A stretch of 64,000 nt of DNA from a bacterium (lineage in GTDB: Bacteria; UBA8248): the NCBI GenBank assembly GCA_963692865.2, contig OY843592.1:480001-544000 (forward strand). Reading direction: 5' to 3'. Positions within the stretch are counted from its first letter, which is position 1. Each line of letters starts with the position of its first letter. Both the position numbers and the translations under genes were made by a program. The notes beneath the pieces are model-generated. The model was not told where the DNA came from. It searched no databases and worked only from the letters and a program-made list of their open reading frames with translations. This document shows positions 1-64,000 of the stretch, one piece after another.

Positions 1-144
1 AAAACACTCCTCTTTGCCGCCTGAATTTCTCCCGCGCGCCATCCACGCACACATCCTTTTTTCGAACTGTTCCGTCAATTCCTCCCGCATCCGGATTGTT
101 GAAAAACCCCGTGGAGCGATTTTGTTTGCGTACGCTTTTTGAAG

Positions 145-301
145 TTCACTCCCCCCTTGAGGGGGAGTCATAGAGGCCGAGTCCTCTGGACGAAGGCCGA
201 TATGGTGGGGGGATGGTTTCAACAAAGTCAAAAGCTCCCCCCACCGATTCGGTTTCGGGTTTTCACCCTCACCTCATCGACTCCCCCTCAAGGGGGAGTG
301 G
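145..301. repeat. Palindromic REP/MITE-like element, family A (ACTCCCCC[C]TTGAGGGGGAGT ends)
   Basis: Inverted terminal palindromes at 145-170 and 279-301. Related copy at 25920-26103; half copies at 6973-6990 and 35813-35835. Confidence 0.75.
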
Positions 302-395
302 TTCCCCTCTATCTCGTTTGTCGGCAACGCTGTTCAAGGGCGAAATTCGCAACTGCAAAGGCGGGGGGAATGCGGGTCGGCGCCGCGCCCGGCCA

Positions 396-1397
396 TCAGC
401 CTTCCGGCGGTTCGTGGCCGAGATGCCGGTTCGCCGCCGTGAGAGTTTCGATCGCCCCGCGGGCGATCCGCTCGACGAGCTCGCCCGCGCCCGGGCGGTC
501 GGCGATCAGGTCCAGCCCCTCGCCGGCGAAGGTGACCGCCATCTCCGTGTCCCCCTCGCGCTGGGCCGCGAAGAAGCGCTCGCGCATCGAGGGGTTCCGG
601 GCGCGGAGTTCCTCGTCGCGGCCATGCCAGGCGTCGGCGAAGGCGTTGCGGATGGCGCGCCCGGTGTAGGGTTCCGGCCAGGCGATGCCCCGGGCCGTGT
701 CGAAGGCCTTGGTGCGCAGCGTGTGGTCGCCGCCGGTTCGCTCGATCAGCGCTTTCTGTTTCGGATGGCCGAGCGCCTCCCGCGTGGCCGCAAAACGGGT
801 GCCGATCAGAACGGCCTCCGCGCCCAGCATCAGGGCGGCGGCCAAGCCGCGCCCGTCCCCGATGCCGCCTGCGGCGGCGACCGGAATCGGCGCCACCGCG
901 TCTGCGACCGCCGGGACGAGCGGCAGCGTGGAGCGCTCCGCCCCGTGGCCCCCGGCCTCCGTGCCCTGGGCGACGATGATTTGGGCGCCCATCGCCGCCG
1001 CCTCCCGGGCGTCTTTCAGCGTCTGGACCTGGCAGATAAGCGCCGCGCCCGCTTCCCGTATCTTCGCGGCGTAAGGTTCGATATCGCCGAAGGAGAGCAT
1101 GACGGCCCTCGGACGGCATTCGAGCGCTGCGTCGAGCGCGCCGGGCCGCTTATCCAGCGCCCAGGTGATGAAGCCGATCCCGACCGGGTGTTCGCCCGCC
1201 TTGTCGAACTCCGCCCGAATCCACGCATCCGATCCGTAGCCGAAGGCGGGGTCGGCGTAGCCTGCGCCGATGAGGCCCAGCCCGCCGGCGGCGGAGACTT
1301 CGCGGGCCAGCGCGCCGCCCGCCACGCCGCCCATCGGGGCGAGCAGGATCGGGTGGTCGATGTTCAGGAGACGGGTGATCGCGGTGGAGAGTTTCAT
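396..1397 (-). CDS. Nitronate monooxygenase family flavin oxidoreductase
   Basis: Motifs HPILLAPMGGV, AQGTEAGGHG, AAGGIGDGRG, IGTRF. Start chosen at MKLSTAIT. Confidence 0.88.
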   Translation of the reverse strand: MKLSTAITRLLNIDHPILLAPMGGVAGGALAREVSAAGGLGLIGAGYADPAFGYGSDAWIRAEFDKAGEHPVGIGFITWALDKRPGALDAALECRPRAVMLSFGDIEPYAAKIREAGAALICQVQTLKDAREAAAMGAQIIVAQGTEAGGHGAERSTLPLVPAVADAVAPIPVAAAGGIGDGRGLAAALMLGAEAVLIGTRFAATREALGHPKQKALIERTGGDHTLRTKAFDTARGIAWPEPYTGRAIRNAFADAWHGRDEELRARNPSMRERFFAAQREGDTEMAVTFAGEGLDLIADRPGAGELVERIARGAIETLTAANRHLGHEPPEG

Positions 1398-1585
1398 GCC
1401 CGAGAGCATGGCGGCGAAGCCCGGGGTTGTCAAACGCAGCGCCCGGCCTGAAGAGCGCCTCCCGCCCCGGTTCACGCTCCTCCGGGCGCATGTCATAATG
1501 ACGAACAACCCGTTCCGGTGGGCGCGAAGGGCGTCACCATCGTGGTGAAGCGCGCGCGCCGGCCGATGGCTGAAAGGAGTCCGAG

Positions 1586-2530
1586 ATGAGCGCTTCTGCG
1601 AAGAATGGTTGGAAACCTCTGGACTGGGCGGATTTTCCGGAGGGCTTCACTCCCTTCTTCCTCGACCCGACGGGGGTGCGGCTCGATGCGAAGGAACTCT
1701 CCCCGGGGGTGTATGCGCTTCTTTCCTCCGTCCCCAACGTGGACAACGCCGGTTTCGTCGTGGGCGACAGGGACGTCCTCGTCGTCGACGCCCACATCAA
1801 CCCGGCCATGGCGCGCCAGATTCAGGAGCGGGTGCGCGAGGTGACCGACAAGCCCATGTGCTACCTCGTCAACTCCAACTACCACGGAGACCACACCTTC
1901 GGGAACTGCGCGTTCCCGGCGGAGACGCTGATCATCCAGCACCGCATGACGGCGGCGCTCGTCCCCTATCACGAGGAAGAGAGGCGCTTCATGCTGCCCT
2001 GCGTGGGGAACGACCCGAAGATTCTGGAGGAGGTGGAACTGCGCCACGCCGACGTCGTCTTCGACGACTTCCTGCAAATCGACCTGGGGGGGAAGGTGGT
2101 GGAGCTGCGCTATTTCGGCCCGGCGAACACCCCCGGCGACACCATCACCTACGTCCCGGAGGCGAAGGTCGCCTGGACGGGCAACATGACGGGCGGGAAC
2201 CTCATCGTCCCCCTGGAGAGCGACGCGCCGACCTACATGAACTCGATCGCGCGCCTCGCCCAGGCGCTCGAGGTCGAAACGCTCGTTCCCGCCCACAACC
2301 CCATGTCGGGGCCGGAACTCCTGGGCGGGTACATGCAGTACCTGAGCGACGTGACCCAGGCCGTGCGGGGGGCGCACAGCGCCGGATGGACGCTCGCCGA
2401 GGCGATGGAGCGAATCACGCTCGACCTCGACAGGCCCTACGCCCCGCCCGCGGATCACCCGCGGTTCGACTTCTTCGGGGATCTTCACAGCTACGCCGTG
2501 ATGAAAACCTACCAGTCCCTCGCGGGGTGA
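1586..2530 (+). CDS. Metallo-beta-lactamase-fold protein (cyclase-like) with altered metal ligands
   Basis: NAGFVVG..VLVVD, NSNYHGDHTFGN, PANTPGD, VPAH. AAGGAG RBS upstream. Confidence 0.85.
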   Translation: MSASAKNGWKPLDWADFPEGFTPFFLDPTGVRLDAKELSPGVYALLSSVPNVDNAGFVVGDRDVLVVDAHINPAMARQIQERVREVTDKPMCYLVNSNYHGDHTFGNCAFPAETLIIQHRMTAALVPYHEEERRFMLPCVGNDPKILEEVELRHADVVFDDFLQIDLGGKVVELRYFGPANTPGDTITYVPEAKVAWTGNMTGGNLIVPLESDAPTYMNSIARLAQALEVETLVPAHNPMSGPELLGGYMQYLSDVTQAVRGAHSAGWTLAEAMERITLDLDRPYAPPADHPRFDFFGDLHSYAVMKTYQSLAG

Positions 2531-2679
2531 CGAGGCCGGAGCATGTTCGCGCAACGCCGGCCGCGTTCCAGGGATATTGAAAAATCCTTGATTCCGTGAT
2601 TTGGTGCATGGAACCAACCGGGGAAGAGAGGCCTTAAGGACAGGACGCGACCTATCCTTGCGTGGCGATGCGGTTTTTT

Positions 2680-2822
2680 CGTCATTCCGGCGAAAGCCGG
2701 AATCCATTTGTTTTGCCTTTGTTTTTTCTTTTCTGACTGGTTCCAAACAATGACGGGGATATGAAAAGCCGGAGTATTGTTATTCCGCTTGAAAATGGAT
2801 TCCGGCTTTCGCCGGAATGACG
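2680..2822. repeat. Inverted REP doublet, family B (GTCATTCCGGCGAAAGCCGGAATCCA)
   Basis: Copy on + at 2681-2706 and reverse complement at 2796-2821. 2680-2727 is identical to 7458-7505. Confidence 0.85.
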
Positions 2823-2957
2823 GCGGTGGCCAATTTCGAGCGAGGAGGGGGTTAACAACCCCATCGCGGGAGCGTTTGCGGAACCCGGATCATGGATTTT
2901 GACATAGTAAACGGCTACGAAAAATACGGGCGTTCACCAAGCCTGCCCTTATGAAAA

Positions 2958-3049
2958 TGGCGGAGAGGGAGGGATTCGAACCCCCGGTGCAGTCGCCTGC
3001 ACAACAGATTTCGAGTCTGCCGCCTTAAACCGGACTCGGCCACCTCTCC
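2958..3049 (-). tRNA. tRNA-Ser(CGA)
   Basis: Reverse complement reads GGAGAGGTGGCCGAG...GCAGA-CTCGAAA-TCTGT, then a long variable arm, GGTTCGAATCC and an encoded CCA. Confidence 0.95.
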
Positions 3050-3064
3050 GTAAGAATCGTCTCT

Positions 3065-3547
3065 TCAGCGCGCGGCCTGTCTCGCCTCGCGGGCGATGCG
3101 GCGCCGCTCCTCGAAAAAGGCGCGCAGCATCGCGGCGCTCTCCTCGGCCAATACGCCCGAGGTTATCGGCACGCGGTGGTTCACGCGCGGGTCCGAGGGA
3201 ATGTCGAACAAAGAGCCGCATGCCCCGCCCTTGGGGTCTGTGGCGCCGAATACGAGCCGCGCGATCCGCGAGTTGACGACCGCGCCCGCGCACATCGGGC
3301 ACGGCTCGAGCGTAACGTAGAGGGTCGCACCGTCGAGCCGCCAGATGCCGTCGGTCTCGGCGGCCTCTCTCAGCGCCAGCACTTCCGCGTGCGCGGTGGG
3401 GTCGCAGGCGGCCTCGCGCCTGTTGAATCCCCGGCCCAGCACCCGGCCCTCGCGCACCACCAGCGCGCCCACGGGCACGTCGCCCGCTTCTTCGGCCATC
3501 CTGGCCAACGCAAGCGCCTCCGCCATCCAGCGCTCGTCTTCTCTCAT
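3065..3547 (-). CDS. tadA: tRNA adenosine(34) deaminase
   Basis: VPVGA, PTAHAE, TLEPCPMC, DPKGGA; directly upstream of tRNA-Ser. Confidence 0.93.
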   Translation of the reverse strand: MREDERWMAEALALARMAEEAGDVPVGALVVREGRVLGRGFNRREAACDPTAHAEVLALREAAETDGIWRLDGATLYVTLEPCPMCAGAVVNSRIARLVFGATDPKGGACGSLFDIPSDPRVNHRVPITSGVLAEESAAMLRAFFEERRRIAREARQAAR

Positions 3548-3729
3548 CTGATCGGTTGAATACACTTCTCTTTCTCCATCCGGTTTTTCTCGCGGCCCCT
3601 AAAAGACCACGAATCGAAACCGCTGGCAAGCGGGGGAGCGTTTCCCGCGCATGGGGCGCGGCTCTTGCCCGATGCGGAAAAACCTGAGAATCTTGGAGCC
3701 TTACTCTCACTACATTGAAGGATGCCCCT

Positions 3730-4485
3730 ATGCTTTGGGAAGAACTCAGTTGGCCGCAGCACAAGGAAATGGCCCAAAACGGGGCCGTGGTCGTCATCCC
3801 CTTCGCCTCGATGGAACAGCACGGGCCGCACAGCCCCGTCGTTGTGGACACCCTGCTTTGTGAAAGCGTCTGCCGTAAGGCGGTGGAAGGCCTGGACAAC
3901 GTGCTGCTGACCCGCACGGTATGGACGGGCACGTCGCACCACCATTTCGAGTACCCGGGAACCATTTCGCTCAGGCTCGAAACCTACGTCGCCCTCATAA
4001 AGGACATCATCCGCTCCGTCGCCCATCACGGCTACAAGAAGGTATTCGTCGTGAACGGCCACGGCGGCAACGTGCAGCCCCTCCAGGCCACGCTGAACGA
4101 CATCGGCTACGACATCGAGCTCACCGTCTGGATGATCACCTACTTCCATCTGGGAAACGAAATCTCGGCGGAGATCAGAAAATCACCCGTCGGCGGCATG
4201 GCCCACAGCGGGGAGTTCGAAACCGCCATGATGCTCCACCTGCGCCCCGACCTGGTGAACATGGACGAGGCGGTGGATCAAATCAACGCGAACCCGCACC
4301 CCCTGGCGACGAAGGACATGCACCACCGCGGTATGCTCTTCCGCCCCGTGGACTTCAACCGGCACCGCGCCCCCTCGGGCGTAGCGGGAAGCCCAAGCGC
4401 GGCGACGGCGGAAAACGGGGCGCAATACTTCGAAGCCGTATCCGCGCGCCTGCGCGGGCTGATTGAAGAACTGGCTGCGCTTTAG
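3730..4485 (+). CDS. Creatininase/amidohydrolase family protein
   Basis: EQHGPH..D, SHHHFEYPGT, NGHGGN, HSGEFET motifs. Confidence 0.9.
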   Translation: MLWEELSWPQHKEMAQNGAVVVIPFASMEQHGPHSPVVVDTLLCESVCRKAVEGLDNVLLTRTVWTGTSHHHFEYPGTISLRLETYVALIKDIIRSVAHHGYKKVFVVNGHGGNVQPLQATLNDIGYDIELTVWMITYFHLGNEISAEIRKSPVGGMAHSGEFETAMMLHLRPDLVNMDEAVDQINANPHPLATKDMHHRGMLFRPVDFNRHRAPSGVAGSPSAATAENGAQYFEAVSARLRGLIEELAAL

Positions 4486-4487
4486 GC

Positions 4488-5369
4488 ATGGTCCGGATCG
4501 CAGGCGAGTCCTCCCGCACGGCGAGATATCTGAACCTGAGCCGCGCGGGGGCGGACGATCCCGTCATCATCTGCTATGAGGCCACAGGAGACGGCACGCC
4601 GGTCCTCTGCGTGCCGGGTCTTGGCGATACGGCCTGGGTCTGGCGCAAGATCGTCCCCACCCTCGCGAGCATGCACCGGGTCATCACTATGGAGCCGAGA
4701 GGGCACGGGCGCTCCTCGAGTCCTTCGGGGAAATACACGCTCGCCGAGATGGCGGGCGACGTAGGCGATGTCGCCGCGCGCCTGGGACTGAACCGGCCCG
4801 TCCTCATCGGGCACGGCCTGGGCGCGAGAGCGGCGCTTCTACTCGCCATCGAGCGGCCCCGCCTGCCCGGCGCGCTCGTTCTCATCTCGACGGGCGCCGC
4901 GCCCGCCGCCAAGCGCGTGCGCAGAGGGGTGGCCGAGCGCATCCACCTGGCCGAAGCGGGAGAGGTGCAGGAGGCCTACCGGAACAGGAAAAGCGAGGGC
5001 AGGGAACCCAGAGGCATGACCCCCAGGGAGCGCGCCGAGCACCACCGCCTTTTCCTTCGGGGCGACGCTTCGGGATACGCCTCGGCAGGATACGCGGAGC
5101 TTCTCGCGCCCGACCTCACTGAGCGTCTCGGCGAAGTCGCCTGCGCAGCACTTGCGCTCACGGGCGAGGAAGACCCCGAATACCACGAGGACGCGCAGAC
5201 CCTCTCGGCGGGGATTCGAGATTGTGAGTCTTTTCTCATCGAGGGGGCGGGCCGCTACGCGCAACTGGACAGGCCCGAGGCGGTGCTCGCCCTCATCCAT
5301 GATTTTTTCAGAAAACACCACCTTTCAGTCGCCAAATCAATGGAGGCAACCCATGAGCCGATTGATTGA
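4488..5369 (+). CDS. Alpha/beta-hydrolase-fold protein lacking catalytic Ser and His
   Basis: PRGHGRS motif is present, but the nucleophile elbow reads GHGLG and the His loop reads GAGRY. Confidence 0.8.
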   Translation: MVRIAGESSRTARYLNLSRAGADDPVIICYEATGDGTPVLCVPGLGDTAWVWRKIVPTLASMHRVITMEPRGHGRSSSPSGKYTLAEMAGDVGDVAARLGLNRPVLIGHGLGARAALLLAIERPRLPGALVLISTGAAPAAKRVRRGVAERIHLAEAGEVQEAYRNRKSEGREPRGMTPRERAEHHRLFLRGDASGYASAGYAELLAPDLTERLGEVACAALALTGEEDPEYHEDAQTLSAGIRDCESFLIEGAGRYAQLDRPEAVLALIHDFFRKHHLSVAKSMEATHEPID

Positions 5370-6033
5370 TCTTACAGCCCCCCTGGGACATCCCGACCTT
5401 TGCGAGGTGCCGACGTTTCCCCCGGTGGAATACTGGCAGTTTCACGAACATCCCACGCACGGCCGGCAGAACAGCGCGGTCCGGATGGCGATCCACCAGG
5501 GAACGCACCTGGACGCGCCCAGCCATTTCTTTCCCGACGGCGCCAACATCGACGAGATGCCGCTCGAAACCTTCTGCGGCCGCGCCGTGAAGATCGACTT
5601 GAGGGATACCGCGCAGGAGGCGGGCCCCATCACCCGGGAGATGATCGAGGCAAGCCCCGGCTTCGAGCCCGGGCGCCTGGAGGGCGCCATCGCCGTCACG
5701 TGGACGGGCTGGGCGAAGGAGAAGCTCTTCACGCCCGATTACTTCGCCACCAACCCTTACCTGGATACGGAGGCGTGCAACTTCCTGTGCGATTGCGGCA
5801 TGAAGGCCCTTTGCATGGACCACGGGATCGACCCGGGCATGACGGCCGACTTCGTCGCCCACCACGGGGACTCCCCCGGCCACCGGGCGGTGCTGGGGCG
5901 GGGCGTTCCGCTCATCGAGCACGTCATCAACCTGGAAACCTTCGAGGAGACGGAATTCGAGATGTTCGCATTTCCCGTGAAACTCTACAGAATCGAGGGC
6001 GCGCCCGCGCGGGTGGTCGCGCGGCTCGCTTGA
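5353..6033 (+). CDS. Cyclase family (kynurenine formamidase-like) metal hydrolase
   Basis: HQGTHLDAPSH motif and C-terminal GAPARVVA. GGAGG RBS. Confidence 0.9.
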   Translation: MSRLIDLTAPLGHPDLCEVPTFPPVEYWQFHEHPTHGRQNSAVRMAIHQGTHLDAPSHFFPDGANIDEMPLETFCGRAVKIDLRDTAQEAGPITREMIEASPGFEPGRLEGAIAVTWTGWAKEKLFTPDYFATNPYLDTEACNFLCDCGMKALCMDHGIDPGMTADFVAHHGDSPGHRAVLGRGVPLIEHVINLETFEETEFEMFAFPVKLYRIEGAPARVVARLA

Positions 6034-6051
6034 ATTAAAAGGAGCGCAACA

Positions 6052-6444
6052 TTGCCGTTTTACCGAATATCCGAGATGGAAACGAAGCACATCGACATGG
6101 GCAAGGCGCAGACACAGAGCGTCGCCGGGGAACTCATGAAGGCGGGGATGATCACCTACCCCGCAGACGGCGGCCCGCCGCCGCACTATCACCCCAACGA
6201 GGAGCAGTTCCTTCTGGTGATGGAGGGAAAGGCGAACGTGATTCTGGGCGATGAGACCCGCGTCGTCGGCCCCGGCGACCTGGTGCACATCCGCCGCAAC
6301 GAGCGCCACGGCCTCCGCATCACCGAGGGACCTTTCGCCTTTTTCACCGTAAAAAGCCCCGCCGGCGACGGCGATCTGTATCAGGACTACAACAAGGCCG
6401 AAGACGCCGACGAGGCGCGGGAGAAACTGGAATCCACATTATAG
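6052..6444 (+). CDS. Cupin domain protein (tandem copy 1)
   Basis: PPPHYHPNEEQ and a downstream His motif; AAGGAG RBS before a TTG start. Confidence 0.85.
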   Translation: MPFYRISEMETKHIDMGKAQTQSVAGELMKAGMITYPADGGPPPHYHPNEEQFLLVMEGKANVILGDETRVVGPGDLVHIRRNERHGLRITEGPFAFFTVKSPAGDGDLYQDYNKAEDADEAREKLESTL

Positions 6445-6473
6445 GACCACTTCCAAGACCAAGGAGATTTTGC

Positions 6474-6860
6474 ATGCCGTTTTACAGAATGGAAGACCTC
6501 CCCCAGGGCTCCTCGAAAGTAGGCCCCGCCGTGAGCCACGCGACGGCGGGCGAACTGATGAAGGTGGGCTGGGTGATTTATCCCCAGGGAGACGGACCGC
6601 CGCCGCACTTTCATCCCAACGAGGAGCAGTACATCCTGATGCTCGAAGGGAAGATGAACATGATCTGTGGCGAGGAGGTGCGCGAGATCGGCCCCGGCGA
6701 GCTGGTGCACATCCCGAGAAACACGCGCCACGGCATCCACATTACAGAAGGCCCCGCGAAGTTCTTCGCCGTCAAGAGCCCGGCGGGCGACGGCACGCTG
6801 GATCAGGACTACAACAAGGCGGCAGATGCGGACGAGGTGACCGAGCGACTCAAGAACTAG
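6474..6860 (+). CDS. Cupin domain protein (tandem copy 2)
   Basis: PPPHFHPNEEQ; colinear paralog of 6052..6444. Confidence 0.87.
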   Translation: MPFYRMEDLPQGSSKVGPAVSHATAGELMKVGWVIYPQGDGPPPHFHPNEEQYILMLEGKMNMICGEEVREIGPGELVHIPRNTRHGIHITEGPAKFFAVKSPAGDGTLDQDYNKAADADEVTERLKN

Positions 6861-6972
6861 CAGGCTGAACGAGAAAAGCCGGTGGACCATTCCACTGGCT
6901 TTTTGGGGGAATGATACACATGACTCGAAAGAGAGGTTCCGTGCTCTGGATTTGAAAGGGAACGATGTAATC

Positions 6973-7505
6973 ATTCCCCCCTTGAGGGGGTTGAAAAAGT
7001 CCGATGCGGCGCAATCCCCCTCCCCGTCCTGCGCAGCCTGCCGCTCCGCCTCACCCTGAGAAGCGGCCCCCTCGACTTCGCTCGGGGCAAGCTCCGCTGT
7101 CCCCCCATCTTCCTCACCCCGAGTAGCCGCCGAAGGCGGCGTATCGAAGGGCGAATTTCGCGCCCGCCAGCGAGATGCCCTCCCATCCTTCGATACGGCG
7201 CATACGCGCCTACTCAGGATGAGGGTTCGGGGCGCTGGGATGAGGGCGTCAAGCGTTCTGCGAAGCCCGATACCGCGCGGTGGGTCAATCCCGACGGCGA
7301 CCCCTGCACATCCCCATCGAATGGCGACCGTAGGGGCGGACCTGCGTGTCCGCCCTGTTTTACCGTTGCGTTGTCGTTACGAGATGGATACCCGAAGGCG
7401 GGCGGACACGCAGGTCCGCCCCTACGGGAAACATTCCTTTGGAGAGACCGCAACGCCCGTCATTCCGGCGAAAGCCGGAATCCATTTGTTTTGCCTTTGT
7501 TTTTT
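6973..7505. repeat. Composite intergenic repeat cluster (families A, B, C and GTAG-type REPs)
   Basis: CTCACCCcGAGTAGCCGCCGAAGGCGGCGTATCGAAGGG...CTACTCAGGATGAGG (7112-7224) recurs at 20128-20270. Inverted GTAGGGGCGGACC..GTGTCCGCCC pair at 7330-7425. Confidence 0.8.
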
Positions 7506-8031
7506 ATTGCTGCGCCTGGGCGTCCTGCATCCGTTTCTTCCTGAACTGCACGGCCTGGATGACGTCCTGCCAGACGAGACGCCCCAGAGGCCCCGAACTG
7601 TAGAGCGATATGTTCACCTTGCCGTCCGGTGAAAGCAGAAAGTTGGTGGCGTGGAGGAAGGGCCTCGGTTTCTCGCCCGCCTCGGGTGAGTAGAAAGCGC
7701 CCGTCGCCTCCGAGATGCGAGCGGGGTCCAGGCTGTGTCCAACCGGAAAATTCACCTTGCCGGCTTCGATGGATTGCAACGCTTCCTCTTCGGGGTCGGT
7801 GGACGCCGCCACCACCTTGATGCCCTCTGCTTCCAGTCTTTCTCCCGCCCGGGAGAATCCCGCCATCTGGGCGAGTCAGTAGGGTCACCAATGGCTGCGG
7901 TAGAAGAGGACGACGCCCCACGAACCCAGCAAGTCATTGGGCAAAGAGATTTTTCCGCCGCCCACCTTGGGAATCTCGAGACTCGGGAAATCATCCCCGG
8001 TGTCCAGGAAGAACCGGTTCACTTTCGGCAT
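7504..8031 (-). CDS. Peroxiredoxin-like (AhpC/TSA, Trx-fold) selenoprotein with UxxU motif, 175 aa
   Basis: One frame MPKVNRFFLDTGDDFPSL...FYRSHW-TGA-P-Y-TGA-LAQMAGF...Q-TAA, with TGAs at 7885-7887 and 7876-7878. Colinear with paralog 8188..8688. GGAG RBS; downstream hairpin at 7840-7857. Confidence 0.85.
7840..7857 (-). promoter_or_regulatory. Candidate bacterial SECIS hairpin (UUCUCCC-GGGC-GGGAGAA)
   Basis: Perfect 7-bp stem with a G-rich tetraloop, 18 nt 3' of the second UGA. Confidence 0.55.
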
Positions 8032-8135
8032 GATGGACTCCACTTTGTCGTGATGATGAATGCGGCTGTTTCATGTGCCTGGGATGTTACCTCTCCTGAA
8101 AGACCATGAAAACCGGCCCGCCGGACTCGCGCGCG

Positions 8136-8173
8136 AAAAAACACCCCCTCGAAGCCGAAACCCGAGGGGGTGT
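8136..8173 (-). terminator. Intrinsic terminator between the two Prx-like paralogs
   Basis: Minus strand ACACCCCCTCG...CGAGGGGGTGT followed by a T run. Confidence 0.7.
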
Positions 8174-8187
8174 CCAAAAGACGCGCG

Positions 8188-8688
8188 CTAGTTCTGGGAA
8201 GCCATCATCTTCTTCTGGAACTGAACCAGACCCACCACGTCCTGCCACACGAGGCGGCCGATGGGGCCGGTGCTGTAGACGGCAACGGCCACCGTTCCAT
8301 CGGGCTTCAGGACGTAGCCCGTGCTGTGGATGATCTGGCGTTTTTCCTCATAGAAACAACCCGTGAGCTCGGAAATATGCTTGTTGTCCAGGCCATAGCC
8401 CACGGGGAAGTTGATCCCGCATTCCTCAATCGTTCCCTTCGCGTTCTCCTCCGTGTCCACGGAGGCTGCAACAACCCTGACGCCTTCTTCCTTGAGCTTC
8501 GCCGCCCTGTCGAAGGCCGTAAGCTGCTGCTTGCAGTACGGTCACCAGTGTCCGCGGTAGAGCAGAACCACCCCCCAATCGCCCGCAAGGTCGCCGGGCA
8601 GGGAGATTTTTCCTCCCCCCACCTGGTCCACCTCGAGGCTCGGGAAGGGGTCGCCCGAGTCGATCATCTTGTCCGTCATTCGTGGCAT
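8188..8688 (-). CDS. Peroxiredoxin-like (AhpC/TSA, Trx-fold) selenoprotein with UxxC motif, 166 aa
   Basis: ORFs 8542..8778 and 8188..8460 share a frame: MPRMTDKMIDSGDPF...LYRGHW-TGA(8542-8544)-PYCKQQL. AGGAGG RBS; hairpin at 8495-8525. Confidence 0.88.
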
Positions 8689-8921
8689 CAATGCGCCCTC
8701 CTGAAAATGAATGAAGTGAAAAAGCCTGAGACTCCAAGTTCTGAAACGCGACCATTTATACTCCTCAGGCGGAGACATTTCAAACCGAAGCGGGCCTCTC
8801 CCGAAACGTCGCGGCGATGAAGCACGCGTTTTTCACCCCGGCGGTCTTGACACCGCGATGGCCCCTTTTTAGCATAGGCCCACTTTTTCAAAAGGCTCTC
8901 GATGAGCACAGGAGACCCTCA

Positions 8922-9200
8922 ATGAGCAATGCGACTTCTTGTGAATGCAAGACCATAAAACTGCAGGGCGAATACGAAAAGGCGGCCGGCGCATGCAACC
9001 ACGAGATTCACCTGTCCGATGAGGACACGGAGCGCTATCTGCCCCGCGATGAATCCCAGGAAAACATGATCATCTCGAAAGAATGCCGGATTCCCCCCCT
9101 CACCAGCGTCATCCGCTACGGCGAGGGTTATTACGTCCTCAAAAAAGGCCGGGTCATGCGGGAGGGCTTCAGCCGGACGCTCCCCGAGTACAAGCAGTAA
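8922..9200 (+). CDS. Small hypothetical protein containing Cys and His residues
   Basis: AGGAG RBS before ATG 8922; plausible protein composition (CECK, CNHEIH). Confidence 0.6.
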   Translation: MSNATSCECKTIKLQGEYEKAAGACNHEIHLSDEDTERYLPRDESQENMIISKECRIPPLTSVIRYGEGYYVLKKGRVMREGFSRTLPEYKQ

Positions 9201-9264
9201 ACCTGCGGGCGGACTTCGCCGCCTTCCAAAAGCGAATCACACTCGATCCTCAAGGAGATGAACC

Positions 9265-9627
9265 ATGCGCGCCCAAAAATACAGTTGGGACGAAATGCCC
9301 GAGGAGGTCTTGAACGATACCTTATCGCGAAAGATGGTGGTGGGCGAAAAAGAGATGCTTTGCTGGCTCCAGCTCAAACCCGGGTGCGTGGTGCCCCTGC
9401 ACAGCCACGAGCACGAGCAGATCTCCCACGTCATCAAGGGAAGACTTCGGTTCTTCATTGACGATGAAACCGTGGAAATCGGGCCGGGTGAAACGCTCCT
9501 CATCCCACCACACGTCCCCCACTCCGTGGAAGTCGTGGGCGATGAGACGGCGATAGACTACGACATCTTCAGCCCCATCCGCGAAGACTGGGTCGACGGG
9601 ACCGATGATTACCTGAGAGACGAATAA
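9265..9627 (+). CDS. Cupin_2 domain protein
   Basis: PLHSHEHEQ...IPPHVPH...DIFSPIRED. Confidence 0.9.
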   Translation: MRAQKYSWDEMPEEVLNDTLSRKMVVGEKEMLCWLQLKPGCVVPLHSHEHEQISHVIKGRLRFFIDDETVEIGPGETLLIPPHVPHSVEVVGDETAIDYDIFSPIREDWVDGTDDYLRDE

Positions 9628-9767
9628 CCGGAATTCACCCGCCGTAGGCTGGCCTGCCGCCGCGAGAGCGTATCGGTGCGGCCTCCCTGCGCGCCGTTTG
9701 GTGCGTTCCGCGACTTGCCAAACAATACGAACCCAGAAAAAATTCCGAAACTCATGATTTCCCTTCA

Positions 9768-9937
9768 TCCCCAGATATTGTATCCACAACCCATCCACAT
9801 ACTATATATGGATTCCCTCTAACCAGTTGCTTTATTTGAGGTAATCCGGTTTCCCCCATCTGGATAAACTGTGGGTAAAATCCCCTTTTTAACCCAATAT
9901 CTTGTGTGGCGAGAAAAAAATATACTACATTTTGTAT
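9768..9937. promoter_or_regulatory. Two tandem pairs of NrdR-box-like palindromes with interspersed DnaA-box-like 9-mers
   Basis: Boxes tccCcAgATaTtGtat (9768), ataCtAtATaTgGatt (9799), accCaAtATcTtGtgt (9892), ataCtAcATtTtGtat (9922), spaced 31 and 30 nt. DnaA-like GTATCCACA 9780, TCTGGATAA 9859, TGTGGGTAA 9870. Confidence 0.65.
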
Positions 9938-9945
9938 TAAATTTC

Positions 9946-9974
9946 TTGACAGATGGAAAAATTCGGCTTACCTT
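9946..9974 (+). promoter_or_regulatory. Sigma70-type promoter
   Basis: TTGACA-17 nt-TACCTT. Confidence 0.65.
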
Positions 9975-9980
9975 GTCAGG

Positions 9981-10275
9981 CAAGGGTAGCAGATAAAGTC
10001 ACTTCAGCAAGAGTTCAGGTAGGCGCGTCCGCCCCACATCTTTACAGAAAAGTAATTTTCGCAGGAAGGTCGTCGACGTTTGTCGTGATGTTGGGCGGAA
10101 AAGTGATCCTTCCGGGCATCGCCTGCCCTTTCCTTCCAGATGATGCCCTAATCCCACCTAGGGGCCCCCACGGGGCCCCATAAATATGAAATACCGGCCT
10201 ACGGGCACCGACGCCGGATGCCGCTCAAGCACCGTTCAGAACAAAACAGCCCCCCTCGCCGGGAGGGGGGCTTTC
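9981..10275 (+). ncRNA. Candidate structured non-coding RNA of unknown family
   Basis: Lies between the promoter and a terminator-like hairpin. Contains several stems and no ORF with a credible RBS. Confidence 0.3.
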
Positions 10276-10276
10276 T
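10248..10276. terminator. Probable bidirectional intrinsic terminator
   Basis: AGCCCCCCTC-GCCGG-GAGGGGGGCT hairpin flanked by A/T runs, downstream of hflC. Confidence 0.65.
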
Positions 10277-10291
10277 ATATCAGAGACGATA

Positions 10292-11245
10292 TTACTCGGA
10301 TTTTTTCTCTGCCGTTTCCTTGAGTCTGCTCTCGGCTTTGACTTGCTCCACACCCTTGTTCTCGGAGCTTTGCAGGAAGCGGAGGAAATCACTGCTTGCG
10401 GGCAGCACCAGGGTCGTCTTGTCCTTGAGCGAGCCCTCATACACTTCGAGGCTCTTCAGGAAAGCGTAGAATTCCTCATCCTGCCCGAACGCCTGGGCAT
10501 TGATGTCAATGCTCTTGGCGTCTCCCTCGCCCTTGATGGTCTGTTCTTTCTCGTAAGCCTCCGCGAGGAGCACGTCTCGCTCACGATTGGTCTCCGCCCG
10601 TATCTTTTGGGCCTGCTCTTTTCCTTCCGAGCGGTACTGGCGGGCGATTCTCTGCCGCTCGGCCTGCATGCGCCCGTAAATGGCCTTCAGGTTCTCGGTG
10701 GGCAAATCGGCGCGCTTCAAGCGCACGTCCACGATCTGAATGCCGTAGGCGCGCGCTTTCTTGTCACTTTCTTTCGTGACCTTGGCCATCAGTTGCGCGC
10801 GTTCTTTCGCCACGATGTCGATCAGGTCCTTGCGGCCGAGTTCCAGGCGCAATTCACTGTAGATGATGTCGTCGAGCCGGGCCTGCGCCCCCGTTTCGTT
10901 GCGGACGGTGCGCAGGAACTGCAGCGGATCGACGATGCGCCAGCGCGAGAAGTTATCCACCACGAGGGATTTCTTGTCCTGCGTGATGATCTCCGTGGGG
11001 TTGGAGTCGTACTCCAGCAGGCGTCGGTCGAAAAACGAGAGTTGCTCCACGAACGGCAGCCGATAGTGAAGGCCCGCATTCCGCAAGACTCGCACGGGCT
11101 TGCCAAACCGGGTGACGACCACCTGTCTGTCTTCGCGAATCGTGAACAGCAGCGAATTGAGGCCAAAGACGATTATCAGGATCAAGACGAACAGGGCGAT
11201 CGTCTTTTTGGGCAATTTTCTGGTTTCTGCTCCCTCGGCGCTCAT
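10292..11245 (-). CDS. hflC: Protease modulator HflC
   Basis: SPFH domain with DKKSLVVD, YGIQIVDVRLKRADLP, RMQAER..IA..YRSEG; overlaps the hflK stop. Confidence 0.93.
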   Translation of the reverse strand: MSAEGAETRKLPKKTIALFVLILIIVFGLNSLLFTIREDRQVVVTRFGKPVRVLRNAGLHYRLPFVEQLSFFDRRLLEYDSNPTEIITQDKKSLVVDNFSRWRIVDPLQFLRTVRNETGAQARLDDIIYSELRLELGRKDLIDIVAKERAQLMAKVTKESDKKARAYGIQIVDVRLKRADLPTENLKAIYGRMQAERQRIARQYRSEGKEQAQKIRAETNRERDVLLAEAYEKEQTIKGEGDAKSIDINAQAFGQDEEFYAFLKSLEVYEGSLKDKTTLVLPASSDFLRFLQSSENKGVEQVKAESRLKETAEKKSE

Positions 11246-12288
11246 CGTTTCGTCACCCCTTCAATTCCATTCCCCCGCAGCGGGAGTATGGGCAGAACGC
11301 CCGATTTGCCCTGATCCAGGATCACCTTGTCCACAGTCGGCATCACCTCTTTCATCATTTCGAGGTAGAGCCTCTCGCGCGTGATCGCCGGCGCTTTTCT
11401 GTATTCCTTGAGCGTCGCCAGGAAGCGATTCGCATCACCACGGGCGTGGCGGATCTTGGTCTCCCGGTAGGCTTCCGATTTCCTGATGATGGCGGCCACC
11501 TTGCCCCGCGTCTCGGGTATCACCTGGTTCTGATAGCCCTGGGCCTCGTTCACGAGGCGGTTTCTGTCCTCACGGGCGCTGGCCACGTCCTTGAAGGCGT
11601 GAATGACTTCCTTGGGCGGCGTCACGTCCTGTAGCTGCACAGCCACCACTCGCAAGCCGGTTTCGTAGCGATCCAGTATCTTCTGAAGCTCCACGAGCGT
11701 CTCCTGCTGAATCGCGCCCTTGCCGGTGGTGAGCGCCTCGTCGATGGGCTTGCTGCCCACCACCTGGCGGATGGCGGCCTCCGCCGCGTGCACCACCGTT
11801 TCTCTGGGGTTGCGCACCTTGAAGAGATACTTGTCCGCCTCCACGATGAGGTACTGGACGATCATGTCGACGTCCACCATGTTCTCGTCCCCGGTCAGCA
11901 TCCTCGATTCATGGGGCTTGTCCGAATATCGGGCGGGAGGCCCGGGGTCGATGGTGCGGAAACCGATCTCCACGCGCTTCACTTCCGTGACTTTCGGCGT
12001 ATAGGCGGTCTCCATCGGGAAGGGCATATGGTAGTTCAGGCCCGAGGACACCACCCGGTCGATGCGTCCGAAGCGCAGCACGATTCCCTGCTCGTCCGGC
12101 CCCACGCTGAAAATACCCGAAGCCAGCCAGAGCAGGGCCGCCACCACGAATATGGCAACGGAGGGAAGTTTGAAATTCGGCAGACGGAACTGCGGCAGCT
12201 TGATCTGCGGCGGGATGCCGCCACCGCCGCCGCCTCCTGATCCACCCCCCTGTCTTCTCGATTTGAACTCATCCCAATCCATCGGCAT
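11242..12288 (-). CDS. hflK: FtsH protease activity modulator HflK
   Basis: Gly-rich N-terminus and TM helix; MLTGDEN, AFKDVASARED, EYRKAPAITRERLYLE. Confidence 0.93.
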   Translation of the reverse strand: MPMDWDEFKSRRQGGGSGGGGGGGIPPQIKLPQFRLPNFKLPSVAIFVVAALLWLASGIFSVGPDEQGIVLRFGRIDRVVSSGLNYHMPFPMETAYTPKVTEVKRVEIGFRTIDPGPPARYSDKPHESRMLTGDENMVDVDMIVQYLIVEADKYLFKVRNPRETVVHAAEAAIRQVVGSKPIDEALTTGKGAIQQETLVELQKILDRYETGLRVVAVQLQDVTPPKEVIHAFKDVASAREDRNRLVNEAQGYQNQVIPETRGKVAAIIRKSEAYRETKIRHARGDANRFLATLKEYRKAPAITRERLYLEMMKEVMPTVDKVILDQGKSGVLPILPLRGNGIEGVTKR

Positions 12289-12394
12289 GAGCGTCTCTCC
12301 TATTGGCGACGTATGATTTTTGTCGAGACGGAGCGCAAAATATCGCCTCATCAAGCGCCCATCCGCTTCACCCTATGCGCGTTATGGTTTGAAG

Positions 12395-13357
12395 TCAACC
12401 AACCCGAATCCGTTTTCGTCGCACTTGGGCCTCGTTTTTCGCGATTCGCCGGCGCGAAGGCAAACCACCCTGCGCGCCGCGTCTCGTCACCGAACAAGAC
12501 CCGGCGGCGACGGCGAAGCGAACCGCATCCTCGAAACCCGCGCCCTCCGCCAGTTTCGCCGCCAGCGCGCCGCAAAACGCATCTCCCGCGCCCGTGGTAT
12601 CCACTACCTCTATTTCGGCGGAGGGCCTGAACCAGAAAGCCCCTTCCCCGTCCAGTAGAAAAGCTCCCTTTGCGCCCGCCGTGATGACGATCTGCGACGG
12701 TCCCAGACCCTGCAGGTCGCGGGCGGCGCGCAGGAATTCCGCGTCGATTTCGGGTGTTCTCTCGAGTTTCGCCAAATACGCCGCTTCAGTTTCGTTGGGC
12801 GCGAGCACGTCGGTCAGGCGAAGCAACTCATCGGACAATTCCCCCGCCGCCGGAGCCGGGTTCAGGAGGTTGCAGGCACCGCGCTTTCTTCCTTTCCGAA
12901 ACGCGGTCATGATAGACGGAACCGGAACCTCGAGTTGCGCCAGAACGACGTCGCCGAAATCGAGAAGCCCGGACTTTGTTCTCATTCGACCGGGGGTGAG
13001 AAGCGCGTTCGCGCCGGGGGCAACGGCGATTTGGTTCTCGCCCTTCTCGTCCACCACGATGAGCGCCGTCCCCGTGCTCGCTTTGGAGCGCAGTATCCCG
13101 TCGGGCGATATCCCGCTCTCCGCAAGGTGCCGGGCGTAGCCGTCCCCGCCCGCGTCGTCTCCCAACATGGTGACGAAGCGCACCTCCGCCCCGGCGCGGA
13201 CGGCCGCCAAGGCCTGGTTCGCCCCTTTACCGCCCCAATACTCGCGCCGCTCGTCCCCCAGGACGGTCTCGCCAGCGGAGGGGAGTTTGTCCACGCGAAC
13301 GACGATGTCGATGTTCGAGCTTCCCACCACCAGGACGGCGCCTTTCCTACTCTTCAT
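12395..13357 (-). CDS. rbsK: Ribokinase (PfkB family)
   Basis: VVGSSNID, GGKGANQA, PNETEA, DTTGAGDAF. Confidence 0.9.
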   Translation of the reverse strand: MKSRKGAVLVVGSSNIDIVVRVDKLPSAGETVLGDERREYWGGKGANQALAAVRAGAEVRFVTMLGDDAGGDGYARHLAESGISPDGILRSKASTGTALIVVDEKGENQIAVAPGANALLTPGRMRTKSGLLDFGDVVLAQLEVPVPSIMTAFRKGRKRGACNLLNPAPAAGELSDELLRLTDVLAPNETEAAYLAKLERTPEIDAEFLRAARDLQGLGPSQIVITAGAKGAFLLDGEGAFWFRPSAEIEVVDTTGAGDAFCGALAAKLAEGAGFEDAVRFAVAAGSCSVTRRGAQGGLPSRRRIAKNEAQVRRKRIRVG

Positions 13358-14399
13358 CGGCGTCCCACCCGCGGTATCTGCGCAGATGCGAGATGAAAAA
13401 CGACAGAAAACCCTTTACGTCCAGATCCAGGGCCACATCGACGGGGTTCTTGACCCGCGCCGTCTTGTTCTCCCTCAGATCCACCACCGTCATTCCGCGC
13501 GCGATGCCCTTGCTTGCGTCCACGTCCACGCGGCAGGGGACGGTCTCCACCAAATCCGGCTTCATCGCGACGGCGAGCGCCAGAGGATCGTGCAGGGTGA
13601 TGTCGTCCGCCCCCCTTCGTTTCTTGGAGAACTTCGCATAGACCCGGGCGAGGTCCCTGAGCGCCGCGCGAAACGCTCCGCCGCCCTCGAATTCATCGAC
13701 GCGAAGGAGCGCGCGCCTCGTCACGTCCAGACCCACCATGGTGATGGGCAGGCCCGACGAGAACACCTCCTTCGCTGCCAGCGGATCGCAATAGATGTTG
13801 AACTCGGCCGCAGGCGTCACGTTCCCGGGCATCCGGGCGGCTCCTCCCATGACCACAATCCGCCTCACTCGGGAGAAGACCCCTGGCGCGCGCCGGAGCG
13901 CCAGGGCCAGATTCGTCAGCGGCCCCAGCGTGATGATCGTCAACGCCGTACCCCTCTCCTCGGCCCGCTCGACAAGCACCTCCCAGGCCGGTTTCGAATT
14001 CCCCCTGCTCATCCGTGGCAAGCGCCTTTTGTTCCTGAACATCGCTCCCAAGCCTTCGGGGCCGTGAATCGCGCGCGATTCGCTCCGGTTCAGGCGGCTT
14101 CCGTCCAGGGCCAGCGCGGCGCCCGGAAAGACGCGAACTTCCGGGACGGGAAACTCGAGATGATCGTGGAAGAATGAGACGAGTCTTCTCGCGTTCCGGT
14201 AAGCCAGACGCACGGAAACGTTGCCGTGCACGGTCGTCACGGCGTCGTACCTGAAAAAGGGGCATGCGAAGCCCATCGCCAGGGCGAGCGCGTCGTCCAC
14301 GCCCGGGTCGCAATCCACCAGGGCGTATCGAACAACCGATCCGCCTTTATTTCCCGCCGCCACACCCAACCCCTTTCTCGTTCGAGAAATACGTGTCAT
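13347..14399 (-). CDS. Inosine/uridine-preferring nucleoside hydrolase
   Basis: DCDPGVDD, IHGPEGLG, LGPLTNLA, AEFNIYCDP, LHDP. Start uncertain. Confidence 0.9.
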   Translation of the reverse strand: MTRISRTRKGLGVAAGNKGGSVVRYALVDCDPGVDDALALAMGFACPFFRYDAVTTVHGNVSVRLAYRNARRLVSFFHDHLEFPVPEVRVFPGAALALDGSRLNRSESRAIHGPEGLGAMFRNKRRLPRMSRGNSKPAWEVLVERAEERGTALTIITLGPLTNLALALRRAPGVFSRVRRIVVMGGAARMPGNVTPAAEFNIYCDPLAAKEVFSSGLPITMVGLDVTRRALLRVDEFEGGGAFRAALRDLARVYAKFSKKRRGADDITLHDPLALAVAMKPDLVETVPCRVDVDASKGIARGMTVVDLRENKTARVKNPVDVALDLDVKGFLSFFISHLRRYRGWDADEE

Positions 14400-14776
14400 G
14401 TCGTATGGACATCCGGCTTTTCCATACAAACAATACCCCATATCGAGCGGTGCAATCCATTTCGCCTCCTCGATATCCGGTCTTTCGAGGCGAAACGAAG
14501 GAGCGTGGGTTCGTAACGATAAAAAGATCAACGAGTTAAGACCAATTTCTCATTTTGTTTTATAATTTTCATTATTTTCCCTTGCCTTATGAAATAAAAT
14601 AACTCATTAAATTTCAATATCTTAAGTTGATTTCACCATGTCCGAAATTGACAAAGCGCCTTTTTTCATATACTTATGTCTGCTTATAGAATTTGAGTTG
14701 CGCAAAATCACCCGAAACCATACGGGGGCGCAAATCTTTTCATCCTCACTACGAGAGGCTTTCCCACAACTTCGAA

Positions 14777-16876
14777 ATGGCCAAATCCGCATCGCCTTCC
14801 ACGTCGAGAAAACGAATTATCGCCGCGATTGACATCGGTGGCACGTTCACCGACATCGCGATTTACAATCCATCGAACGGAAAAACCTCGGTGGGCAAGT
14901 ATCTCACGACGCCGAACGACCCTTCCATCGGCGCGCTCGCAGGCCTTCGGACGCTGCTTGATGAGGAAAGTCTGCGGTTCCGCGACCTCGGGCAGGCGAT
15001 TCACGCAACCACCCTCGCCACCAACGCGATCATCGAGAAAAAAGGAGCGGCCACGGGCCTTCTCGCCACGAAGGGATTCGCCGACATCCTCCTGATGGGC
15101 CGCGAATCCAGATACGACATCTACGACATCGTGCCTGAATTTCCGGATCCCCTGGTCCCCGGGCCCTTTCGCCGCGAATTGACCGAGCGGATTTCCGCGG
15201 CCGGGGAAATTCTCCAGCCCCTGAGCACCCAGGAGGTGAAGGTAACGATTCAGGAACTCGTGGAAAAGGGGGCGGAATCCATAGCGGTGTGCCTTTTGCA
15301 CTCCTACTCCAATCCGGCCCACGAAAGCGAAGTCGGCGAAGCGATAGCCCAATCGTTTCCCGAAGTGAGTTTCAGCCTCTCCTCTCAGGTTTGCCCGGAA
15401 ATCAGGGAATACGAGAGAACGTCCACCACGGTGGCCAACGCCTACATTCAGCCGATCGTCTCGAAATATCTCGAAGACCTGGAAGTCAACCTCGAAAACG
15501 TCTCGCTCTATATCATGCTGTCGAACGGCGGCATCGCCACGGCGCAATCCGCCGGACGCAGCCCCATACGCATGTTCGAGTCGGGACCCGCGGCGGGAGC
15601 GCTCTCCTCGGCCTATTTCGGGAAACTCGGCGGATTCGAGAATCTTCTCGCCTTCGACATGGGCGGCACCACCGCCAAATCCTGCATCATCGAAAACGGC
15701 GAACCTCACCTCTCCGTTCAGTTCGAGATTGCGCGCGTCAAGCGCTTTACCAAGGGCAGTGGAATGCCCATCCAGGTGCCGTGCATCGATCTCATCGAAG
15801 TCGGCGCCGGAGGAGGCAGCATTGCGCGAATCGACGATTTGGGATTGCTCAAGGTCGGCCCCGAGAGTCAGGGGGCGTCCCCCGGGCCCGCCTGCTACGG
15901 ACTGGGCGGAGAAGAACCCACGGTGACCGACGCCAACCTGCTTCTCGGCTACATCAATCCCGATTATTTCCTGGGCGGCGAGATGCCCGTTTTCCCCGAG
16001 GCGGCATCCGAAGCCATACGCGCCAAAATCGCCGACCCGATGAAGATCGAAGAAATCCAGGCGGCCTGGGGCATTCACGAGCTGGTGAACGAAACCATGG
16101 CCGCAGCCGCTCGCATCAAGCTCTCCGAGCGCGGGAAAGACCCTCGCAACTTCACCCTCATGGCCACGGGCGGCGCGGGCCCCGTTCATGCCTTCCGGCT
16201 TGCGCGCAAGGTGGGACTCAAGCGCATCGTCTGCCCGCCCGGCGCGGGCCTGGCTTCCAGTTTGGGGCTCCATACCGTGCCCTTCAAGGTGGACACCGTG
16301 GACAGCCAGGTGATGGCGCTCGAAGACGTGAACCTCTCCAGGCTGAACGAGACGCTCAATCGGCGCGAAAAGCGGCTTCGCCAGGTCCTCACCGAAGCAG
16401 GGGTGAGGGAGCGCGAAATCCGGATTCAGCGCATGGCGGACATCAGCTTCGAGGGCCAAGGCTTTCCGCTCACCATCCCCATCCCGACCGGAAAACTGAC
16501 GCGAAACCATTTTGGAGAGATCAGCGAAACCTATCGCGAACACTACGCCTCGGCTCATGGGCGCGCCATCGACGAAGTGCCGCTGCAGATATTCAGTTGG
16601 CGAATCTTCGGCATGGGGCCGGAACCCAACGTGAGCTTCGATTTCTCGAACCTGCCCGAAAAAGACGTGAAAAACGCCTTGAAGGGCAACCGGCGCATCT
16701 ACATGCCGGAGAACAAGGGCTTTCGGAAAGTAAACATCTTCGACCGCTATCTGTTGAAGCCGGGTCAGAAGTTCAAGGGGCCGGCGTTGATAGAAGAGAG
16801 AATGACGACGACCGTCATCGGGCCGCGCTCGAACTTCCAGGTCGATAAATTCCAGAACCTGATCATCGAACTCTAG
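14777..16876 (+). CDS. Hydantoinase/oxoprolinase alpha subunit (HyuA-like)
   Basis: IDIGGTFTD, HATTLATNA, ESGPAAG, DMGGTT, GAGGGSIA. Confidence 0.92.
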   Translation: MAKSASPSTSRKRIIAAIDIGGTFTDIAIYNPSNGKTSVGKYLTTPNDPSIGALAGLRTLLDEESLRFRDLGQAIHATTLATNAIIEKKGAATGLLATKGFADILLMGRESRYDIYDIVPEFPDPLVPGPFRRELTERISAAGEILQPLSTQEVKVTIQELVEKGAESIAVCLLHSYSNPAHESEVGEAIAQSFPEVSFSLSSQVCPEIREYERTSTTVANAYIQPIVSKYLEDLEVNLENVSLYIMLSNGGIATAQSAGRSPIRMFESGPAAGALSSAYFGKLGGFENLLAFDMGGTTAKSCIIENGEPHLSVQFEIARVKRFTKGSGMPIQVPCIDLIEVGAGGGSIARIDDLGLLKVGPESQGASPGPACYGLGGEEPTVTDANLLLGYINPDYFLGGEMPVFPEAASEAIRAKIADPMKIEEIQAAWGIHELVNETMAAAARIKLSERGKDPRNFTLMATGGAGPVHAFRLARKVGLKRIVCPPGAGLASSLGLHTVPFKVDTVDSQVMALEDVNLSRLNETLNRREKRLRQVLTEAGVREREIRIQRMADISFEGQGFPLTIPIPTGKLTRNHFGEISETYREHYASAHGRAIDEVPLQIFSWRIFGMGPEPNVSFDFSNLPEKDVKNALKGNRRIYMPENKGFRKVNIFDRYLLKPGQKFKGPALIEERMTTTVIGPRSNFQVDKFQNLIIEL

Positions 16877-16888
16877 GAGAGCCTCGAC

Positions 16889-18550
16889 ATGGCCCGCAAG
16901 GGTATTGATTCGATTACCTTGGAAGTCCTCTGGAACCGCTTCATCGCCATCGCCGAGGAGGCGGCCACCGAGATCGTCCGCACCGCCTTTTCCACCACGA
17001 TACGCGAATCGAGAAACTTCGCCGTCATCATATTGAACCCGGGCGGTCAGTCCATCGCCCAGGCCAGGTCCACCATGCCCAGCTTCGTGGGCGCCCTGCC
17101 GATTACGGCCAAAAAACTTCTGCAGATATTCCCGCAGGAATCCCTCAAGCCCGACGACCTCATCCTCACGAACGACCCGTGGATGGGAACCGGCCATCTT
17201 CAGGATCTCACCTCTCTCACGCCGGTATTCTACAAGTCGAAGCTGGTCGCCCTCATCGGCATCACCACCCAGGTAACGGACATGGGGGGGAAACTGAGGT
17301 CCCCCGAGGTGCGCGAGATTTACGAAGAAGGCCTCCAGCTTCCGCCCTGCAAGTACATGTCGGCGGGCCAGATCAACGAGGACATTCTGCGCATCATCAG
17401 AAAAAACGTGCGCGTGCCGAATCAGGTGGAGGGAGACCTGATCTCCCACATGTCCGCCGGAAGGCTCGCCGCCAAGCGCATCGGCGAGATGCTCGAAGAA
17501 TACAAGCTCGCCGACCTCGAAGCGCCGGCCACCACGATCTTCCAGCGTTCCGAAAACGCCATGCGCGAGGCCATCAAGAAGGTGGAAGACGGAGAATACC
17601 GCTTTCAGGTGTCCACCGACGGATATGACGAGCCGCTCGTCATCCGCGTGGAGGTGAAGGTTCGCGGCAGCAGCATTCTGGTGGATTACACGGGTTCGTC
17701 CCCGCAGGTCGACCGCGGCCTGAACGCCGTTTTGAGCTACGTCTATTCCTATTCCGCCTATTCGCTCAAATGCCTGTTCTGTCCGCAGATTCCCAACAAC
17801 GAGGGCAACTTCCGGCCCGTGACGGTATCGGCCCCCGAAGGCAGCATACTGAATCCGCGCTACCCGGCGCCCGTGAACGGACGCTCCATGGTGGGACATT
17901 TCATCCCCTCGGCCATTTTCGGCGCGCTGTGCAAGGCGGTTCCCAATCTCGTGCAGGCGGCCAGCGGCAGCCCCACCTGGGCCATCAACGCGGCGGGCAT
18001 CACCAAGGAAAACAGGCGCTTCGCCGGCAACTTCTTCCTGCACGGGGGGCAGGGCGCGACGGACAGGCACGACGGGCGCGTATGCCTCGATTTCCCCTCG
18101 AACACGTCGAACACGCCCATCGAAATCCTCGAGCACCTCGTGCCCTTGCTGGTGGAGAGGAAAGCGTCCATCCGGGACAGCGGCGGCGCGGGCAAATACG
18201 CCGGCGGCAACGGCCAGCAGGTCATCGTGAAATCGCTCTCCGACGGACCGATCCTCCTCACGTTCATGAGCGAGCGGACCCGGCACCCCGCCTACGGGTT
18301 GTTCGGCGGCAAAAACGGGCGCGTCGGCAAGGTGACCCTGAACGGACGCCCCATCAATCCCAAGCGCCAATGGGTGATGAACCAAAGCGACAGGCTGGTG
18401 CTGGAAGTGCCGAGCGGGGGCGGTTACGGCGACCCGAAGGACCGCTCCTTCTACGCCATCGAGTACGACCTGCAGGAGGGGCTGCTTTCCGTTCAGAAAG
18501 CCAGAAGCGAATACAATTACGACGGTGACTTCACCGCCGTCGACATGTAG
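16889..18550 (+). CDS. Hydantoinase B/oxoprolinase subunit (HyuB-like)
   Basis: RTAFSTTIRE, TNDPWMGTGHLQD, DSGGAGKY.GG.GQ, GGGYGDP. Confidence 0.92.
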   Translation: MARKGIDSITLEVLWNRFIAIAEEAATEIVRTAFSTTIRESRNFAVIILNPGGQSIAQARSTMPSFVGALPITAKKLLQIFPQESLKPDDLILTNDPWMGTGHLQDLTSLTPVFYKSKLVALIGITTQVTDMGGKLRSPEVREIYEEGLQLPPCKYMSAGQINEDILRIIRKNVRVPNQVEGDLISHMSAGRLAAKRIGEMLEEYKLADLEAPATTIFQRSENAMREAIKKVEDGEYRFQVSTDGYDEPLVIRVEVKVRGSSILVDYTGSSPQVDRGLNAVLSYVYSYSAYSLKCLFCPQIPNNEGNFRPVTVSAPEGSILNPRYPAPVNGRSMVGHFIPSAIFGALCKAVPNLVQAASGSPTWAINAAGITKENRRFAGNFFLHGGQGATDRHDGRVCLDFPSNTSNTPIEILEHLVPLLVERKASIRDSGGAGKYAGGNGQQVIVKSLSDGPILLTFMSERTRHPAYGLFGGKNGRVGKVTLNGRPINPKRQWVMNQSDRLVLEVPSGGGYGDPKDRSFYAIEYDLQEGLLSVQKARSEYNYDGDFTAVDM

Positions 18551-18558
18551 CCCGCCCG

Positions 18559-19563
18559 ATGCGCTCGAAAAAACCCTGGGCCGCCGTCACCTCCACATCC
18601 GATTTCCCCGTCGCCATGGCGCCCGTGAAAAGGGCGATGGCCGGCGTCGCGCCCGTCCGCGCCGTGGCGCTGCCCTTCAGACCCCTGGACGAAGCGGAAG
18701 AGGCCGCCTTCGCCGGGAAACTCAAAGGCGCGGAAGGGGTTCTGCTGCGCCCGGGCTACATCACCGCCTCCCTGCTCGATCGGTTGCCGGACCTGCGCGT
18801 GGTGGCCGTGCACGGCGCGGGCGTGGACCAGGTCGACGTGGCGGCCTGCACGGAGCGCGGCGTGCTCGTCACCAACGCGCCGGGGGCCAACGCGAACGCC
18901 GTGGCCGAGCTCACTCTCGGCCTGATGCTCTCCCTGGCCAGGCGCATCCCCCAGGCGGCGGCCATGGTGGGCCGGGAGCGGGCATGGGGCGAGGCGCGCC
19001 ACACGGGGGTGGAGCTCAAGGGCGGGACGCTGGGGCTCGTCGGGGTCGGACAGGTGGGGAGCCGGCTCGCGAAAACGGCGCTTGCGATGGGCATGAAGGT
19101 CCTCGCCTACGACCCGGGCCTCAAGAGCGGAGAGATAAGGGCGCGGGGCGCGAGACCGGCGCGGCTCGACACCCTCCTGGGCCGGGCCGATTTCGTCTCC
19201 CTCCACGCGCCGCTCACGCCCGAGACCCATCACCTGATCGACCGGCGGGCGCTCTCGAAAATGAAGAAGGGCGCGTTTCTCGTGAACGCCGCGCGAGGCC
19301 CGCTGGTGGACGAGGCGGCGCTGGCGCGCGCGCTCACGAGCGGACGAATCGGCGGGGCGGCCCTGGACGTGCTCGAAGGGGAGCCGCCCGACCCCGAAAG
19401 CGCCATCTTCGACGCGCCCAACCTCGTTCTCACGCCGCACATGGCGGGCTCCACCCGGGAGTGTCTCGAAGCCATCGCCGCGTGGGCGGGGGAGGACATC
19501 GCCCGCGTCCTGAGCGGCGGGAAACCGAAGCATCCGGTGAACGATCCCCGGAAAACCGGCTGA
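18559..19563 (+). CDS. D-isomer-specific 2-hydroxyacid dehydrogenase
   Basis: GVGQVG Rossmann motif, SLHAPLTPET, NAARG, LDV..EP, TPHMAG. Confidence 0.92.
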   Translation: MRSKKPWAAVTSTSDFPVAMAPVKRAMAGVAPVRAVALPFRPLDEAEEAAFAGKLKGAEGVLLRPGYITASLLDRLPDLRVVAVHGAGVDQVDVAACTERGVLVTNAPGANANAVAELTLGLMLSLARRIPQAAAMVGRERAWGEARHTGVELKGGTLGLVGVGQVGSRLAKTALAMGMKVLAYDPGLKSGEIRARGARPARLDTLLGRADFVSLHAPLTPETHHLIDRRALSKMKKGAFLVNAARGPLVDEAALARALTSGRIGGAALDVLEGEPPDPESAIFDAPNLVLTPHMAGSTRECLEAIAAWAGEDIARVLSGGKPKHPVNDPRKTG

Positions 19564-19919
19564 CCCTCCGTTCGACTCGTTTCGGCTGAAAAACCGAATA
19601 AGTCCTTAAATATCAAATATATAAATTTTCAGTTATTTATCGAAAAACATCGTGAATTTATACATATTTATCTTATTTTACAGAAATTCCAAAGGACTTC
19701 TCACCGGCGGATCCCGCGCCGGAAACCTCGTCCGGCGCCCTCATATCCTCACCGCTTCGCTTCATCTTCGCTCCCCGTCTCCCTCTCGACGCGCCCCGAA
19801 AACGCCCCCGCCCGCAAACCCCGCCAGGCGACCGTGGAGGCGGGCCCGGGGCGGGGAGAATAGCGCGAATCCCCCACGTCCGCCATACGCGCAAATGCGG
19901 GGTCAATCCCGACCGGGGA

Positions 19920-20356
19920 GGGGCTGTTGAAAAACCCTGTTTCACGTGCGGGCGGACCTGTGTGTCCGCCCATCCCCTCGGGAGCGGCCCGCATGCCGTG
20001 AACCGGAAGGGTCGTATGTGGGGCTGTTGAAAAAGCCCCGCCAAGGGCAGCGAACGCTTCCTCCCCGGTCGCGTCGAACCCTCATTCCTCAATCGCGTTC
20101 GACCCCAAAGACCGCCAACGCCTCTTTCCTCACCCTGAGTAGCCGCCGAAGGCGGCGTATCGAAGGGGCCTGTCCTGAGCCTGTCGAAAGGCGATGGGAG
20201 TCGAACGCCTCGCGCCGGGCGAGAGGGCGCATCCTTCGATACGGCGCTTACGCGCCTACTCAGGATGAGGCAGGTGGGGGGACGGCGGAGCCTGCCCTGA
20301 GCCTGTCGAAGGGCCGCTACCCAGGATGAGGCGGAGAGGGGTTTTTCAACAGCCCC
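19920..20356. mobile_element. MITE-like element with perfect 18-bp terminal inverted repeats and REP cargo
   Basis: GGGGCTGTTGAAAAACCC at 19920-19937 and GGGTTTTTCAACAGCCCC at 20339-20356; no transposase inside. Confidence 0.65.
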
Positions 20357-20569
20357 GAGGAGGAAAGGATTGCGCGCGCCCGCGCCGACACCGGGCATGG
20401 CCGTGAACGCGGGGAGGAGCAAGCGGGGGGTGAAACGCAATCCCCGCCCCCCCTTGTCGGGAGCTCCTCCCGCCTCATCGTGAGGGAGCATCCTCCTGCC
20501 CCTCGTCAAGGGACGCAAGAGGGGTCGTTTTCAGTGCGAGGGGAAAGCGTCCGCGCGGAACCGGCTTCC

Positions 20570-23104
20570 TCAAGACCCGAAGGCGTATCTGGCGTTCAGG
20601 AACAACGTGCGCCCTTGGGCGGAGACGAAAGTCAGATCCGGCTCGTCATCGGCGATGGAAGGCCCGTGGTCGGCGATGTTCAGCACCCCGCCGATGAGTT
20701 CCATCCCCCGGAAACCGAACGCATCTCGCCAGCGCAGCGTGAGGTCGTGGCTCATCCACGCCCCGTACCGGGCGGTTTCGTCCTCATTCCAATACTCCGA
20801 AAGCCCGTAAACGCTCCAGTTGACCGTCACGCGGCCCCGGCTCACCCGGAACGACCCGTGAAGGCGGTCGCGCGGAAAGGCGTTGGGAGACTTCTCGCCG
20901 GCCACCCGGATTTCGTCCTCGGTGACGCGCGTCCAGCGAAGGGCGAAGGCCAGGTCCGCCGCGTCGGTCTCCAGATCGACGCGCGCCTTGAGGTCGATGC
21001 CTTTCATGTCGCTTTCCCCGGCGTTATCCCACGATCCCTCGATCCGCCGGATCAGGTTCCCGTCGCGCACCACCCGAACGCCCACGGGCAACTGCCCTTT
21101 CTCTTCGAGGTCGAGGATGGTCTGCGCCTCCAGCTCCGCCGGCTGATGGGAAATGCTTATCCGGAACCAGTCCAGACTCAGCGAAAAAGACCCCAGGTTC
21201 GCTGCCGCGCCGATGCTCAGGCTTTTCGCGTCGTCCGGTTCGAGATCGGGATTTCCGCTCGATCTGTGCTCCACCTGCGTCCTGTCGCAATCGGCGAGGT
21301 CGCCGGTGTGCGTACTCACGTCGCACACGTATGGATAGCTGACCGATTGCCCGCGCAGGTTGAGGACGCTCAGGGCGGGCGGCGCGCCGCTCGTTCCCCA
21401 GGACGCGCGGAGAGCGAGGTTCTTGTTCAGCCGGTACCTGCTCGCGGCCTGACCGGAGAACGCCGCGCCGACGTCGTCGTGATCGTCATGCCGCCCGGCG
21501 AGGGTGAGATCCCAATTCTCGCTCAAGGGCAGAGAGACTTCCGAGAACGCCGAGAAGGTGGTCCGATCGCCTTGCGACGAACTTCCGCCGGAGCCGAGCA
21601 CGTCGGTCGACGGGTAGGAGTCGCCGCCCGCGTCCCGATAGTCGTGGATGTTCTTCCAGTCCTGAGACGCGATTTCCGCGCCCGCCGCCCAGAGGACGTC
21701 GCCGGCCGGCAGCGGGAACGCCTTGCCGTTGAACGAGGCCCGCGCCGCCGTGTACTCGGCGACCTGTTCCTGAACGAGTTTGAGGCTGGTCTGCCGAATC
21801 GCCGCCAGATGTCCGGGATCGGTCGAAAACGGGTTTTCGAGGTCGTAGCGCCCATCGGCAATCGCTTTCGCAATCGCGCTCCCGCTCACGAAGGTGCTCC
21901 CGTCCACGGTCAGATCGCGCAGATGGTAGCGGACGTGCGCGTCGTAGCCGACCTCGCCCAACTCGCCCCGGACGCCGAGCGTGAGGTCGCGCTCCTCGAC
22001 CTCCGTCACCCATTTGCGGTCGCCGTGGGCGACGAACCGGTGAGCCACGGTTATCTCCTCGGGAAGAGCGTCGATATCGGGGTCCCGAAGCAACTTGTCT
22101 CTGAGCGATTGCGGGGGAGAGAAGGAGAAACTGCCGACCGAGGGAGCGTAAAGGAGCGTGCTTTCGCTTTGAGCGGCCCTGGCGTCGAGATAGACGTCGG
22201 CGTTCCCGCCGAGCGGGTGCTCCGCGCTCAAGAACAGACCCTCGCGCTCGAGACGCTCCCCCCAATCGAGATGCCATTTGGTGGCCGTATAGTCGAAGCC
22301 GCAGCCCACGCCGGGGTGGCCTCGGGGGTTGGTGAGCCCGACCACGTAGCCGCTTCCCTCGCAGGCGCCGAGAGGCCGGGCGAGGGTGGTCCCGCCCGGA
22401 GGCGTGATGAAGGCGGTGTTGCCGCCCACCGACACATCCCGCGCGTCGGCGAAAGAACCGCCCGGCGTCCATGAAGCCCGGGAGTAGTCCCTGTCGGCGT
22501 CCCGTATCTCCTCCCGCCGGACGACGTCGACGCCGACCACGGCGCGCCCCTGTCCGAGCGCGCCTCCCCAAACGAAGCTCCCGTGCTCTGAATCGCCGCC
22601 CGCCTGCTCCGGCCGGGCCGCGCCGGCCCGGACCTCGACGCCCTTGAAACCGCTCCTGAGCACGATGTTAATCGCGCCCCCCACCGCGTGCCCGCCGTGC
22701 AGCGCGGCGGCGTCGCCGCTCAGTATCTCGATTCGCTCTATCGCGGAGAGTGGGAACGCTTCGTAGTCAAAATCCGAATAGGATACGCGGCGTCCGTTGA
22801 CGAGGATCACCCGCCGGCCGCTCCCCGCAACGGATGATCGGTACAGGCCGAAGCTGTTGAACACTGCGCGGCTCTGCAGCAGGTCGCGCACGTTCTGGGC
22901 GCCCGAGAGTTCGATGTCTTGCCGCGTGATCACGTGGACGGGGCGCGGGGATTCCGACGCGGACCGGGGAACGTGGCCCGCCGCCGAGGCGCGCTCGCCC
23001 GCGCTCTTCTCCTGGGCGGCTGTATCCACCGCCCCCGCCGGGAAGATCGCGAGAAAAAACGCCATAAGGGCGGCGTAACCTGTCCGTTTGGGGATCGTGC
23101 GCAT
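20570..23104 (-). CDS. TonB-dependent receptor
   Basis: Signal peptide; plug motifs PVHVITRQDIE.SG and IERIEIL.G.AAALHGG.AVGGAINI; GNPDLEP; C-terminal beta strand GRTLFLNARYAF. Confidence 0.9.
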   Translation of the reverse strand: MRTIPKRTGYAALMAFFLAIFPAGAVDTAAQEKSAGERASAAGHVPRSASESPRPVHVITRQDIELSGAQNVRDLLQSRAVFNSFGLYRSSVAGSGRRVILVNGRRVSYSDFDYEAFPLSAIERIEILSGDAAALHGGHAVGGAINIVLRSGFKGVEVRAGAARPEQAGGDSEHGSFVWGGALGQGRAVVGVDVVRREEIRDADRDYSRASWTPGGSFADARDVSVGGNTAFITPPGGTTLARPLGACEGSGYVVGLTNPRGHPGVGCGFDYTATKWHLDWGERLEREGLFLSAEHPLGGNADVYLDARAAQSESTLLYAPSVGSFSFSPPQSLRDKLLRDPDIDALPEEITVAHRFVAHGDRKWVTEVEERDLTLGVRGELGEVGYDAHVRYHLRDLTVDGSTFVSGSAIAKAIADGRYDLENPFSTDPGHLAAIRQTSLKLVQEQVAEYTAARASFNGKAFPLPAGDVLWAAGAEIASQDWKNIHDYRDAGGDSYPSTDVLGSGGSSSQGDRTTFSAFSEVSLPLSENWDLTLAGRHDDHDDVGAAFSGQAASRYRLNKNLALRASWGTSGAPPALSVLNLRGQSVSYPYVCDVSTHTGDLADCDRTQVEHRSSGNPDLEPDDAKSLSIGAAANLGSFSLSLDWFRISISHQPAELEAQTILDLEEKGQLPVGVRVVRDGNLIRRIEGSWDNAGESDMKGIDLKARVDLETDAADLAFALRWTRVTEDEIRVAGEKSPNAFPRDRLHGSFRVSRGRVTVNWSVYGLSEYWNEDETARYGAWMSHDLTLRWRDAFGFRGMELIGGVLNIADHGPSIADDEPDLTFVSAQGRTLFLNARYAFGS

Positions 23105-23205
23105 GGGGGCCTCCTCGTGTGTTTTTCCGGGCCGTGTGATTGTCAAACCAATAGTAGGAGCAACGCGCGGGGTTCTCAAGTTTTTTTCGCGAACCGCGGC
23201 GAAAA

Positions 23206-23398
23206 GGGGTTGTTGAAAAACCTGTCCCTCTCGGATCAACCACGTTTTACCCGTAGGTCGGACATATATGTCCGACATATCATGCGACCCGTATTGTGAA
23301 GGCGAAAAAGCCGGGCCGCATGATATGCGGCCCCTACAATAGAAACGACAATGACGGCGGTGGTCAATCCGAGCGAGGAGGGGTTTTTCAACAGCCCC
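23206..23398. mobile_element. MITE-like element enclosing a GTAG-type REP doublet
   Basis: GGGGTTGTTGAAAAACC ... GGGTTTTTCAACAGCCCC. The internal segment 23253-23338 recurs inverted at about 35955-36038. Confidence 0.65.
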
Positions 23399-23523
23399 GA
23401 AAGGGTAAGGTTTTCGACCGGGAAACGATATGTCCGCCCGCAGGCGGCGAAACGAACGGAGGTGAAGGACAAAAACAGGAGAGGGCGCGCAAGTCCTTCC
23501 CGGCGGAGTGGCGAACCGGCGAT

Positions 23524-24078
23524 TCACTCCGAGAAATAGCGCTCCATCCACTGCTCCACGTCGAAACTCCACGTCTGGGCGTCTATTTCGCGGAAAATGC
23601 TCTGAAACACCGGCTTCGAATCTCCGGGCTTCATCACCCGAAAGCCCCAGCGCACGGCGTGATCCGCATCCCCCGCGTCGTCCCCCTCGTCCGCCTCGCC
23701 GCCCCATGAGCCGCTCACGAGCACGAACCTGATGAACCGCCTCGACAGGAAGGAGCGCAGGTCGACCACGTCGTATTCTATCCGAACGACGTAGTCGGGC
23801 TTCTCAAGTGGCGCGCCCCTATCGTTCAGCCGGACGCAGCGGAACCGGGGGGTGAACGACAATCCCCTGCAGGCGGCTTCGCGCACCTCGGCGTCCTCGG
23901 GGGTGAGGGGCGAGATGACGTGATCATCGGTGGGAACCAGCCTGGCCTGAACGGCCACCATATATTTTTCTTTCGCCTGGATGCGGGCGATCCGCTGATA
24001 CGGGGAATCGGCGAGCTCAATTCCCGCGCACCCGCTCAAAAAAACCAGCATGACGAGGCAACAGGCAAGACGCTTCAT
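23524..24078 (-). CDS. Hypothetical lipoprotein
   Basis: MKRLACCLVMLVFLSGC lipobox; ATGA overlap with the upstream gene. Confidence 0.7.
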   Translation of the reverse strand: MKRLACCLVMLVFLSGCAGIELADSPYQRIARIQAKEKYMVAVQARLVPTDDHVISPLTPEDAEVREAACRGLSFTPRFRCVRLNDRGAPLEKPDYVVRIEYDVVDLRSFLSRRFIRFVLVSGSWGGEADEGDDAGDADHAVRWGFRVMKPGDSKPVFQSIFREIDAQTWSFDVEQWMERYFSE

Positions 24079-24524
24079 CTCTCTCGTCCTTTGGACGGCG
24101 GCGGGTGGACATCCTTTTTCTGCGGCGCGTCGGCGGCGTACTCTATCTTCGGCCACAAATCCCACGCGCGGGCGATCACGCGCGCCTCGCCCTGATCCAG
24201 CAGGCTCACGCGCACCCCGCGCGACTGGTTCACGAGTTTCTTGTAGAGAATCGGCACGTCGAGGTCGCCCACGGCCTCATCCACCTCGCGGAAGCGCTCG
24301 AGGCCCTTCTTGAGGTTGGCGAGCGCGCCCTTGTGGTGGCGCTGCTGGAGCTTCACGTAGCCCGCGGCGATCTGGATGAGACCCTGGTAGAACTTCTTGG
24401 GCACCGGCTCGGCGTTCATCCAGATGCCCTCCCACGCCTCGTGCGCGCACCAGTATTCCCCCTGGTTGAACAGGAAAACGCCCGCGTCGCTGCGCGCCTC
24501 CCAGGGAATGGGGAACATTTTCAT
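24075..24524 (-). CDS. DUF309 domain protein
   Basis: GVFLFNQGEYW.AHEAWE.IW and YQGLIQIAAG motifs; GGAGG RBS. Confidence 0.85.
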   Translation of the reverse strand: MKMFPIPWEARSDAGVFLFNQGEYWCAHEAWEGIWMNAEPVPKKFYQGLIQIAAGYVKLQQRHHKGALANLKKGLERFREVDEAVGDLDVPILYKKLVNQSRGVRVSLLDQGEARVIARAWDLWPKIEYAADAPQKKDVHPPPSKGRER

Positions 24525-24809
24525 CCTCCGTGAAAAGCCTCTCGTCGCCGAACACCAAGAAAGCAACTCTTGATGCAGGCGACGCGCCCGCCGCCCAGGG
24601 CGACGCCCTTTCCCGTAGAATAACGCTCTTCGCGCGAGGGTGCTACCGGAAAATGACCCGTGTTTGCCGCGTCGCAAGAGCAATTTGCGACAATTCGATT
24701 GGTGAGGGAAATTGCGCAGGTTGCCGTAGGGGCGGACCTAAGTGTCCGCCCAAAAGTTCGTGAACAACCCACAAGAAAAAATGGGGATTGAAACGCCTAT
24801 TGGTTAAAC

Positions 24810-25676
24810 CTACAGAGCGGAGAAAAATTCCTCATCCGGCGTGATTTCCGTCTTCACGCCAAGTTCTAATTTTTTCAACAACTCACAAAGTTCAAGACCA
24901 TCGATAAGGTCAATGGCCGGGGCGCCGTCTCTCACCGCTTCTCGCTCCGCTTCCTTGGTGAATCTTCCGGTGGTCATAAACAACCCTTTATCCGCGCGGC
25001 CAACCATCGCACCCCTGAAATCTCGAATCGCGCCTGCGCCAACTGAGTCTGTATACCTCTTGCATTGAAATCGGACATGAAACGAAAGGAGATTGACGCG
25101 CAAAACTCCTGCGCCATCTATGCCGCCATCGCCAGATTTTCCCGTTACCTCTACTTTCGTGAAACCGGACTCACGAAGGATGCGCTGGCAGAGACGCTCG
25201 AAGGCGTCGGGTTCAATACGGCGAACAATATCGAGTAGCTTTTCTTGCCAATCCGTTTCAGGCAAATCAACATTCTCAGTGTCGTTATTCTCTATACACG
25301 CCGAATTCGTAGACGTATCAACACTCTTCGCCTTCTGCGCTTGGTAATTGTTCCACCACTCGCGGTTGAGACTACGTACTTGATTATCATCCTGAATTTG
25401 CCTGCCTCGTTCAGTGATCGTCCAAACACCCTTGGATGTATTATCGACCGCGCCGATCTTCTTAAGTGCAGTACGCGCCCATGCAGAGCGAAATTCAAAT
25501 TCTGATTGAGTACCACCTTCTTTGTGTGGAACCTCCAAAATCTGATCAGATAACCCTAAGTCGGACGTGATTTGTTCCAAGAGTTCCTGAATAGAAGCGG
25601 AACCTCCTTTCGCTTCTAAAGCTTTCAGTGTAGGCCAAAGCAAATCGTCGGATTTTATAGTCCATTGTTTCGCCAT
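24810..25676 (-). CDS. mrr: Mrr-family (type IV) restriction endonuclease
   Basis: N-terminal Mrr_N-like WARTALK..G; catalytic GDGGIDG...QCKRY, IRDFRGA, IDLIDG. Visibly lower GC than its neighbours. Confidence 0.9.
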   Translation of the reverse strand: MAKQWTIKSDDLLWPTLKALEAKGGSASIQELLEQITSDLGLSDQILEVPHKEGGTQSEFEFRSAWARTALKKIGAVDNTSKGVWTITERGRQIQDDNQVRSLNREWWNNYQAQKAKSVDTSTNSACIENNDTENVDLPETDWQEKLLDIVRRIEPDAFERLCQRILRESGFTKVEVTGKSGDGGIDGAGVLRVNLLSFHVRFQCKRYTDSVGAGAIRDFRGAMVGRADKGLFMTTGRFTKEAEREAVRDGAPAIDLIDGLELCELLKKLELGVKTEITPDEEFFSAL

Positions 25677-25919
25677 ACGTTATCCCTTTTCCCGTCTATT
25701 CGTGTTTCCTCTATGGCTTCTAAATTGTAATCCGAAAGGGCACAAACGTCATTTATTCTGCCTGGTTTCCGGCATCCGCCGGAATGACGGACGAAATCAT
25801 TCCAAACCTGTAAGAGGAGGTCAATCTCTACGCATGAGAGAGGAATGGATATGTAAGAGAATCGAGCGGACACATCGGTCCGCCCCTATAAGTCAATTTC
25901 TTCAGTATCGTGCGCGAAT

Positions 25920-26158
25920 CACTCCCCCCTTGAGGGTTGGGCTTCCCGAGGGGAAAGCCCAACGATGAAGCCGAGCGGTTTGTGCGAAGGCTGAATCGGT
26001 GGGGGTAAAACGTGTTTTTTCGCCATTCCGAATTATACCCCCCACCGAATCGCTTTCGGGCTTGCGCCCTTGGCTCTTCGACTCCCCCTCAAGGGGGGAG
26101 TGAAATTCAAAAGCGTTCGTGAAACCTACAATCGCTTCCGGAGGTTTTTCAACAGCCT
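25920..26158. repeat. Family A palindromic element plus a TTTTTCAACAGCC end
   Basis: Same terminal palindromes and CCCCACCGA core as 145-301. Confidence 0.7.
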
Positions 26159-26269
26159 CTTGAGGGTAGAGTGAGCGGAACCATCAGCTTCAAGAGCAAC
26201 TCTCCCGGCGCAGACACAAAAACCACGCCGTCGGGCCAAACATCGCCCATCAGATTGCGCACAGCTTCC

Positions 26270-26881
26270 TCAAGGCCCCCAGGCGAGAAAAACCGGGATG
26301 AGCGACGCCAAGAGCAGAAGCGCCATCACTGCGTTGAAAATCCTGAGCCATTTCCTGGCGGTCAATATCCGTCCGATTCCGACGCCGAACAACGTCCAGA
26401 TGGAAATGCTTGGTATGCAGACGATTAGAAATATCGAGGCGATCAGAGCGATTTCAAAGTAAAAATATCCGCTCGCGCTCGTATACGCGGTGATCGCGCC
26501 CACCGCCATGACCCAGGCCTTGGGGTTCACCCACTGGAAACCGGCGGCCTGGAGAAAGGTGAATGGGCTACCGGACTTTTCCCTCGATCCGCCCACTCCA
26601 TCGGCGGTCGCGATTTTCCACGCCATCCAGAGGATGTAGGCGCAACCGAGAGATTTGAGGACGATGTGGACTCCGGGCAACGCATGGAATAATCCGCCCA
26701 GGCCGAGCCCCACGGCGATCACCATGACCGGAAATCCGAGGCTGATTCCCAGTATGTGCCCGAGCGTTCGGCGATACCCGAAGTTCGTCCCCGAAGCCAT
26801 CACCATGATGGTGTTGGGACCGGGCGTGATGGTGGTGGAAACCGCAAACGAGAGCACGGGCGCGATGAGTTCCATCATCAT
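26270..26881 (-). CDS. LysE/RhtB family amino acid exporter
   Basis: ITPGPNT..SG.NFG and FQWVNPKAW motifs; hydrophobic helices. Confidence 0.9.
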   Translation of the reverse strand: MMMELIAPVLSFAVSTTITPGPNTIMVMASGTNFGYRRTLGHILGISLGFPVMVIAVGLGLGGLFHALPGVHIVLKSLGCAYILWMAWKIATADGVGGSREKSGSPFTFLQAAGFQWVNPKAWVMAVGAITAYTSASGYFYFEIALIASIFLIVCIPSISIWTLFGVGIGRILTARKWLRIFNAVMALLLLASLIPVFLAWGP

Positions 26882-26906
26882 GAGAAAACGACACTCCCTG
26901 CACAGA

Positions 26907-26944
26907 CAAAAAAACCCGCCGGCGCGCTTGCCGGCGGGGTTTTC
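26907..26944 (-). terminator. rrn operon terminator
   Basis: GC-rich hairpin CCCGCCGGC..GCCGGCGGG with a T-tract on the minus strand, directly after 5S. Confidence 0.8.
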
Positions 26945-26952
26945 GGTTCATA

Positions 26953-27068
26953 TTCCGGCGACGACCCACTCTCCCACGGAAAGGACCGCAGTACCATAGG
27001 CGCTGGCGGGCTTAACTGCCGTGTTCGGGATGGGAACGGGTGTGGCCCCGCCGCTATAGCCACCGGAA
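26953..27068 (-). rRNA. rrf: 5S rRNA
   Basis: Reverse complement contains CCCGTTCCCATCCCGAACACGG and GATGGTACT-like conserved segments. Ends approximate. Confidence 0.95.
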
Positions 27069-27150
27069 ATTCCTGAAATTCCCGACAATCAAATCACGCG
27101 ATTGGCGACATCAAGCTCCCGGCCGAGAACCGATGAGAGAAATCTCGAAT

Positions 27151-30141
<2,991 letters not shown>

Positions 30142-30295
30142 GAATCTTGAGATTTCAGATCCTCAGCCAATACTGAGAGCCTTCAATGATTATGCCAATT
30201 CACGCGATTCGATTGTCAAAGAGCAAAAGGCGGAAGAAACTCCCGCCCGGATTGCTGAAGAATTCAAATTCATCGTCCACAGCCGCCGGTTCAGA

Positions 30296-30371
30296 TGGTG
30301 GAGATGAGCGGGCTCGAACCGCCGACCTCCTGGTTGCAAACCAGGCGCTCTCCCGACTGAGCTACATCCCC
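30296..30371 (-). tRNA. tRNA-Ala(UGC)
   Basis: GGGGATGTAGCTCAG...TTTGCAA...GGTTCGAG...CCA in the rrn spacer. Confidence 0.96.
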
Positions 30372-30496
30372 ATCTCAGATTCCGCTTCAGGGAACGGCCC
30401 GCGACGATGAGCCTGCTCGGCTCCGCTCAACGGTCCATCCACGCCATCGCTCCCAGGCGTTTCATGTCATGCGCCTCGTCCCCGACCATCCCGATA

Positions 30497-30573
30497 TGGT
30501 GGGCCTACCTGGATTTGAACCAGGGACCTCGCGCTTATCAGGCGCGCGCTCTGACCAACTGAGCTATAGGCCC
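30497..30573 (-). tRNA. tRNA-Ile(GAU)
   Basis: GGGCCTATAGCTCAG...CTGATAA...GGTTCAAATCC...CCA in the rrn spacer. Confidence 0.96.
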
Positions 30574-30888
30574 GCGACCTCGCCCGCGCGATCTTGAATC
30601 CAACTACCGCGTCGGGACTCACCCAGGCATTCGGCCCAAATTCAAATGCAATCGAATCCGGGACAATTCGCATACCCGCTGTGGCGTTATTCTCAAGAAC
30701 AGGATATGGACGGCCCGAGACGGGCCATCGACCTTGAAGCGCCGATTCGTTCTGCAACCATCCTGCCATACGCCAAGGGCGCAAGGCGGCGTCGCACGAT
30801 CTTCAGGCAAGTGAGCGGCTTGTTCTCACCGGACGGCGAAAACGCCCTCTCTCCCCTCCCGTGCTTTTTGAAAACGAATCTTTCAGCA

Positions 30889-32447
<1,559 letters not shown>

Positions 32448-32568
32448 ATATTTCGTTTCCAAAGGGAAATAACACCCCGCCGGTTTCCCGGGGGGCCTCC
32501 CATCCCTCTGGGTTCAATCGGGAATTGTGCTACTGAGCCCGTTCAGGTCCGTCACATATCCTATTCTT

Positions 32569-32801
32569 TTTTCAAAGAGCATTTCTTCTTGAAACAAGAA
32601 GGAAAATTCAGATTACCAACGATTGACGTTTCATGTCAACCCGCAAATGCCTGCAAATGCGCGAAAATACAACCGAGAAAAACCTTCTCCCGCGAGGGGT
32701 GAGCTCCCGAACCGCTCGCTCTCAACCGCGCATACCGCATGTCGTTTCTTGTTGGCCATTCAAGGCTGGCGAAATATAGTGGTTTGAAATCGCTTTGTCA
32801 A
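32569..32801 (-). promoter_or_regulatory. rrn tandem promoters and boxA
   Basis: TTGACA-17-TATATT (32801-32773), TTGACA-18-TAATCT (32639-32610) and boxA TGCTCTTTGAAAA (32581-32569). A second boxA lies in the spacer at about 30213-30225. Confidence 0.75.
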
Positions 32802-32934
32802 AGAAAAAAACCGGATTTTTCCGCTTTTTTTTGGGAATCCGAAAAATCATGCGCCCGTTTGTTTTGATTGGGTTTTTCCGTCCGAACCGAAGACCGGCAA
32901 CCCGAGAAGAGACCGGGGCCGCGCGAAAATTTTT

Positions 32935-34722
32935 CTAGACGCTCCCGCCTTGTTCGGCGAACGCGGCCGTGGTGGGCCTTTCCTCGGGCGAGGGCGCGGC
33001 GCTCCCCTCACCAACCACTTCCCGGCGCCTCGGCGTCACCTTCCCGTCCTCGAGCGAGAGCACGAGGTTGCAGCGCCACTCCTCCCTGATCTCGGGATGG
33101 TCGATGCGGAAATGCCCGCCCCGGCTCTCCTTTCGCGCGAGGGCCGCCACGGCGAGCATGCGCGCCACGCCGATGAGGTTGTGCGTCTCCTGGATTCTCC
33201 TCATGCAGTCAAAACGCTTGCGGGGCGCGTCGCCGGCCACGGCGGCCAGAGCGTTCCCGGCTTCGAGCTCATCGAGCCGCGCGAGGGCTTTCTCAAGCCT
33301 CGCCTCCTCGCGAATCTGCCCGATTCCCTCCACCCCCACGCGCTGCACCTCCAGGCGCAGGCGCTTGTCGTCCGGCCCGCTCGTCCTCGTCTCGCTCTCG
33401 CGCAGCTTCTCGATTCCCTCCCGCCAGCCGCCGCTCTCGGGGTCGGGTTTTTCGAGCCGCGCTCCCTCGCAGGCCGCGCCGATGCCGGAGCGAAGCCCGA
33501 AGACGTAGCTGTCCGCCAGGGCCGCGCCGCCCGTGCGGTTCGCCCCGTGGACGCCGCCCGCCGCCTCGCCTCCCGCGTAGAAGCCCGTGAGATTCGTGCG
33601 GCCCCACTCGTCGATGCGGATGCCGCCCAGATAGGTGTGCGGGCCGCTCGCCACCTCGATGGGGGAATCCGCCATGTCCACGCCCTGGGTCTTGAAGACG
33701 CGGATGATGTCCGCGGTGGCGCCGTCGTTCACCTCCTCGATCACGTGGCGCGCGTCGAGGTAGACGCCGTGGTTCTCCGTGCCGCGCCCCTCGTAAATCT
33801 CCATGCCCACCCCCCGGTTCACCACGGCGCGCGTGGCGCGCTCGCCGCGCTCGGGGTCGTAGTTCCACATGAAGCGCTCGCCGTCGTTGTTGTAGAGGTA
33901 GGCGCCCGCGTTGATGAAGCCGCTCGTGTGGGGCGGATAGCCCCGGATCTTGAGCGGCGCCGCGGCCAGGAGTTGATAGTCGATGAACTCCATGTCGATG
34001 AGTTCGGCCCCTGCGCGCAGCGCCATGGCGTAGCCGTCGCCCGAGATGTAGGGCGGCGAGTCGTTCACCTCATGCAACTGCGGGGCGCCGCCCGTGGCCA
34101 TGATGGTCGAGCGCGCGTGCGCCACGATGGGAACTCCCTCGCGGTACAAGAACCCCCACGCCCCGACGACGCGCTCGCCCTCTTTCATGAGGTCCACGAA
34201 GATGGCGTGCTGTATCGTCTCGACGCCCCATTCGCGCATCTTCTTCGCCAGAGACTGCATGAGCGGCTTGCCCATCAGCTTCCCGCAGTGCAGAAGGCGC
34301 GGGAAGCGGTGCGAGGCGCTTTTCTTCTGGTGGTATCTGCCGTCTTCCATCCTCACGAGGCCCAGCCCCCAGGCGTCGAGCTCTATGGTCCTGTCGATTG
34401 CCTCCTCGCTCATGATCCGCATCAGGCGGTGGTTGCAGACTCCGTAACTCGCCTCGATGGAATCCTCATACAGGAATTCGGGCCTGTCGGTGGGCTCGGA
34501 GTGGCCCATCGCCGCGGTGTAGCCGCCGCGCGCCATGGATGAACTGCCGGAGGGAAACGTGGCCTTCGTGATGAGGACGGGCTTGACGCCCGAACGGACG
34601 CAGCCCACCGCCGCCATCATCCCGGCGACGCCGCCGCCGATGATGAGCACGTCGGTCTCTATTTTTCTGACTTCGGAAAATGGGCTCAACCCCGGCCTCC
34701 GCCGCGCTCCGTTCCCGGACAA
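32935..34722 (-). CDS. FAD-dependent oxidoreductase, NadB/SdhA/FrdA flavoprotein family
   Basis: IIGGGVAG, MATGG, SGDG.AMA.RAGA, HGANR, ESRGGHFR.D. No adjacent Fe-S subunit. Confidence 0.88.
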   Translation of the reverse strand: MSGNGARRRPGLSPFSEVRKIETDVLIIGGGVAGMMAAVGCVRSGVKPVLITKATFPSGSSSMARGGYTAAMGHSEPTDRPEFLYEDSIEASYGVCNHRLMRIMSEEAIDRTIELDAWGLGLVRMEDGRYHQKKSASHRFPRLLHCGKLMGKPLMQSLAKKMREWGVETIQHAIFVDLMKEGERVVGAWGFLYREGVPIVAHARSTIMATGGAPQLHEVNDSPPYISGDGYAMALRAGAELIDMEFIDYQLLAAAPLKIRGYPPHTSGFINAGAYLYNNDGERFMWNYDPERGERATRAVVNRGVGMEIYEGRGTENHGVYLDARHVIEEVNDGATADIIRVFKTQGVDMADSPIEVASGPHTYLGGIRIDEWGRTNLTGFYAGGEAAGGVHGANRTGGAALADSYVFGLRSGIGAACEGARLEKPDPESGGWREGIEKLRESETRTSGPDDKRLRLEVQRVGVEGIGQIREEARLEKALARLDELEAGNALAAVAGDAPRKRFDCMRRIQETHNLIGVARMLAVAALARKESRGGHFRIDHPEIREEWRCNLVLSLEDGKVTPRRREVVGEGSAAPSPEERPTTAAFAEQGGSV

Positions 34723-34783
34723 TCACGCGCGGCTCCGGTATGAAGCCGAAAGGCGCCGGACGCGCGCGATTCGGAATCTCTCC

Positions 34784-35581
34784 TTACTGTTTCGCCAAGA
34801 ACGCGGAGATGTGCTCGGTCACCGCATCGGTGTCCTCGATCGCCATCAGGTGCCCCACGCCCGGAACCACCATCTTCTCGGCGCCCTCAATCTTCACGGC
34901 CAGCTCATCCGCGCAGGCGTGGAAGCCGGACAAATCCTTCTCGCCCACCATGAGGAGAGTCGGCGCCGTGATCTTGGCGGCGATGTTCGCGAGCGACGCG
35001 TCCTGCGGAGGATCCTGGTCGAGCCAATGCGCGCCCGTGTAGGTGAGGAGCATGTCCTCGGCCCAGTCGGCGGCGTCCTCGTTTTCCCGCACGGAGGCGA
35101 AGATGGGAAGATCCGCCCAGTAATCCTTGGCCGCCCGCAACCCCTCGGCTCTCAGGGTGGCCATGGTCTGGAGCCTCTGGTCGGCGAAATCGGGCATCAG
35201 GCGGGGGTAGTCGTAGCCCGCCCCCATCGCGATGACGGACGCCGCCTTGTCCGGATGCGCCGCGGCGAAGCCGAGCGCGACCCCTGCGCCGCGGCTCAAG
35301 CCCACGAGGTGGGCCTTGGGGATGCGGGTGTGTTCGAGCAAATCGAGGAGGTCCGCCACCTCTTCGTCCCGGCCGTAGCCCGTGGGGGGCTTCTCCGATC
35401 GGCCATGCCCTCTCAGGTCATACGTCACGACCCGGTGCGTGCCCCGGAGCGCGAGCTTCTGGCGCTCCCACATCGAGCGGTTCAGCCCGTGCCCGTGTAT
35501 GAAGACGATGGGGGGTGTCGGGGTGTTCATGCCGTTGTCGTCGTAGGAAATCTGGACTCCGTTGCACACTGCTTGCGCCAC
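34784..35581 (-). CDS. Alpha/beta hydrolase
   Basis: FIHG, DLRGHGRS, GLSRG nucleophile, GEKD, GVGH. GTG start after a GGAGG RBS. Confidence 0.88.
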   Translation of the reverse strand: MAQAVCNGVQISYDDNGMNTPTPPIVFIHGHGLNRSMWERQKLALRGTHRVVTYDLRGHGRSEKPPTGYGRDEEVADLLDLLEHTRIPKAHLVGLSRGAGVALGFAAAHPDKAASVIAMGAGYDYPRLMPDFADQRLQTMATLRAEGLRAAKDYWADLPIFASVRENEDAADWAEDMLLTYTGAHWLDQDPPQDASLANIAAKITAPTLLMVGEKDLSGFHACADELAVKIEGAEKMVVPGVGHLMAIEDTDAVTEHISAFLAKQ

Positions 35582-35745
35582 AGGAATTGCCTCCAGCGGG
35601 ATGTTGATCATCCAAACCCCTCCGCCCGGCTCCTCGTCGAGCCGTCCCGCGTCGGCGGCCGGGTTGGGTTGGAAGAAGTGTGTATACAACGATTCGCCCC
35701 GATTCGCAAAGCGCAGGGCGGCCCTTGGCGCACGGCGGCAACCGG

Positions 35746-36101
35746 GTCTGTTGAAAAAGTCCTGATTTCGTGATTCGGCTTGTATATCCAACCGGGCGGG
35801 GAGGCAGGAGGCTTCACTCCCCCCTTGAGGGGGGTGTTGAAAAAGTCCATGTATCCCCTGTCTGCGACGTGATGCTCCCGTAGCGCCGGCCCCCCCTCGG
35901 GGCTGTCCCACAGGCCTCCGCGCCTGTCCTGCTACGCAAAACGCGATGGCGTTGCAGGGGCCGCATATCATGCGGCCCGGCCTTGTCGCCTTCACAATAC
36001 GGGTCGCATGATATGTCAGACATATATGTCCGACCTACACTCCGAATACGGGATGATGGAACACGGCGCTCGCTCCCAGGGTCGGCTTTTTCAACAACCC
36101 C
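35746..36101. mobile_element. Composite MITE/REP cluster
   Basis: GTTGAAAAAG ends near 35750 and 35836, CTTTTTCAACAACCCC at 36086-36101, and an inverted copy of the 23253-23338 REP doublet. Confidence 0.6.
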
Positions 36102-36274
36102 CATCCCGCGGGCCTTGCTTCAAGGGCTTCGCCGCCTCCGGGGGAAGCGAAACTCACGGCTCTCTTCAAAAAAAGGGCCTTTTGCGCCAGAATGCAGGTC
36201 GTTCGACTTCAGTCGCGCATGGGAGAATTTTATCGAGCGCACCCCATGTCGGCGCGCATGAAAGAAGAACCGCC

Positions 36275-36700
36275 ATGAAACTCGTCTACGAGCACGCGCA
36301 CATCCTTCACACGGACCACGACGAGGCGGTGCGCTTCTACCGCGAAACCCTGGGGGCGCGCGTCGTCGATTCGCGCGAGCGCAAAGGCGCGCCCCAGACC
36401 AAGCTCATGGCCGGAGGCGGCATGCTCATCGTGCGGGGCGTCCGGCCCGGAGAAAACCCCGCCCCCCCGGGCCGCACGCCGCGCATGGGCGTCGACCACA
36501 TCGGCTTCTACGTGGGGGAGGGAGAACTCGAGGCCGCCCGCGCGGCCCTCACCGAACGCGGCGTCCCCATCATCGAGGAAAACGACATGCCGCACCTCAA
36601 ATACCTCTACTTCGAGGGGCCCGACGGCGTGGTGATCGAACTCATGGAAACCAAGGGGCCGATTCCCGCATCGGTTCAGGATCAAGACGAGGAGTCATAA
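36275..36700 (+). CDS. VOC/glyoxalase family protein
   Basis: HAHI..D...A.RFY...LG, DHIGF, YFEGPDGVVIEL. Confidence 0.88.
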   Translation: MKLVYEHAHILHTDHDEAVRFYRETLGARVVDSRERKGAPQTKLMAGGGMLIVRGVRPGENPAPPGRTPRMGVDHIGFYVGEGELEAARAALTERGVPIIEENDMPHLKYLYFEGPDGVVIELMETKGPIPASVQDQDEES

Positions 36701-36704
36701 AACG

Positions 36705-37457
36705 ATGGAAAAAGCGCGCACGCTGATGGAGATGACGAACCCCGAAGCCGAGAAGACCCTGGAAGAAACCGGCCTCGCCATCATTCCCCTGGGCAGCGTG
36801 GAGCAGCACGGCGCCCACCTGCCGATGGGCACGGACTACTACGCGGCGGAATCGTTCGCGAGGCGGGTCGCGGCCATCACCGGCGGATTGCTCGTGGATT
36901 TCTGCCCCTTCGGCGTCACGCCCCTGCACATGGGCTTCGGCGGCACGGTGTCGCTGCGCTCGGAAACAATGATTCATCTGATGCGCGACGTCGTCGGCAG
37001 CCTTCACCAGCACGGGGCGCGGAAGATGGTGTTCCTGAACTGGCACGAACGCAACCTGCCCGCGATGGAAATCGCCGCCGAGGACGCCCAGAACGCGCAC
37101 GAGGGTTTGCGAATCCTCATCGTGCACGCGCACTTCATCGCCAAGAACCTCTACGGCCAAGAAGTGGGCCTGACCCACGGCGGGGAACTCGAAGTCCTCC
37201 CCGTTCTCGCCGACAGGCCCGAACTCGCGCGCCTGGAGCTCGCCACGGACGCATCCCCCATGGACCGCGGCGCCAAGAGCGACGCCGCCCGGCGCGACCC
37301 GGCGGTCTACTACATTCCCAGGGACGTGCGCGACATGTACGAAACCGGCTGGTACGGCGTGATAGAGGACACCTCTCCCGAGCGCGTGGCCGAGGTGATG
37401 AACGGCGTCTCAGCCGAGGCGGCCCGGCGCATCAAGGCCTATTTCGGGTTGGCGTAA
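36705..37457 (+). CDS. Creatininase family protein
   Basis: PLGSVEQHGAHLPMGTD, NWHERN, HGGELE. Confidence 0.88.
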   Translation: MEKARTLMEMTNPEAEKTLEETGLAIIPLGSVEQHGAHLPMGTDYYAAESFARRVAAITGGLLVDFCPFGVTPLHMGFGGTVSLRSETMIHLMRDVVGSLHQHGARKMVFLNWHERNLPAMEIAAEDAQNAHEGLRILIVHAHFIAKNLYGQEVGLTHGGELEVLPVLADRPELARLELATDASPMDRGAKSDAARRDPAVYYIPRDVRDMYETGWYGVIEDTSPERVAEVMNGVSAEAARRIKAYFGLA

Positions 37458-37583
37458 ACCGGAGCCCTGTCCGGGTTCATCCCTCACTGCATAGGGTTGT
37501 TTCCCCCGGCGCCATGGGCGGCGGCATTTGGGAAACTGCGCTCACCGTCGCTACCGTTCGAGAAAACAAGCCTGTCTTTCCGG

Positions 37584-37611
37584 TTGACAAGGAATTTTTT
37601 CGGCCTATATT
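37584..37611 (+). promoter_or_regulatory. Sigma70-type promoter for the antitoxin-toxin pair
   Basis: TTGACA-16 nt-TATATT. Confidence 0.5.
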
Positions 37612-37683
37612 CACTTTCGAGATATTTGCGCCATCAAGATTGCGCCTGCTAAAATTCGAGCTTAATAAATTGAGGTCATCCCG

Positions 37684-38136
37684 TTGCTTACCTGCAAAGA
37701 CGTAGCCGAATACTTCCTCTCGCTTCAGGATGAAGACGCGGGGGATTTGATCTCCAACCTGAAATTACAAAAACTCGTTTACTATGCGCAGGGATGCCAT
37801 CTGGCGCTTTATGATGAGCCGCTTTTTGAGGATCGTATCGAAGCATGGCTGCATGGCCCCGTCGTTCCGAGCCTTTACCGTGAATACAAAACATACGGGG
37901 CAGCCCCGATCCCGAACCCGGGAGATACGGACTGCAGTAAATTCGATGATGAAGAAAGGGAATTTCTGGATGAGGTCTATCACGTTTACGGACAATTCTC
38001 GGCCTGGAAGCTGAAAAACATGACGCATGAAGACGGCCCCTGGCGAGTCGCTTCCGAAAACCAGGAGGCCATCTCGAATCGATCCATGAAAGCGTATTTC
38101 AAGGCCCAGATGAAAAATGGCGAAGCGGAGGATTAG
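37684..38136 (+). CDS. Panacea (DUF4065/SocA-like) antitoxin
   Basis: ISNLKLQKLVYYAQG, IEAW.HGPV...LY, L...TH...PW. Confidence 0.9.
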   Translation: MLTCKDVAEYFLSLQDEDAGDLISNLKLQKLVYYAQGCHLALYDEPLFEDRIEAWLHGPVVPSLYREYKTYGAAPIPNPGDTDCSKFDDEEREFLDEVYHVYGQFSAWKLKNMTHEDGPWRVASENQEAISNRSMKAYFKAQMKNGEAED

Positions 38137-38540
38137 GCCCAAAGACAGGAGGAACAAAGGGGAGAGAATAAAACCCGGTTCTTCTCGCGGCATTTCCCCG
38201 CAAACGCTCCCGCCCAAGTTTTCGCTTCGCTATTTGAGCCAAAGGGAACATTCCCTGAAAAATTGCCAAAGAGACGAAAAAGCCGCCTTCGCCGATACCC
38301 TGGACAAATTAAGCCGACTCACCTGGAATCAGATTTCGAGCTCAAATAGACACGCAAGCGGATATGGAAAGATACCGCGAGATCAAATCAAAGCGCCGAT
38401 ACCGCCACACATCACGGATGAGGTGAACCTCCTCGCTTTCCGTTTTTTTCGGCAGACGCCCCATGGTGGGTTATAGAGACAGAACCACATTCTACGTTCT
38501 GTGGCTCGACAGGGATTTCACCCTGTATTCGCACGCATGA
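38117..38540 (+). pseudogene. Putative toxin partner (RelE-like fold inferred), frameshifted at a T7 run
   Basis: Removing one T from 38443-38449 extends ...LAFRF to FGRRPMVGYRDRTTFYVLWLDRDFTLYSHA-TGA, ending just before a terminator. Could be a sequencing error. Confidence 0.65.
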
Positions 38541-38570
38541 AAAGCGCCCGCCGTATGGCGGGCGCTCTCG
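38540..38570. terminator. Hairpin terminator between the convergent toxin gene and amtB
   Basis: AAAAGCGCCCGCC-GTAT-GGCGGGCGCT. Confidence 0.7.
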
Positions 38571-38634
38571 ACTTTCTCAAAAACACCGGCGTGGGACACG
38601 TCTACGAATCCATCACTCTTGCGCAGCCTTCCGA

Positions 38635-40041
<1,407 letters not shown>

Positions 40042-40318
40042 GAGTTCGCTCCCGTTTGAGTAGAATCCGCTTGAAATTCGCTTGTTTCACGAAGACATGC
40101 TCTATGGCGCCGAGGCGGAAGGGCCGCAACAGAGGCCGGCGGAACATGACGCGTGAGATGGCGATCGGTTCGAGGCGGAATGAGGGTCTGCATACGCGCC
40201 TCCGGGCATGGGCATTCGCTTTCGTAGTGATTACAAATTCATTAGAACATGGAGCGAGGGGGTGATTCAAGAAGTTTTTTCACACGCGCCGCCCGGAACT
40301 CGGCGCGAAATGCCTGCA

Positions 40319-41131
40319 TCAATTGCGATTGAGCCCCTGCTTGCCGCGCGTCATGAGTATGCGCTTCCAGAATTCCTCGCGCTCAAGGATAAGCTCATCC
40401 GACGTTCGGCCGGCTCGATGCTCCAATAGAGTGAACCGAAAATGAACACGGCAATAATCCATTCCTCCTTGGGCGTCGAGCCACGCGCTCAGTTTGACAT
40501 TTCCGCCATGGCCACTCTCGACGTATTCACACCAACGGGACCACACTCCATGATCGCCATAGGCGGAGCCGACGTACCGTTTCTCCGCTTTCGTGTCGGT
40601 GATCAAATACACGCCTTTGACGCTCTCAAGCGCCCCTTTCCAGTCCGGCCTGTCGTTTCGCACCATTGTCTCCAACTCTGCGAACGACAGGTCTACGTCC
40701 TCATAGCCGGGAAAAGAACGGCCCGAATAAGTCTCCCGGAGGATTTCCTGAACCTCGAAATTTTCAAAATGCTTCTCGAATTTGAGACGCGTTCCCCGGC
40801 CTCTAAAGGGGGATCGCAACTTGAGTCGTCCGATGAATTCCTTTCCTTGATCGGTCAGTGCAACTTCGTATCGATCGGCATGACGCTCCACGACCTCGAA
40901 TACGCCGCCGAAAAGCCACATATCGGTTTCGTGGTAAAACTGCATCAAGGAAAAAATGTAGGGCCGGTTGAAATCGTTATTCTTTGGCCGATACTCCTGC
41001 CAACCTCGCCAAGCACGCCTGTCGCTCAGCCAAACCTCCAACGGCTGGGATACGCCGTTCCATCTGGCGAAATGAACTTTGAAGTCTTCAGGGTGATTTA
41101 TTGACCATATATCTTTCAAAAGTATAGTCAT
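40319..41131 (-). CDS. GIY-YIG nuclease domain protein
   Basis: C-terminal GVYLITD....RYVGSAYG..G...RW..Y and RE..WK....GLN.N. Lower GC than its neighbours. Confidence 0.85.
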   Translation of the reverse strand: MTILLKDIWSINHPEDFKVHFARWNGVSQPLEVWLSDRRAWRGWQEYRPKNNDFNRPYIFSLMQFYHETDMWLFGGVFEVVERHADRYEVALTDQGKEFIGRLKLRSPFRGRGTRLKFEKHFENFEVQEILRETYSGRSFPGYEDVDLSFAELETMVRNDRPDWKGALESVKGVYLITDTKAEKRYVGSAYGDHGVWSRWCEYVESGHGGNVKLSAWLDAQGGMDYCRVHFRFTLLEHRAGRTSDELILEREEFWKRILMTRGKQGLNRN

Positions 41132-41210
41132 GCTTTCGATATCTTTCCTGGTTGTCGGTATCGCTATGCATGCTCCGAGGTATCGGCTTCCGGTTCAACA
41201 ATCATTCAGT

Positions 41211-41242
41211 AAAAAAGCGCCCGACGGCAGACGGGCGCTTTC
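41211..41242 (-). terminator. Intrinsic terminator of the AhpD-like pair
   Basis: AAAAAAGCGCCCG...CGGGCGCTTT hairpin. Confidence 0.7.
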
Positions 41243-41258
41243 GCTTCGGCGGCGAAAC

Positions 41259-41864
41259 TCAGGACGGCAGGGGCACGTCTTTTCCGTAGATTTGCTCGGA
41301 CTGCGCCTGCGTGACGGGGTTTCCCTCCGGATCGTGCAAGGGATAGGCCTTGAGCGTGCGCATGAAGACCTGAAGGCCGTAGTGAAGCGCCACCATCGCG
41401 CCGATCTCCATGATCTGGGCTTCGGTGAAGTGCTTCTTGCCCTCGTCGTAGAATTCCTTGTCGAGCCTCGCGGCGTCGCGGTACATCCAGTAGGAAAACC
41501 GAAGCGCCCACTTCTCGGCGTCGGTGAACTGCGGGTCGTTCTCGAAATCCCCGCAGGCGGCCTCGATGCGCTCCTCCGTCAAGCCCTCTTTTTTCGCCTG
41601 CTCGGAGCGCAGGTTCGCGAAGTAGGTGTCCTGCGCGGTTCTGGCGAGCTGGATGCGGACCATCTCCTTGAGCTTGTGGTCCACCCCGCCCATGGCGTGG
41701 GAGCGGTGCATGGCTTCGTGCAGGGCGCCGGCGTAGCCGGGCGCATGGGCCATGATGCGCGAGAAGAGTTCATCGGGCGCCTGGGTCTCGGCGGTGCGCC
41801 CCATGACGCGCTTCCAGTCCTTCTCCTCGATGGCTTCGGGTTCGAGCGGATTGATGATCGGCAT
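41259..41864 (-). CDS. AhpD/carboxymuconolactone decarboxylase-like protein lacking the redox motif
   Basis: GGVDHKLKEMVRIQLARTAQDTYFANLRS; paralog of the upstream gene, starting 2 nt after its stop. Confidence 0.85.
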   Translation of the reverse strand: MPIINPLEPEAIEEKDWKRVMGRTAETQAPDELFSRIMAHAPGYAGALHEAMHRSHAMGGVDHKLKEMVRIQLARTAQDTYFANLRSEQAKKEGLTEERIEAACGDFENDPQFTDAEKWALRFSYWMYRDAARLDKEFYDEGKKHFTEAQIMEIGAMVALHYGLQVFMRTLKAYPLHDPEGNPVTQAQSEQIYGKDVPLPS

Positions 41865-41866
41865 GG

Positions 41867-42538
41867 CTACCCCTCCCGGCTTCCGTCGGCCCCTTGCGCC
41901 TCGCCCTCTTCGAGCGCTCGCGCCAGCGGGCCGCTCATGTGCGAGACGGGGCAATCGCCGTAGATGCGCCGCGATTCCTCCTGGCTCACGAGCCTGCCGT
42001 CGGGGGAGAACATGGGGTAGAAATCGAGCGTCCGGAAAAAGGTATGGTAGCCCACGTTGAAGCCGATGAAGGAGCCGAGTTCCACGATTTCCTCATCCGA
42101 GTAGTGCCCGCGCAGCCTCGCGTAGAAGGCTTCGTCAATCTTCTCGGGCTCGGAATCCATGAGTTCGCTGTATTCGAGAGCGAGTTTCTCGGCTTCGGTG
42201 AAAAGCTCGCTCTCGCGCCAGTTGTCGATGCCCTCGTCTATCATCTCTTCCGTCAGGCCCGCCTGCTTCGCCGAAGCAGAACGCACGTTCCCTCAGTAGT
42301 TGCAAAAGGCGCGGCGGGAGAGCTGGACGCGGATGATCTCCTTGAGCTTGTGGTCGATGACGCCGGTGTTGAACACCGTTCCCCAGGCGAGGTACATCGA
42401 CTTCGCCAGATCCTCGTTGTGGCCCTGCATGGCGTGAAAGGCGGGGTCGGGCGCGCGGTGCTTGAGCGCCTTGTTGAGGAAAGGAGCGAGTTTCGTCTTC
42501 TTCAGGTCCTCGATGTCGAGCATGGTGATGTTGGACAT
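41867..42538 (-). CDS. AhpD-like selenoprotein with CxxU motif, 223 aa
   Basis: ORFs 42293..42538 and 41867..42286 share a frame: DHKLKEIIRVQLSRRAFCNY-TGA(42293-42295)-GNVRS. Hairpin CUGCUUC-GGC-GAAGCAG at 42263-42279; AAGGAG RBS. Confidence 0.88.
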
Positions 42539-42597
42539 ATGGACAATCTCCTTACAGGATGACGAATAAAACCGTATTATCGGCTAACGCCTCAGGC

Positions 42598-42808
42598 GCC
42601 GCTGAAAAAGCCCCGATGAACGATGGCTTGACACGAGCGAAGAGCGAGCGATTGCGACGGTCGCCATTCGAGGGAGTTTGTAGGGGTCGCATACATGCGA
42701 CCCTGATTTTTCGCGTCTCCCGCGAACGGGCCGCATATTATGCGGCCCCTACAATCGGTCCCTACAAAAAGCAATCCACCCCTCCTCGGGCGGCTTTCTC
42801 AACAATCT
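42598..42808. repeat. Degenerate MITE with a GTAG-type REP doublet
   Basis: GCTGAAAAAGCC...GGCTTTCTCAAC ends, enclosing GTAGGGGTCGCAT..ATGCGACCC and GGGCCGCAT..ATGCGGCCCCTAC. Confidence 0.55.
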
Positions 42809-42811
42809 CCC

Positions 42812-44179
42812 TCAGGCGCCGCTCTCCGCCTGGACGCGGCGCAGGGCGGTGTCGAGAGCGGAGGCGGCGCGCTCTGCTTCTTCCTCCGTCAAGACCAGCG
42901 GCGGGCTGATGGTGACGGTGTTCGAGGGACCCGCCGCGATGCCGGCGTTCTTGCCGAAGATCACGCCTTGCTCCTTCGCGTAGGCCAGCACCTTCGCCGT
43001 GGCCGCCGTGGACAGCGGCGCGCCGTCTTCTTCTACCAACTCGACGCCCCAGATGAGGCCCACGCCCCGCACGTCGCCCACGCAGGGGATGTCGGAGAGT
43101 TTGCCCAAAAGCCCGCCGAGATAAGCGCCCACCTTGGCGCCGCGCGCGGGCAATTCCTCGTCCATCATGATCTCGAGGTTCTTGAGCGAAGCCGCGCAGG
43201 CGACGGGGTGTCCGCCGTAGGTGTTTATCTGCAGGAACCCCGAGTCGCCCTCGGCGTTCAGGGCTTCGAATATCTCGTTCGTGGTCGCCGTCGCCCCGAT
43301 GGGCAGATAGGCGCTGCTCAGTCCCTTGGCCATCGTCATGATGTCCGGCTCGACCTCGTACAGATCGGAAGCGAAGAGCTGCCCCGTGCGACCGAAGCCG
43401 GTGATGACCTCATCGGCGATGAACAAGACGCCGTGGTTCCGGCACACTTCGCGCATGCGCTTCAGGTAATCCGCGGGCGGCGGTATCACCCCGCCGCCGC
43501 CGATGACGGGCTCCGCGATGAAAGCCGCCACGGTCTCGGGATCCTCGTAGCGGATGACCTCGTCCAGCTCGTCCGCGCATCTGGCGGCGAGTTCTTCCTC
43601 GGTGTCCGCGTTGCTGCGGTAGAAATAGGGCGCGCTCACGTGGATCACGCCCGGCAGGAGCGGCTCGAACATCGCGCGCCTCAGCGTCTGGCCGGTGAGG
43701 CTCGCCCCGCCGATGGTCGCCCCGTGATAGCCCTGGTGGCGGGCGATGATCTTGTACCGCCTCCCGCCGTTCAGTCGCCCGTAGGCGCGGGCCAGCTTGA
43801 TGGCCGTGTCCACCGCCTCGGAGCCGGAATTGACGAACCAGACGCGCTCGACGCCCTCGGGCAACAGGGACGCGAGCCGTTCGGCGAGCCTGGCCGCGGG
43901 CGGGTTCACCTGCGTCAGCGGATAGTAGGCCAACTCGAGCATCTGCTCGTAAGCCGCCTTGGCGACCTCGTCGCGCCCGTAGCCGATGTTCACGCACCAA
44001 AGCCCCGCCATGGCGTCGATGTATTCCCTGCCGGAGGCGTCCTGGATGGTCGAGCCACTGGCCTTGACCACGACGTCGAGGGGATTCTCCTCCATCCCGG
44101 AATGGTTCATGAGCGGATGCCAGACGTGTTCCTTGTCCATCGTCCGCAAGGATTCGGCTTCGGCTATGGCTGGATTCAT
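42812..44179 (-). CDS. Class III PLP-dependent aminotransferase (taurine/omega-amine:pyruvate-like)
   Basis: DAMAGLWCVNIGYG, NSGSEA, YHG, DEVITGFGRTG, AKGLSSAY. Confidence 0.92.
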   Translation of the reverse strand: MNPAIAEAESLRTMDKEHVWHPLMNHSGMEENPLDVVVKASGSTIQDASGREYIDAMAGLWCVNIGYGRDEVAKAAYEQMLELAYYPLTQVNPPAARLAERLASLLPEGVERVWFVNSGSEAVDTAIKLARAYGRLNGGRRYKIIARHQGYHGATIGGASLTGQTLRRAMFEPLLPGVIHVSAPYFYRSNADTEEELAARCADELDEVIRYEDPETVAAFIAEPVIGGGGVIPPPADYLKRMREVCRNHGVLFIADEVITGFGRTGQLFASDLYEVEPDIMTMAKGLSSAYLPIGATATTNEIFEALNAEGDSGFLQINTYGGHPVACAASLKNLEIMMDEELPARGAKVGAYLGGLLGKLSDIPCVGDVRGVGLIWGVELVEEDGAPLSTAATAKVLAYAKEQGVIFGKNAGIAAGPSNTVTISPPLVLTEEEAERAASALDTALRRVQAESGA

Positions 44180-44274
44180 GGGAGTCCCCTCTCGGGTTTC
44201 AGCGATTCGGGATGCCATCGATTCGATGCGGAAATCTTAATCTCCAAGCAGATGCGGATCAACCGGTGGACAGG

Positions 44275-45261
44275 CTAGCCCGGCGCGTACTCCGGGTTTT
44301 CGCTCCTGATCCGAAAGGCCTGGCGTCCGACCCTCTCGATTTCGCCCTCTATCAGGTCGCCCGGCTCCAGGTATTTCCCCCAGGAGGCGGCGTTACCGGC
44401 CGGCGAGCCGGTGCCGATGATGTCGCCCGTCCGCAGCGTGGCGATTCCCGACAGATACGATACCTGCTCGGCGACCCGCCAGACCATGTCGCCCGTGGTG
44501 GCGTCCTGCCTCAGTTCGCCGTTCACCCGGAGCTTGAGCCTCAGATCGTGGGGGTCGAGTCCCTCTTCGGGCAGGAGGATATAGGGGCCGATGGGCGCGA
44601 AGCCGTCGGGCGCCTTCATGGCGTACCAGTCGATGAACTTGCCCATGTTGAGCGTCGTGCGATCGCTCATGTCGTTGAACAGGGTATAGCCGCCCACGTG
44701 GCCCATGGCGCGCTCCACGGGGATGTTTTTGCCGCCCTGTCCGATGAGCACGCCGAGTTCGAGCTCGTAGTCGAGCTTTTCCATCGAGGGATAGACCGGC
44801 ACATCGTCATACGGGCCGCTCACGCAGGTGGCGGGCTTCAGGAAACAATAGAGCGGGAGTTCCTCCTTGAAGTCATCCACCTCGGTGCGCGCCATCTCGG
44901 CGGCGTGGGCCACGTAGTTCCTCGCCATGCAGAACAGCGTGTCCGGGACGACGGGAGGAAGAATCTCGACTTCTTCGGGTTCATAGACCACCTGCATCCC
45001 GTCGAAGCGAACCGGGTCTTTTTGGCTCTCGTTCGCTTCGAGCGCTTCGAGAGCCTCCTCGGCGAGAGGGCGGTTCAACTCCAGGTCCTCGATGAACTCC
45101 TCGCAATCACCGGGAACCTCGGCCTCGACGCGATCCATGGCCTCCGCCGCCGACTCCTCCTCCAGCGACAAGGCGTAGGCCAGCTTGAGATCGGCGATTT
45201 TCTCCCCGAACAAGACGCCGATGCGCGCCTCGCCCGCCAGGCTGAACGTACAGATTCGCAT
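44275..45261 (-). CDS. Fumarylacetoacetate hydrolase family protein
   Basis: NY..HA.E, DYELEL, GYTLFND.S.R, GDII.TGSPAG. Confidence 0.9.
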   Translation of the reverse strand: MRICTFSLAGEARIGVLFGEKIADLKLAYALSLEEESAAEAMDRVEAEVPGDCEEFIEDLELNRPLAEEALEALEANESQKDPVRFDGMQVVYEPEEVEILPPVVPDTLFCMARNYVAHAAEMARTEVDDFKEELPLYCFLKPATCVSGPYDDVPVYPSMEKLDYELELGVLIGQGGKNIPVERAMGHVGGYTLFNDMSDRTTLNMGKFIDWYAMKAPDGFAPIGPYILLPEEGLDPHDLRLKLRVNGELRQDATTGDMVWRVAEQVSYLSGIATLRTGDIIGTGSPAGNAASWGKYLEPGDLIEGEIERVGRQAFRIRSENPEYAPG

Positions 45262-45392
45262 GAGGATGAGCCTCCAGGTTTCAAGCCCGCGATGAGGGGA
45301 ATCCTACCACAGCAGGGTGGACCTTGCCGCACCGCCCTTGGAAATGGAACTTGCGGGAACAACAAAGGATCTGACGCCCGCCATGACCGCTT

Positions 45393-46181
45393 TTATTCCG
45401 TCCTGTGGTGTCGCTTCAAAAAATCGAGAATCAGCCGCCGCGCCGTCTCGTCGCGCGAGAGATTGTGCGCCCGGCCCTCGAAGAGGTGAAACTCCATGTT
45501 CACGCCCCGCTCTTTGGCCCTGCGCAGACACCGGTCGGCGGGCCGGCCGCGCCGCCAAGGGTCGTCTTTGGAGTAAAACGCGAGGGCGGGCGTATCGCGC
45601 GGCAGGCGCACCCCGCGCCCGCACGTGGAGCCCGAGATGACGCGGGCGCCGAACTCATCCCCCTCATAGGAGGCGGCCGCGGTTCCGCCTTGGCTGTGGC
45701 CCATCAGGAAGAGGTTTTTCCGGTCCGCCCAGGGGGTTCTCAACAGCCGATAGGCCGCGTGGCGGATCTCTTCCTGGCGCATCCGGCCCACCCGCCTGAA
45801 CGGCGCGCCCTTGACGGCCTGGCGCAGGGAGGGAATGCAGGTCTCGGGCCGGTAGCGGCGCGCGAAGCTGTCGGGCGCGATGACGGCGTATCCCGCCCGC
45901 GCCAGAAGGCGCATATAGCGCAAGTTCCCCCGGCCGAGCCCCGAGCAGCCGTGCGCGAATACGACGGTCGGGCGTTTGTTCTTAAGGCCCGATAGTTTCG
46001 CCTGAACGAATCCGTCGCTCATCCTGCCTTCGATGAATTCATCTTTCAGTTGAATCATGAAATATGCGGAATCGAATGTGCGCCTCGCCTCATCGGCCAG
46101 ATCGAGCGTTTTGGGGTCGACCCCTCCGACACAGCCTGAGAGAAAAAAACAAATCACCAACAGGAAAACGGATTGTCGCAT
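45393..46181 (-). CDS. Dienelactone hydrolase-like lipoprotein
   Basis: LSGC lipobox, HGCSG, GHSQGG, DPW, AH. Confidence 0.8.
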   Translation of the reverse strand: MRQSVFLLVICFFLSGCVGGVDPKTLDLADEARRTFDSAYFMIQLKDEFIEGRMSDGFVQAKLSGLKNKRPTVVFAHGCSGLGRGNLRYMRLLARAGYAVIAPDSFARRYRPETCIPSLRQAVKGAPFRRVGRMRQEEIRHAAYRLLRTPWADRKNLFLMGHSQGGTAAASYEGDEFGARVISGSTCGRGVRLPRDTPALAFYSKDDPWRRGRPADRCLRRAKERGVNMEFHLFEGRAHNLSRDETARRLILDFLKRHHRTE

Positions 46182-46217
46182 GATTGAAAAACCAGCGCTT
46201 TCTCTACTCATGAACCC

Positions 46218-47450
46218 CTAGACTACACCCTCATCCGTCAACTCTTGCAACTCCGCATCCGACACGCCGAGCAGGCCGCCCAAAATTTCCGCGTTGTGCT
46301 GGCCCACGAGCGGAGCGGAGGCCTCGTAGCCGCCTTCCATCTCGCTGAACTTGAAGGGAAAGCCCGGGGCTTTGGCGCCCTCCAGCCTCCCGAGGGTGGG
46401 ATGTTCGATGTCGACTATCATCCCGCGCTCCTGCATGTGGGGCCAGGCGAGGATGTCGTCGATGCTATTCACAGGCCCGCAGATGACGTCGTGCGCCCGC
46501 AGGGAGGAGACCGCCTCTTTCGTTTCGCGCCGCTTCGTCCATTCGGTGATGACGGCGTCGACCTCCGCGACCCTGCTCACGCGGCGGCTCATGTCCTCGT
46601 ACCGTTCATCGCCTATCAGGTCGGTGCGCTCGATGCCGCGCAGAATGTTGCGCCAATGCGGGTTGGTGCCCGAGGCGATGATGACCCAGCCGTCTTTCGT
46701 CTCATAGGCGTTGAACGGCGCGAGCCGCATGATGCGGTTGCCGATGCGCGGCGGGAGGCCGAGCCTTTCGTAGCAATCCATCGGCTCATCGAAGATCAGC
46801 GAGAAGATGCAGTCGATCATCGAAATGTCGATATGCTGGCCCATGCCCGTGCGCTCGCGGTGAAAGAGCGCCGTCATGACGGCGCCGAAGGCGAACGTGC
46901 CGCCCATGCTGTCGCCCAGGGCGGAGCCGGCCTTGGTGGGCGGGCCGTCTGGAAACCCCGTGAGGTTCATGAGGCCTGAGGCCGCCTGGGAGACGGCGTC
47001 GTAGCCCTTTAGCTCTGCGTCCGGCCCCGTTTGGCCGTAGCCCGTGATGGAGCAATACACCAGGGAGGGCTTGCGGGCATGGAGCGTCTCGTAGTCGATC
47101 TTGAGCCTGTTGGTGACGCCGACGGAGAAATTCTCCACCAGGATGTCCGAGCGATCCACGAGCCCGTAGAACATATCGAGACCGCGGGGGTCCTTGATGT
47201 TCAGGGTGATCGCCTTCTTCGCGCGCGTGCGCTTCAGGTAGGCCATCCCCATGTCCTCGTCCGTCTGGGGATGGTAGGAGACGCCCTTCTCGCCGATGAA
47301 GGGAGGGGAGTAGGCCACCGGGTCGCCCGTGGCCGGATTATCGATCCGGATCACCTCGGCCCCCAGTCCCGCCAGGAACAGCGTGGCCTGCGGACCCGAG
47401 AGAAACTGCGTCAGGTCCAGGACGCGAATGCCTTCGAGTGGCTTCGTCAT
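46218..47450 (-). CDS. Class III CoA-transferase (CaiB/BaiF/Frc family)
   Basis: PLEGIRVLDLTQ..GP, LGAEVIRI, ITGYGQTGP, SGLM, catalytic Asp in SALGD. Confidence 0.92.
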   Translation of the reverse strand: MTKPLEGIRVLDLTQFLSGPQATLFLAGLGAEVIRIDNPATGDPVAYSPPFIGEKGVSYHPQTDEDMGMAYLKRTRAKKAITLNIKDPRGLDMFYGLVDRSDILVENFSVGVTNRLKIDYETLHARKPSLVYCSITGYGQTGPDAELKGYDAVSQAASGLMNLTGFPDGPPTKAGSALGDSMGGTFAFGAVMTALFHRERTGMGQHIDISMIDCIFSLIFDEPMDCYERLGLPPRIGNRIMRLAPFNAYETKDGWVIIASGTNPHWRNILRGIERTDLIGDERYEDMSRRVSRVAEVDAVITEWTKRRETKEAVSSLRAHDVICGPVNSIDDILAWPHMQERGMIVDIEHPTLGRLEGAKAPGFPFKFSEMEGGYEASAPLVGQHNAEILGGLLGVSDAELQELTDEGVV

Positions 47451-47461
47451 GAAGAGCCGAA

Positions 47462-48004
47462 CTAGCCTTCGATCAGAATCTTCACCGCCTGGCGGGCCGC
47501 ATCGCCCGCGCGCGCGGAGATTTCCTCATCCGAGAGCGTGCTCAGGGGGTGTTCGATGACCACAGGATTGAGGTCGTTCATGCCCAACGCCGCCCTTTGC
47601 ACGTGGGCTTCGTGCAGGAAAACCTCCGTCACGACCACGGCGGTGGGCACGCCTTTTTCTTCCAGGGAGACCGCATCGTGCATACAGCACGAGGTGCAGG
47701 AGCCTCAGTCCCCGATCGCCGTCAGGACGACGTCGTTCTCCTCCACGATCTGCGCGATCAACTCGGGCGCCGCGTTCTTGGAAAAGCTCTCTTTCTTGTA
47801 GTAGCGCACCTCGGCGAAGGGGCCTTCCGCCTCCATCAGCGCCGTGGTTTTTTCGAGCAGCCTGCGCCCGTTCCACTTCGTGTTGTCCAGAACCCCGAGT
47901 TTCAAGCCCTTCAAGTTCCGGACGCGCCGCGCGGTTGGCTGGGCTTCGGCCTCGACCACCCCCCGTGGGTCGTAGACGATCTGGCCCGTGATGACGTCGC
48001 TCAT
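47462..48004 (-). CDS. UGSC-family selenoprotein, 180 aa
   Basis: MSDVITGQIVYDP...LDNTKWN...LTAIGD-TGA(47705-47707)-GSCTSCCMHDAVSLEEKGVP. AGGAGG RBS; hairpin UCGUGC-UGUAU-GCACGA at 47676-47692. Confidence 0.9.
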
Positions 48005-48033
48005 TGGTTTCCTCCTGTTTTCTCTCCCAAACG

Positions 48034-49128
48034 CTAAAGCAGACAGGTGCCGTCCACGCAGACGGGGCCGCCTTCGAGCGTTCTTCCGTCGATTGCCCGC
48101 AGAACCGGATTCGTCATGTGGCCCCAGCCGGGTATGAAGGCCGAAAAACGGCCCGCCTCCCCGCCCGCGACGAACAGGTGGATGTTCTCGGGACCCGGCA
48201 CGATGGGGATCCTCTCGTCCGGCTCGCGCCTGTACCACTTGGGGATGTTGCGGTTGTAGACCTTCCCGTAGCGGTGGTTGAACGAGATATCGGCGAACGT
48301 GTTCCTGGTGTGCATCCAGAGGTAACTCTTCACGTCGTTCCGCGTCCAGTTCTTCGCGCTGATGGTCGCCCCGTGCTCCGGGCTGATGACGACGGCGCAC
48401 GAGCCGCTGCTCACCGAATTGTTGTGCGCGATCGTGCTCATCGCCGAGCAGATGCTGTCGAGGATGCCCTCGGGGTCGTCCGCGATGTGGTTCGTCACGC
48501 TGTGGGGGGCTTCGGCCGCGATGGCGAAGACGGTGGAGTCCTCGGGCGCGTAGCCCTGTTCCACGTGATAGGGCGCCCAGGGGCTCGCCTCTTCGTTCTC
48601 CGCGATGCAGTAGGTGTATTTCGTGGGGCAGCCCAGCGTGCTCTTGTCCAAGTCGCCGGGCCAAGCGCCGCCGGCGTTCAAGAGCATCATCCGCACCGCG
48701 CGGCCTATCGTCGCGTTCGCGCGGTTGCCCGAGCCGAATACGTTGCAGCCCGCGTTCATGCCGATCTCGCCGCGAACCGGCCCGTTCACCACGATGAGCG
48801 GACTCGCCATGTGGGTGGTGGCCTGCACGCCGTTCAGGTTGAAGTGCGGGTCGCAAAGCGCCAACATCGCCGCGCGGACGACGGGCGCGTATTCCGCCTT
48901 GCAGCCCGCCATCACCATGTTGATCGCCAGAACCTCCCTCGTGAGGTTGCCCCAGCGCGGGGGCACGCGGCACTCGATGAGGTCTTTATCGCCCCCCAGG
49001 GCCGCGACGGCGGCGTCTATCTTCTCGGGCGTGGGCGGGACGACGGGAAGCCCGTCCGAGAATCCCTGCTCGTAGTAGTACTCCACCAGATCGACTTCCT
49101 GGTCGACTATCTGCGTCGTCTGCGGCAT
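48034..49128 (-). CDS. Uncharacterised UGSC-associated protein
   Basis: SDGLPVVPPT, INMVMAGC, GNRANATIGRA and AENEEASPW motifs; C-terminal CVDGTC. Confidence 0.8.
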   Translation of the reverse strand: MPQTTQIVDQEVDLVEYYYEQGFSDGLPVVPPTPEKIDAAVAALGGDKDLIECRVPPRWGNLTREVLAINMVMAGCKAEYAPVVRAAMLALCDPHFNLNGVQATTHMASPLIVVNGPVRGEIGMNAGCNVFGSGNRANATIGRAVRMMLLNAGGAWPGDLDKSTLGCPTKYTYCIAENEEASPWAPYHVEQGYAPEDSTVFAIAAEAPHSVTNHIADDPEGILDSICSAMSTIAHNNSVSSGSCAVVISPEHGATISAKNWTRNDVKSYLWMHTRNTFADISFNHRYGKVYNRNIPKWYRREPDERIPIVPGPENIHLFVAGGEAGRFSAFIPGWGHMTNPVLRAIDGRTLEGGPVCVDGTCLL

Positions 49129-49243
49129 GCCGAATCACCCCTGCTCGTCGTTTTCCAAAAATCCATCATAAACCGAATCCCGCCAAAGAAAAAGACGGGG
49201 GAATGGAAAGGAGGTAACAATACCTCTTTGGAATCACGTGTTC

Positions 49244-49894
49244 TCACACATCCGGAAAGAGCGTTTCCGCGTCCTTGAGCGCGCCTTCGGCCTGCTCGGG
49301 GGTGAGGCCCTTCACGCCCGAGAGGTCGACGCCGCGCAGGTCGGCGAGTTCCAGATCGGCGTCGTCGACGAGCGCGCCCGAGAGGTTCGCGCCCCCGAGT
49401 TTCGTCCGCTGGAGCGAGGCGCCGCGCAGGTCGGCGCCGCCGAGGTCCGCGCCCGTCAAATCCGCGAACTTGAGAGCGGCGGACATCATGTTCGCCCCGG
49501 CCATCCGCGCATTGGTGAGGTTCGCCCCCTCGAGGCTCGACTGGAACAAGTCGGCTCCTTCGAGACTGGCGCCGGCGAGGTCCGCGCCATCCAGGTTCGC
49601 CCATTGCGCGTTGGCGCGGAAGAGGCGCGCTTCGCGCAAATCCGCCTTGGAGAGGTTCGCCATGAACAGGCTGACGGTTTCGAGATTCGCGCCCGAAAAG
49701 TCCGCGCGCTCCCCTCTCGCTCCCGAACTCTGGAGCCACTTGCCGTGGGCTTCGATTTTTTCGGCGAAAAGCGCCTCCTGCTCCGCCTGCTCCGGCGCCA
49801 TGGGCAGGCCGAAGCCGCCGCCCGAAGCGGGCGGTCCGCCCACGGGCGGAGAGTCGTTCTTTTGCGTGAACCAGCCGAAAATCTTCTTGAGGAT
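49244..49894 (-). CDS. Pentapeptide repeat protein
   Basis: A(D/N)LxG repeats after H.KWL.S.G..GERADFS. Start uncertain (ATC at 49894 or GTG at 49843). Confidence 0.85.
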   Translation of the reverse strand: MLKKIFGWFTQKNDSPPVGGPPASGGGFGLPMAPEQAEQEALFAEKIEAHGKWLQSSGARGERADFSGANLETVSLFMANLSKADLREARLFRANAQWANLDGADLAGASLEGADLFQSSLEGANLTNARMAGANMMSAALKFADLTGADLGGADLRGASLQRTKLGGANLSGALVDDADLELADLRGVDLSGVKGLTPEQAEGALKDAETLFPDV

Positions 49895-50063
49895 GGCGCA
49901 CCTCGCTTTCCGAATTTCGACGCCGTACGGCTTTATGACCGAAGAGGATGAAACCGGGTTTTTCTTGCCTCAAGCCCCGGCCTTTTGTCAAACCGGCGGC
50001 GGCTTCAAACACTTTCGGGGAGCCGGGGTTCGCCCGCTCGTTAAGGCGATGCGGTTTTGTCGC

Positions 50064-50867
50064 TCATTCCCTCGGAAGGGAAACCAGAAACTCATGGCAG
50101 ATGCGCGAGAAGGCGTCGGGCCGCTCGATGAGCGCCACGTGGCCCGTACCCTCCATGACGATGAGTTGGGAACCCTCGATGCGCTCGTGGATTTCCTTCG
50201 CGTGGTGGGGGTCGACGATGAGGTCGCGGTCCGAACAGGTGATGAGCGTGGGAACCTGTATCCGGTGAAGCCGATCGAGCGTGTCTCCCTCCAGGCAGGC
50301 GCGCAGTTGCCCCTCCCAGCCCAGGTCGACGCCGGATTGCTCGGTGAGCCACTGCCTTTTCTGCTCCATTACATCGGCGTTCGCATCGTAGAACGCGTGG
50401 GAATAAAGCCCCAGGAGGCTCAGTTCCACCAAAGCCTCCCGTTCGCCGCGCGCGGCGAAGCGCATGCGGGCGCGCTGAAAGGAACCCAGCCGCGCGCAGT
50501 TTCTCGCCCAGGTGTGGTGCAGCCCCAGGCTGACGACGCGCCCCGGGTGGCGAAGCGCGAGCTCGGTGGAAATGTGCCCCCCCATCGAAAAACCCATCAC
50601 GTGGGCGCGCTCCACGCCCGCGGCGTCCAGAACGCCCGAGGCGTCATCCGCCATGTCCGCCAGGGAATACCCCGGCGCCGGCGCCGTACTCCTGCCCACC
50701 CCCCGGTTGTCGAAGACGATGCAGCGGTAATCCGCGCTCAGCAGGGGAAGCTGCGCCGACCAGAAGGTGTGGTCATGGCCCGTCCCGCTCACCAGCAGAA
50801 GGGGATGCCCCTCACCAAAGGTCTCATAGAAAATCTCCACGCCTGAGCGCAGCGTTACGAACGGCAT
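50064..50867 (-). CDS. Alpha/beta hydrolase
   Basis: FDNRGVGRS, GFSMGG, D and GTGH catalytic positions. Confidence 0.9.
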   Translation of the reverse strand: MPFVTLRSGVEIFYETFGEGHPLLLVSGTGHDHTFWSAQLPLLSADYRCIVFDNRGVGRSTAPAPGYSLADMADDASGVLDAAGVERAHVMGFSMGGHISTELALRHPGRVVSLGLHHTWARNCARLGSFQRARMRFAARGEREALVELSLLGLYSHAFYDANADVMEQKRQWLTEQSGVDLGWEGQLRACLEGDTLDRLHRIQVPTLITCSDRDLIVDPHHAKEIHERIEGSQLIVMEGTGHVALIERPDAFSRICHEFLVSLPRE

Positions 50868-50902
50868 TCAGTCATCCTCAAAATAGCGGGGGCGGCGCGC
50901 CC

Positions 50903-51583
50903 TCACATTTTCGGTTCATCCTCGGGTCCCCAGAAGTACGGATCGAGCAGCAAGCCCTCGCGCGGTATCTGCGCGACGGGCGCGAGGCCTTGTTTGAGCT
51001 TCAGGCGATGAATGGTCCGCAAGTGCACGAGCGCCTCCCAGTACATCTGCCGGAGCATACCCGCCAGGGTATAGGTGAATTCCGTCTCATCCTCGGGGTC
51101 TTGCGAGAGGCCCTCGTCGTGAAACGTGGAGACGTGCATCCAGAACCGGTACACGGGAAGGTCCGTATCGCCCATCAGCAATTCGGGCTTGAACGTGCGG
51201 GTGATGGAAATCGCCTTCAAATCATCCGTGCTCTTTCCCTCCGCCGCGCGTTCGGCGAAATGAATCGCCTCGTCGAACTTGGCCAGCAAATCATCGAGTT
51301 TCCAGTATTTCTCCTCATCCAGCCTGCGGTCGTATTGGCTGGGAGCAGCCTTCCTGAAATCCACCGGGTCTTCGGGCGGGTTCTCCGGCCAGAGGGTCTT
51401 GCCCCACATCTTCACCCACCAGAAGAAATAGGCGAGCGCCACGTGGCTTATCTGCCGCCTGATGCTCCAGCGCGACCACTCCTCGGATGGGCCCTCCCAG
51501 TCAAGCTGGGCGTCGGTCAGCCCTTCCACTTCCTGGTGATACATCGCGCGCAACGCCTGAAAATCAGGGACTCCCCCGCTCAC
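50903..51583 (-). CDS. DinB/YfiT-like protein
   Basis: L..AQLDW...WSIRRQISH.A and EALVHL..I motifs. GTG start after GGAGGAG. Confidence 0.7.
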   Translation of the reverse strand: MSGGVPDFQALRAMYHQEVEGLTDAQLDWEGPSEEWSRWSIRRQISHVALAYFFWWVKMWGKTLWPENPPEDPVDFRKAAPSQYDRRLDEEKYWKLDDLLAKFDEAIHFAERAAEGKSTDDLKAISITRTFKPELLMGDTDLPVYRFWMHVSTFHDEGLSQDPEDETEFTYTLAGMLRQMYWEALVHLRTIHRLKLKQGLAPVAQIPREGLLLDPYFWGPEDEPKM

Positions 51584-51686
51584 GCCCGTCTCCTCCCGAA
51601 TGAATGCTCCCATATCATGAAACCGCCGAATTCCCCACCGCCAACCGATACTCGCCGAACCGGGCGAGAAGGGCAACGCCCGGGCG

Positions 51687-53228
51687 CTAGAGAACCCTCA
51701 AATCCTCTCCCGTCATCTCGGGCGGCGGAGAGATGCCCATCAACCCCAACAGGGTGGGGGCCACGTCGCAAAGCGCGCCGCCTGTTCTGAGCGGGCCGTC
51801 GAAGCCGGGCGCGGCGATGATGCAGGGCGTATCGTTCAGCGTGTGCGCCGTGTGCGGACAGTCGTTCTCCGCATCCCACATCGTCTCGCAATTGCCGTGA
51901 TCCGCCGTCACCACCGCCGCCCCGCCCGCTCGCTCCAGCGCTTCGAGAACGCGCCCGAGACAGGCGTCCACGAAGCCGGCGGCCCGGACGGCGGCGCTCT
52001 CCACCCCCGTGTGCCCGACCATGTCCGGGTTGGCATAGTTCAAGACGATGGCGTCTTCATCGCCTCGTGCGATGGCGTCCAGTACCACCTCGGTTACTTC
52101 GCTCGCGCTCATCTCGGGCTTTAAGTCATACGTGGCCACCTTGGGCGAGGGAACCATGCGGCGCCTCTCGCCGGGGAGCGGCGCCTCCTCGCCGCCGTTG
52201 AAGAAATATGTGACGTGGGGATACTTCTCCGTCTCGGCGACCCTCAGGCAAGTCTTTCCCGCATCCGCCAGGGCGTGGCGGAACAGGCCCCCCATCCTCA
52301 GGGGCGGAAACGCGACGGGCAGCGCGAAGCGCTCGTCGTACTCCGTCATGCAGGCGTAATGAACCGAAGGCCTGCCCGAGACGTCGAAGCCGCCAAAACC
52401 CTCGTCCGTGAAGGCGCGGGTGATCTGCCGCACCCTGTCCGCGCGGAAGTTCATGCAGATCACGGCGTCGCCGTCCCGGATCAGCCCCGCCGGACGCCCG
52501 TTTTCAACGAGAACGACCGGCTCGATGAACTCATCCGTCACACCCTGCGCATAAGAGTTCCTTATCGCCTCTGCCGCGCTCCGCGCGTGAACGCCTTCTC
52601 CCGCCGCCATGGCGCGGTAGGCGCGCGCGCTTCTCTCCCATCGCTCGTCTCGGTCCATCGCGTAGTAGCGCCCGATGACGGTGGCGAGTTCGGCCCCCGC
52701 CTCGCGCCGCAGGTTCTCCGCGTAGCGGCCGACGAATTCCAGCCCCGAGCGGGGCGGCGTATCCCGCCCGTCGGTGAAGGCGTGCGCGAAGATGCGCCCT
52801 ATCCCGATTTTTCTCCCCAGCCGCGCCAGCGCGACCCCGTGGTACTGGAGGCTGTGCACGCCGCCGTCCGAGACCAGACCCAGAATGTGCAGGGCGCCGC
52901 CTTGATCTTTGGCCCGTTGAATGCACTCGACGAGTGGGGGGAGCTCGAAAAAATCGCCGCTTTCGATGGAGCGGTCGATGCGGACGATGTCCTGATCCAC
53001 CACACGGCCCGCCCCGAGGTTCAGGTGCCCCACCTCGGAATTGCCCATTTGCCCGTCGGGAAGCCCCACGGCGCGCCCCGAGGTGAGGAGGCGGGTGTGG
53101 GGACTGTCAGCGAGCAGGGCGTCCATCGTCGGGGTATCGGCCAGTGCGACGGCGTTATGGGCGCGCTCGTCCGATAATCCCCATCCATCCAGAACGATGA
53201 GCATGACGGGGCGAGGGGAGGGCTTCAC
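51687..53228 (-). CDS. gpmI: 2,3-bisphosphoglycerate-independent phosphoglycerate mutase
   Basis: LDGWG, GQMGNSEVGH, SDGGVHS, AETEKYPHVT, DMVGHTG, TADHGN. Confidence 0.96.
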   Translation of the reverse strand: MKPSPRPVMLIVLDGWGLSDERAHNAVALADTPTMDALLADSPHTRLLTSGRAVGLPDGQMGNSEVGHLNLGAGRVVDQDIVRIDRSIESGDFFELPPLVECIQRAKDQGGALHILGLVSDGGVHSLQYHGVALARLGRKIGIGRIFAHAFTDGRDTPPRSGLEFVGRYAENLRREAGAELATVIGRYYAMDRDERWERSARAYRAMAAGEGVHARSAAEAIRNSYAQGVTDEFIEPVVLVENGRPAGLIRDGDAVICMNFRADRVRQITRAFTDEGFGGFDVSGRPSVHYACMTEYDERFALPVAFPPLRMGGLFRHALADAGKTCLRVAETEKYPHVTYFFNGGEEAPLPGERRRMVPSPKVATYDLKPEMSASEVTEVVLDAIARGDEDAIVLNYANPDMVGHTGVESAAVRAAGFVDACLGRVLEALERAGGAAVVTADHGNCETMWDAENDCPHTAHTLNDTPCIIAAPGFDGPLRTGGALCDVAPTLLGLMGISPPPEMTGEDLRVL

Positions 53229-53261
53229 AACGACCTTTCCGGAAAAACCGAGACGCTCGTT

Positions 53262-54155
53262 CTATCTCGAGTCGAAGACGCGGACGAATTGCAACTTCTT
53301 CTTGTCCCACCGCCAGAATTCCTCGAACGGGAACCGATCGACCAGGAACGCGCTCTTCTCTTCTCCGCCGCTGAGGCTGAAAACCCGCTCTTTGTATTCT
53401 CTCTCCCCCTTAAGGATGAGAGTGGCCGGATTGCCCGGCCCGTTAAAGCGAAAACGAATCTTGGCGCTGAGATCCGCGCTTCTTTGAACGGACTGGGTTC
53501 CCGCATCGCCCAGTTGCGCCCTCGGCCATTGCAACTTCTCTCGCAGGCGCGCGAACCACACCAGTTCGAATCGGCGCTTGCGGGTCGGCTTGATTACCCG
53601 CACGGCGTCCGAAAAGCGGCCGTTCGAACCCTCGCGAACGTTGACTATCAACTCATACGAGCCGTCCCCCGTCAGATCGGCTATCTGGTATGTGATCTCC
53701 CGCCCCCGGCTCAAGTCGCTATAGGAGACGAGCGGTTTTCGGGCGCTCTTGTCGTCATCCATCAGACAAAAGGTGATGTAATGGTCCTTGGCGTGATCCG
53801 ACTGGATGACCATCAGGGTTTCGAGGCGCTTGTCCGCGTCCATGTTGATCGGGATGAAATCCACGGAAAAGGCGTAATTCTTCAGGTGATCGGAAGAGAG
53901 ATACCAGGGCCATTCGTTTTCCGGCAGCGGGCAATTCGACAGGGCGTTGAGCTGCACGTTCGAATCGGAGGAGAAAAACTTGCGCACCAGCAACCAATCC
54001 TCGGGCCTCTCCAGCCGCTTGAGATGAGAGACGAGACGGGAGATGCGTCTTTGCTCTATCGCTTCGGGCGTCTCCGGCGCGGCCGCAGACGCCTCCAATC
54101 TCCAGGCCGAGGCAAGAAGACACAAAATCAAGGCCATCCACATGAGGCCTTTCAT
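53262..54155 (-). CDS. Hypothetical exported protein with FG-GAP-like D-x-D/T-G-D motifs
   Basis: Signal peptide; NMDADKRLE and DLTGDGSYE. Confidence 0.65.
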   Translation of the reverse strand: MKGLMWMALILCLLASAWRLEASAAAPETPEAIEQRRISRLVSHLKRLERPEDWLLVRKFFSSDSNVQLNALSNCPLPENEWPWYLSSDHLKNYAFSVDFIPINMDADKRLETLMVIQSDHAKDHYITFCLMDDDKSARKPLVSYSDLSRGREITYQIADLTGDGSYELIVNVREGSNGRFSDAVRVIKPTRKRRFELVWFARLREKLQWPRAQLGDAGTQSVQRSADLSAKIRFRFNGPGNPATLILKGEREYKERVFSLSGGEEKSAFLVDRFPFEEFWRWDKKKLQFVRVFDSR

Positions 54156-54232
54156 CGCATGCTCCTTACAGGGCGCCACCCTATGCAGCAACATCAGCCA
54201 GCAATCTTACAATAAAACCGCGAAAAACAACA

Positions 54233-55195
54233 TCAGGACCGGAGCAACACCTTGATTATGCCCTGTTTGCGCGCTTTTTCAAACGCCTCCGGCGCGTTTC
54301 GCAGGGCGAAGCGGCCATGAATCATCGGGGACGTGCGGAGCGCGCCCGTCTCGAGCGCGCGAATCGCAGGCGGAAAAGGCCCGCAGCGCGAACCCATAAC
54401 GGTGATTTCATCCACCACGACGGAAGACAGGTTCAGGCGAGCCTCCGAAGCTACCGTGCTCTTGAGCACCAGCACGCCTCGTGGCCTCGTTTTCGAGACG
54501 GCGAGTGAGAACCCCTCCGCAGCGCCCGTGGCCTCGACCACGACCGGCCATCTCTCTCCCTCGGAGCACAGGGCCTCCGCAGGCTCGATCCAGGCGGGAA
54601 TCTCATCAGGAGCGAGCAGCGCCATTTTTTCCGGATGGCGGCCCAGCAGGCCCACCCTCGCCCCGGCGGCGCGCAGCACCTGAGCCTGCAAGAGGCCCAG
54701 CCGCCCGTCCCCGATCACCAGTACCTCCCGGTCCACGACCTCCGGGAATTGCTCGATCACTTCGAAACAGGCGGCCAGAGGCTCGCAGAAAACGGCCGCC
54801 TCGTCTTCTATTCCATCGGGAAGGGGGTGCAGATTCCGGCTCGGCAGACAGGCGTATTCCGCAAAGACGCCGGGACGATCCAGAATGCCGAGGACGCTTC
54901 TCCCGGGGCAATGCCGCTCCATGCCGCGCGCGCACCAGACGCAATTCCCGCAACCGCAGTTGATCTCGCCCACGACCCTGCGCCCGATGAGCGGATGCGC
55001 CTCCGGCCCCGCCACCTCGCCCACGAACTCATGGCCCAGCACGCCCCGGAAATTCATGTACCCGCGAATCAACTCCAAGTCGGTGGCGCAAATGCCCGCG
55101 AGCCGCACCCGAATGAGGGCTTCACCCCCGGAAGGCTCAGGGCGCGCCATTTCTTTCAACGAGGGGCCGTTCTCCTCCAGCACGTAGGCAAGCAA
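54233..55195 (-). CDS. Zn-dependent alcohol dehydrogenase (MDR family)
   Basis: GICATD, GHEFVG, CGCGNC..C......C, GDGRLG. Confidence 0.9.
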   Translation of the reverse strand: MLAYVLEENGPSLKEMARPEPSGGEALIRVRLAGICATDLELIRGYMNFRGVLGHEFVGEVAGPEAHPLIGRRVVGEINCGCGNCVWCARGMERHCPGRSVLGILDRPGVFAEYACLPSRNLHPLPDGIEDEAAVFCEPLAACFEVIEQFPEVVDREVLVIGDGRLGLLQAQVLRAAGARVGLLGRHPEKMALLAPDEIPAWIEPAEALCSEGERWPVVVEATGAAEGFSLAVSKTRPRGVLVLKSTVASEARLNLSSVVVDEITVMGSRCGPFPPAIRALETGALRTSPMIHGRFALRNAPEAFEKARKQGIIKVLLRS

Positions 55196-55272
55196 TGGGT
55201 GATCTCTTCCGCTTCAGATGGCTCGGGGCGGTTCGGTTTTCATCGCGGCCCGGAGCATGGGCGCTCGGCGGC

Positions 55273-56007
55273 TCACTTGCGCGACCTCAGGGCCTCCTTG
55301 ACGCGGCCGACTCCCAGATGTTCGGCGATTACGTCTTCTCGCGCAAGAAGCTCTTCGCTCGCGCCCTCGAAGGCGACGAAACCGCGGCTCAGCACGTAGA
55401 AATAATCTCCCACCTCCAGCGCGAGAGAGAGGTTCTGCTCCACGAGCAAAATGGAGAGGCCGTGCGTGCGGGTCTTCAGGATTCCGTCTCTGATGGAGCC
55501 GACGAGTCCGGGGGCGAGTCCCTCGGTCGGCTCATCGAGAAGAATCAACCGCGGCCGCGCCACCAGGGCGCGCGCGATCACGAGCATCTGCTGCTCGCCG
55601 CCGCTCAGGCTTCCCGCCAGTTGTCCGGCGCGCTCCTCGAGGACGGGAAAAAACGCCAACGCCTCGCGGACGCCGTTTGCGTCCGAGCGCGGGCTGGCCT
55701 GTGCGGCGACGCGAATGTTCTCCTCCACGCTCAAGGAACCGAAAGGCCGTCTGTCCTCGGGCACGTAGGCCACCCCCATGCGGGCGACACGGTGGGCCGC
55801 CATGGCGTCGATGCGCTGCTCCTCGAAGTGGATTTCGCCCGAGGTGGCCGGCGCAAGCCCCATGATGGCCTTGAGCGTCGTGCTCTTGCCCGCGCCGTTG
55901 CGCCCGATGAGGCAGACGATTTTACCGGCGTCCACCTCCAGGTTCACGCCGTGGAGTACGTGGGCGGTCCCGTAGTGAACGTGGAGCGAGGAGACCTTGA
56001 GCATCAA
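55273..56007 (-). CDS. Branched-chain amino acid-type ABC ATPase (LivF-like)
   Basis: GRNGAGKS, LSGGEQQM, LLDEPTEGLAP. Confidence 0.93.
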   Translation of the reverse strand: MMLKVSSLHVHYGTAHVLHGVNLEVDAGKIVCLIGRNGAGKSTTLKAIMGLAPATSGEIHFEEQRIDAMAAHRVARMGVAYVPEDRRPFGSLSVEENIRVAAQASPRSDANGVREALAFFPVLEERAGQLAGSLSGGEQQMLVIARALVARPRLILLDEPTEGLAPGLVGSIRDGILKTRTHGLSILLVEQNLSLALEVGDYFYVLSRGFVAFEGASEELLAREDVIAEHLGVGRVKEALRSRK

Positions 56008-56762
56008 TCTCCCTCCACTTCGACGGCGCCCAGATAGGCGTCCTGCACCTGGCGGTCCTTGCTGATCCGCTCGGGTGGCCCCTGGGCGATCACCCGGCCC
56101 TGCGTCATCACGGTGATCTTGTCCGAAATCGAAAGAACCACCTCCGTATCGTGCTCGACGAGGAGGACGCTCATGCGGTCCGCAATCCGGCGCACGAGGC
56201 GGGCGATGCGCTCGGTCTCCGTTCGGGACATGCCCGCCGTCGGCTCATCGAGCAGCAAGACCTCGGGGTTGAGCGCGAGCCCGATGGCCACTTCGAGCAC
56301 GCGCTTGTCCCCGTGGCCCAGTTCCTCGGGCCGCAAGTGGGCCTTCTCGATCAGCCCGACCACCTCCAGCGATTCCTCCGCGTCCTCACGGGCTTCCCGG
56401 CAGGCGCTCGCCTTTCGGAAGAAGTCGAAATTCAGCCCCTCGCGCGAGCGCGCCGCGAGCTCGACGTTTTCGCGCGCGCTCAACTCGCCGAAGACCTGGG
56501 TAATCTGGAACGTGCGGACGATACCCTCCTTCACCAGCTTGTGGGACGGCAGTTGGGTGACGTCGCTTCCGTTGAGCAGCACCTTGCCTGCGTCGGGACG
56601 GAGGAAGCCGGTGATGCAGTTGAACAGCGTCGTCTTGCCCGCGCCGTTCGGTCCGATGAGCGCATGCACCTGCCCGGTTTCGATGTCGAGAGACACGTCG
56701 TTCACGGCGTGCAGGGCTCCGAAGGACTTGTGGAGACCCTCCACTACGAACGCGCCGGCCAC
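56004..56762 (-). CDS. Branched-chain amino acid-type ABC ATPase (LivG-like)
   Basis: GPNGAGKTT, LLDEPTAGM, VEHD, AYLG. Confidence 0.93.
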   Translation of the reverse strand: MAGAFVVEGLHKSFGALHAVNDVSLDIETGQVHALIGPNGAGKTTLFNCITGFLRPDAGKVLLNGSDVTQLPSHKLVKEGIVRTFQITQVFGELSARENVELAARSREGLNFDFFRKASACREAREDAEESLEVVGLIEKAHLRPEELGHGDKRVLEVAIGLALNPEVLLLDEPTAGMSRTETERIARLVRRIADRMSVLLVEHDTEVVLSISDKITVMTQGRVIAQGPPERISKDRQVQDAYLGAVEVEGD

Positions 56763-57748
56763 AACCTTCTCCAGATTCTCTCGGCGACCCCCGCAATCCC
56801 CGAGGGCATGAACAAGACGGCGAGCACGAAGGCGAGCCCGAAGGAGAACTGCCACGCCCGGTACATCGTCGTCACCTGATCGCGTACGAAAATGAAGCCG
56901 ATTGAGCCGATAATCGGACCGAACAGCGTGCCGATGCCGCCCAGAATCGTGATGGCCAGTATGTTGCCCGACTCGATCCAGTAGAGCGTCATCGGGTTCG
57001 CGCCCGCCTTCAGGAATACGAAGAGCGTCCCCGCCACGCCGCCCGTCATCCACGAGAGGATGAGAATCACCAGCTTGTGGCGCCTCACGTCGATGCCGAT
57101 GGCCGCCGCCCTGTCCTCGTTCGCGCGAATCGCCAGGAGGGTCTTCCCGAAGGGAGACTCCACCAGCCTTCTCAGGAGGAGATAGCAGACGATGAGCGTG
57201 GCGGCGGTCAAGAGGTAGAACTCCTCGCCCGGCTCCACCTCCCGGCCGAAGAGCGTGGGCAGCGGAACGCCGATGAGGCCGTCCAGCCCGCCGGTGAACG
57301 AGCGCCACACCACGGATATCTGGAACAAGACCTGGCAGATACACAGGGTGAGTATGGCGAAGGCGATGCCCGAGAGGCGCGTTACGACGAGGCCGGTGAG
57401 AAACGCCACGCCTGCCGCGGCGATTACGGCCACGAGGGTCGAGAGAAAAAAGTCCGCGGACACGTTCATGGCGAAAATCCCCGCGGCGTAGGTCGCGAAG
57501 CCGAAACTCGCGGCGTGGCCGAACGAGACGAGGCCCGTGTAGCCCACCAGCAAATCGAGGCTCATCGCCCAGATGCCGAAGATCAGCGCCTCGGTGAGCA
57601 GGGTGATGAAAAAAGGACTCGCGTTCAGGAACGGAACCGCGAGGAGCAGGAGCGCGAAGCCCGCGAGCATCGCTTGCGCCGCGACCACCCTCGATCGGCT
57701 CATGGAGCCTTCTTGCGTCCCGTTTGCCGCATCAGGCGATTCGGCCAC
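56744..57748 (-). CDS. ABC permease (LivM-like)
   Basis: GYTGLVSFGHA, TGG.DG, SPFG..L.AIR.NE, LGG.GT..GP. Confidence 0.92.
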   Translation of the reverse strand: MAESPDAANGTQEGSMSRSRVVAAQAMLAGFALLLLAVPFLNASPFFITLLTEALIFGIWAMSLDLLVGYTGLVSFGHAASFGFATYAAGIFAMNVSADFFLSTLVAVIAAAGVAFLTGLVVTRLSGIAFAILTLCICQVLFQISVVWRSFTGGLDGLIGVPLPTLFGREVEPGEEFYLLTAATLIVCYLLLRRLVESPFGKTLLAIRANEDRAAAIGIDVRRHKLVILILSWMTGGVAGTLFVFLKAGANPMTLYWIESGNILAITILGGIGTLFGPIIGSIGFIFVRDQVTTMYRAWQFSFGLAFVLAVLFMPSGIAGVAERIWRRLWPARS

Positions 57749-58598
57749 GTCCGAAGACTCCTCTGGGCCGCAGAACCATGATCGCGGCCACGACCAGGAA
57801 AAGCACCGCGATGGCCCACTCCGCGATGTAGCCCCCGCCGATGGATTTCGCCAGCGCCACGATGAACGCCCCGACGGCCGTGCCGGGCAGATGGCCGAGA
57901 CCGCCCAGGATCACCGCCAGGAACGAGTCGATGATGATGCCCATCCCCATTTCCGGCTCGACGGAGAAAATGGGAGCGCCCAGCGCGCCCGCGAACGCCG
58001 CGAACCCGGCGGCGCCGCCGAAAATGCTCGTGAGCAGCCACCGCGTGTTGATGCCGAGCGCCTCGGCCATCTCGCCGTCATCCGTGATGGCGCGAATCTG
58101 GAGGCCCACCGGCGTGAACTGGATGAAGGCGAAGACCAGCCCCGTCACCACCAGCGATAGCGCCGACGCAAAGAGCCTGTAGACGGGGAACTGGTTGCCG
58201 AGGATGTCCACCGTGCCCTGGAAGATGACGGGCGGCTTGATGAGGGTGGTCTCGGTGCCCCATAGATACTCTATCGCGCCCGTGATCATGAACGAGAGTC
58301 CGAAGGTCACGAGCAGGGTGTAGATTTCATCCCGGTTGCGAATGGGGGCAATCGTGAGCCATTCCATCGCGATGGCCAGGGGCACGACCACGAGGGGGGC
58401 GAACACCATCGCCCACCACCCCATCGAGGGCAGGATGATGATGAAGAAATATCCCCCCAGAGCGTAGAGCACGCCGTGGGCGAAATTGACGACCCGGCCC
58501 AAGCCGAACACCAGGCTCAGGCCGAGACTCGTCAACGCGAGGAACGAGCCGTAGATAATCCCGTTCAGTGAATTGACGAACAAGAAATTCCAGTCCAT
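57732..58598 (-). CDS. ABC permease (LivH-like)
   Basis: GLSLVFG...VVNFAHG, A..LGIN, ILGGLG...G. Confidence 0.92.
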   Translation of the reverse strand: MDWNFLFVNSLNGIIYGSFLALTSLGLSLVFGLGRVVNFAHGVLYALGGYFFIIILPSMGWWAMVFAPLVVVPLAIAMEWLTIAPIRNRDEIYTLLVTFGLSFMITGAIEYLWGTETTLIKPPVIFQGTVDILGNQFPVYRLFASALSLVVTGLVFAFIQFTPVGLQIRAITDDGEMAEALGINTRWLLTSIFGGAAGFAAFAGALGAPIFSVEPEMGMGIIIDSFLAVILGGLGHLPGTAVGAFIVALAKSIGGGYIAEWAIAVLFLVVAAIMVLRPRGVFGRGRIA

Positions 58599-58606
58599 CC
58601 CAACCG

Positions 58607-59863
58607 CTATTTCTTCAAATTACAGCCGAGCTTCTTCGCCGGCTCGAGCGTCTTGGACGCAGGAAGCGCCGTAACCGACTGCGCGTACATGGCGCCGTAC
58701 TTGGGCTTCTTGAGCTTCTCGATCCTCCCGAGAATCAACGCAACCTCCGCCATGCGGCCGTCCTTCTGGAATCGCATTCTTCCCGCGGGAGCCTCCACGT
58801 CGAGTTTCTCGAGCGCCGCGACGATGGCCTTGCCGTCCGTAGAACCCGCCTTCTCGATGGCGTTGAACAGAAGCTGGGCCGCCGTGCCCGCCTGGATGGC
58901 CTGCATCCCCGCTACGCGGCCGTGCATCTTGTAGTAGAGCTCGTTGAATTTTTTAGTCGTGGGTATCGTGTCCTCGAGACGCCACGCGCTCCACGCGCCC
59001 GCCGAGACGATGTGGGTCGACAATTCCCCCAGCTTGGCGATGAGCCAGTCCGGCAGTCCGATGGGCGCCACCAGGGTCGCCTGTTTCGTGAGGCCGAACT
59101 CGTTGGCCTGCTGGATGAACTGCACGAGCGGCGTGCCCAGCGTTACGGGGATGACCACCGCCGTCGCGCCCGATGCGCGGACCTTGGCGATGAACGGCGC
59201 CCAGTCCGTTGTATCCAGCGGCGCATAGGCTTCGCCGACGTAATTCACGCCCTTGACGATCTTGACAGAGCGCGCCACCCGGCGGCTCCAGGGGTAATCG
59301 TGGCCCATGGTGAACCACTTCGCGGTCTTGAACTTCGGGTTGTCTTTGATGAGCGAGTCCATCGCCACGACGGCCATCTGGGGTGTGGGGTTCGTCTGGA
59401 ACACCCAGTAGTTGCACTTCTCGCCCGTGATGACGGCCGAGCCGCTGTTCGATGTGATGATGGGTACGCGGAGGCGGTTCGCCACGGGCAGCAACGCCAA
59501 CGCTTCCAATGTGCTCGTTCCCAGAATCGCCGTTACTTGGTTCTTCTGGACGAGCTTGGTCGCCTTGGTGACCGCCACCTGCGCGTTCACCAGGCTGTCT
59601 TCCAGGATCAACTCGATGGAACGGCCCATGACGGGTCCGTGCATCTTCACGGCCGTCTGGATGCCCGTGGTGATTTCATCCCCGATGGGCTTGAGTTTTC
59701 CGCTCAGAAAAGACAGCACCCCGATTTTGATGGGGTCTTTCTTCGCGGCGAATGCGGGGGAGCCGAAGGCGGCAACGAGCGCGAAAGACAGCGCCGCAGC
59801 CATCACCGCCGGACGAGAAACGCTGAGCCATCTCTTTTGGGAATACGCCGATCTCGTTGCCAT
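58607..59863 (-). CDS. ABC substrate-binding protein (Liv/Peripla_BP_6 type)
   Basis: Signal peptide, PIKIGVL..LSG, GR.IEL..ED, DYPW, TTDW. Confidence 0.88.
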   Translation of the reverse strand: MATRSAYSQKRWLSVSRPAVMAAALSFALVAAFGSPAFAAKKDPIKIGVLSFLSGKLKPIGDEITTGIQTAVKMHGPVMGRSIELILEDSLVNAQVAVTKATKLVQKNQVTAILGTSTLEALALLPVANRLRVPIITSNSGSAVITGEKCNYWVFQTNPTPQMAVVAMDSLIKDNPKFKTAKWFTMGHDYPWSRRVARSVKIVKGVNYVGEAYAPLDTTDWAPFIAKVRASGATAVVIPVTLGTPLVQFIQQANEFGLTKQATLVAPIGLPDWLIAKLGELSTHIVSAGAWSAWRLEDTIPTTKKFNELYYKMHGRVAGMQAIQAGTAAQLLFNAIEKAGSTDGKAIVAALEKLDVEAPAGRMRFQKDGRMAEVALILGRIEKLKKPKYGAMYAQSVTALPASKTLEPAKKLGCNLKK

Positions 59864-60237
59864 TACCTGTTCCTCCCTGTCTTCCGATTCCGTGGACTCA
59901 GAGTGCGGACGCAGGGTCTTGCCCGTTTCCGCACGTACAAGAGAAGAAAGATTGAACCCTTCCCCCGGAATAGCTCCGGTGCGGTTCACGCAAGCAGTAT
60001 GGCGAGATGTATATTCGCAATATACAGGAAGGCCTTCATCCGCACAACAAGCGAAAACGCGCCCTGGCGCACCCCGATAGAGGATGCGTAGGGGCGCGCC
60101 GCAATCGGGCGGATGTGGTATGAATCGAGGGCTGTTTTGGCGTACCCTTCATGCGCCGACAAAACGCGCCCGCAGAAAACGGACATGACGCCTGCAAGGC
60201 TTTAGGCTGCGGCGCTTTTTCTTTGGAGAGATTCGGC

Positions 60238-61086
60238 TTGCTTCCCAGGTTCATCCTGCTCGCGCTGTTCGCATCGTTCCTGATCGGCGTGGCGGACTAC
60301 GTGTACGGACGCGCGGTCAGAAACAAGATACTGCCGGGCACGATTACGGCCTCGCAGTCGAGCATCGTCGTTCCCGTCACATGGCTCTGGGCGTATTACG
60401 AGGGCAGCTACGCCTGGACGCCCCCCGCTTTCCTGGGTATCGGCGCCGCTTTTTTTACATTCATCGGCTTTTGGAGCTTCATGAGAAGCGTGGAGCTCGG
60501 AGAGGCGAGCGCCAGCACGCCCATCTACCGGATGAGTTTCGTCGTCACCGCCATGCTCGCGGTCTGGTTTCTGAGTGAATCCATCACGCTCTCAAAAATC
60601 TTAGGGCTCGTTCTCACCGGCTGCGCCATTTTCCTGTTCTCCGATTTTCACCGGGGGAGTTTCTCTGCCGACAAGCTCGCCTCCGTCCTGTGGGCCGTCG
60701 CAGCGATGGTGGCCGTCGGCCTCGTAAACTTCATCTACAAGCTCGGCGTCTCCGGCGGCGTGTCGCCGATCATGTTTTTGCACAGCCAGGCGGTTTTCTT
60801 TATCACCACCGCGTACATCTACTCGTTCGCCGTGCAGGGGGGACCGCAGTTTTCGAAAAAAGGCTGGGCGCACGGACTCGCGACCGCCATCTGCTTCATA
60901 TTCGGGAACACCTCGCTGCTGGCCGCATTCAGAGATGGTGAGGCCACCATCATCTCACCTATCGTGCAATTGAGTTTCATCACGACCACGATCCTGGCCA
61001 CCTGGCGGCTGTCCGAGAAAATGACCTTGAGAAAATTACTGGGGCTGGCCGCCGCGGTGGGAACCATCGTCGCCTTCACGCAGTAA
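60238..61086 (+). CDS. EamA/DMT family transporter
   Basis: About 10 TM helices in two repeats (GEAS..TPI, L.E.IT..K..G). Start uncertain. Confidence 0.85.
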   Translation: MLPRFILLALFASFLIGVADYVYGRAVRNKILPGTITASQSSIVVPVTWLWAYYEGSYAWTPPAFLGIGAAFFTFIGFWSFMRSVELGEASASTPIYRMSFVVTAMLAVWFLSESITLSKILGLVLTGCAIFLFSDFHRGSFSADKLASVLWAVAAMVAVGLVNFIYKLGVSGGVSPIMFLHSQAVFFITTAYIYSFAVQGGPQFSKKGWAHGLATAICFIFGNTSLLAAFRDGEATIISPIVQLSFITTTILATWRLSEKMTLRKLLGLAAAVGTIVAFTQ

Positions 61087-61149
61087 CGAGAAGAACCGAA
61101 GAAGCCGCCCTCCCGGCGGGGGAGAGGGAAGCGCCGCGCGCGCTCGATG

Positions 61150-62739
61150 CTAGGGGGATGTTGCGGACGATACCGCCCCGGCGCTTCGCATCCCGCGCTG
61201 CGCGAGGAGCGCCGCCCGGCGAAGCGTCTCCACGTCCGCGCTCTGGGCGTCCTTCAAGACGGCGAGCGCCAGTTCGAGGACGGGGTCTTCTTTCTTCTCC
61301 TGCGTCTTTTCCTCTTTCTTGTAGAGCGAAGTCTTCATCTCCTTTCTTCGCTCGCTGATCTCTTTTTTGGTGAGCGCCCGAGGACCCGCCTCTACGTCGG
61401 GCTGTATGCCCTTCTCGTGGATCAGGCGGCCCAGCGGCGTGTAGTACTTCGCCGTCGTGAGTCTGACCGCCGCCTTGCCATCGGTGGGGATGATGGCCTG
61501 AACGGAGCCTTTGCCGAAGCTCGTTCTGCCGATGATCAGGGCGCGATCCAGATCCTGCAGGGCGCCGGCCACGATCTCGGACGCGCTCGCGCTTCCCTTG
61601 TTGATCAGTACGACCAGGGGCTTACCCACCCAGACGCCGGCGCCGCGAGAGCGGAAATACACCGTCTCCTTGCGCCTCCGCCCCCGGGTGAAGACGACCA
61701 TGCTCCCATCGGGCAGAAAACGTTCGGAGACCTGGACGGACTGGCGGAGAAAACCGCCCGGGTTGTCGCGAAGGTCCAGCACGATCCCGCGCACCTTCTT
61801 GCGGATCAAATCGTTGAGTCCTACGTCCAGTTCCCGCGTCGTGCGGCCATGAAAGGCCGTGACCCGCAGATACCCGATCCCGCCCTCTTTCACCTCCGTC
61901 TTCACGCTGCGGATGCTGATGATGGCGCGGCGCAGCGTCACCTTGCGGGGCTCGGGCCAAGCGGCGCGCGAGATCAGCAAATCGACCGTCTTGCCCGCGG
62001 GGCCGCGCATGCGGCGCACCACCTCGAACAGCGGCATGTCCGCCGTGGCCGCGCCGTCGATCTCCAGAATCACGTCCTCGGACTTGAGGCCCGCGCGATA
62101 GGCGGGCGTGTCGTCGATGGGCGATATGACGGTGAGTTTCTTCTCCCGCACCGTGATGATGACGCCCACCCCGCCGTAGCGGCCCGTGTGCTCCACCTGC
62201 ATTTGCCTGTAGGACTCGGGCGATACGAACGTGCTGAAAGGGTCCAGGGAACGCAGCATGGAAGAAAGCGCGGCGTACATGACGCGCAGGCCCTCTTTTT
62301 CCTTCTTCTCCTTCTTCGCCGAATCCCCGATGTTCTCCATCGCGAACCGGTAGGCGCGCTCGAACCCGCCCAGCCCGCCGTCGGCGCCTCCACCGAGGCG
62401 AACGAGCAGTTCCTTCTCCCCCGACTTGAGGAGAACCTCGTCCCCTCCTTTCTCCTCGAAATCGAAGCTTCCCTCGCCCGCGCCTTTCTTGAGGCCTTCC
62501 AGGCCCGCGACGTACATTTTCCTGAAATCGGGCGTGCGCGCATAATTATCGTCTACGATCTGCACGGCCTGGTACAAAAGGGCGATGGCGTCTTCCTGAT
62601 CGCGCGAAAGCGAAAAGACGAGGCTCGCGGAGAGCACCGCAGCCAAAAGGACGAGGCATATCGCAAGATGCTTCGCGCGCCCGACGCCGCCTGCGCGGGT
62701 GCGGAAAAGGTGAGAAAAGCGGTTGCGTCTCATCGACAT
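61150..62739 (-). CDS. ctpA: C-terminal processing peptidase S41A
   Basis: LDPFS, PDZ GVG, DLRDNPGG, SASASEIVAG, SFGKGSVQ. Confidence 0.92.
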   Translation of the reverse strand: MSMRRNRFSHLFRTRAGGVGRAKHLAICLVLLAAVLSASLVFSLSRDQEDAIALLYQAVQIVDDNYARTPDFRKMYVAGLEGLKKGAGEGSFDFEEKGGDEVLLKSGEKELLVRLGGGADGGLGGFERAYRFAMENIGDSAKKEKKEKEGLRVMYAALSSMLRSLDPFSTFVSPESYRQMQVEHTGRYGGVGVIITVREKKLTVISPIDDTPAYRAGLKSEDVILEIDGAATADMPLFEVVRRMRGPAGKTVDLLISRAAWPEPRKVTLRRAIISIRSVKTEVKEGGIGYLRVTAFHGRTTRELDVGLNDLIRKKVRGIVLDLRDNPGGFLRQSVQVSERFLPDGSMVVFTRGRRRKETVYFRSRGAGVWVGKPLVVLINKGSASASEIVAGALQDLDRALIIGRTSFGKGSVQAIIPTDGKAAVRLTTAKYYTPLGRLIHEKGIQPDVEAGPRALTKKEISERRKEMKTSLYKKEEKTQEKKEDPVLELALAVLKDAQSADVETLRRAALLAQRGMRSAGAVSSATSP

Positions 62740-62861
62740 GGGTCGTCCCAACGGCTAGGGTTCACCGGATGGCTTCGCATGGGACATCATACCACAGCCC
62801 GGCGGAATGCGCCGCCCCGGCGCATTTTAGAGAGAGACCGGTTCCGAAGGAGGAATCCGTG

Positions 62862-63542
62862 ATGATCTCCATCGTCGTGCCCGTACTGAACGAAGCGCCC
62901 AGGCTGTCCGCCATGTTCGACATGCTCGACGCCCAGCCGGGAGAGAAGCAGATCATCCTCGCCGACGGGGGAAGCGAGGACGACACGCGCGCCGCGGCGG
63001 AAGGGCGCGCCATGATCGTCGAGTCCGAACCCGGCCGCGCGCGCCAGATGAACGCGGGCGCGGCCCATGCGACGGGCGAGACGATCCTGTTTCTTCACTG
63101 CGACACGAGACTTCCGCCGGGGGCCGTAAGGGATATCGAGGACGTCATGGGCGCGGGCGACGTGGCGGGCGGCGGCTTTCTCCACAGTTTTGATCGCCAG
63201 GATCGCTTCAGCCGCTTCATCAGCTTCAGCGCCAACACGCGCGCGAAAATCGCGAAACTCTTCTTCGGCGATCAGTGCATCTTCATCCGGCGCGAGGCCT
63301 TCGAGCGTATGGGCGGCTACGCCGACATGCCCCTGTTCGAGGACTGGGATTTGAGCCGAAGGATGCGCGCGCTCGGGCGCGTGGCCGTCATCGAGACGCC
63401 CGTCGTCACCAGCGGGCGGCGCATCGACGTATGGGGCAAGCCCAAATGCCTCCTCATCTGGTGGGGGCTGAGCATCCTCTACGCGCTGGGCGTATCCGCC
63501 GAGCGCCTCGCCCGGTATTACGCGCATGTGCGCGACGCTTGA
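62862..63542 (+). CDS. GT2 glycosyltransferase (TIGR04283-like)
   Basis: ISIVVPVLNE, DGGSED, GRARQMNAGA, FLHCDT, FGDQ, ED, TSGRR. Confidence 0.88.
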   Translation: MISIVVPVLNEAPRLSAMFDMLDAQPGEKQIILADGGSEDDTRAAAEGRAMIVESEPGRARQMNAGAAHATGETILFLHCDTRLPPGAVRDIEDVMGAGDVAGGGFLHSFDRQDRFSRFISFSANTRAKIAKLFFGDQCIFIRREAFERMGGYADMPLFEDWDLSRRMRALGRVAVIETPVVTSGRRIDVWGKPKCLLIWWGLSILYALGVSAERLARYYAHVRDA

Positions 63543-63685
63543 TGCGCGCATTTTCAGCGAAACTCCTTGCGCCCCACCGCCCAGGAAGTGATATATTGCG
63601 CCTGAATTCATCACCCATTCGCAGATAGCGGTTCAAAAGCCTCATCCGCGCGGGTCATGGCGCGGCTGACGGCGGGAGGCGAGGA

Positions 63686-64000
63686 ATGCGATTCGCGGTC
63701 GATACGGGCGGGACGTTCACCGATCTGGTGCTGGAAGACAACCGGGGCCGCCTCCACATGTTCAAGGCCCCCACGACGCCCCGGGACCCGGTGGAGGGCA
63801 TTCTCGCGGCAATCGAGTCGGCAGCCGTTGCCCTCTCGACGAACACCGAGGATCTCCTCGCCCAGGGCGAGCTCTTCATCCACGGCACCACCCACGCCAC
63901 CAACGCCATCGTGACGGGAGGCACCGCCAGGACCGCCTTCCTCACCACGAAAGGCCACCCCGACATCCTCGTGCTGCGCGAGGGCGGGCGCATGGAGCCG
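63686..64000 (+). CDS. Hydantoinase/oxoprolinase alpha subunit, truncated by the window edge
   Basis: GAGG RBS then MRFAVDTGGTFTDL...HGTTHATNA; absent from the ORF track. Confidence 0.88.
   Translation, partial: MRFAVDTGGTFTDLVLEDNRGRLHMFKAPTTPRDPVEGILAAIESAAVALSTNTEDLLAQGELFIHGTTHATNAIVTGGTARTAFLTTKGHPDILVLREGGRMEP

What the first reader, a model, noticed from the sequence alone, without database searches (positions are those of the whole stretch)
7504..8031. Hidden double-selenocysteine (U-P-Y-U) peroxiredoxin-like protein
Seen: the minus strand reads TGG TGA CCC TAC TGA CTC, giving two in-frame UGAs three codons apart at both Cys positions of a Trx-fold CxxC (residues 49 and 52). Both flanks align with the neighbouring paralog, which has U-P-Y-C. 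Two hairpins follow: CUCGCC-CAGAU-GGCGGG directly after the second UGA, and UUCUCCC-GGGC-GGGAGAA 18 nt after it. Knowledge: bacterial Sec insertion needs a SECIS just 3' of the UGA, and UxxU (potential diselenide) proteins are rare. Inference: a diselenide oxidoreductase requiring two recoding events, served by one shared SECIS or one per UGA. Standard gene callers would truncate it.
Basis: partly seen in the sequence, partly recalled or inferred. Interest (0 to 1): 0.88.

Follow-up and report, generated by a model that had tools for sequence, protein, structure and literature searches.

The report
Double-selenocysteine peroxiredoxin-like redox protein gene
This is a real gene for a small peroxiredoxin-fold redox protein whose two active-site cysteines are both replaced by selenocysteine; this is a rare arrangement, but one already listed for this protein family, and public gene calls cut the gene short.

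Summary
Window 7504-8031 (-) is a 175-codon AhpC/TSA-fold ORF with TGA at codons 49 and 52 (H-W-U-P-Y-U). It lies next to a 56%-identical U-P-Y-C paralog. The genome has selA, selB, selD and a canonical tRNA-Sec.

Orthologs with both TGAs occur in 20 of the 51 genomes of the phylum that the tool holds. The other orthologs have TGC or TGT at codon 52, and distant homologs have C-P-Y-C. The part after the second TGA is under purifying selection (dN/dS 0.03-0.22). Contigs from three sequencing runs show both TGAs.

The second hairpin (7840-7857) has no synonymous variation in at least 31 of 35 orthologs. It is the only element found that meets the published bacterial SECIS consensus, and it meets it for both UGAs (34 and 25 nt). 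The first hairpin covaries but fails that consensus.

Best reading: a cytoplasmic diselenol/diselenide oxidoreductase with two Sec insertions served by one shared SECIS.

Two reviews already list this family, "Prx-like thiol:disulfide oxidoreductase", with UxxC and UxxU forms. It is therefore a new member of a known kind, mis-called in public protein sets as 119-122-aa fragments. Interest is moderate.

The parts
7504..8031 (-). CDS of the two-Sec peroxiredoxin-like protein (175 residues plus stop; P0001), motif H47-W-U49-P-Y-U52
   Evidence: Pfam PF00578 matches at 68.8 bits. dN/dS downstream of both UGAs is 0.03-0.22.
7885..7887 (-). UGA codon 49 (first Sec). It aligns with the first Cys of CPYC homologs and with the Thr of the peroxiredoxin TxxC motif.
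   Evidence: It is TGA in every clade A, clade B and outgroup member found.
7876..7878 (-). UGA codon 52 (second Sec). It aligns with the second Cys of CPYC and with the peroxidatic Cys of peroxiredoxins.
   Evidence: It is TGA in 20 of 35 distinct clade A orthologs and TGC or TGT in 15.
7859..7875 (-). Hairpin 1 (6 bp, loop CAGAU), directly after UGA2 and 9 nt after UGA1. It covaries but does not fit the SECIS consensus.
   Evidence: -7.8 kcal/mol; 3 of 6 pairs changed on both sides and 86.7% of cells paired. The loop lies 15 nt from UGA1 and has no G in its first two positions.
7840..7857 (-). Hairpin 2 (7 bp, loop GGGC), the candidate shared bSECIS. Its loop is 25 nt from UGA2 and 34 nt from UGA1.
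   Evidence: -9.9 kcal/mol; no synonymous variation at codons 60-64, and the lowest of 141 six-codon windows; it is the only element that passes the consensus filter in 20 of 20 UPYU sequences, and it passes for both UGAs.
8038..8041 (-). GGAG ribosome-binding site, 6 nt upstream of the ATG at 8031
   Evidence: Read directly. Orthologs also begin M-P-K-V-N.
8188..8688 (-). Tandem paralog (P0002, 166 residues) with a single Sec, H-W-U-P-Y-C. Its UGA is at 8542-8544.
   Evidence: The tandem pair was found in 21 of 22 other genomes of the genus; the exception, G015, gave one match.
8136..8173 (-). GC-rich stem followed by a T run between the two paralogs. It looks like a terminator, so the two genes may be transcribed separately.
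   Evidence: Read directly. The consensus scan did not list it.

Best explanation
The gene encodes a cytoplasmic redox protein of 175 residues. It has a peroxiredoxin (AhpC/TSA) scaffold with a thioredoxin-type CxxC centre in which both positions are selenocysteine (U49-P-Y-U52).

Both UGAs are read as Sec by the genome's SelA/SelB/SelD/tRNA-Sec system. Recoding is most likely directed by one stem-loop, hairpin 2 (UUCUCCC-GGGC-GGGAGAA, 7840-7857). Its G-rich apical loop lies 34 nt from the first UGA and 25 nt from the second, so it is in range for both.

The protein would cycle between a diselenol and an intramolecular diselenide. U49 would act as the exposed nucleophile and U52 as the resolving residue, so the protein would work as a thiol/selenol-disulfide oxidoreductase rather than a canonical peroxidase.

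Shown: the ORF, both TGAs, the Sec machinery, Cys at both positions in homologs, selection on the downstream ORF, and RNA-level conservation of hairpin 2. Inferred: Sec (not another residue) at each UGA, the shared SECIS, the diselenide, and the substrate.

My odds are about 0.9 that it is a real two-Sec selenoprotein, and about 0.6 that hairpin 2 alone serves both codons.
For: Fold and motif:
- Pfam AhpC-TSA matches at E 5.5e-19.
- The AlphaFold model has mean pLDDT 92.3, with U49 just before helix 50-61. The best Foldseek hits are BCP and other peroxiredoxins, with TM 0.70-0.78 normalised to the query.
- ResA's CxxC aligns with residues 49 and 52. The T..C of a 1-Cys peroxiredoxin aligns with U49..U52.
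- Full-length homologs have W-C-P-Y-C. All 42 distinct Cys-type homologs found read CPYC.

Sec machinery:
- selB scores 391.7 bits, selA 567.2 bits and selD 334.6 bits; selD itself has one TGA.
- tRNA-Sec has an 8-bp acceptor stem and anticodon UCA and scores 76.7 bits against RF01852.

Comparative evidence:
- 20 of 51 genomes of the phylum have the two-TGA ortholog.
- Clade A has 100/100 support and holds 20 UPYU and 15 UPYC distinct sequences. U52 lies in successive early branches.
- dN/dS for codons 65 onwards is 0.029-0.22 in the 16 comparisons (of 19) where dS was not saturated.

SECIS:
- Codons 60-64 (TCC CGG GCG GGA GAA) have no synonymous diversity; each is a single codon in 31-35 of 35 sequences. 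Across the rest of the gene the mean is 0.43, and only 1.5% of codons have zero diversity. The window starting at codon 59 is the lowest of 141. The element is unchanged even in the AT-richer genomes behind loci L043, L044 and L069.
- It meets all four published consensus constraints: loop of 3-9 nt, stem of 4-16 bp, G in the first two loop positions, 16-37 nt spacing, and MFE at or below -7.5 kcal/mol (criteria; tests).
- The predicted SECIS of this genome's own selD has loop GCGGG 26 nt from its UGA, close to the 25 nt from UGA2 here.
- Some single-Sec relatives carry a different-sequence hairpin at the same distal place. Examples are UUCGC-GCGG-GCGAA in the clade A UPYC gene of G025 (by eye) and the clade B gene of L036.

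Reads: contigs of X1, X2 and X3 cover both TGAs, and no other letters were reported at them.
Against: - There is no direct evidence of selenium incorporation or of a diselenide.
- Hairpin 1 keeps its pairing through compensatory wobble-position changes: 3 of 6 pairs changed on both sides, and 0 of 500 shuffles reached the observed covariation score. It therefore also appears to be under selection. It sits about where outgroup single-Sec genes have their invariant hairpin, at codons 53-57 with a loop 16 nt from the UGA. A purely single-SECIS model does not explain this.
- Hairpin 2 is kept unchanged in 12 of 13 distinct UPYC members of clade A examined (11 GGGC, 1 GGGU loop). Its presence therefore does not track the second UGA.
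- 34 nt from UGA1 is near the upper edge of the consensus range.
- My consensus scan allows only perfect stems. It found nothing in 30 of 33 clade B genes and 7 of 12 outgroup genes, so it misses real SECIS elements.
- The selD comparison is one gene and a predicted fold.
- The peroxiredoxin Pro, Thr and Arg positions were judged from one pairwise HMMER alignment.
Confidence: 0.6

Rival explanations
1. Two SECIS elements, one per UGA. Hairpin 1 (7859-7875) directs Sec insertion at UGA1, as the proximal hairpin appears to do in outgroup single-Sec genes. Hairpin 2 was added to serve UGA2.
For: Hairpin 1 covaries at synonymous positions (RNAalifold keeps it). Outgroup U-P-Y-C genes have their only synonymously invariant stretch at codons 53-57, a GCAGC-AGUUG-GCUGC hairpin with its loop 16 nt from the UGA. 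That is roughly where hairpin 1 lies. The spacing from hairpin 2 to UGA2 (25 nt) matches the predicted selD spacing (26 nt). The two deep clade A genes without hairpin 2 (L046, L073) are both U-P-Y-C.
Against: The loop of hairpin 1 (CAGAU or CAGCU) has no G in its first two positions and lies 15 nt from UGA1. It therefore fails two of the four consensus constraints (criteria; one search returns only hairpin 2). In the L043, L044 and L069 lineage the pairing is broken at pair 24-36 (U-U). Distal hairpins exist in single-Sec relatives. Hairpin 2 persists in U-P-Y-C orthologs.
Confidence: 0.22
2. One of the two UGAs, most likely codon 52, is not read as Sec. It would be read as Cys by a SelB-dependent tRNA of the selC*/tRNA-ReC type, or by near-cognate read-through. 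The mature protein would then be U-x-x-C or C-x-x-U.
For: A 2026 survey of UXXU hydrogenases raised this caveat. It found tRNA-ReC-like genes more often in UXXU genomes (passages seen, PMC13582414). Codon 52 switches freely between TGA and TGC/TGT among close orthologs, so Cys is functionally acceptable there.
Against: ARAGORN finds only one ordinary 75-nt tRNA-Cys(GCA) and two identical canonical tRNA-Sec genes. With RF01852, no other match reaches the gathering score: the next best is 44.3 bits against a threshold of 47. Neither tool was designed to find allo-tRNAs, so such a gene could have been missed.
Confidence: 0.06
3. It is not a functional two-Sec gene. Under this reading the second TGA is a sequencing or assembly error, or a recent nonsense mutation in a decaying copy.
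For: The window's closest neighbours on the tree carry TGC at codon 52. Two same-genus copies do look damaged: the G008 copy has an internal deletion and the G017 copy is split.
Against: Contigs from three runs cover the site with TGA. The same TGA occurs in 19 other genomes across five genera. dN/dS after the site is 0.03-0.22. The ORF is full length and intact.
Confidence: 0.02

Closest known systems
Prx-like thiol:disulfide oxidoreductase selenoprotein family (PF00578; UxxC and UxxU forms, 1-2 Sec). Two reviews list it and credit the prokaryotic selenoproteome study of Kryukov and Gladyshev.
   Same: PF00578 domain, Sec at the first position of a CxxC-type motif, and an optional second Sec at the fourth position (tables seen in PMC9312934, and PMC13188914). 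By the operational definition in those reviews (same domain plus same Sec motif), this gene fits.
   Different: I could not fetch the family's representative (WP_010940744.1) to test direct homology. The lineage here (record titles name relatives as Nitrospinota MAGs) and the invariant distal SECIS were not described in the passages I saw.
SelL, a UxxU selenoprotein with a demonstrated diselenide (Shchedrina et al. 2007, PNAS)
   Same: Prx-like, Trx-fold protein with a UxxU motif. The passage in PMC2397514 says SelL has a diselenide bond and occurs in fish, invertebrates and marine bacteria. From memory of the abstract (the paper itself is not held), bacterial SelL uses a single in-ORF SECIS placed to serve both UGAs.
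   Different: NCBIfam SelL_rel_redox (NF040769) scores only 26.6 bits against a cut-off of 120, so this gene is not a member. The GOS paper places its UxxU sequences in 'Prx-like 2', with low similarity to pfam04592. This protein matches PF00578.
Peroxiredoxins proper, including the Sec form PrxU (PxxxTxxU)
   Same: Same overall fold (Foldseek hits BCP, AhpC and Prx6). U52 aligns with the peroxidatic Cys.
   Different: In the alignment, the conserved Pro, Thr and catalytic Arg of the peroxiredoxin site are R45, U49 and A128 here. NCBIfam peroxi_PrxU scores 18.4 bits against a cut-off of 270.
ResA/TlpA-type CxxC thiol-disulfide oxidoreductases
   Same: The W-C-x-x-C motif at the start of the helix aligns residue for residue with ResA. 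This suggests the same exchange chemistry.
   Different: The match to the ResA model scores 22.5 bits against a cut-off of 170. The sequence does not start with a hydrophobic leader (by eye; not tested with a predictor). The C-terminal half follows the peroxiredoxin fold.
UXXU-type Group 4 [NiFeSe] hydrogenases (PMC13582414, 2026)
   Same: Two UGAs three codons apart. The authors suggest that both may be decoded under one downstream SECIS (passages seen).
   Different: It is an unrelated protein in which Sec is a metal ligand. That paper reports tRNA-ReC-like genes in many UXXU genomes. None was found here.

Membership tests
Bacterial selenoprotein (Sec-UGA recoding) | In-frame UGA aligned with Cys (or Sec) in homologs | tested here: met
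   Both codons align with Cys in C-P-Y-C homologs. All 42 distinct Cys-type homologs found read CPYC, and 61 distinct sequences read UPYC.
Bacterial selenoprotein (Sec-UGA recoding) | selA, selB, selD and tRNA-Sec present in the genome | tested here: met
   All three proteins score above the curated cut-offs. tRNA-Sec was found by ARAGORN and by RF01852 at 76.7 bits against a threshold of 47.
Bacterial selenoprotein (Sec-UGA recoding) | bSECIS fitting the consensus: loop of 3-9 nt, stem of 4-16 bp, G in loop position 1 or 2, 16-37 nt from the UGA, MFE at or below -7.5 kcal/mol | tested here: met
   The criteria are quoted from PMC13188914. Hairpin 2 has loop GGGC, 7 bp, -9.9 kcal/mol alone (-9.8 in the script), and lies 34 nt from UGA1 and 25 nt from UGA2. 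Hairpin 1 fails the loop-G and spacing criteria.
Bacterial selenoprotein (Sec-UGA recoding) | ORF downstream of the UGA is under purifying selection | tested here: met
   dN/dS is 0.029-0.22 for codons 65 onwards in 16 of 19 comparisons. The other three had saturated dS.
Bacterial selenoprotein (Sec-UGA recoding) | Selenium actually incorporated at the UGA positions | not testable with these tools
   This needs 75Se labelling or mass spectrometry.
Prx-like thiol:disulfide oxidoreductase selenoprotein family (UxxC/UxxU) | PF00578 (AhpC-TSA) domain | tested here: met
   68.8 bits against a cut-off of 26.
Prx-like thiol:disulfide oxidoreductase selenoprotein family (UxxC/UxxU) | UxxC or UxxU motif at the Trx-type CxxC position | tested here: met
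   The motif is U49-P-Y-U52. It aligns with the CxxC of ResA.
Prx-like thiol:disulfide oxidoreductase selenoprotein family (UxxC/UxxU) | Sequence homology to the family's named representative (WP_010940744.1) | not tested
Peroxiredoxin proper (PxxxTxxC plus catalytic Arg) | Conserved Pro and Thr before the peroxidatic Cys, and the catalytic Arg | tested here: not met
   In the alignment with the 1-Cys peroxiredoxin 7kuu, P, T and R correspond to R45, U49 and A128. This rests on a single pairwise alignment.
SelL / SelL-related redox protein (NF040769) | Score above the curated NCBIfam cut-off | tested here: not met
   26.6 bits against 120, covering residues 33-105 only.
Diselenide-forming UxxU redox centre | Intramolecular Se-Se bond between the two Sec residues | not testable with these tools
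   The model places residue 49 just before helix 50-61, as in CxxC proteins. I did not measure atom distances.

The most novel reading that the evidence does not exclude
The two hairpins form one composite recoding device specialised for two Sec insertions 9 nt apart. Hairpin 2 is the SelB-binding SECIS. Hairpin 1 is a collapsible spacer. When hairpin 1 is folded, the base of hairpin 2 lies about 10 nt, in effect, from UGA1. When the ribosome melts it at UGA2, the spacing becomes 18 nt of linear RNA. One SECIS would thus be presented at a workable distance to both codons. This would explain why hairpin 1 covaries although it fails the SECIS consensus. It would also explain why 18 nt are frozen across genera that otherwise differ at most synonymous sites.
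Probability: 0.15. Interest if true: 0.6.

Novelty: new member of a known kind. Interest (0 to 1): 0.38.

Why it matters
UxxU centres are among the few natural settings for a possible protein diselenide. How bacteria decode two UGAs three codons apart is still argued from sequence alone.

This lineage offers a natural series to work with. Close orthologs (84-95% identical in the genus) differ by U or C at codon 52, and there were at least 4-6 independent switches. A single-Sec paralog sits next door. The candidate SECIS is in range of both UGAs.

That makes several experiments easy to set up. One is a reporter test of a shared SECIS against tandem SECIS elements. Another is a direct comparison of diselenide and selenenylsulfide redox chemistry on one scaffold.

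There is also a practical point. The nearest relatives in the public protein set are C-terminal fragments of 119-122 aa; the two I aligned start at the equivalent of Met56, and they carry no selenoprotein name. Annotation of this Sec-rich lineage therefore needs correcting.

Tried and rejected
- Rfam scan of 7300-8900 at E up to 10. It gave only chance-level matches, all below their gathering scores, and nothing over the hairpins.
- Clade B paralog. RNAalifold on 30 sequences gave no conserved local hairpin after the UGA. The synonymous-diversity scan gave no strongly constrained window there. My perfect-stem consensus scan found nothing in 30 of 33 genes. The paralog's SECIS remains unresolved.
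- Gene neighbourhood. Pfam on ten neighbouring ORFs gave an alpha/beta hydrolase, three cupins, two Band 7 (SPFH) proteins, a PfkB kinase and three with no match. There is no reductase or pathway clue.
- Promoter and terminator scan. It listed no promoter for either gene and did not list the terminator-like hairpin at 8136-8173.
- Expression. The RNA run X18 gave only short contigs with 3-9 other letters: 34 nt over 7877-7910 and two pieces over 8401-8723. These probably come from relatives, so I make no claim about transcription.
- Sequencing error and pseudogene readings were considered and rejected (see rivals).
- Cys recoding by a selC*-like tRNA was considered.
- The G015 row shows '2 TGA' for a clade-B-like match at 55% identity. 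I did not locate its second TGA and did not count it as UxxU.
- I did not use complex prediction, the search of protein representatives or the protein-atlas search, because no open question here needed them.
- Supplements of the reviews and of BSepDB were not opened. They may list these very orthologs: BSepDB credits 54 selenoprotein genes to the MAG FO_M_Nitrospinota_01, and by its record title locus L065 comes from that MAG.
- Searches behind the novelty statement: 'UxxU' + 'selenocysteine' (6 papers), 'SelL' + 'diselenide bond' + 'selenoprotein', 'bSECISearch', and 'selenoprotein' + 'Nitrospinota' (1 paper).
Full report
OBSERVATION

On the minus strand, window 7504-8031 is an ORF of 175 codons plus a stop. 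It starts at the ATG at 8031, six nt after a GGAG. Read with TGA=U, it gives ...V-V-L-F-Y-R-S-H-W-U-P-Y-U-L-A-Q-M..., with TGA at codons 49 (7885-7887) and 52 (7876-7878).

- CUCGCC-CAGAU-GGCGGG at 7859-7875, directly after the second UGA.
- UUCUCCC-GGGC-GGGAGAA at 7840-7857, 18 nt after the second UGA.

Folded alone they give -7.8 and -9.9 kcal/mol. In a 52-nt context both form in the minimum-energy structure.

The neighbouring gene (8188-8688, minus strand) reads H-W-U-P-Y-C and is 56% identical. Under table 11 the gene shrinks to a 120-aa ORF at 7504-7866.

IS IT REAL?

The genome has the Sec machinery:
- selB scores 391.7 bits, selA 567.2 bits and selD 334.6 bits. All are above the curated cut-offs, and selD itself carries one TGA.
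- There is a canonical tRNA-Sec with an 8-bp acceptor stem and anticodon UCA. It is present as two identical copies, on contigs C1 and C4, and scores 76.7 bits against RF01852.

Contigs from three runs cover both TGAs, and no other letters were reported at them: X1 over 7476-8035, X2 over 7652-8035 and X3 over 7780-8800. The runs belong to one study and may include the source sample, so this rules out an assembly slip but not much more.

The stronger evidence is comparative. Among the 51 genomes of the phylum that the tool holds, 47 have a match. In 20 of them the best ortholog has two TGAs, spread over five genera of one family (first seen).

From all loci I extracted 124 distinct family members: 20 U-P-Y-U, 61 U-P-Y-C, 1 U-H-Y-C and 42 C-P-Y-C. 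Full-length Cys homologs carry W-C-P-Y-C at exactly these positions. Record titles place them in Actinomycetota, Alphaproteobacteria and other groups.

Against 19 other U-P-Y-U orthologs, dN/dS for codons 65 onwards is 0.029-0.22 in the 16 comparisons with unsaturated dS. That is about the same as upstream of the UGAs. The part after both UGAs is therefore translated.

WHAT KIND OF PROTEIN?

- Pfam gives AhpC-TSA at E 5.5e-19 and Redoxin at E 2.5e-10.
- No NCBIfam model reaches its cut-off. SelL_rel_redox scores 26.6 against 120, peroxi_PrxU 18.4 against 270, and ResA 22.5 against 170.
- An AlphaFold model built on 36 sequences has mean pLDDT 92.3. It has a strand at 38-43 and a helix at 50-61, so residue 49 sits just before the helix start, as in CxxC proteins.
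- The best Foldseek matches in the PDB are BCP, AhpC and Prx6-type peroxiredoxins, with query-normalised TM-scores of 0.70-0.78 for the top five.

In the HMMER alignments, ResA's W-C-x-x-C aligns with W-U-P-Y-U. The F-T-P-V-C of a 1-Cys peroxiredoxin aligns so that its Thr falls on U49 and its peroxidatic Cys on U52. Its Pro and catalytic Arg fall on R45 and A128.

The scaffold is therefore peroxiredoxin-like, but the peroxiredoxin catalytic residues are not kept and the centre is of the thioredoxin CxxC type. This rests on one pairwise alignment. I saw no leader-like hydrophobic start (by eye; not tested with a predictor). Neighbouring genes give no pathway clue.

EVOLUTION OF THE SECOND SEC

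A careful maximum-likelihood tree separates the orthologs of this gene (clade A, 100/100 support, 35 distinct sequences) from the paralog's clade (a quick tree of all 124 sequences is).

Within clade A, U52 occurs in successive early-branching lineages, and C52 is nested several times. The tree needs at least 6 changes, of which the well-supported branches force at least 4. The window's gene keeps U52 and is sister to a C52 group.

The simplest reading is an old U-P-Y-U state with repeated single-base TGA-to-TGC or TGT replacements. However, the root state of clade A is not resolved, because one deep lineage (L046, L073) is C52.

WHICH RNA ELEMENT DIRECTS RECODING?

Three results bear on this.

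1. Synonymous variation. Across 35 clade A genes, codons 60-64 (TCC CGG GCG GGA GAA) have zero synonymous diversity, and F59 is TTC in 33 of 35. The six-codon window starting at codon 59 is the lowest of 141 windows (0.018, against a gene mean of 0.43). Only 1.5% of other codons have zero diversity. The 18 nt are unchanged even in AT-richer genomes (L043, L044, L069). One lineage has GGGU in the loop, and one deep U-P-Y-C lineage lacks the element.

2. Fit to the published consensus. A 2026 review gives the bacterial SECIS consensus as a loop of 3-9 nt, a stem of 4-16 bp, a G in the first two loop positions, 16-37 nt from the UGA to the loop, and MFE at or below -7.5 kcal/mol (passages seen). 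Hairpin 2 meets all of these for both UGAs, at 34 and 25 nt. My perfect-stem scan returns it, and only it, in 20 of 20 U-P-Y-U sequences. Hairpin 1 fails on the loop G and on spacing: 15 nt from UGA1 and 6 nt from UGA2.

3. Covariation of hairpin 1. Three of its six pairs change on both sides, mostly at wobble positions. 86.7% of cells are paired. No shuffle out of 500 reached the observed covariation score. Slid controls mostly score lower, although the +3 slide matches on covariation score.

There is also context from relatives:
- Outgroup single-Sec genes have their only frozen stretch at codons 53-57, a GCAGC-AGUUG-GCUGC hairpin 16 nt from the UGA.
- Some single-Sec genes of this phylum instead carry a distal hairpin of different sequence at the hairpin 2 position. 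These are the clade A U-P-Y-C gene of G025 (by eye) and the clade B gene of L036.
- The predicted SECIS loop of this genome's own selD lies 26 nt from its UGA (one gene, predicted fold).

Together these favour one shared distal SECIS (hairpin 2). I put that at about 0.6, given that the gene is a real two-Sec selenoprotein. A tandem-SECIS model gets about 0.2. Hairpin 1's conservation is left partly unexplained. A speculative composite model, with hairpin 1 as a collapsible spacer, is given as the novel case.

RIVALS FOR THE IDENTITY OF THE RESIDUE

A 2026 paper on UXXU hydrogenases warns that SelB-dependent tRNA-ReC could insert Cys at such UGAs. Here ARAGORN finds only an ordinary tRNA-Cys and the two identical tRNA-Sec genes. 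No other RF01852 match reaches the gathering score. This weakens the rival but does not exclude it.

COMPARISON WITH WHAT IS KNOWN

Two reviews list 'Prx-like thiol:disulfide oxidoreductase' (PF00578) with UxxC and UxxU motifs; the 2026 review adds 1-2 Sec per protein (tables seen; PMC9312934, PMC13188914). By their operational definition (domain plus motif) this gene belongs there. I could not test homology to their representative sequence.

Other precedents:
- UxxU sequences were reported in a different 'Prx-like 2' family in GOS.
- SelL is the characterised UxxU diselenide protein (passage in PMC2397514). The paper itself is not held, so details of its bacterial SECIS are from memory.
- BSepDB ranks MAGs of phylum UBA8248 (titled Nitrospinota) among the most selenoprotein-rich bacteria. 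It credits 54 selenoprotein genes to FO_M_Nitrospinota_01. By its record title, locus L065 comes from that MAG, and it carries a U-P-Y-U ortholog.

Orthologs may therefore already sit in that database.

In the protein collection that I searched, the nearest relatives are fragments of 119-122 aa without a selenoprotein name; the two that I aligned start at the equivalent of Met56.

VERDICT

It is a new member of a known kind, not a new kind.

What this analysis adds:
- the phylogenetic spread (20 of 51 genomes);
- the repeated Sec/Cys switching at codon 52;
- the mapping of U52 onto the peroxidatic position;
- RNA-level evidence pointing to one frozen distal SECIS in range of both UGAs, with a covarying proximal hairpin still to be explained.

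Noticed in passing
window 7453-7503: A short hairpin repeat lies just downstream of the gene's stop; its core is a TTCCGGC-GAAA-GCCGGAA stem-loop. A 22-nt core occurs about 152 times in the genome with up to 2 mismatches. This bin has very high summed contig depth in three metagenome runs. It looks like a REP or MITE-type element.
   Followed up: partly
window 7319-7436: An inverted repeat with 37-nt arms, 89% complementary, and 44 nt between them. Contigs in the runs show joints that skip 37-98 nt here (table 5), so the region varies between genomes or strains.
   Followed up: partly
G000:C1:65915-66877 (locus L011): selD is itself a selenoprotein gene, with one in-frame TGA in the context K-A-G-G-U-G-S-K. 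A long predicted stem follows it, with apical loop GCGGG 26 nt from the UGA.
   Followed up: partly
G000:C1:1207500-1207596 and G000:C4:29715-29811: Two identical 97-nt tRNA-Sec genes lie on different contigs. Contig C4 may be an assembly duplicate; the genome's contamination estimate is 6.69%.
   Followed up: no
window 8188-8688: The single-Sec paralog has no conserved local hairpin after its UGA across 30 relatives. It also has no consensus-type perfect-stem hairpin in 30 of 33 genes. Its SECIS is unresolved.
   Followed up: partly
L072 (G008) and L045/L071 (G017): Two same-genus orthologs of the gene look damaged. One has an internal deletion joining ...E-A-G-K to M-N-I-S-L-Y-S-S-G. The other is split into two pieces.
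   Followed up: no
L094, L099 and L118: Other ORFs with in-frame TGA in Trx-like contexts lie near the family members in Methylomirabilota and Rokuibacteriota records (T-W-U-P-L-C and T-W-U-P-H-C). They may be further selenoproteins.
   Followed up: no
window 6052-6444, 6474-6860 and 9265-9627: Three small Cupin_2 genes flank the selenoprotein pair. An 8817-9200 (+) ORF with no Pfam match lies divergent to the paralog.
   Followed up: no
window 30296-30573: tRNA-Ala(UGC) and tRNA-Ile(GAU) lie side by side on the minus strand. This is the usual spacer pair of an rRNA operon.
   Followed up: no

Follow-up and report, generated by a model that had tools for sequence, protein, structure and literature searches.

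The paired genes and their signals

The window, that is, the whole stretch of 64,000 nucleotides of bacterial DNA (lineage UBA8248) analyzed in this study, carries two adjacent genes on its minus strand, referred to here as gene 1 and gene 2. The genes and their accompanying features, in coordinates of the window, are as follows.

42538..41867, minus strand: gene 1, AhpD/CMD-fold selenoprotein of 223 aa (predicted) with C79-N-Y-U82; stop codon TAG at 41869..41867
41864..41259, minus strand: gene 2, redox-dead paralog of 201 aa with D79-T-Y-F82; stop codon TGA at 41261..41259
42295..42293, minus strand: predicted selenocysteine (Sec) codon UGA, residue 82 of gene 1, from conservation of the aligned TGA with the frame kept on either side
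42279..42263, minus strand: predicted SECIS hairpin, 7-bp stem CUGCUUC/GAAGCAG with loop GGC, 13 nt past the UGA
42548..42553, minus strand: putative Shine-Dalgarno-like AAGGAG, 9 nt ahead of the gene 1 ATG, as read from the sequence
41870..41877, minus strand: Shine-Dalgarno-like GGGAGGGG, within the 3′ end of gene 1 and immediately before the gene 2 ATG
41619..41630, minus strand: gene 2 codons 79-82 (D-T-Y-F), where the former redox site has been remodelled
41208..41233, minus strand: terminator-like hairpin with a T run downstream of gene 2, from a consensus scan

The ATG of gene 2 lies 2 nt past the TAG of gene 1, in agreement with the first-pass annotation of this DNA, and translational coupling of gene 2 to gene 1 through the Shine-Dalgarno-like GGGAGGGG is likely. 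At most genome loci with homologous pairs, the intergenic gap is 0 to 43 nt; at some Burkholderiales loci, the spacer between the two genes reaches 472 nt. The same kind of consensus scan placed a second terminator-like site at 42793..42776, where it ends an upstream aminotransferase gene. Since terminator-like sites flank the pair on both sides, gene 1 and gene 2 look like a two-gene unit. No sigma-70-like promoter was found by consensus scan upstream of gene 1 on the minus strand. RNA-library contigs of close relatives span both the TGA and the junction of the two genes, which is weak evidence of expression, as these libraries may contain DNA and such contigs fall short of proving a single transcript.

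Both proteins are AhpD relatives with an unusual active site

Both proteins score above the gathering cut-off of 23 for Pfam CMD (PF02627), gene 1 with 29.8 bits and gene 2 barely, with 23.8 bits. Gene 1 reached 36.7 against NCBIfam TIGR01926 (peroxidase-related enzyme; cut-off 81.8), and the scores against NF053654 (YciW-related (seleno)protein; cut-off 310) were 69.6 for gene 1 and 37.7 for gene 2. Judged by these profile scores, the two proteins are related to the TIGR01926 and NF053654 families but lie outside them. The structure model of gene 1 (pLDDT 83.3) has the AhpD-like fold, and Foldseek gave a probability of 1.00 for matches with this all-helical fold to 2gmy, 6ohj, 6k40 and 2ijc. 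Gene 2 aligns with gene 1 throughout, C-terminal tails included, as had been claimed before (BLASTP: 34% identity over 199 residues, E 2e-42, one gap of 1 residue).

The C-x-x-C/C-x-x-U dyad is present in gene 1 (C79-N-Y-U82) and absent from gene 2, where D79-T-Y-F82 replaces both redox residues, just as the first-pass annotation had read it. Both proteins conserve, at 90% or more, E67, which stands 12 residues before the first redox position, and Y81, which lies between the two redox positions. In AhpD, the proton relay includes a His at the fourth position past the second redox residue (His137 in Mycobacterium tuberculosis AhpD). The earlier observation that this His is missing from both proteins is borne out: each has Arg86 in its place, at least 90% conserved in both alignments. 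Because this His is absent, the classical AhpD chemistry is not assured.

A point of reference for these residues is Ralstonia eutropha YP_296737.1 (PDB 2PRR), a protein of the TIGR01926 type and of the same size class (~190 aa). Its Glu74, Cys86, Tyr88 and Cys89, as described in the part of the report on Sestrin2 that deals with 2PRR, correspond with identical spacing to E67, C79, Y81 and U82 of gene 1 (PMC4674687), the equivalence of E67 and Y81 to Glu74 and Tyr88 being one of spacing and not of structural overlay. According to the same account, 2PRR has His93 where both proteins here have Arg86, and its two identical, active subunits form a homodimer and have Cys in place of Sec (PMC4674687).

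Gene 1 is predicted to be decoded through an in-frame UGA

Orthologs of gene 1 with 61-97% identity were found at 78 genome loci. A TGA stands at the aligned codon in all 78, at 67 of 67 metagenome loci and in 43 of 43 genomes of the host's phylum. The reading frame is conserved on both sides of this TGA, with a mean column identity of 74% over the full alignment length. The translation through it reads ...DHKLKEIIRVQLSRRAFCNYUGNVRS..., so that the C-N-Y-U reading made earlier is seen directly. The orthologous group is Sec-only, with no Cys form among the 78 genome and 67 metagenome loci. Among distant representatives (27-45% identity), CxxC occurs at the motif in 63 of 101 alignments. The first-pass annotation had made its reading depend on homologs with Cys at the TGA position, and these alignments supply them.

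In bacteria, a SECIS is recognized as a stem-loop shortly downstream of the UGA with a G in the apical loop (bSECISearch-type criteria). The hairpin noticed earlier has these properties, with a 7-bp stem located 13 nt after the UGA and a GGC loop. In an alignment of 63 distinct sequences, 99.5% of the stem cells are paired, and pair 18-32 is C-G in 32 sequences and U-A in 31, never unpaired, which amounts to a compensatory change. A second compensatory pair occurs in the hairpin of a single-gene homolog. At synonymous sites, the stem codons GCT, TCG and GCG are invariant and AAG is nearly so; the flanking codons vary. The folding energy of the single 71-nt hairpin stretch is unremarkable (z -0.45), yet the comparison of the 63 sequences is decisive for the hairpin. 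Rfam returned no SECIS family at gathering thresholds, nor at E values up to 10 on 42180-42330, an outcome that is no test for a bacterial SECIS.

The host genome has the machinery for Sec insertion, with selB (391.7 bits), selA (567.2 bits) and selD (334.6 bits) all above their cut-offs and a tRNA-Sec (tca) detected twice by ARAGORN. An alternative genetic code was rejected, because gene 2 itself terminates in TGA and tRNA-Sec is present. On this comparative evidence, TGA-82 of gene 1 is a selenocysteine codon. The TGA, the hairpin, the Sec machinery and the Pfam CMD score together uphold the earlier proposal that gene 1 is a genuine CxxU selenoprotein of the AhpD/CMD fold.

Gene 2 has lost the redox residues and is under purifying selection

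The motif region of gene 2 reads ...DHKLKEMVRIQLARTAQDTYFANLRS..., and the residues that replaced the redox dyad are themselves fixed. D-x-Y-F occurs in 119 of 132 motif-bearing stored proteins, and the D, Y and F are present at all 69 loci that match the flanking pattern. Their codons vary at the same loci (GAC 42/GAT 27, TAC 46/TAT 23, TTC 57/TTT 12). In the gene 2 alignment, all 29 rows have D79 and Y81, and H56, D110 and H161 are further fixed residues. The database holds 392 relatives of gene 2, with 50-90% identity among the matches listed. Over seven comparisons, dN/dS was 0.09-0.30 for gene 2 versus 0.03-0.16 for gene 1, and positions with a conservation of 90% or more number 58 of 194 in gene 2 versus 97 of 194 in gene 1. 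These substitution patterns indicate that gene 2 is under purifying selection. A role of gene 2 as a Cys 'backup' for times of selenium shortage was also considered and rejected, since there is no Cys at the motif site. A search of the ESM Atlas with gene 2 returned only unnamed CMD clusters.

The two genes are inherited together

The loci examined for co-occurrence come from Nitrospinota, Tectomicrobia, Rhodospirillales, Acidimicrobiia, SAR324 and Burkholderiales records. At 78 of 80 genome loci, gene 1 is the immediate upstream neighbor of gene 2 and has the same orientation, and the other two loci are cut by contig ends. The co-occurrence of the pair, which the first-pass annotation had put forward as a check, is therefore found wherever both sides of the locus are available. 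Within the host's phylum, gene 2 occurs in 39 of 51 genomes, each time with gene 1 next to it; a 40th genome has a gene 2 truncated by the end of its contig. Both genes are present in 22 of 22 genomes of the host's own genus. Across the loci, no third neighbor gene is conserved beyond close kin: a class-III aminotransferase accompanies the pair at 24 loci and an FAA hydrolase at 19, and every one of these loci belongs to the Nitrospinota-type clade. The pair forms a self-contained module present in several phyla. As no neighbor is conserved, the surroundings of the pair give no lead to a substrate or reductant. M. tuberculosis AhpD is a trimer that works with AhpC and lipoamide; in the conserved neighborhood of the pair, no AhpC or lipoamide genes were linked to it.

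A maximum-likelihood tree groups the gene 1 clade with the gene 2 clade as its sister (SH-aLRT 97) and leaves two single-gene CxxU homologs out of this grouping; CxxC relatives fall outside all of these. The subclades of gene 1 and gene 2 mirror each other. This quick tree (midpoint root; support of 86 for the gene 1 clade) places a single duplication, after the single-gene CxxU lineage, at the origin of the pair.

Natural fusions and their modeled structure

Two loci (L059 and L106) have, as verified at the DNA level, a fused open reading frame in which a linker joins gene 1 to a following gene 2, and the two linkers are unrelated. One of 78 genome loci carries a fusion, as does one of the 59 metagenome loci having both sites. 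The database holds 13 fused protein clusters, some of which may stem from errors in assembly or sequencing. For the SAR324 fusion (L059), AlphaFold2 gave a model with a pLDDT of 88.5 and a pTM of 0.87, with a disordered linker at residues 204-235. A pTM this high despite the disordered linker requires that both domains be confidently placed relative to each other, and the model packs them as a confident pseudo-dimer. The fold may, however, pack paralogous domains merely by likeness to the solved family dimers and Sestrin2.

Superposed on human Sestrin2 over both domains (model residues 16-417 against chain residues 66-474), the model of this natural fusion, as distinct from the two separate proteins of the window, gave a Z of 23.8 and an rmsd of 3.4 Å over 291 residues with 12% identity. 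Single domains of the fusion model gave matches with Z values of 15-17.6 (VIA-align). Among the top ones was the tetrabromopyrrole debrominase Bmp8 (6ohi, 6ohj; Z 17.6), which is also the best PDB sequence match to the gene 2 profile (E 8e-9); 2PRR matched with a Z of 17.5. The dimer of 2PRR is the template of the Sestrin arrangement in the portion of the Sestrin2 report that compares the two (PMC4674687). Bmp8 uses its thiol on non-peroxide substrates within the same fold; it differs from gene 2 in having the catalytic Cys that gene 2 lost, shares 19-22% identity, and its bmp-type neighbors are absent here. M. tuberculosis AhpD (PDB 1knc, 1gu9) shares the CMD fold and has its CxxC on the corresponding helix-turn-helix, but it is a weak structural match (Z about 10) and its motif lies elsewhere along the chain.

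Discussion

Previously, AhpD-like CxxU selenoproteins of marine metagenomes have been reported from the Sargasso Sea in 2005 (COG2128; PMC1088965), and the 2008 GOS paper gives 299 Sec and 902 Cys members for its family 'AhpD-like 1' (PMC2398784). As portrayed in the relevant parts of these papers, such proteins resemble gene 1 in fold family, in the CxxU motif, in a SECIS just downstream and in their marine uncultured hosts. Gene 1 is set beside 'AhpD-like 1' (COG2128) by the CxxU motif and habitat only (PMC2398784). In contrast to the orthologs of gene 1, which are Sec-only at every locus, 'AhpD-like 1' has Cys members. Furthermore, the AhpD-like sections of both papers (PMC1088965, PMC2398784) treat these proteins as single genes and mention no Cys-less partner.

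Pairs of active and Cys-less AhpD-like domains are known from other proteins. Sestrin2 (PDB 5dj4, 5t0n, 5cuf) is presented in the sections of its structural report that bear on this point as two AhpD-like domains with twofold pseudo-symmetry, of which the N-terminal one is redox-active and the C-terminal one, its catalytic residues lost, has taken a different role; Sesn-A and Sesn-C together superpose on the dimer of 2PRR, an AhpD-like protein (PMC4674687). Sestrin2 consists of one polypeptide that has just one Cys (C125), whereas here two genes are usual, with Cys plus Sec. In Sesn-C, the DD loop for GATOR2 replaces the helix-turn-helix, whereas gene 2 keeps the motif region, as D-x-Y-F. With 12% identity to Sestrin2, no specific kinship is shown, and the likeness is one of architecture, not of sestrin membership. 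In bacteria, fused proteins with two AhpD-like domains, one of them a Cys-less 'pseudo domain', appear with AlphaFold models in the pertinent part of a 2024 review, with examples from Corynebacterium ureicelerivorans, Comamonas aquatica and E. coli (YciW) (PMC11429811). As depicted there, they are like the present pair in combining active and Cys-less domains, in being bacterial and in their sestrin-like arrangement (PMC11429811). They are, in the same depiction (PMC11429811), single polypeptides with the Cys-less domain N-terminal and the CxxC domain C-terminal, the reverse of the order found here; the present pair has, in addition, a Sec active site, separate genes nearly everywhere and fixed replacement residues.

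Our literature searches found neither an operon of an AhpD selenoprotein with a paralog nor a Cys-less alkylhydroperoxidase partner of a selenoprotein, and a search on AhpD/CMD heterodimers returned only the sestrin review. The first-pass annotation had not recognized the arrangement as described. This stands only in part: CxxU AhpD-like proteins have been catalogued since 2005 and active/Cys-less domain pairs are known, and what may be new relative to the known CxxU AhpD-like selenoproteins is the Cys-less partner gene in a fixed pair.

Could the TGA be a true stop, gene 1 being two short reading frames or a broken gene and the hairpin incidental? Public gene callers truncate gene 1 at the TGA, most of its database relatives are fragments of ~125-140 aa that start just past it, and neither the energy of the single hairpin nor Rfam singles it out. 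Against these points stand the TGA kept at one codon at every genome and metagenome locus with the protein conserved on either side in one frame, the compensatory change and frozen synonymous sites of the stem, the complete Sec machinery and the Cys aligned at this position in distant homologs, and for practical purposes this reading is already refuted. A similar question concerns gene 2, which could be a functionless duplicate decaying beside gene 1; having lost both redox residues, it also evolves faster than gene 1, with longer branches, a higher dN/dS and fewer conserved positions. Its frame, however, is intact at all examined loci in several phyla, its dN/dS is that given above, Asp, Tyr and Phe are fixed at the former site despite synonymous variation, and its relatives in the database are numerous and similar, all of which brings the dead-duplicate reading close to refuted.

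A more serious alternative, although we consider it unlikely, is co-expression of the two proteins as separate homo-oligomers, the usual state of CMD/AhpD proteins, gene 2 being a non-redox enzyme or ligand binder that acts in the same pathway outside any complex with gene 1. Solved relatives are homo-oligomeric, with several identical chains per entry (2gmy, 2ijc, 6k40, 3c1l), and D79, H56, H161 and D110 of gene 2 could build a new active site. Fusions are rare, and the long spacers of some Burkholderiales loci indicate that tight translational coupling is not universal. On the other hand, two in-frame fusions with different linkers arose independently, the fusion model confidently places both domains as a pseudo-dimer, the pair is kept in strict synteny across phyla while no third gene is conserved beside it, and the subtrees of gene 1 and gene 2 are mirrored.

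Strict co-inheritance, selection on gene 2, natural fusions and the modeled packing of a fusion thus provide indirect support for a heteromer. We infer, at a probability of roughly 60%, that this two-gene operon encodes a single AhpD-like redox enzyme in two halves, which would pair as a heterodimer. In gene 1, UGA-82 is read as selenocysteine under the direction of the hairpin that lies 13 nt beyond it, and the C79-x-x-U82 of the product would constitute a selenenylsulfide/selenol-thiol redox centre. Gene 2 would have arisen by duplication of a CxxU selenoprotein gene, lost both redox residues (now Asp79 and Phe82) and then been kept under purifying selection. The two proteins would form a 1:1 heterodimer in the canonical dimer arrangement of the AhpD family, as Sestrin2 does within one chain. 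Only the gene 1 subunit would perform redox chemistry, reducing a peroxide or an oxidized protein or small-molecule thiol. The gene 2 protein would complete the dimer as its obligatory second half, and the remodelled non-redox pocket of this subunit may dock a partner or ligand. A more specific version, a split sestrin-like obligate heterodimeric selenoenzyme in which the gene 2 pocket (Asp79/Tyr81/Phe82, His56, His161) is a ligand or partner site that gates or targets the Sec centre of its partner, is speculative and, in our estimation, improbable.

AhpD-like CxxU proteins are among the commonest selenoproteins of ocean metagenomes. If this branch works only with its redox-dead partner, attempts to express or assay the selenoprotein by itself could be unsuccessful or misleading. 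In that case, annotation pipelines should join the pieces of the gene 1 reading frame and label gene 2 as its partner. If, in addition, gene 1 belongs to 'AhpD-like 1', that family would gain its first mechanistic model, in which its members operate solely as a two-protein unit. The Sec-only orthologous group is useful for asking why Cys cannot replace Sec here. The pair would also be a clean natural case of a homomer turned into an active/inactive heteromer. All the stages, single gene, gene pair and fusion, are extant, in parallel to the proposed origin of the eukaryotic sestrins.

Organization of the gene pair

The locus holds a gene for an AhpD-like CxxU selenoprotein (gene 1) followed by a paralog lacking both redox residues (gene 2).

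42538..41867, minus strand: gene 1, selenoprotein, 223 residues with TGA read as selenocysteine
42295..42293, minus strand: in-frame selenocysteine codon TGA of gene 1
41864..41259, minus strand: gene 2, redox-dead paralog, 201 residues
41233..41218, minus strand: terminator-like hairpin after gene 2
42793..42776: terminator-like hairpin after the upstream aminotransferase gene

Around the redox site the gene 1 protein reads ...DHKLKEIIRVQLSRRAF-C-N-Y-U-GNVRS..., and gene 2 reads ...DHKLKEMVRIQLARTAQ-D-T-Y-F-ANLRS... at the former site. Two nucleotides separate the TAG of gene 1 from the ATG of gene 2, which is directly preceded by a GGGAGGGG stretch. Alignment of the proteins over 199 residues shows 34% identity (E 2e-42) and a single one-residue gap. 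The first-pass annotation had described both genes and the gene 1 hairpin exactly, as the coordinates, motifs, 2-nt gap and 34% identity confirm. Its claim that both proteins lack the His following the AhpD CxxC is likewise borne out: four residues after the second redox position, where AhpD has His, both carry Arg. Since terminator-like hairpins lie behind gene 2 and behind the upstream aminotransferase gene, the pair looks like a bicistronic unit. Sponge-metatranscriptome RNA-library contigs (records 4 and 6, about 93-95% alike) extend across the TGA as well as the gene junction, which is consistent with joint expression of the pair but is no proof of it.

An imperfect long palindrome (42679-42756, TGTAGGGG...CCCCTACA) in the 270-nt gap before gene 1 surrounds two GC-rich hairpins, one with a plus-strand terminator-like score. 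A 270-residue ORF downstream of the pair (40319-41131, minus strand) matches no Pfam family at E <= 0.001. The window also contains a complete rRNA operon (5S, 23S, tRNA-Ala, tRNA-Ile, 16S; 26953-32447, minus strand).

Selenocysteine decoding of gene 1

A hairpin, CUGCUUC-GGC-GAAGCAG, begins 13 nt downstream of the UGA. In the source genome (4.15 Mb, 8 contigs), selB, selA and selD exceed their curated cut-offs and tRNA-Sec is present. A gene 2 profile scan, with one genome per species, yielded 225 related loci; sequences were fetched for the best 80. The gene 1 site is TGA in all 78 readable loci among these; contig ends cut the other two, where a C-terminal piece of gene 1 is still visible. 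A further 80 loci came from metagenome contigs, and the site is TGA in 67 of the 67 in which it was located. A gene 1 match (E <= 1e-50) is present in 43 of 51 genomes of the same phylum, and every match contains a single TGA. The protein is conserved across the TGA in one frame (mean column identity 74%, 29 orthologs).

The folding energy of the single hairpin region was unremarkable (z -0.45) and an Rfam search there matched no family; therefore, the case depends on cross-sequence comparison. Pairing across the 7-bp stem holds in 99.5% of cells over 63 distinct sequences, and the second pair of the stem is C-G in 32, U-A in 31 and unpaired in none. Synonymous sites of the stem codons (GCT TCG GCG AAG) are frozen, the sole change being one AGG, and the Gly, Asn, Val and Arg codons immediately before them vary freely. 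The hairpin of a single-gene homolog, CCGCUUU-GGC-AAAGCGG, supplies an additional compensatory pair. By these comparisons, the TGA of gene 1 is a selenocysteine codon.

Public gene callers split gene 1, and most database relatives are fragments of 120-140 residues starting at or just after the VRS behind the TGA; seven full-length entries have W at the TGA position, as expected from a code-4 reading. Cys/Sec exchange among homologs, which the first-pass annotation had proposed to check, does occur among distant representatives (27-45% identity), with CxxC in 63 of 101 alignments covering the site, but no ortholog in the 78 genome and 67 metagenome loci has Cys there. By this count, the orthologous group is Sec-only.

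Elsewhere in the genome of the window's organism (G000), the selD match (C1:65915-66877) contains one in-frame TGA, and the selenophosphate synthetase is probably also a selenoprotein. ARAGORN finds two tRNA-Sec genes in the assembly, on C1 (1207500-1207596) and on a second contig (29715-29811); the second may be a duplicate or, given an estimated contamination of 6.7%, may belong to another organism. The same genome carries eight more AhpD-like genes on C1 (near 101667, 165197, 293485, 2351776, 2678430, 2988308, 3416560 and 3935715) in which an in-frame TGA falls at C-x-x-U and x-x-H-N comes next, so that the canonical His is present, and an AhpD-like paralog with C-H-F-C near 3198484. The organism has an unusually large AhpD-like selenoprotein set.

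Conservation of the pair

Co-occurrence of the two genes, suggested earlier as a check, proved strict: gene 1 is co-oriented with gene 2 and immediately upstream of it in 78 of 78 readable loci among the best 80 of 225, and it adjoins gene 2 in all 39 of the 51 phylum genomes that have gene 2 (E <= 1e-40). Both genes are present in 22 of 22 genomes of the organism's own genus. Four more phylum genomes match gene 1 but not gene 2: in G037 a contig end cuts gene 2 after 70 residues, in G036 gene 1 itself is truncated, and G007 and G009 carry the single-gene forms described below. Record titles of paired loci name Nitrospinota (the closest, 90-96% identical), Tectomicrobia, Rhodospirillales/Rhodospirillaceae, Defluviicoccus, Acidimicrobiia, SAR324 and Burkholderiales/Betaproteobacteria. 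The pair itself is the conserved unit. Other neighbouring genes of the fetched loci are conserved among close kin only: a class-III aminotransferase in 24 loci and an FAA-hydrolase-family gene in 19, all of the Nitrospinota-type clade. Context therefore provides no lead to substrate or reductant.

Spacers between the genes measure 81-472 nt in nine Burkholderiales/Betaproteobacteria loci (L063, L071, L073, L074, L083, L088, L090, L092, L097) and 0-43 nt in the others. In several of the long ones, the frame before the gene 2 start reads similarly, ...LRLSAA(K/E)MPY..., which suggests that these spacers hold conserved or repeated sequence.

Gene 2 is being maintained and is not in decay. Seven comparisons with close relatives gave gene 2 a dN/dS of 0.09-0.30; the range for gene 1 was 0.03-0.16. 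The former redox site has Asp, Tyr and Phe in 69 of 69 loci matching the flanking pattern, with both synonyms used (GAC 42/GAT 27, TAC 46/TAT 23, TTC 57/TTT 12). The motif region is present in 132 of 240 stored database proteins: 119 DxYF, 3 DxHF, 1 DxCF, 1 DxYY, 7 CxYW and 1 CxYC, the last being the query itself with U written as C. In the common residue numbering, which holds up to residue 194, 46 positions are at least 90% conserved in both proteins, including H63, K66, E67, R70, R75, Y81, R86 and S87. Ten of the 46 are fixed differences from gene 1 to gene 2 (F56H, S74A, C79D, U82F, V85L, S110D, V152M, G159A, N161H, H165Q); additional conserved positions number 51 in gene 1 and 12 in gene 2. 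The invariance of gene 1 residues 87-91 is in part dual coding, since the same nucleotides encode the SECIS.

Origin of the pair

A quick maximum-likelihood tree (88 rows, SH-aLRT support, midpoint root) included 33 pairs, two single-gene forms and 20 hand-chosen database representatives of 150 listed. It separates the CxxC representatives from a group in which the two single-gene CxxU forms are sister to the paired-gene clade (97); that clade splits into all gene 1 rows (86) versus all gene 2 rows with the DxxF representatives (98). Both halves repeat the same subgroups, with longer gene 2 branches. The simplest reading, within the limits of midpoint rooting and a quick search, would be a single duplication of a Sec-containing single gene with loss of the redox dyad in one copy, the pair then being inherited or transferred as a unit. 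The single-gene forms (L099, G009:C91:2500-6000; L100, G007:C76:12400-16000) are divergent genes with C-S-Y-U that share 47% identity with gene 1 and 39% with gene 2. Their SECIS occupies the same position, and the 3.5 kb fetched contains no paralog; these forms may represent the ancestral homomeric condition.

One database protein, P0061 (181 aa), looks like a chimera: its first ~70 residues resemble Burkholderiales-type gene 1 and the remainder gene 2 with D-S-Y-F, the pattern expected if a deletion had run from the conserved LKEIIR segment of one gene to that of the other. It branches at the base of the gene 2 clade.

Fusions and the proposed heterodimer

Thirteen database protein clusters (281-371 residues) join the post-TGA part of gene 1 through a low-complexity linker to a complete gene 2 domain. 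Two complete fused frames were confirmed in DNA, both retaining the TGA: a 426-residue fusion on a 314-kb SAR324 contig (L059) and one on a 22-kb metagenome contig (L106) with the Betaproteobacteria-type motif S-C-V-Y-U and a Pro/Ser-rich linker unrelated to that of L059. Such fusions are uncommon, with 1 among the 78 genome loci and 1 among the 59 metagenome loci where both sites were found.

Modelled alone, the gene 1 protein has an all-helical AhpD-like fold (pLDDT 83.3, pTM 0.81), the nearest solved structures being Atu0492, the Bmp8 debrominase, D. radiodurans AhpD and PA0269. The SAR324 fusion, modelled from an alignment of 56 natural sequences, reached pLDDT 88.5 (86-88.5 over five models) and pTM 0.87, with a disordered linker at 204-235. 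Such a pTM is impossible with two freely floating 200-residue domains, so the predictor sets the domains confidently against each other. The best solved match to the whole model is human Sestrin2, with both domains together (Z 23.8 and rmsd 3.4 A over 291 residues, with model residues 16-417 aligned to 66-474 of the chain); no single-domain match exceeds Z 17.6. Because the active Sesn-A and Cys-less Sesn-C of Sestrin2 overlay the homodimer of the AhpD-like YP_296737.1 (2PRR; Kim et al. 2015, PMC4674687), the modelled arrangement is that of the family's canonical dimer. The predictor may, however, have chosen this packing through likeness to training structures.

Among distant relatives, P0266, P0295 and P0350 (350-408 aa) have two tandem AhpD-like stretches. 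P0295 and P0350 have CxxC in one stretch and not in the other (CKFC/CDSE, CSHC/TNQS); P0266 has C-x-x-W twice, perhaps from a code-4 reading of two TGA codons.

We propose that the two proteins would form an obligate 1:1 heterodimer, in keeping with the heteromer put forward in the first-pass annotation. Gene 1 would provide a Cys79/Sec82 centre alternating between selenol-thiol and selenenylsulfide, assisted by Glu67 and Tyr81, and gene 2 the second dimer half with a remodelled non-redox pocket. In 2PRR, Glu74, Cys86, Tyr88 and Cys89 are spaced exactly as E67, C79, Y81 and U82 of gene 1, but His93 stands where both proteins have Arg86 (PMC4674687). The default chemistry for the AhpD-like family is peroxide or thiol-disulfide; given the missing His and the Bmp8 example, the substrate may be a different one.

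A 2005 study of the Sargasso Sea reported AhpD-like CxxU selenoproteins (27 sequences; PMC1088965); in GOS they ranked fourth with 299 Sec and 902 Cys members (PMC2398784), and reviews of 2022 and 2026 include them (PMC9312934, PMC13188914). A 2024 review describes sestrin analogues in bacteria, single-chain proteins in which one of two AhpD-like domains lacks Cys (PMC11429811). In the literature searched, we found no description of an AhpD-like selenoprotein with a dedicated Cys-less partner gene. The gene 1 selenoprotein is of a known kind; that it is constantly paired with a redox-dead paralog is a new variation on a known design.
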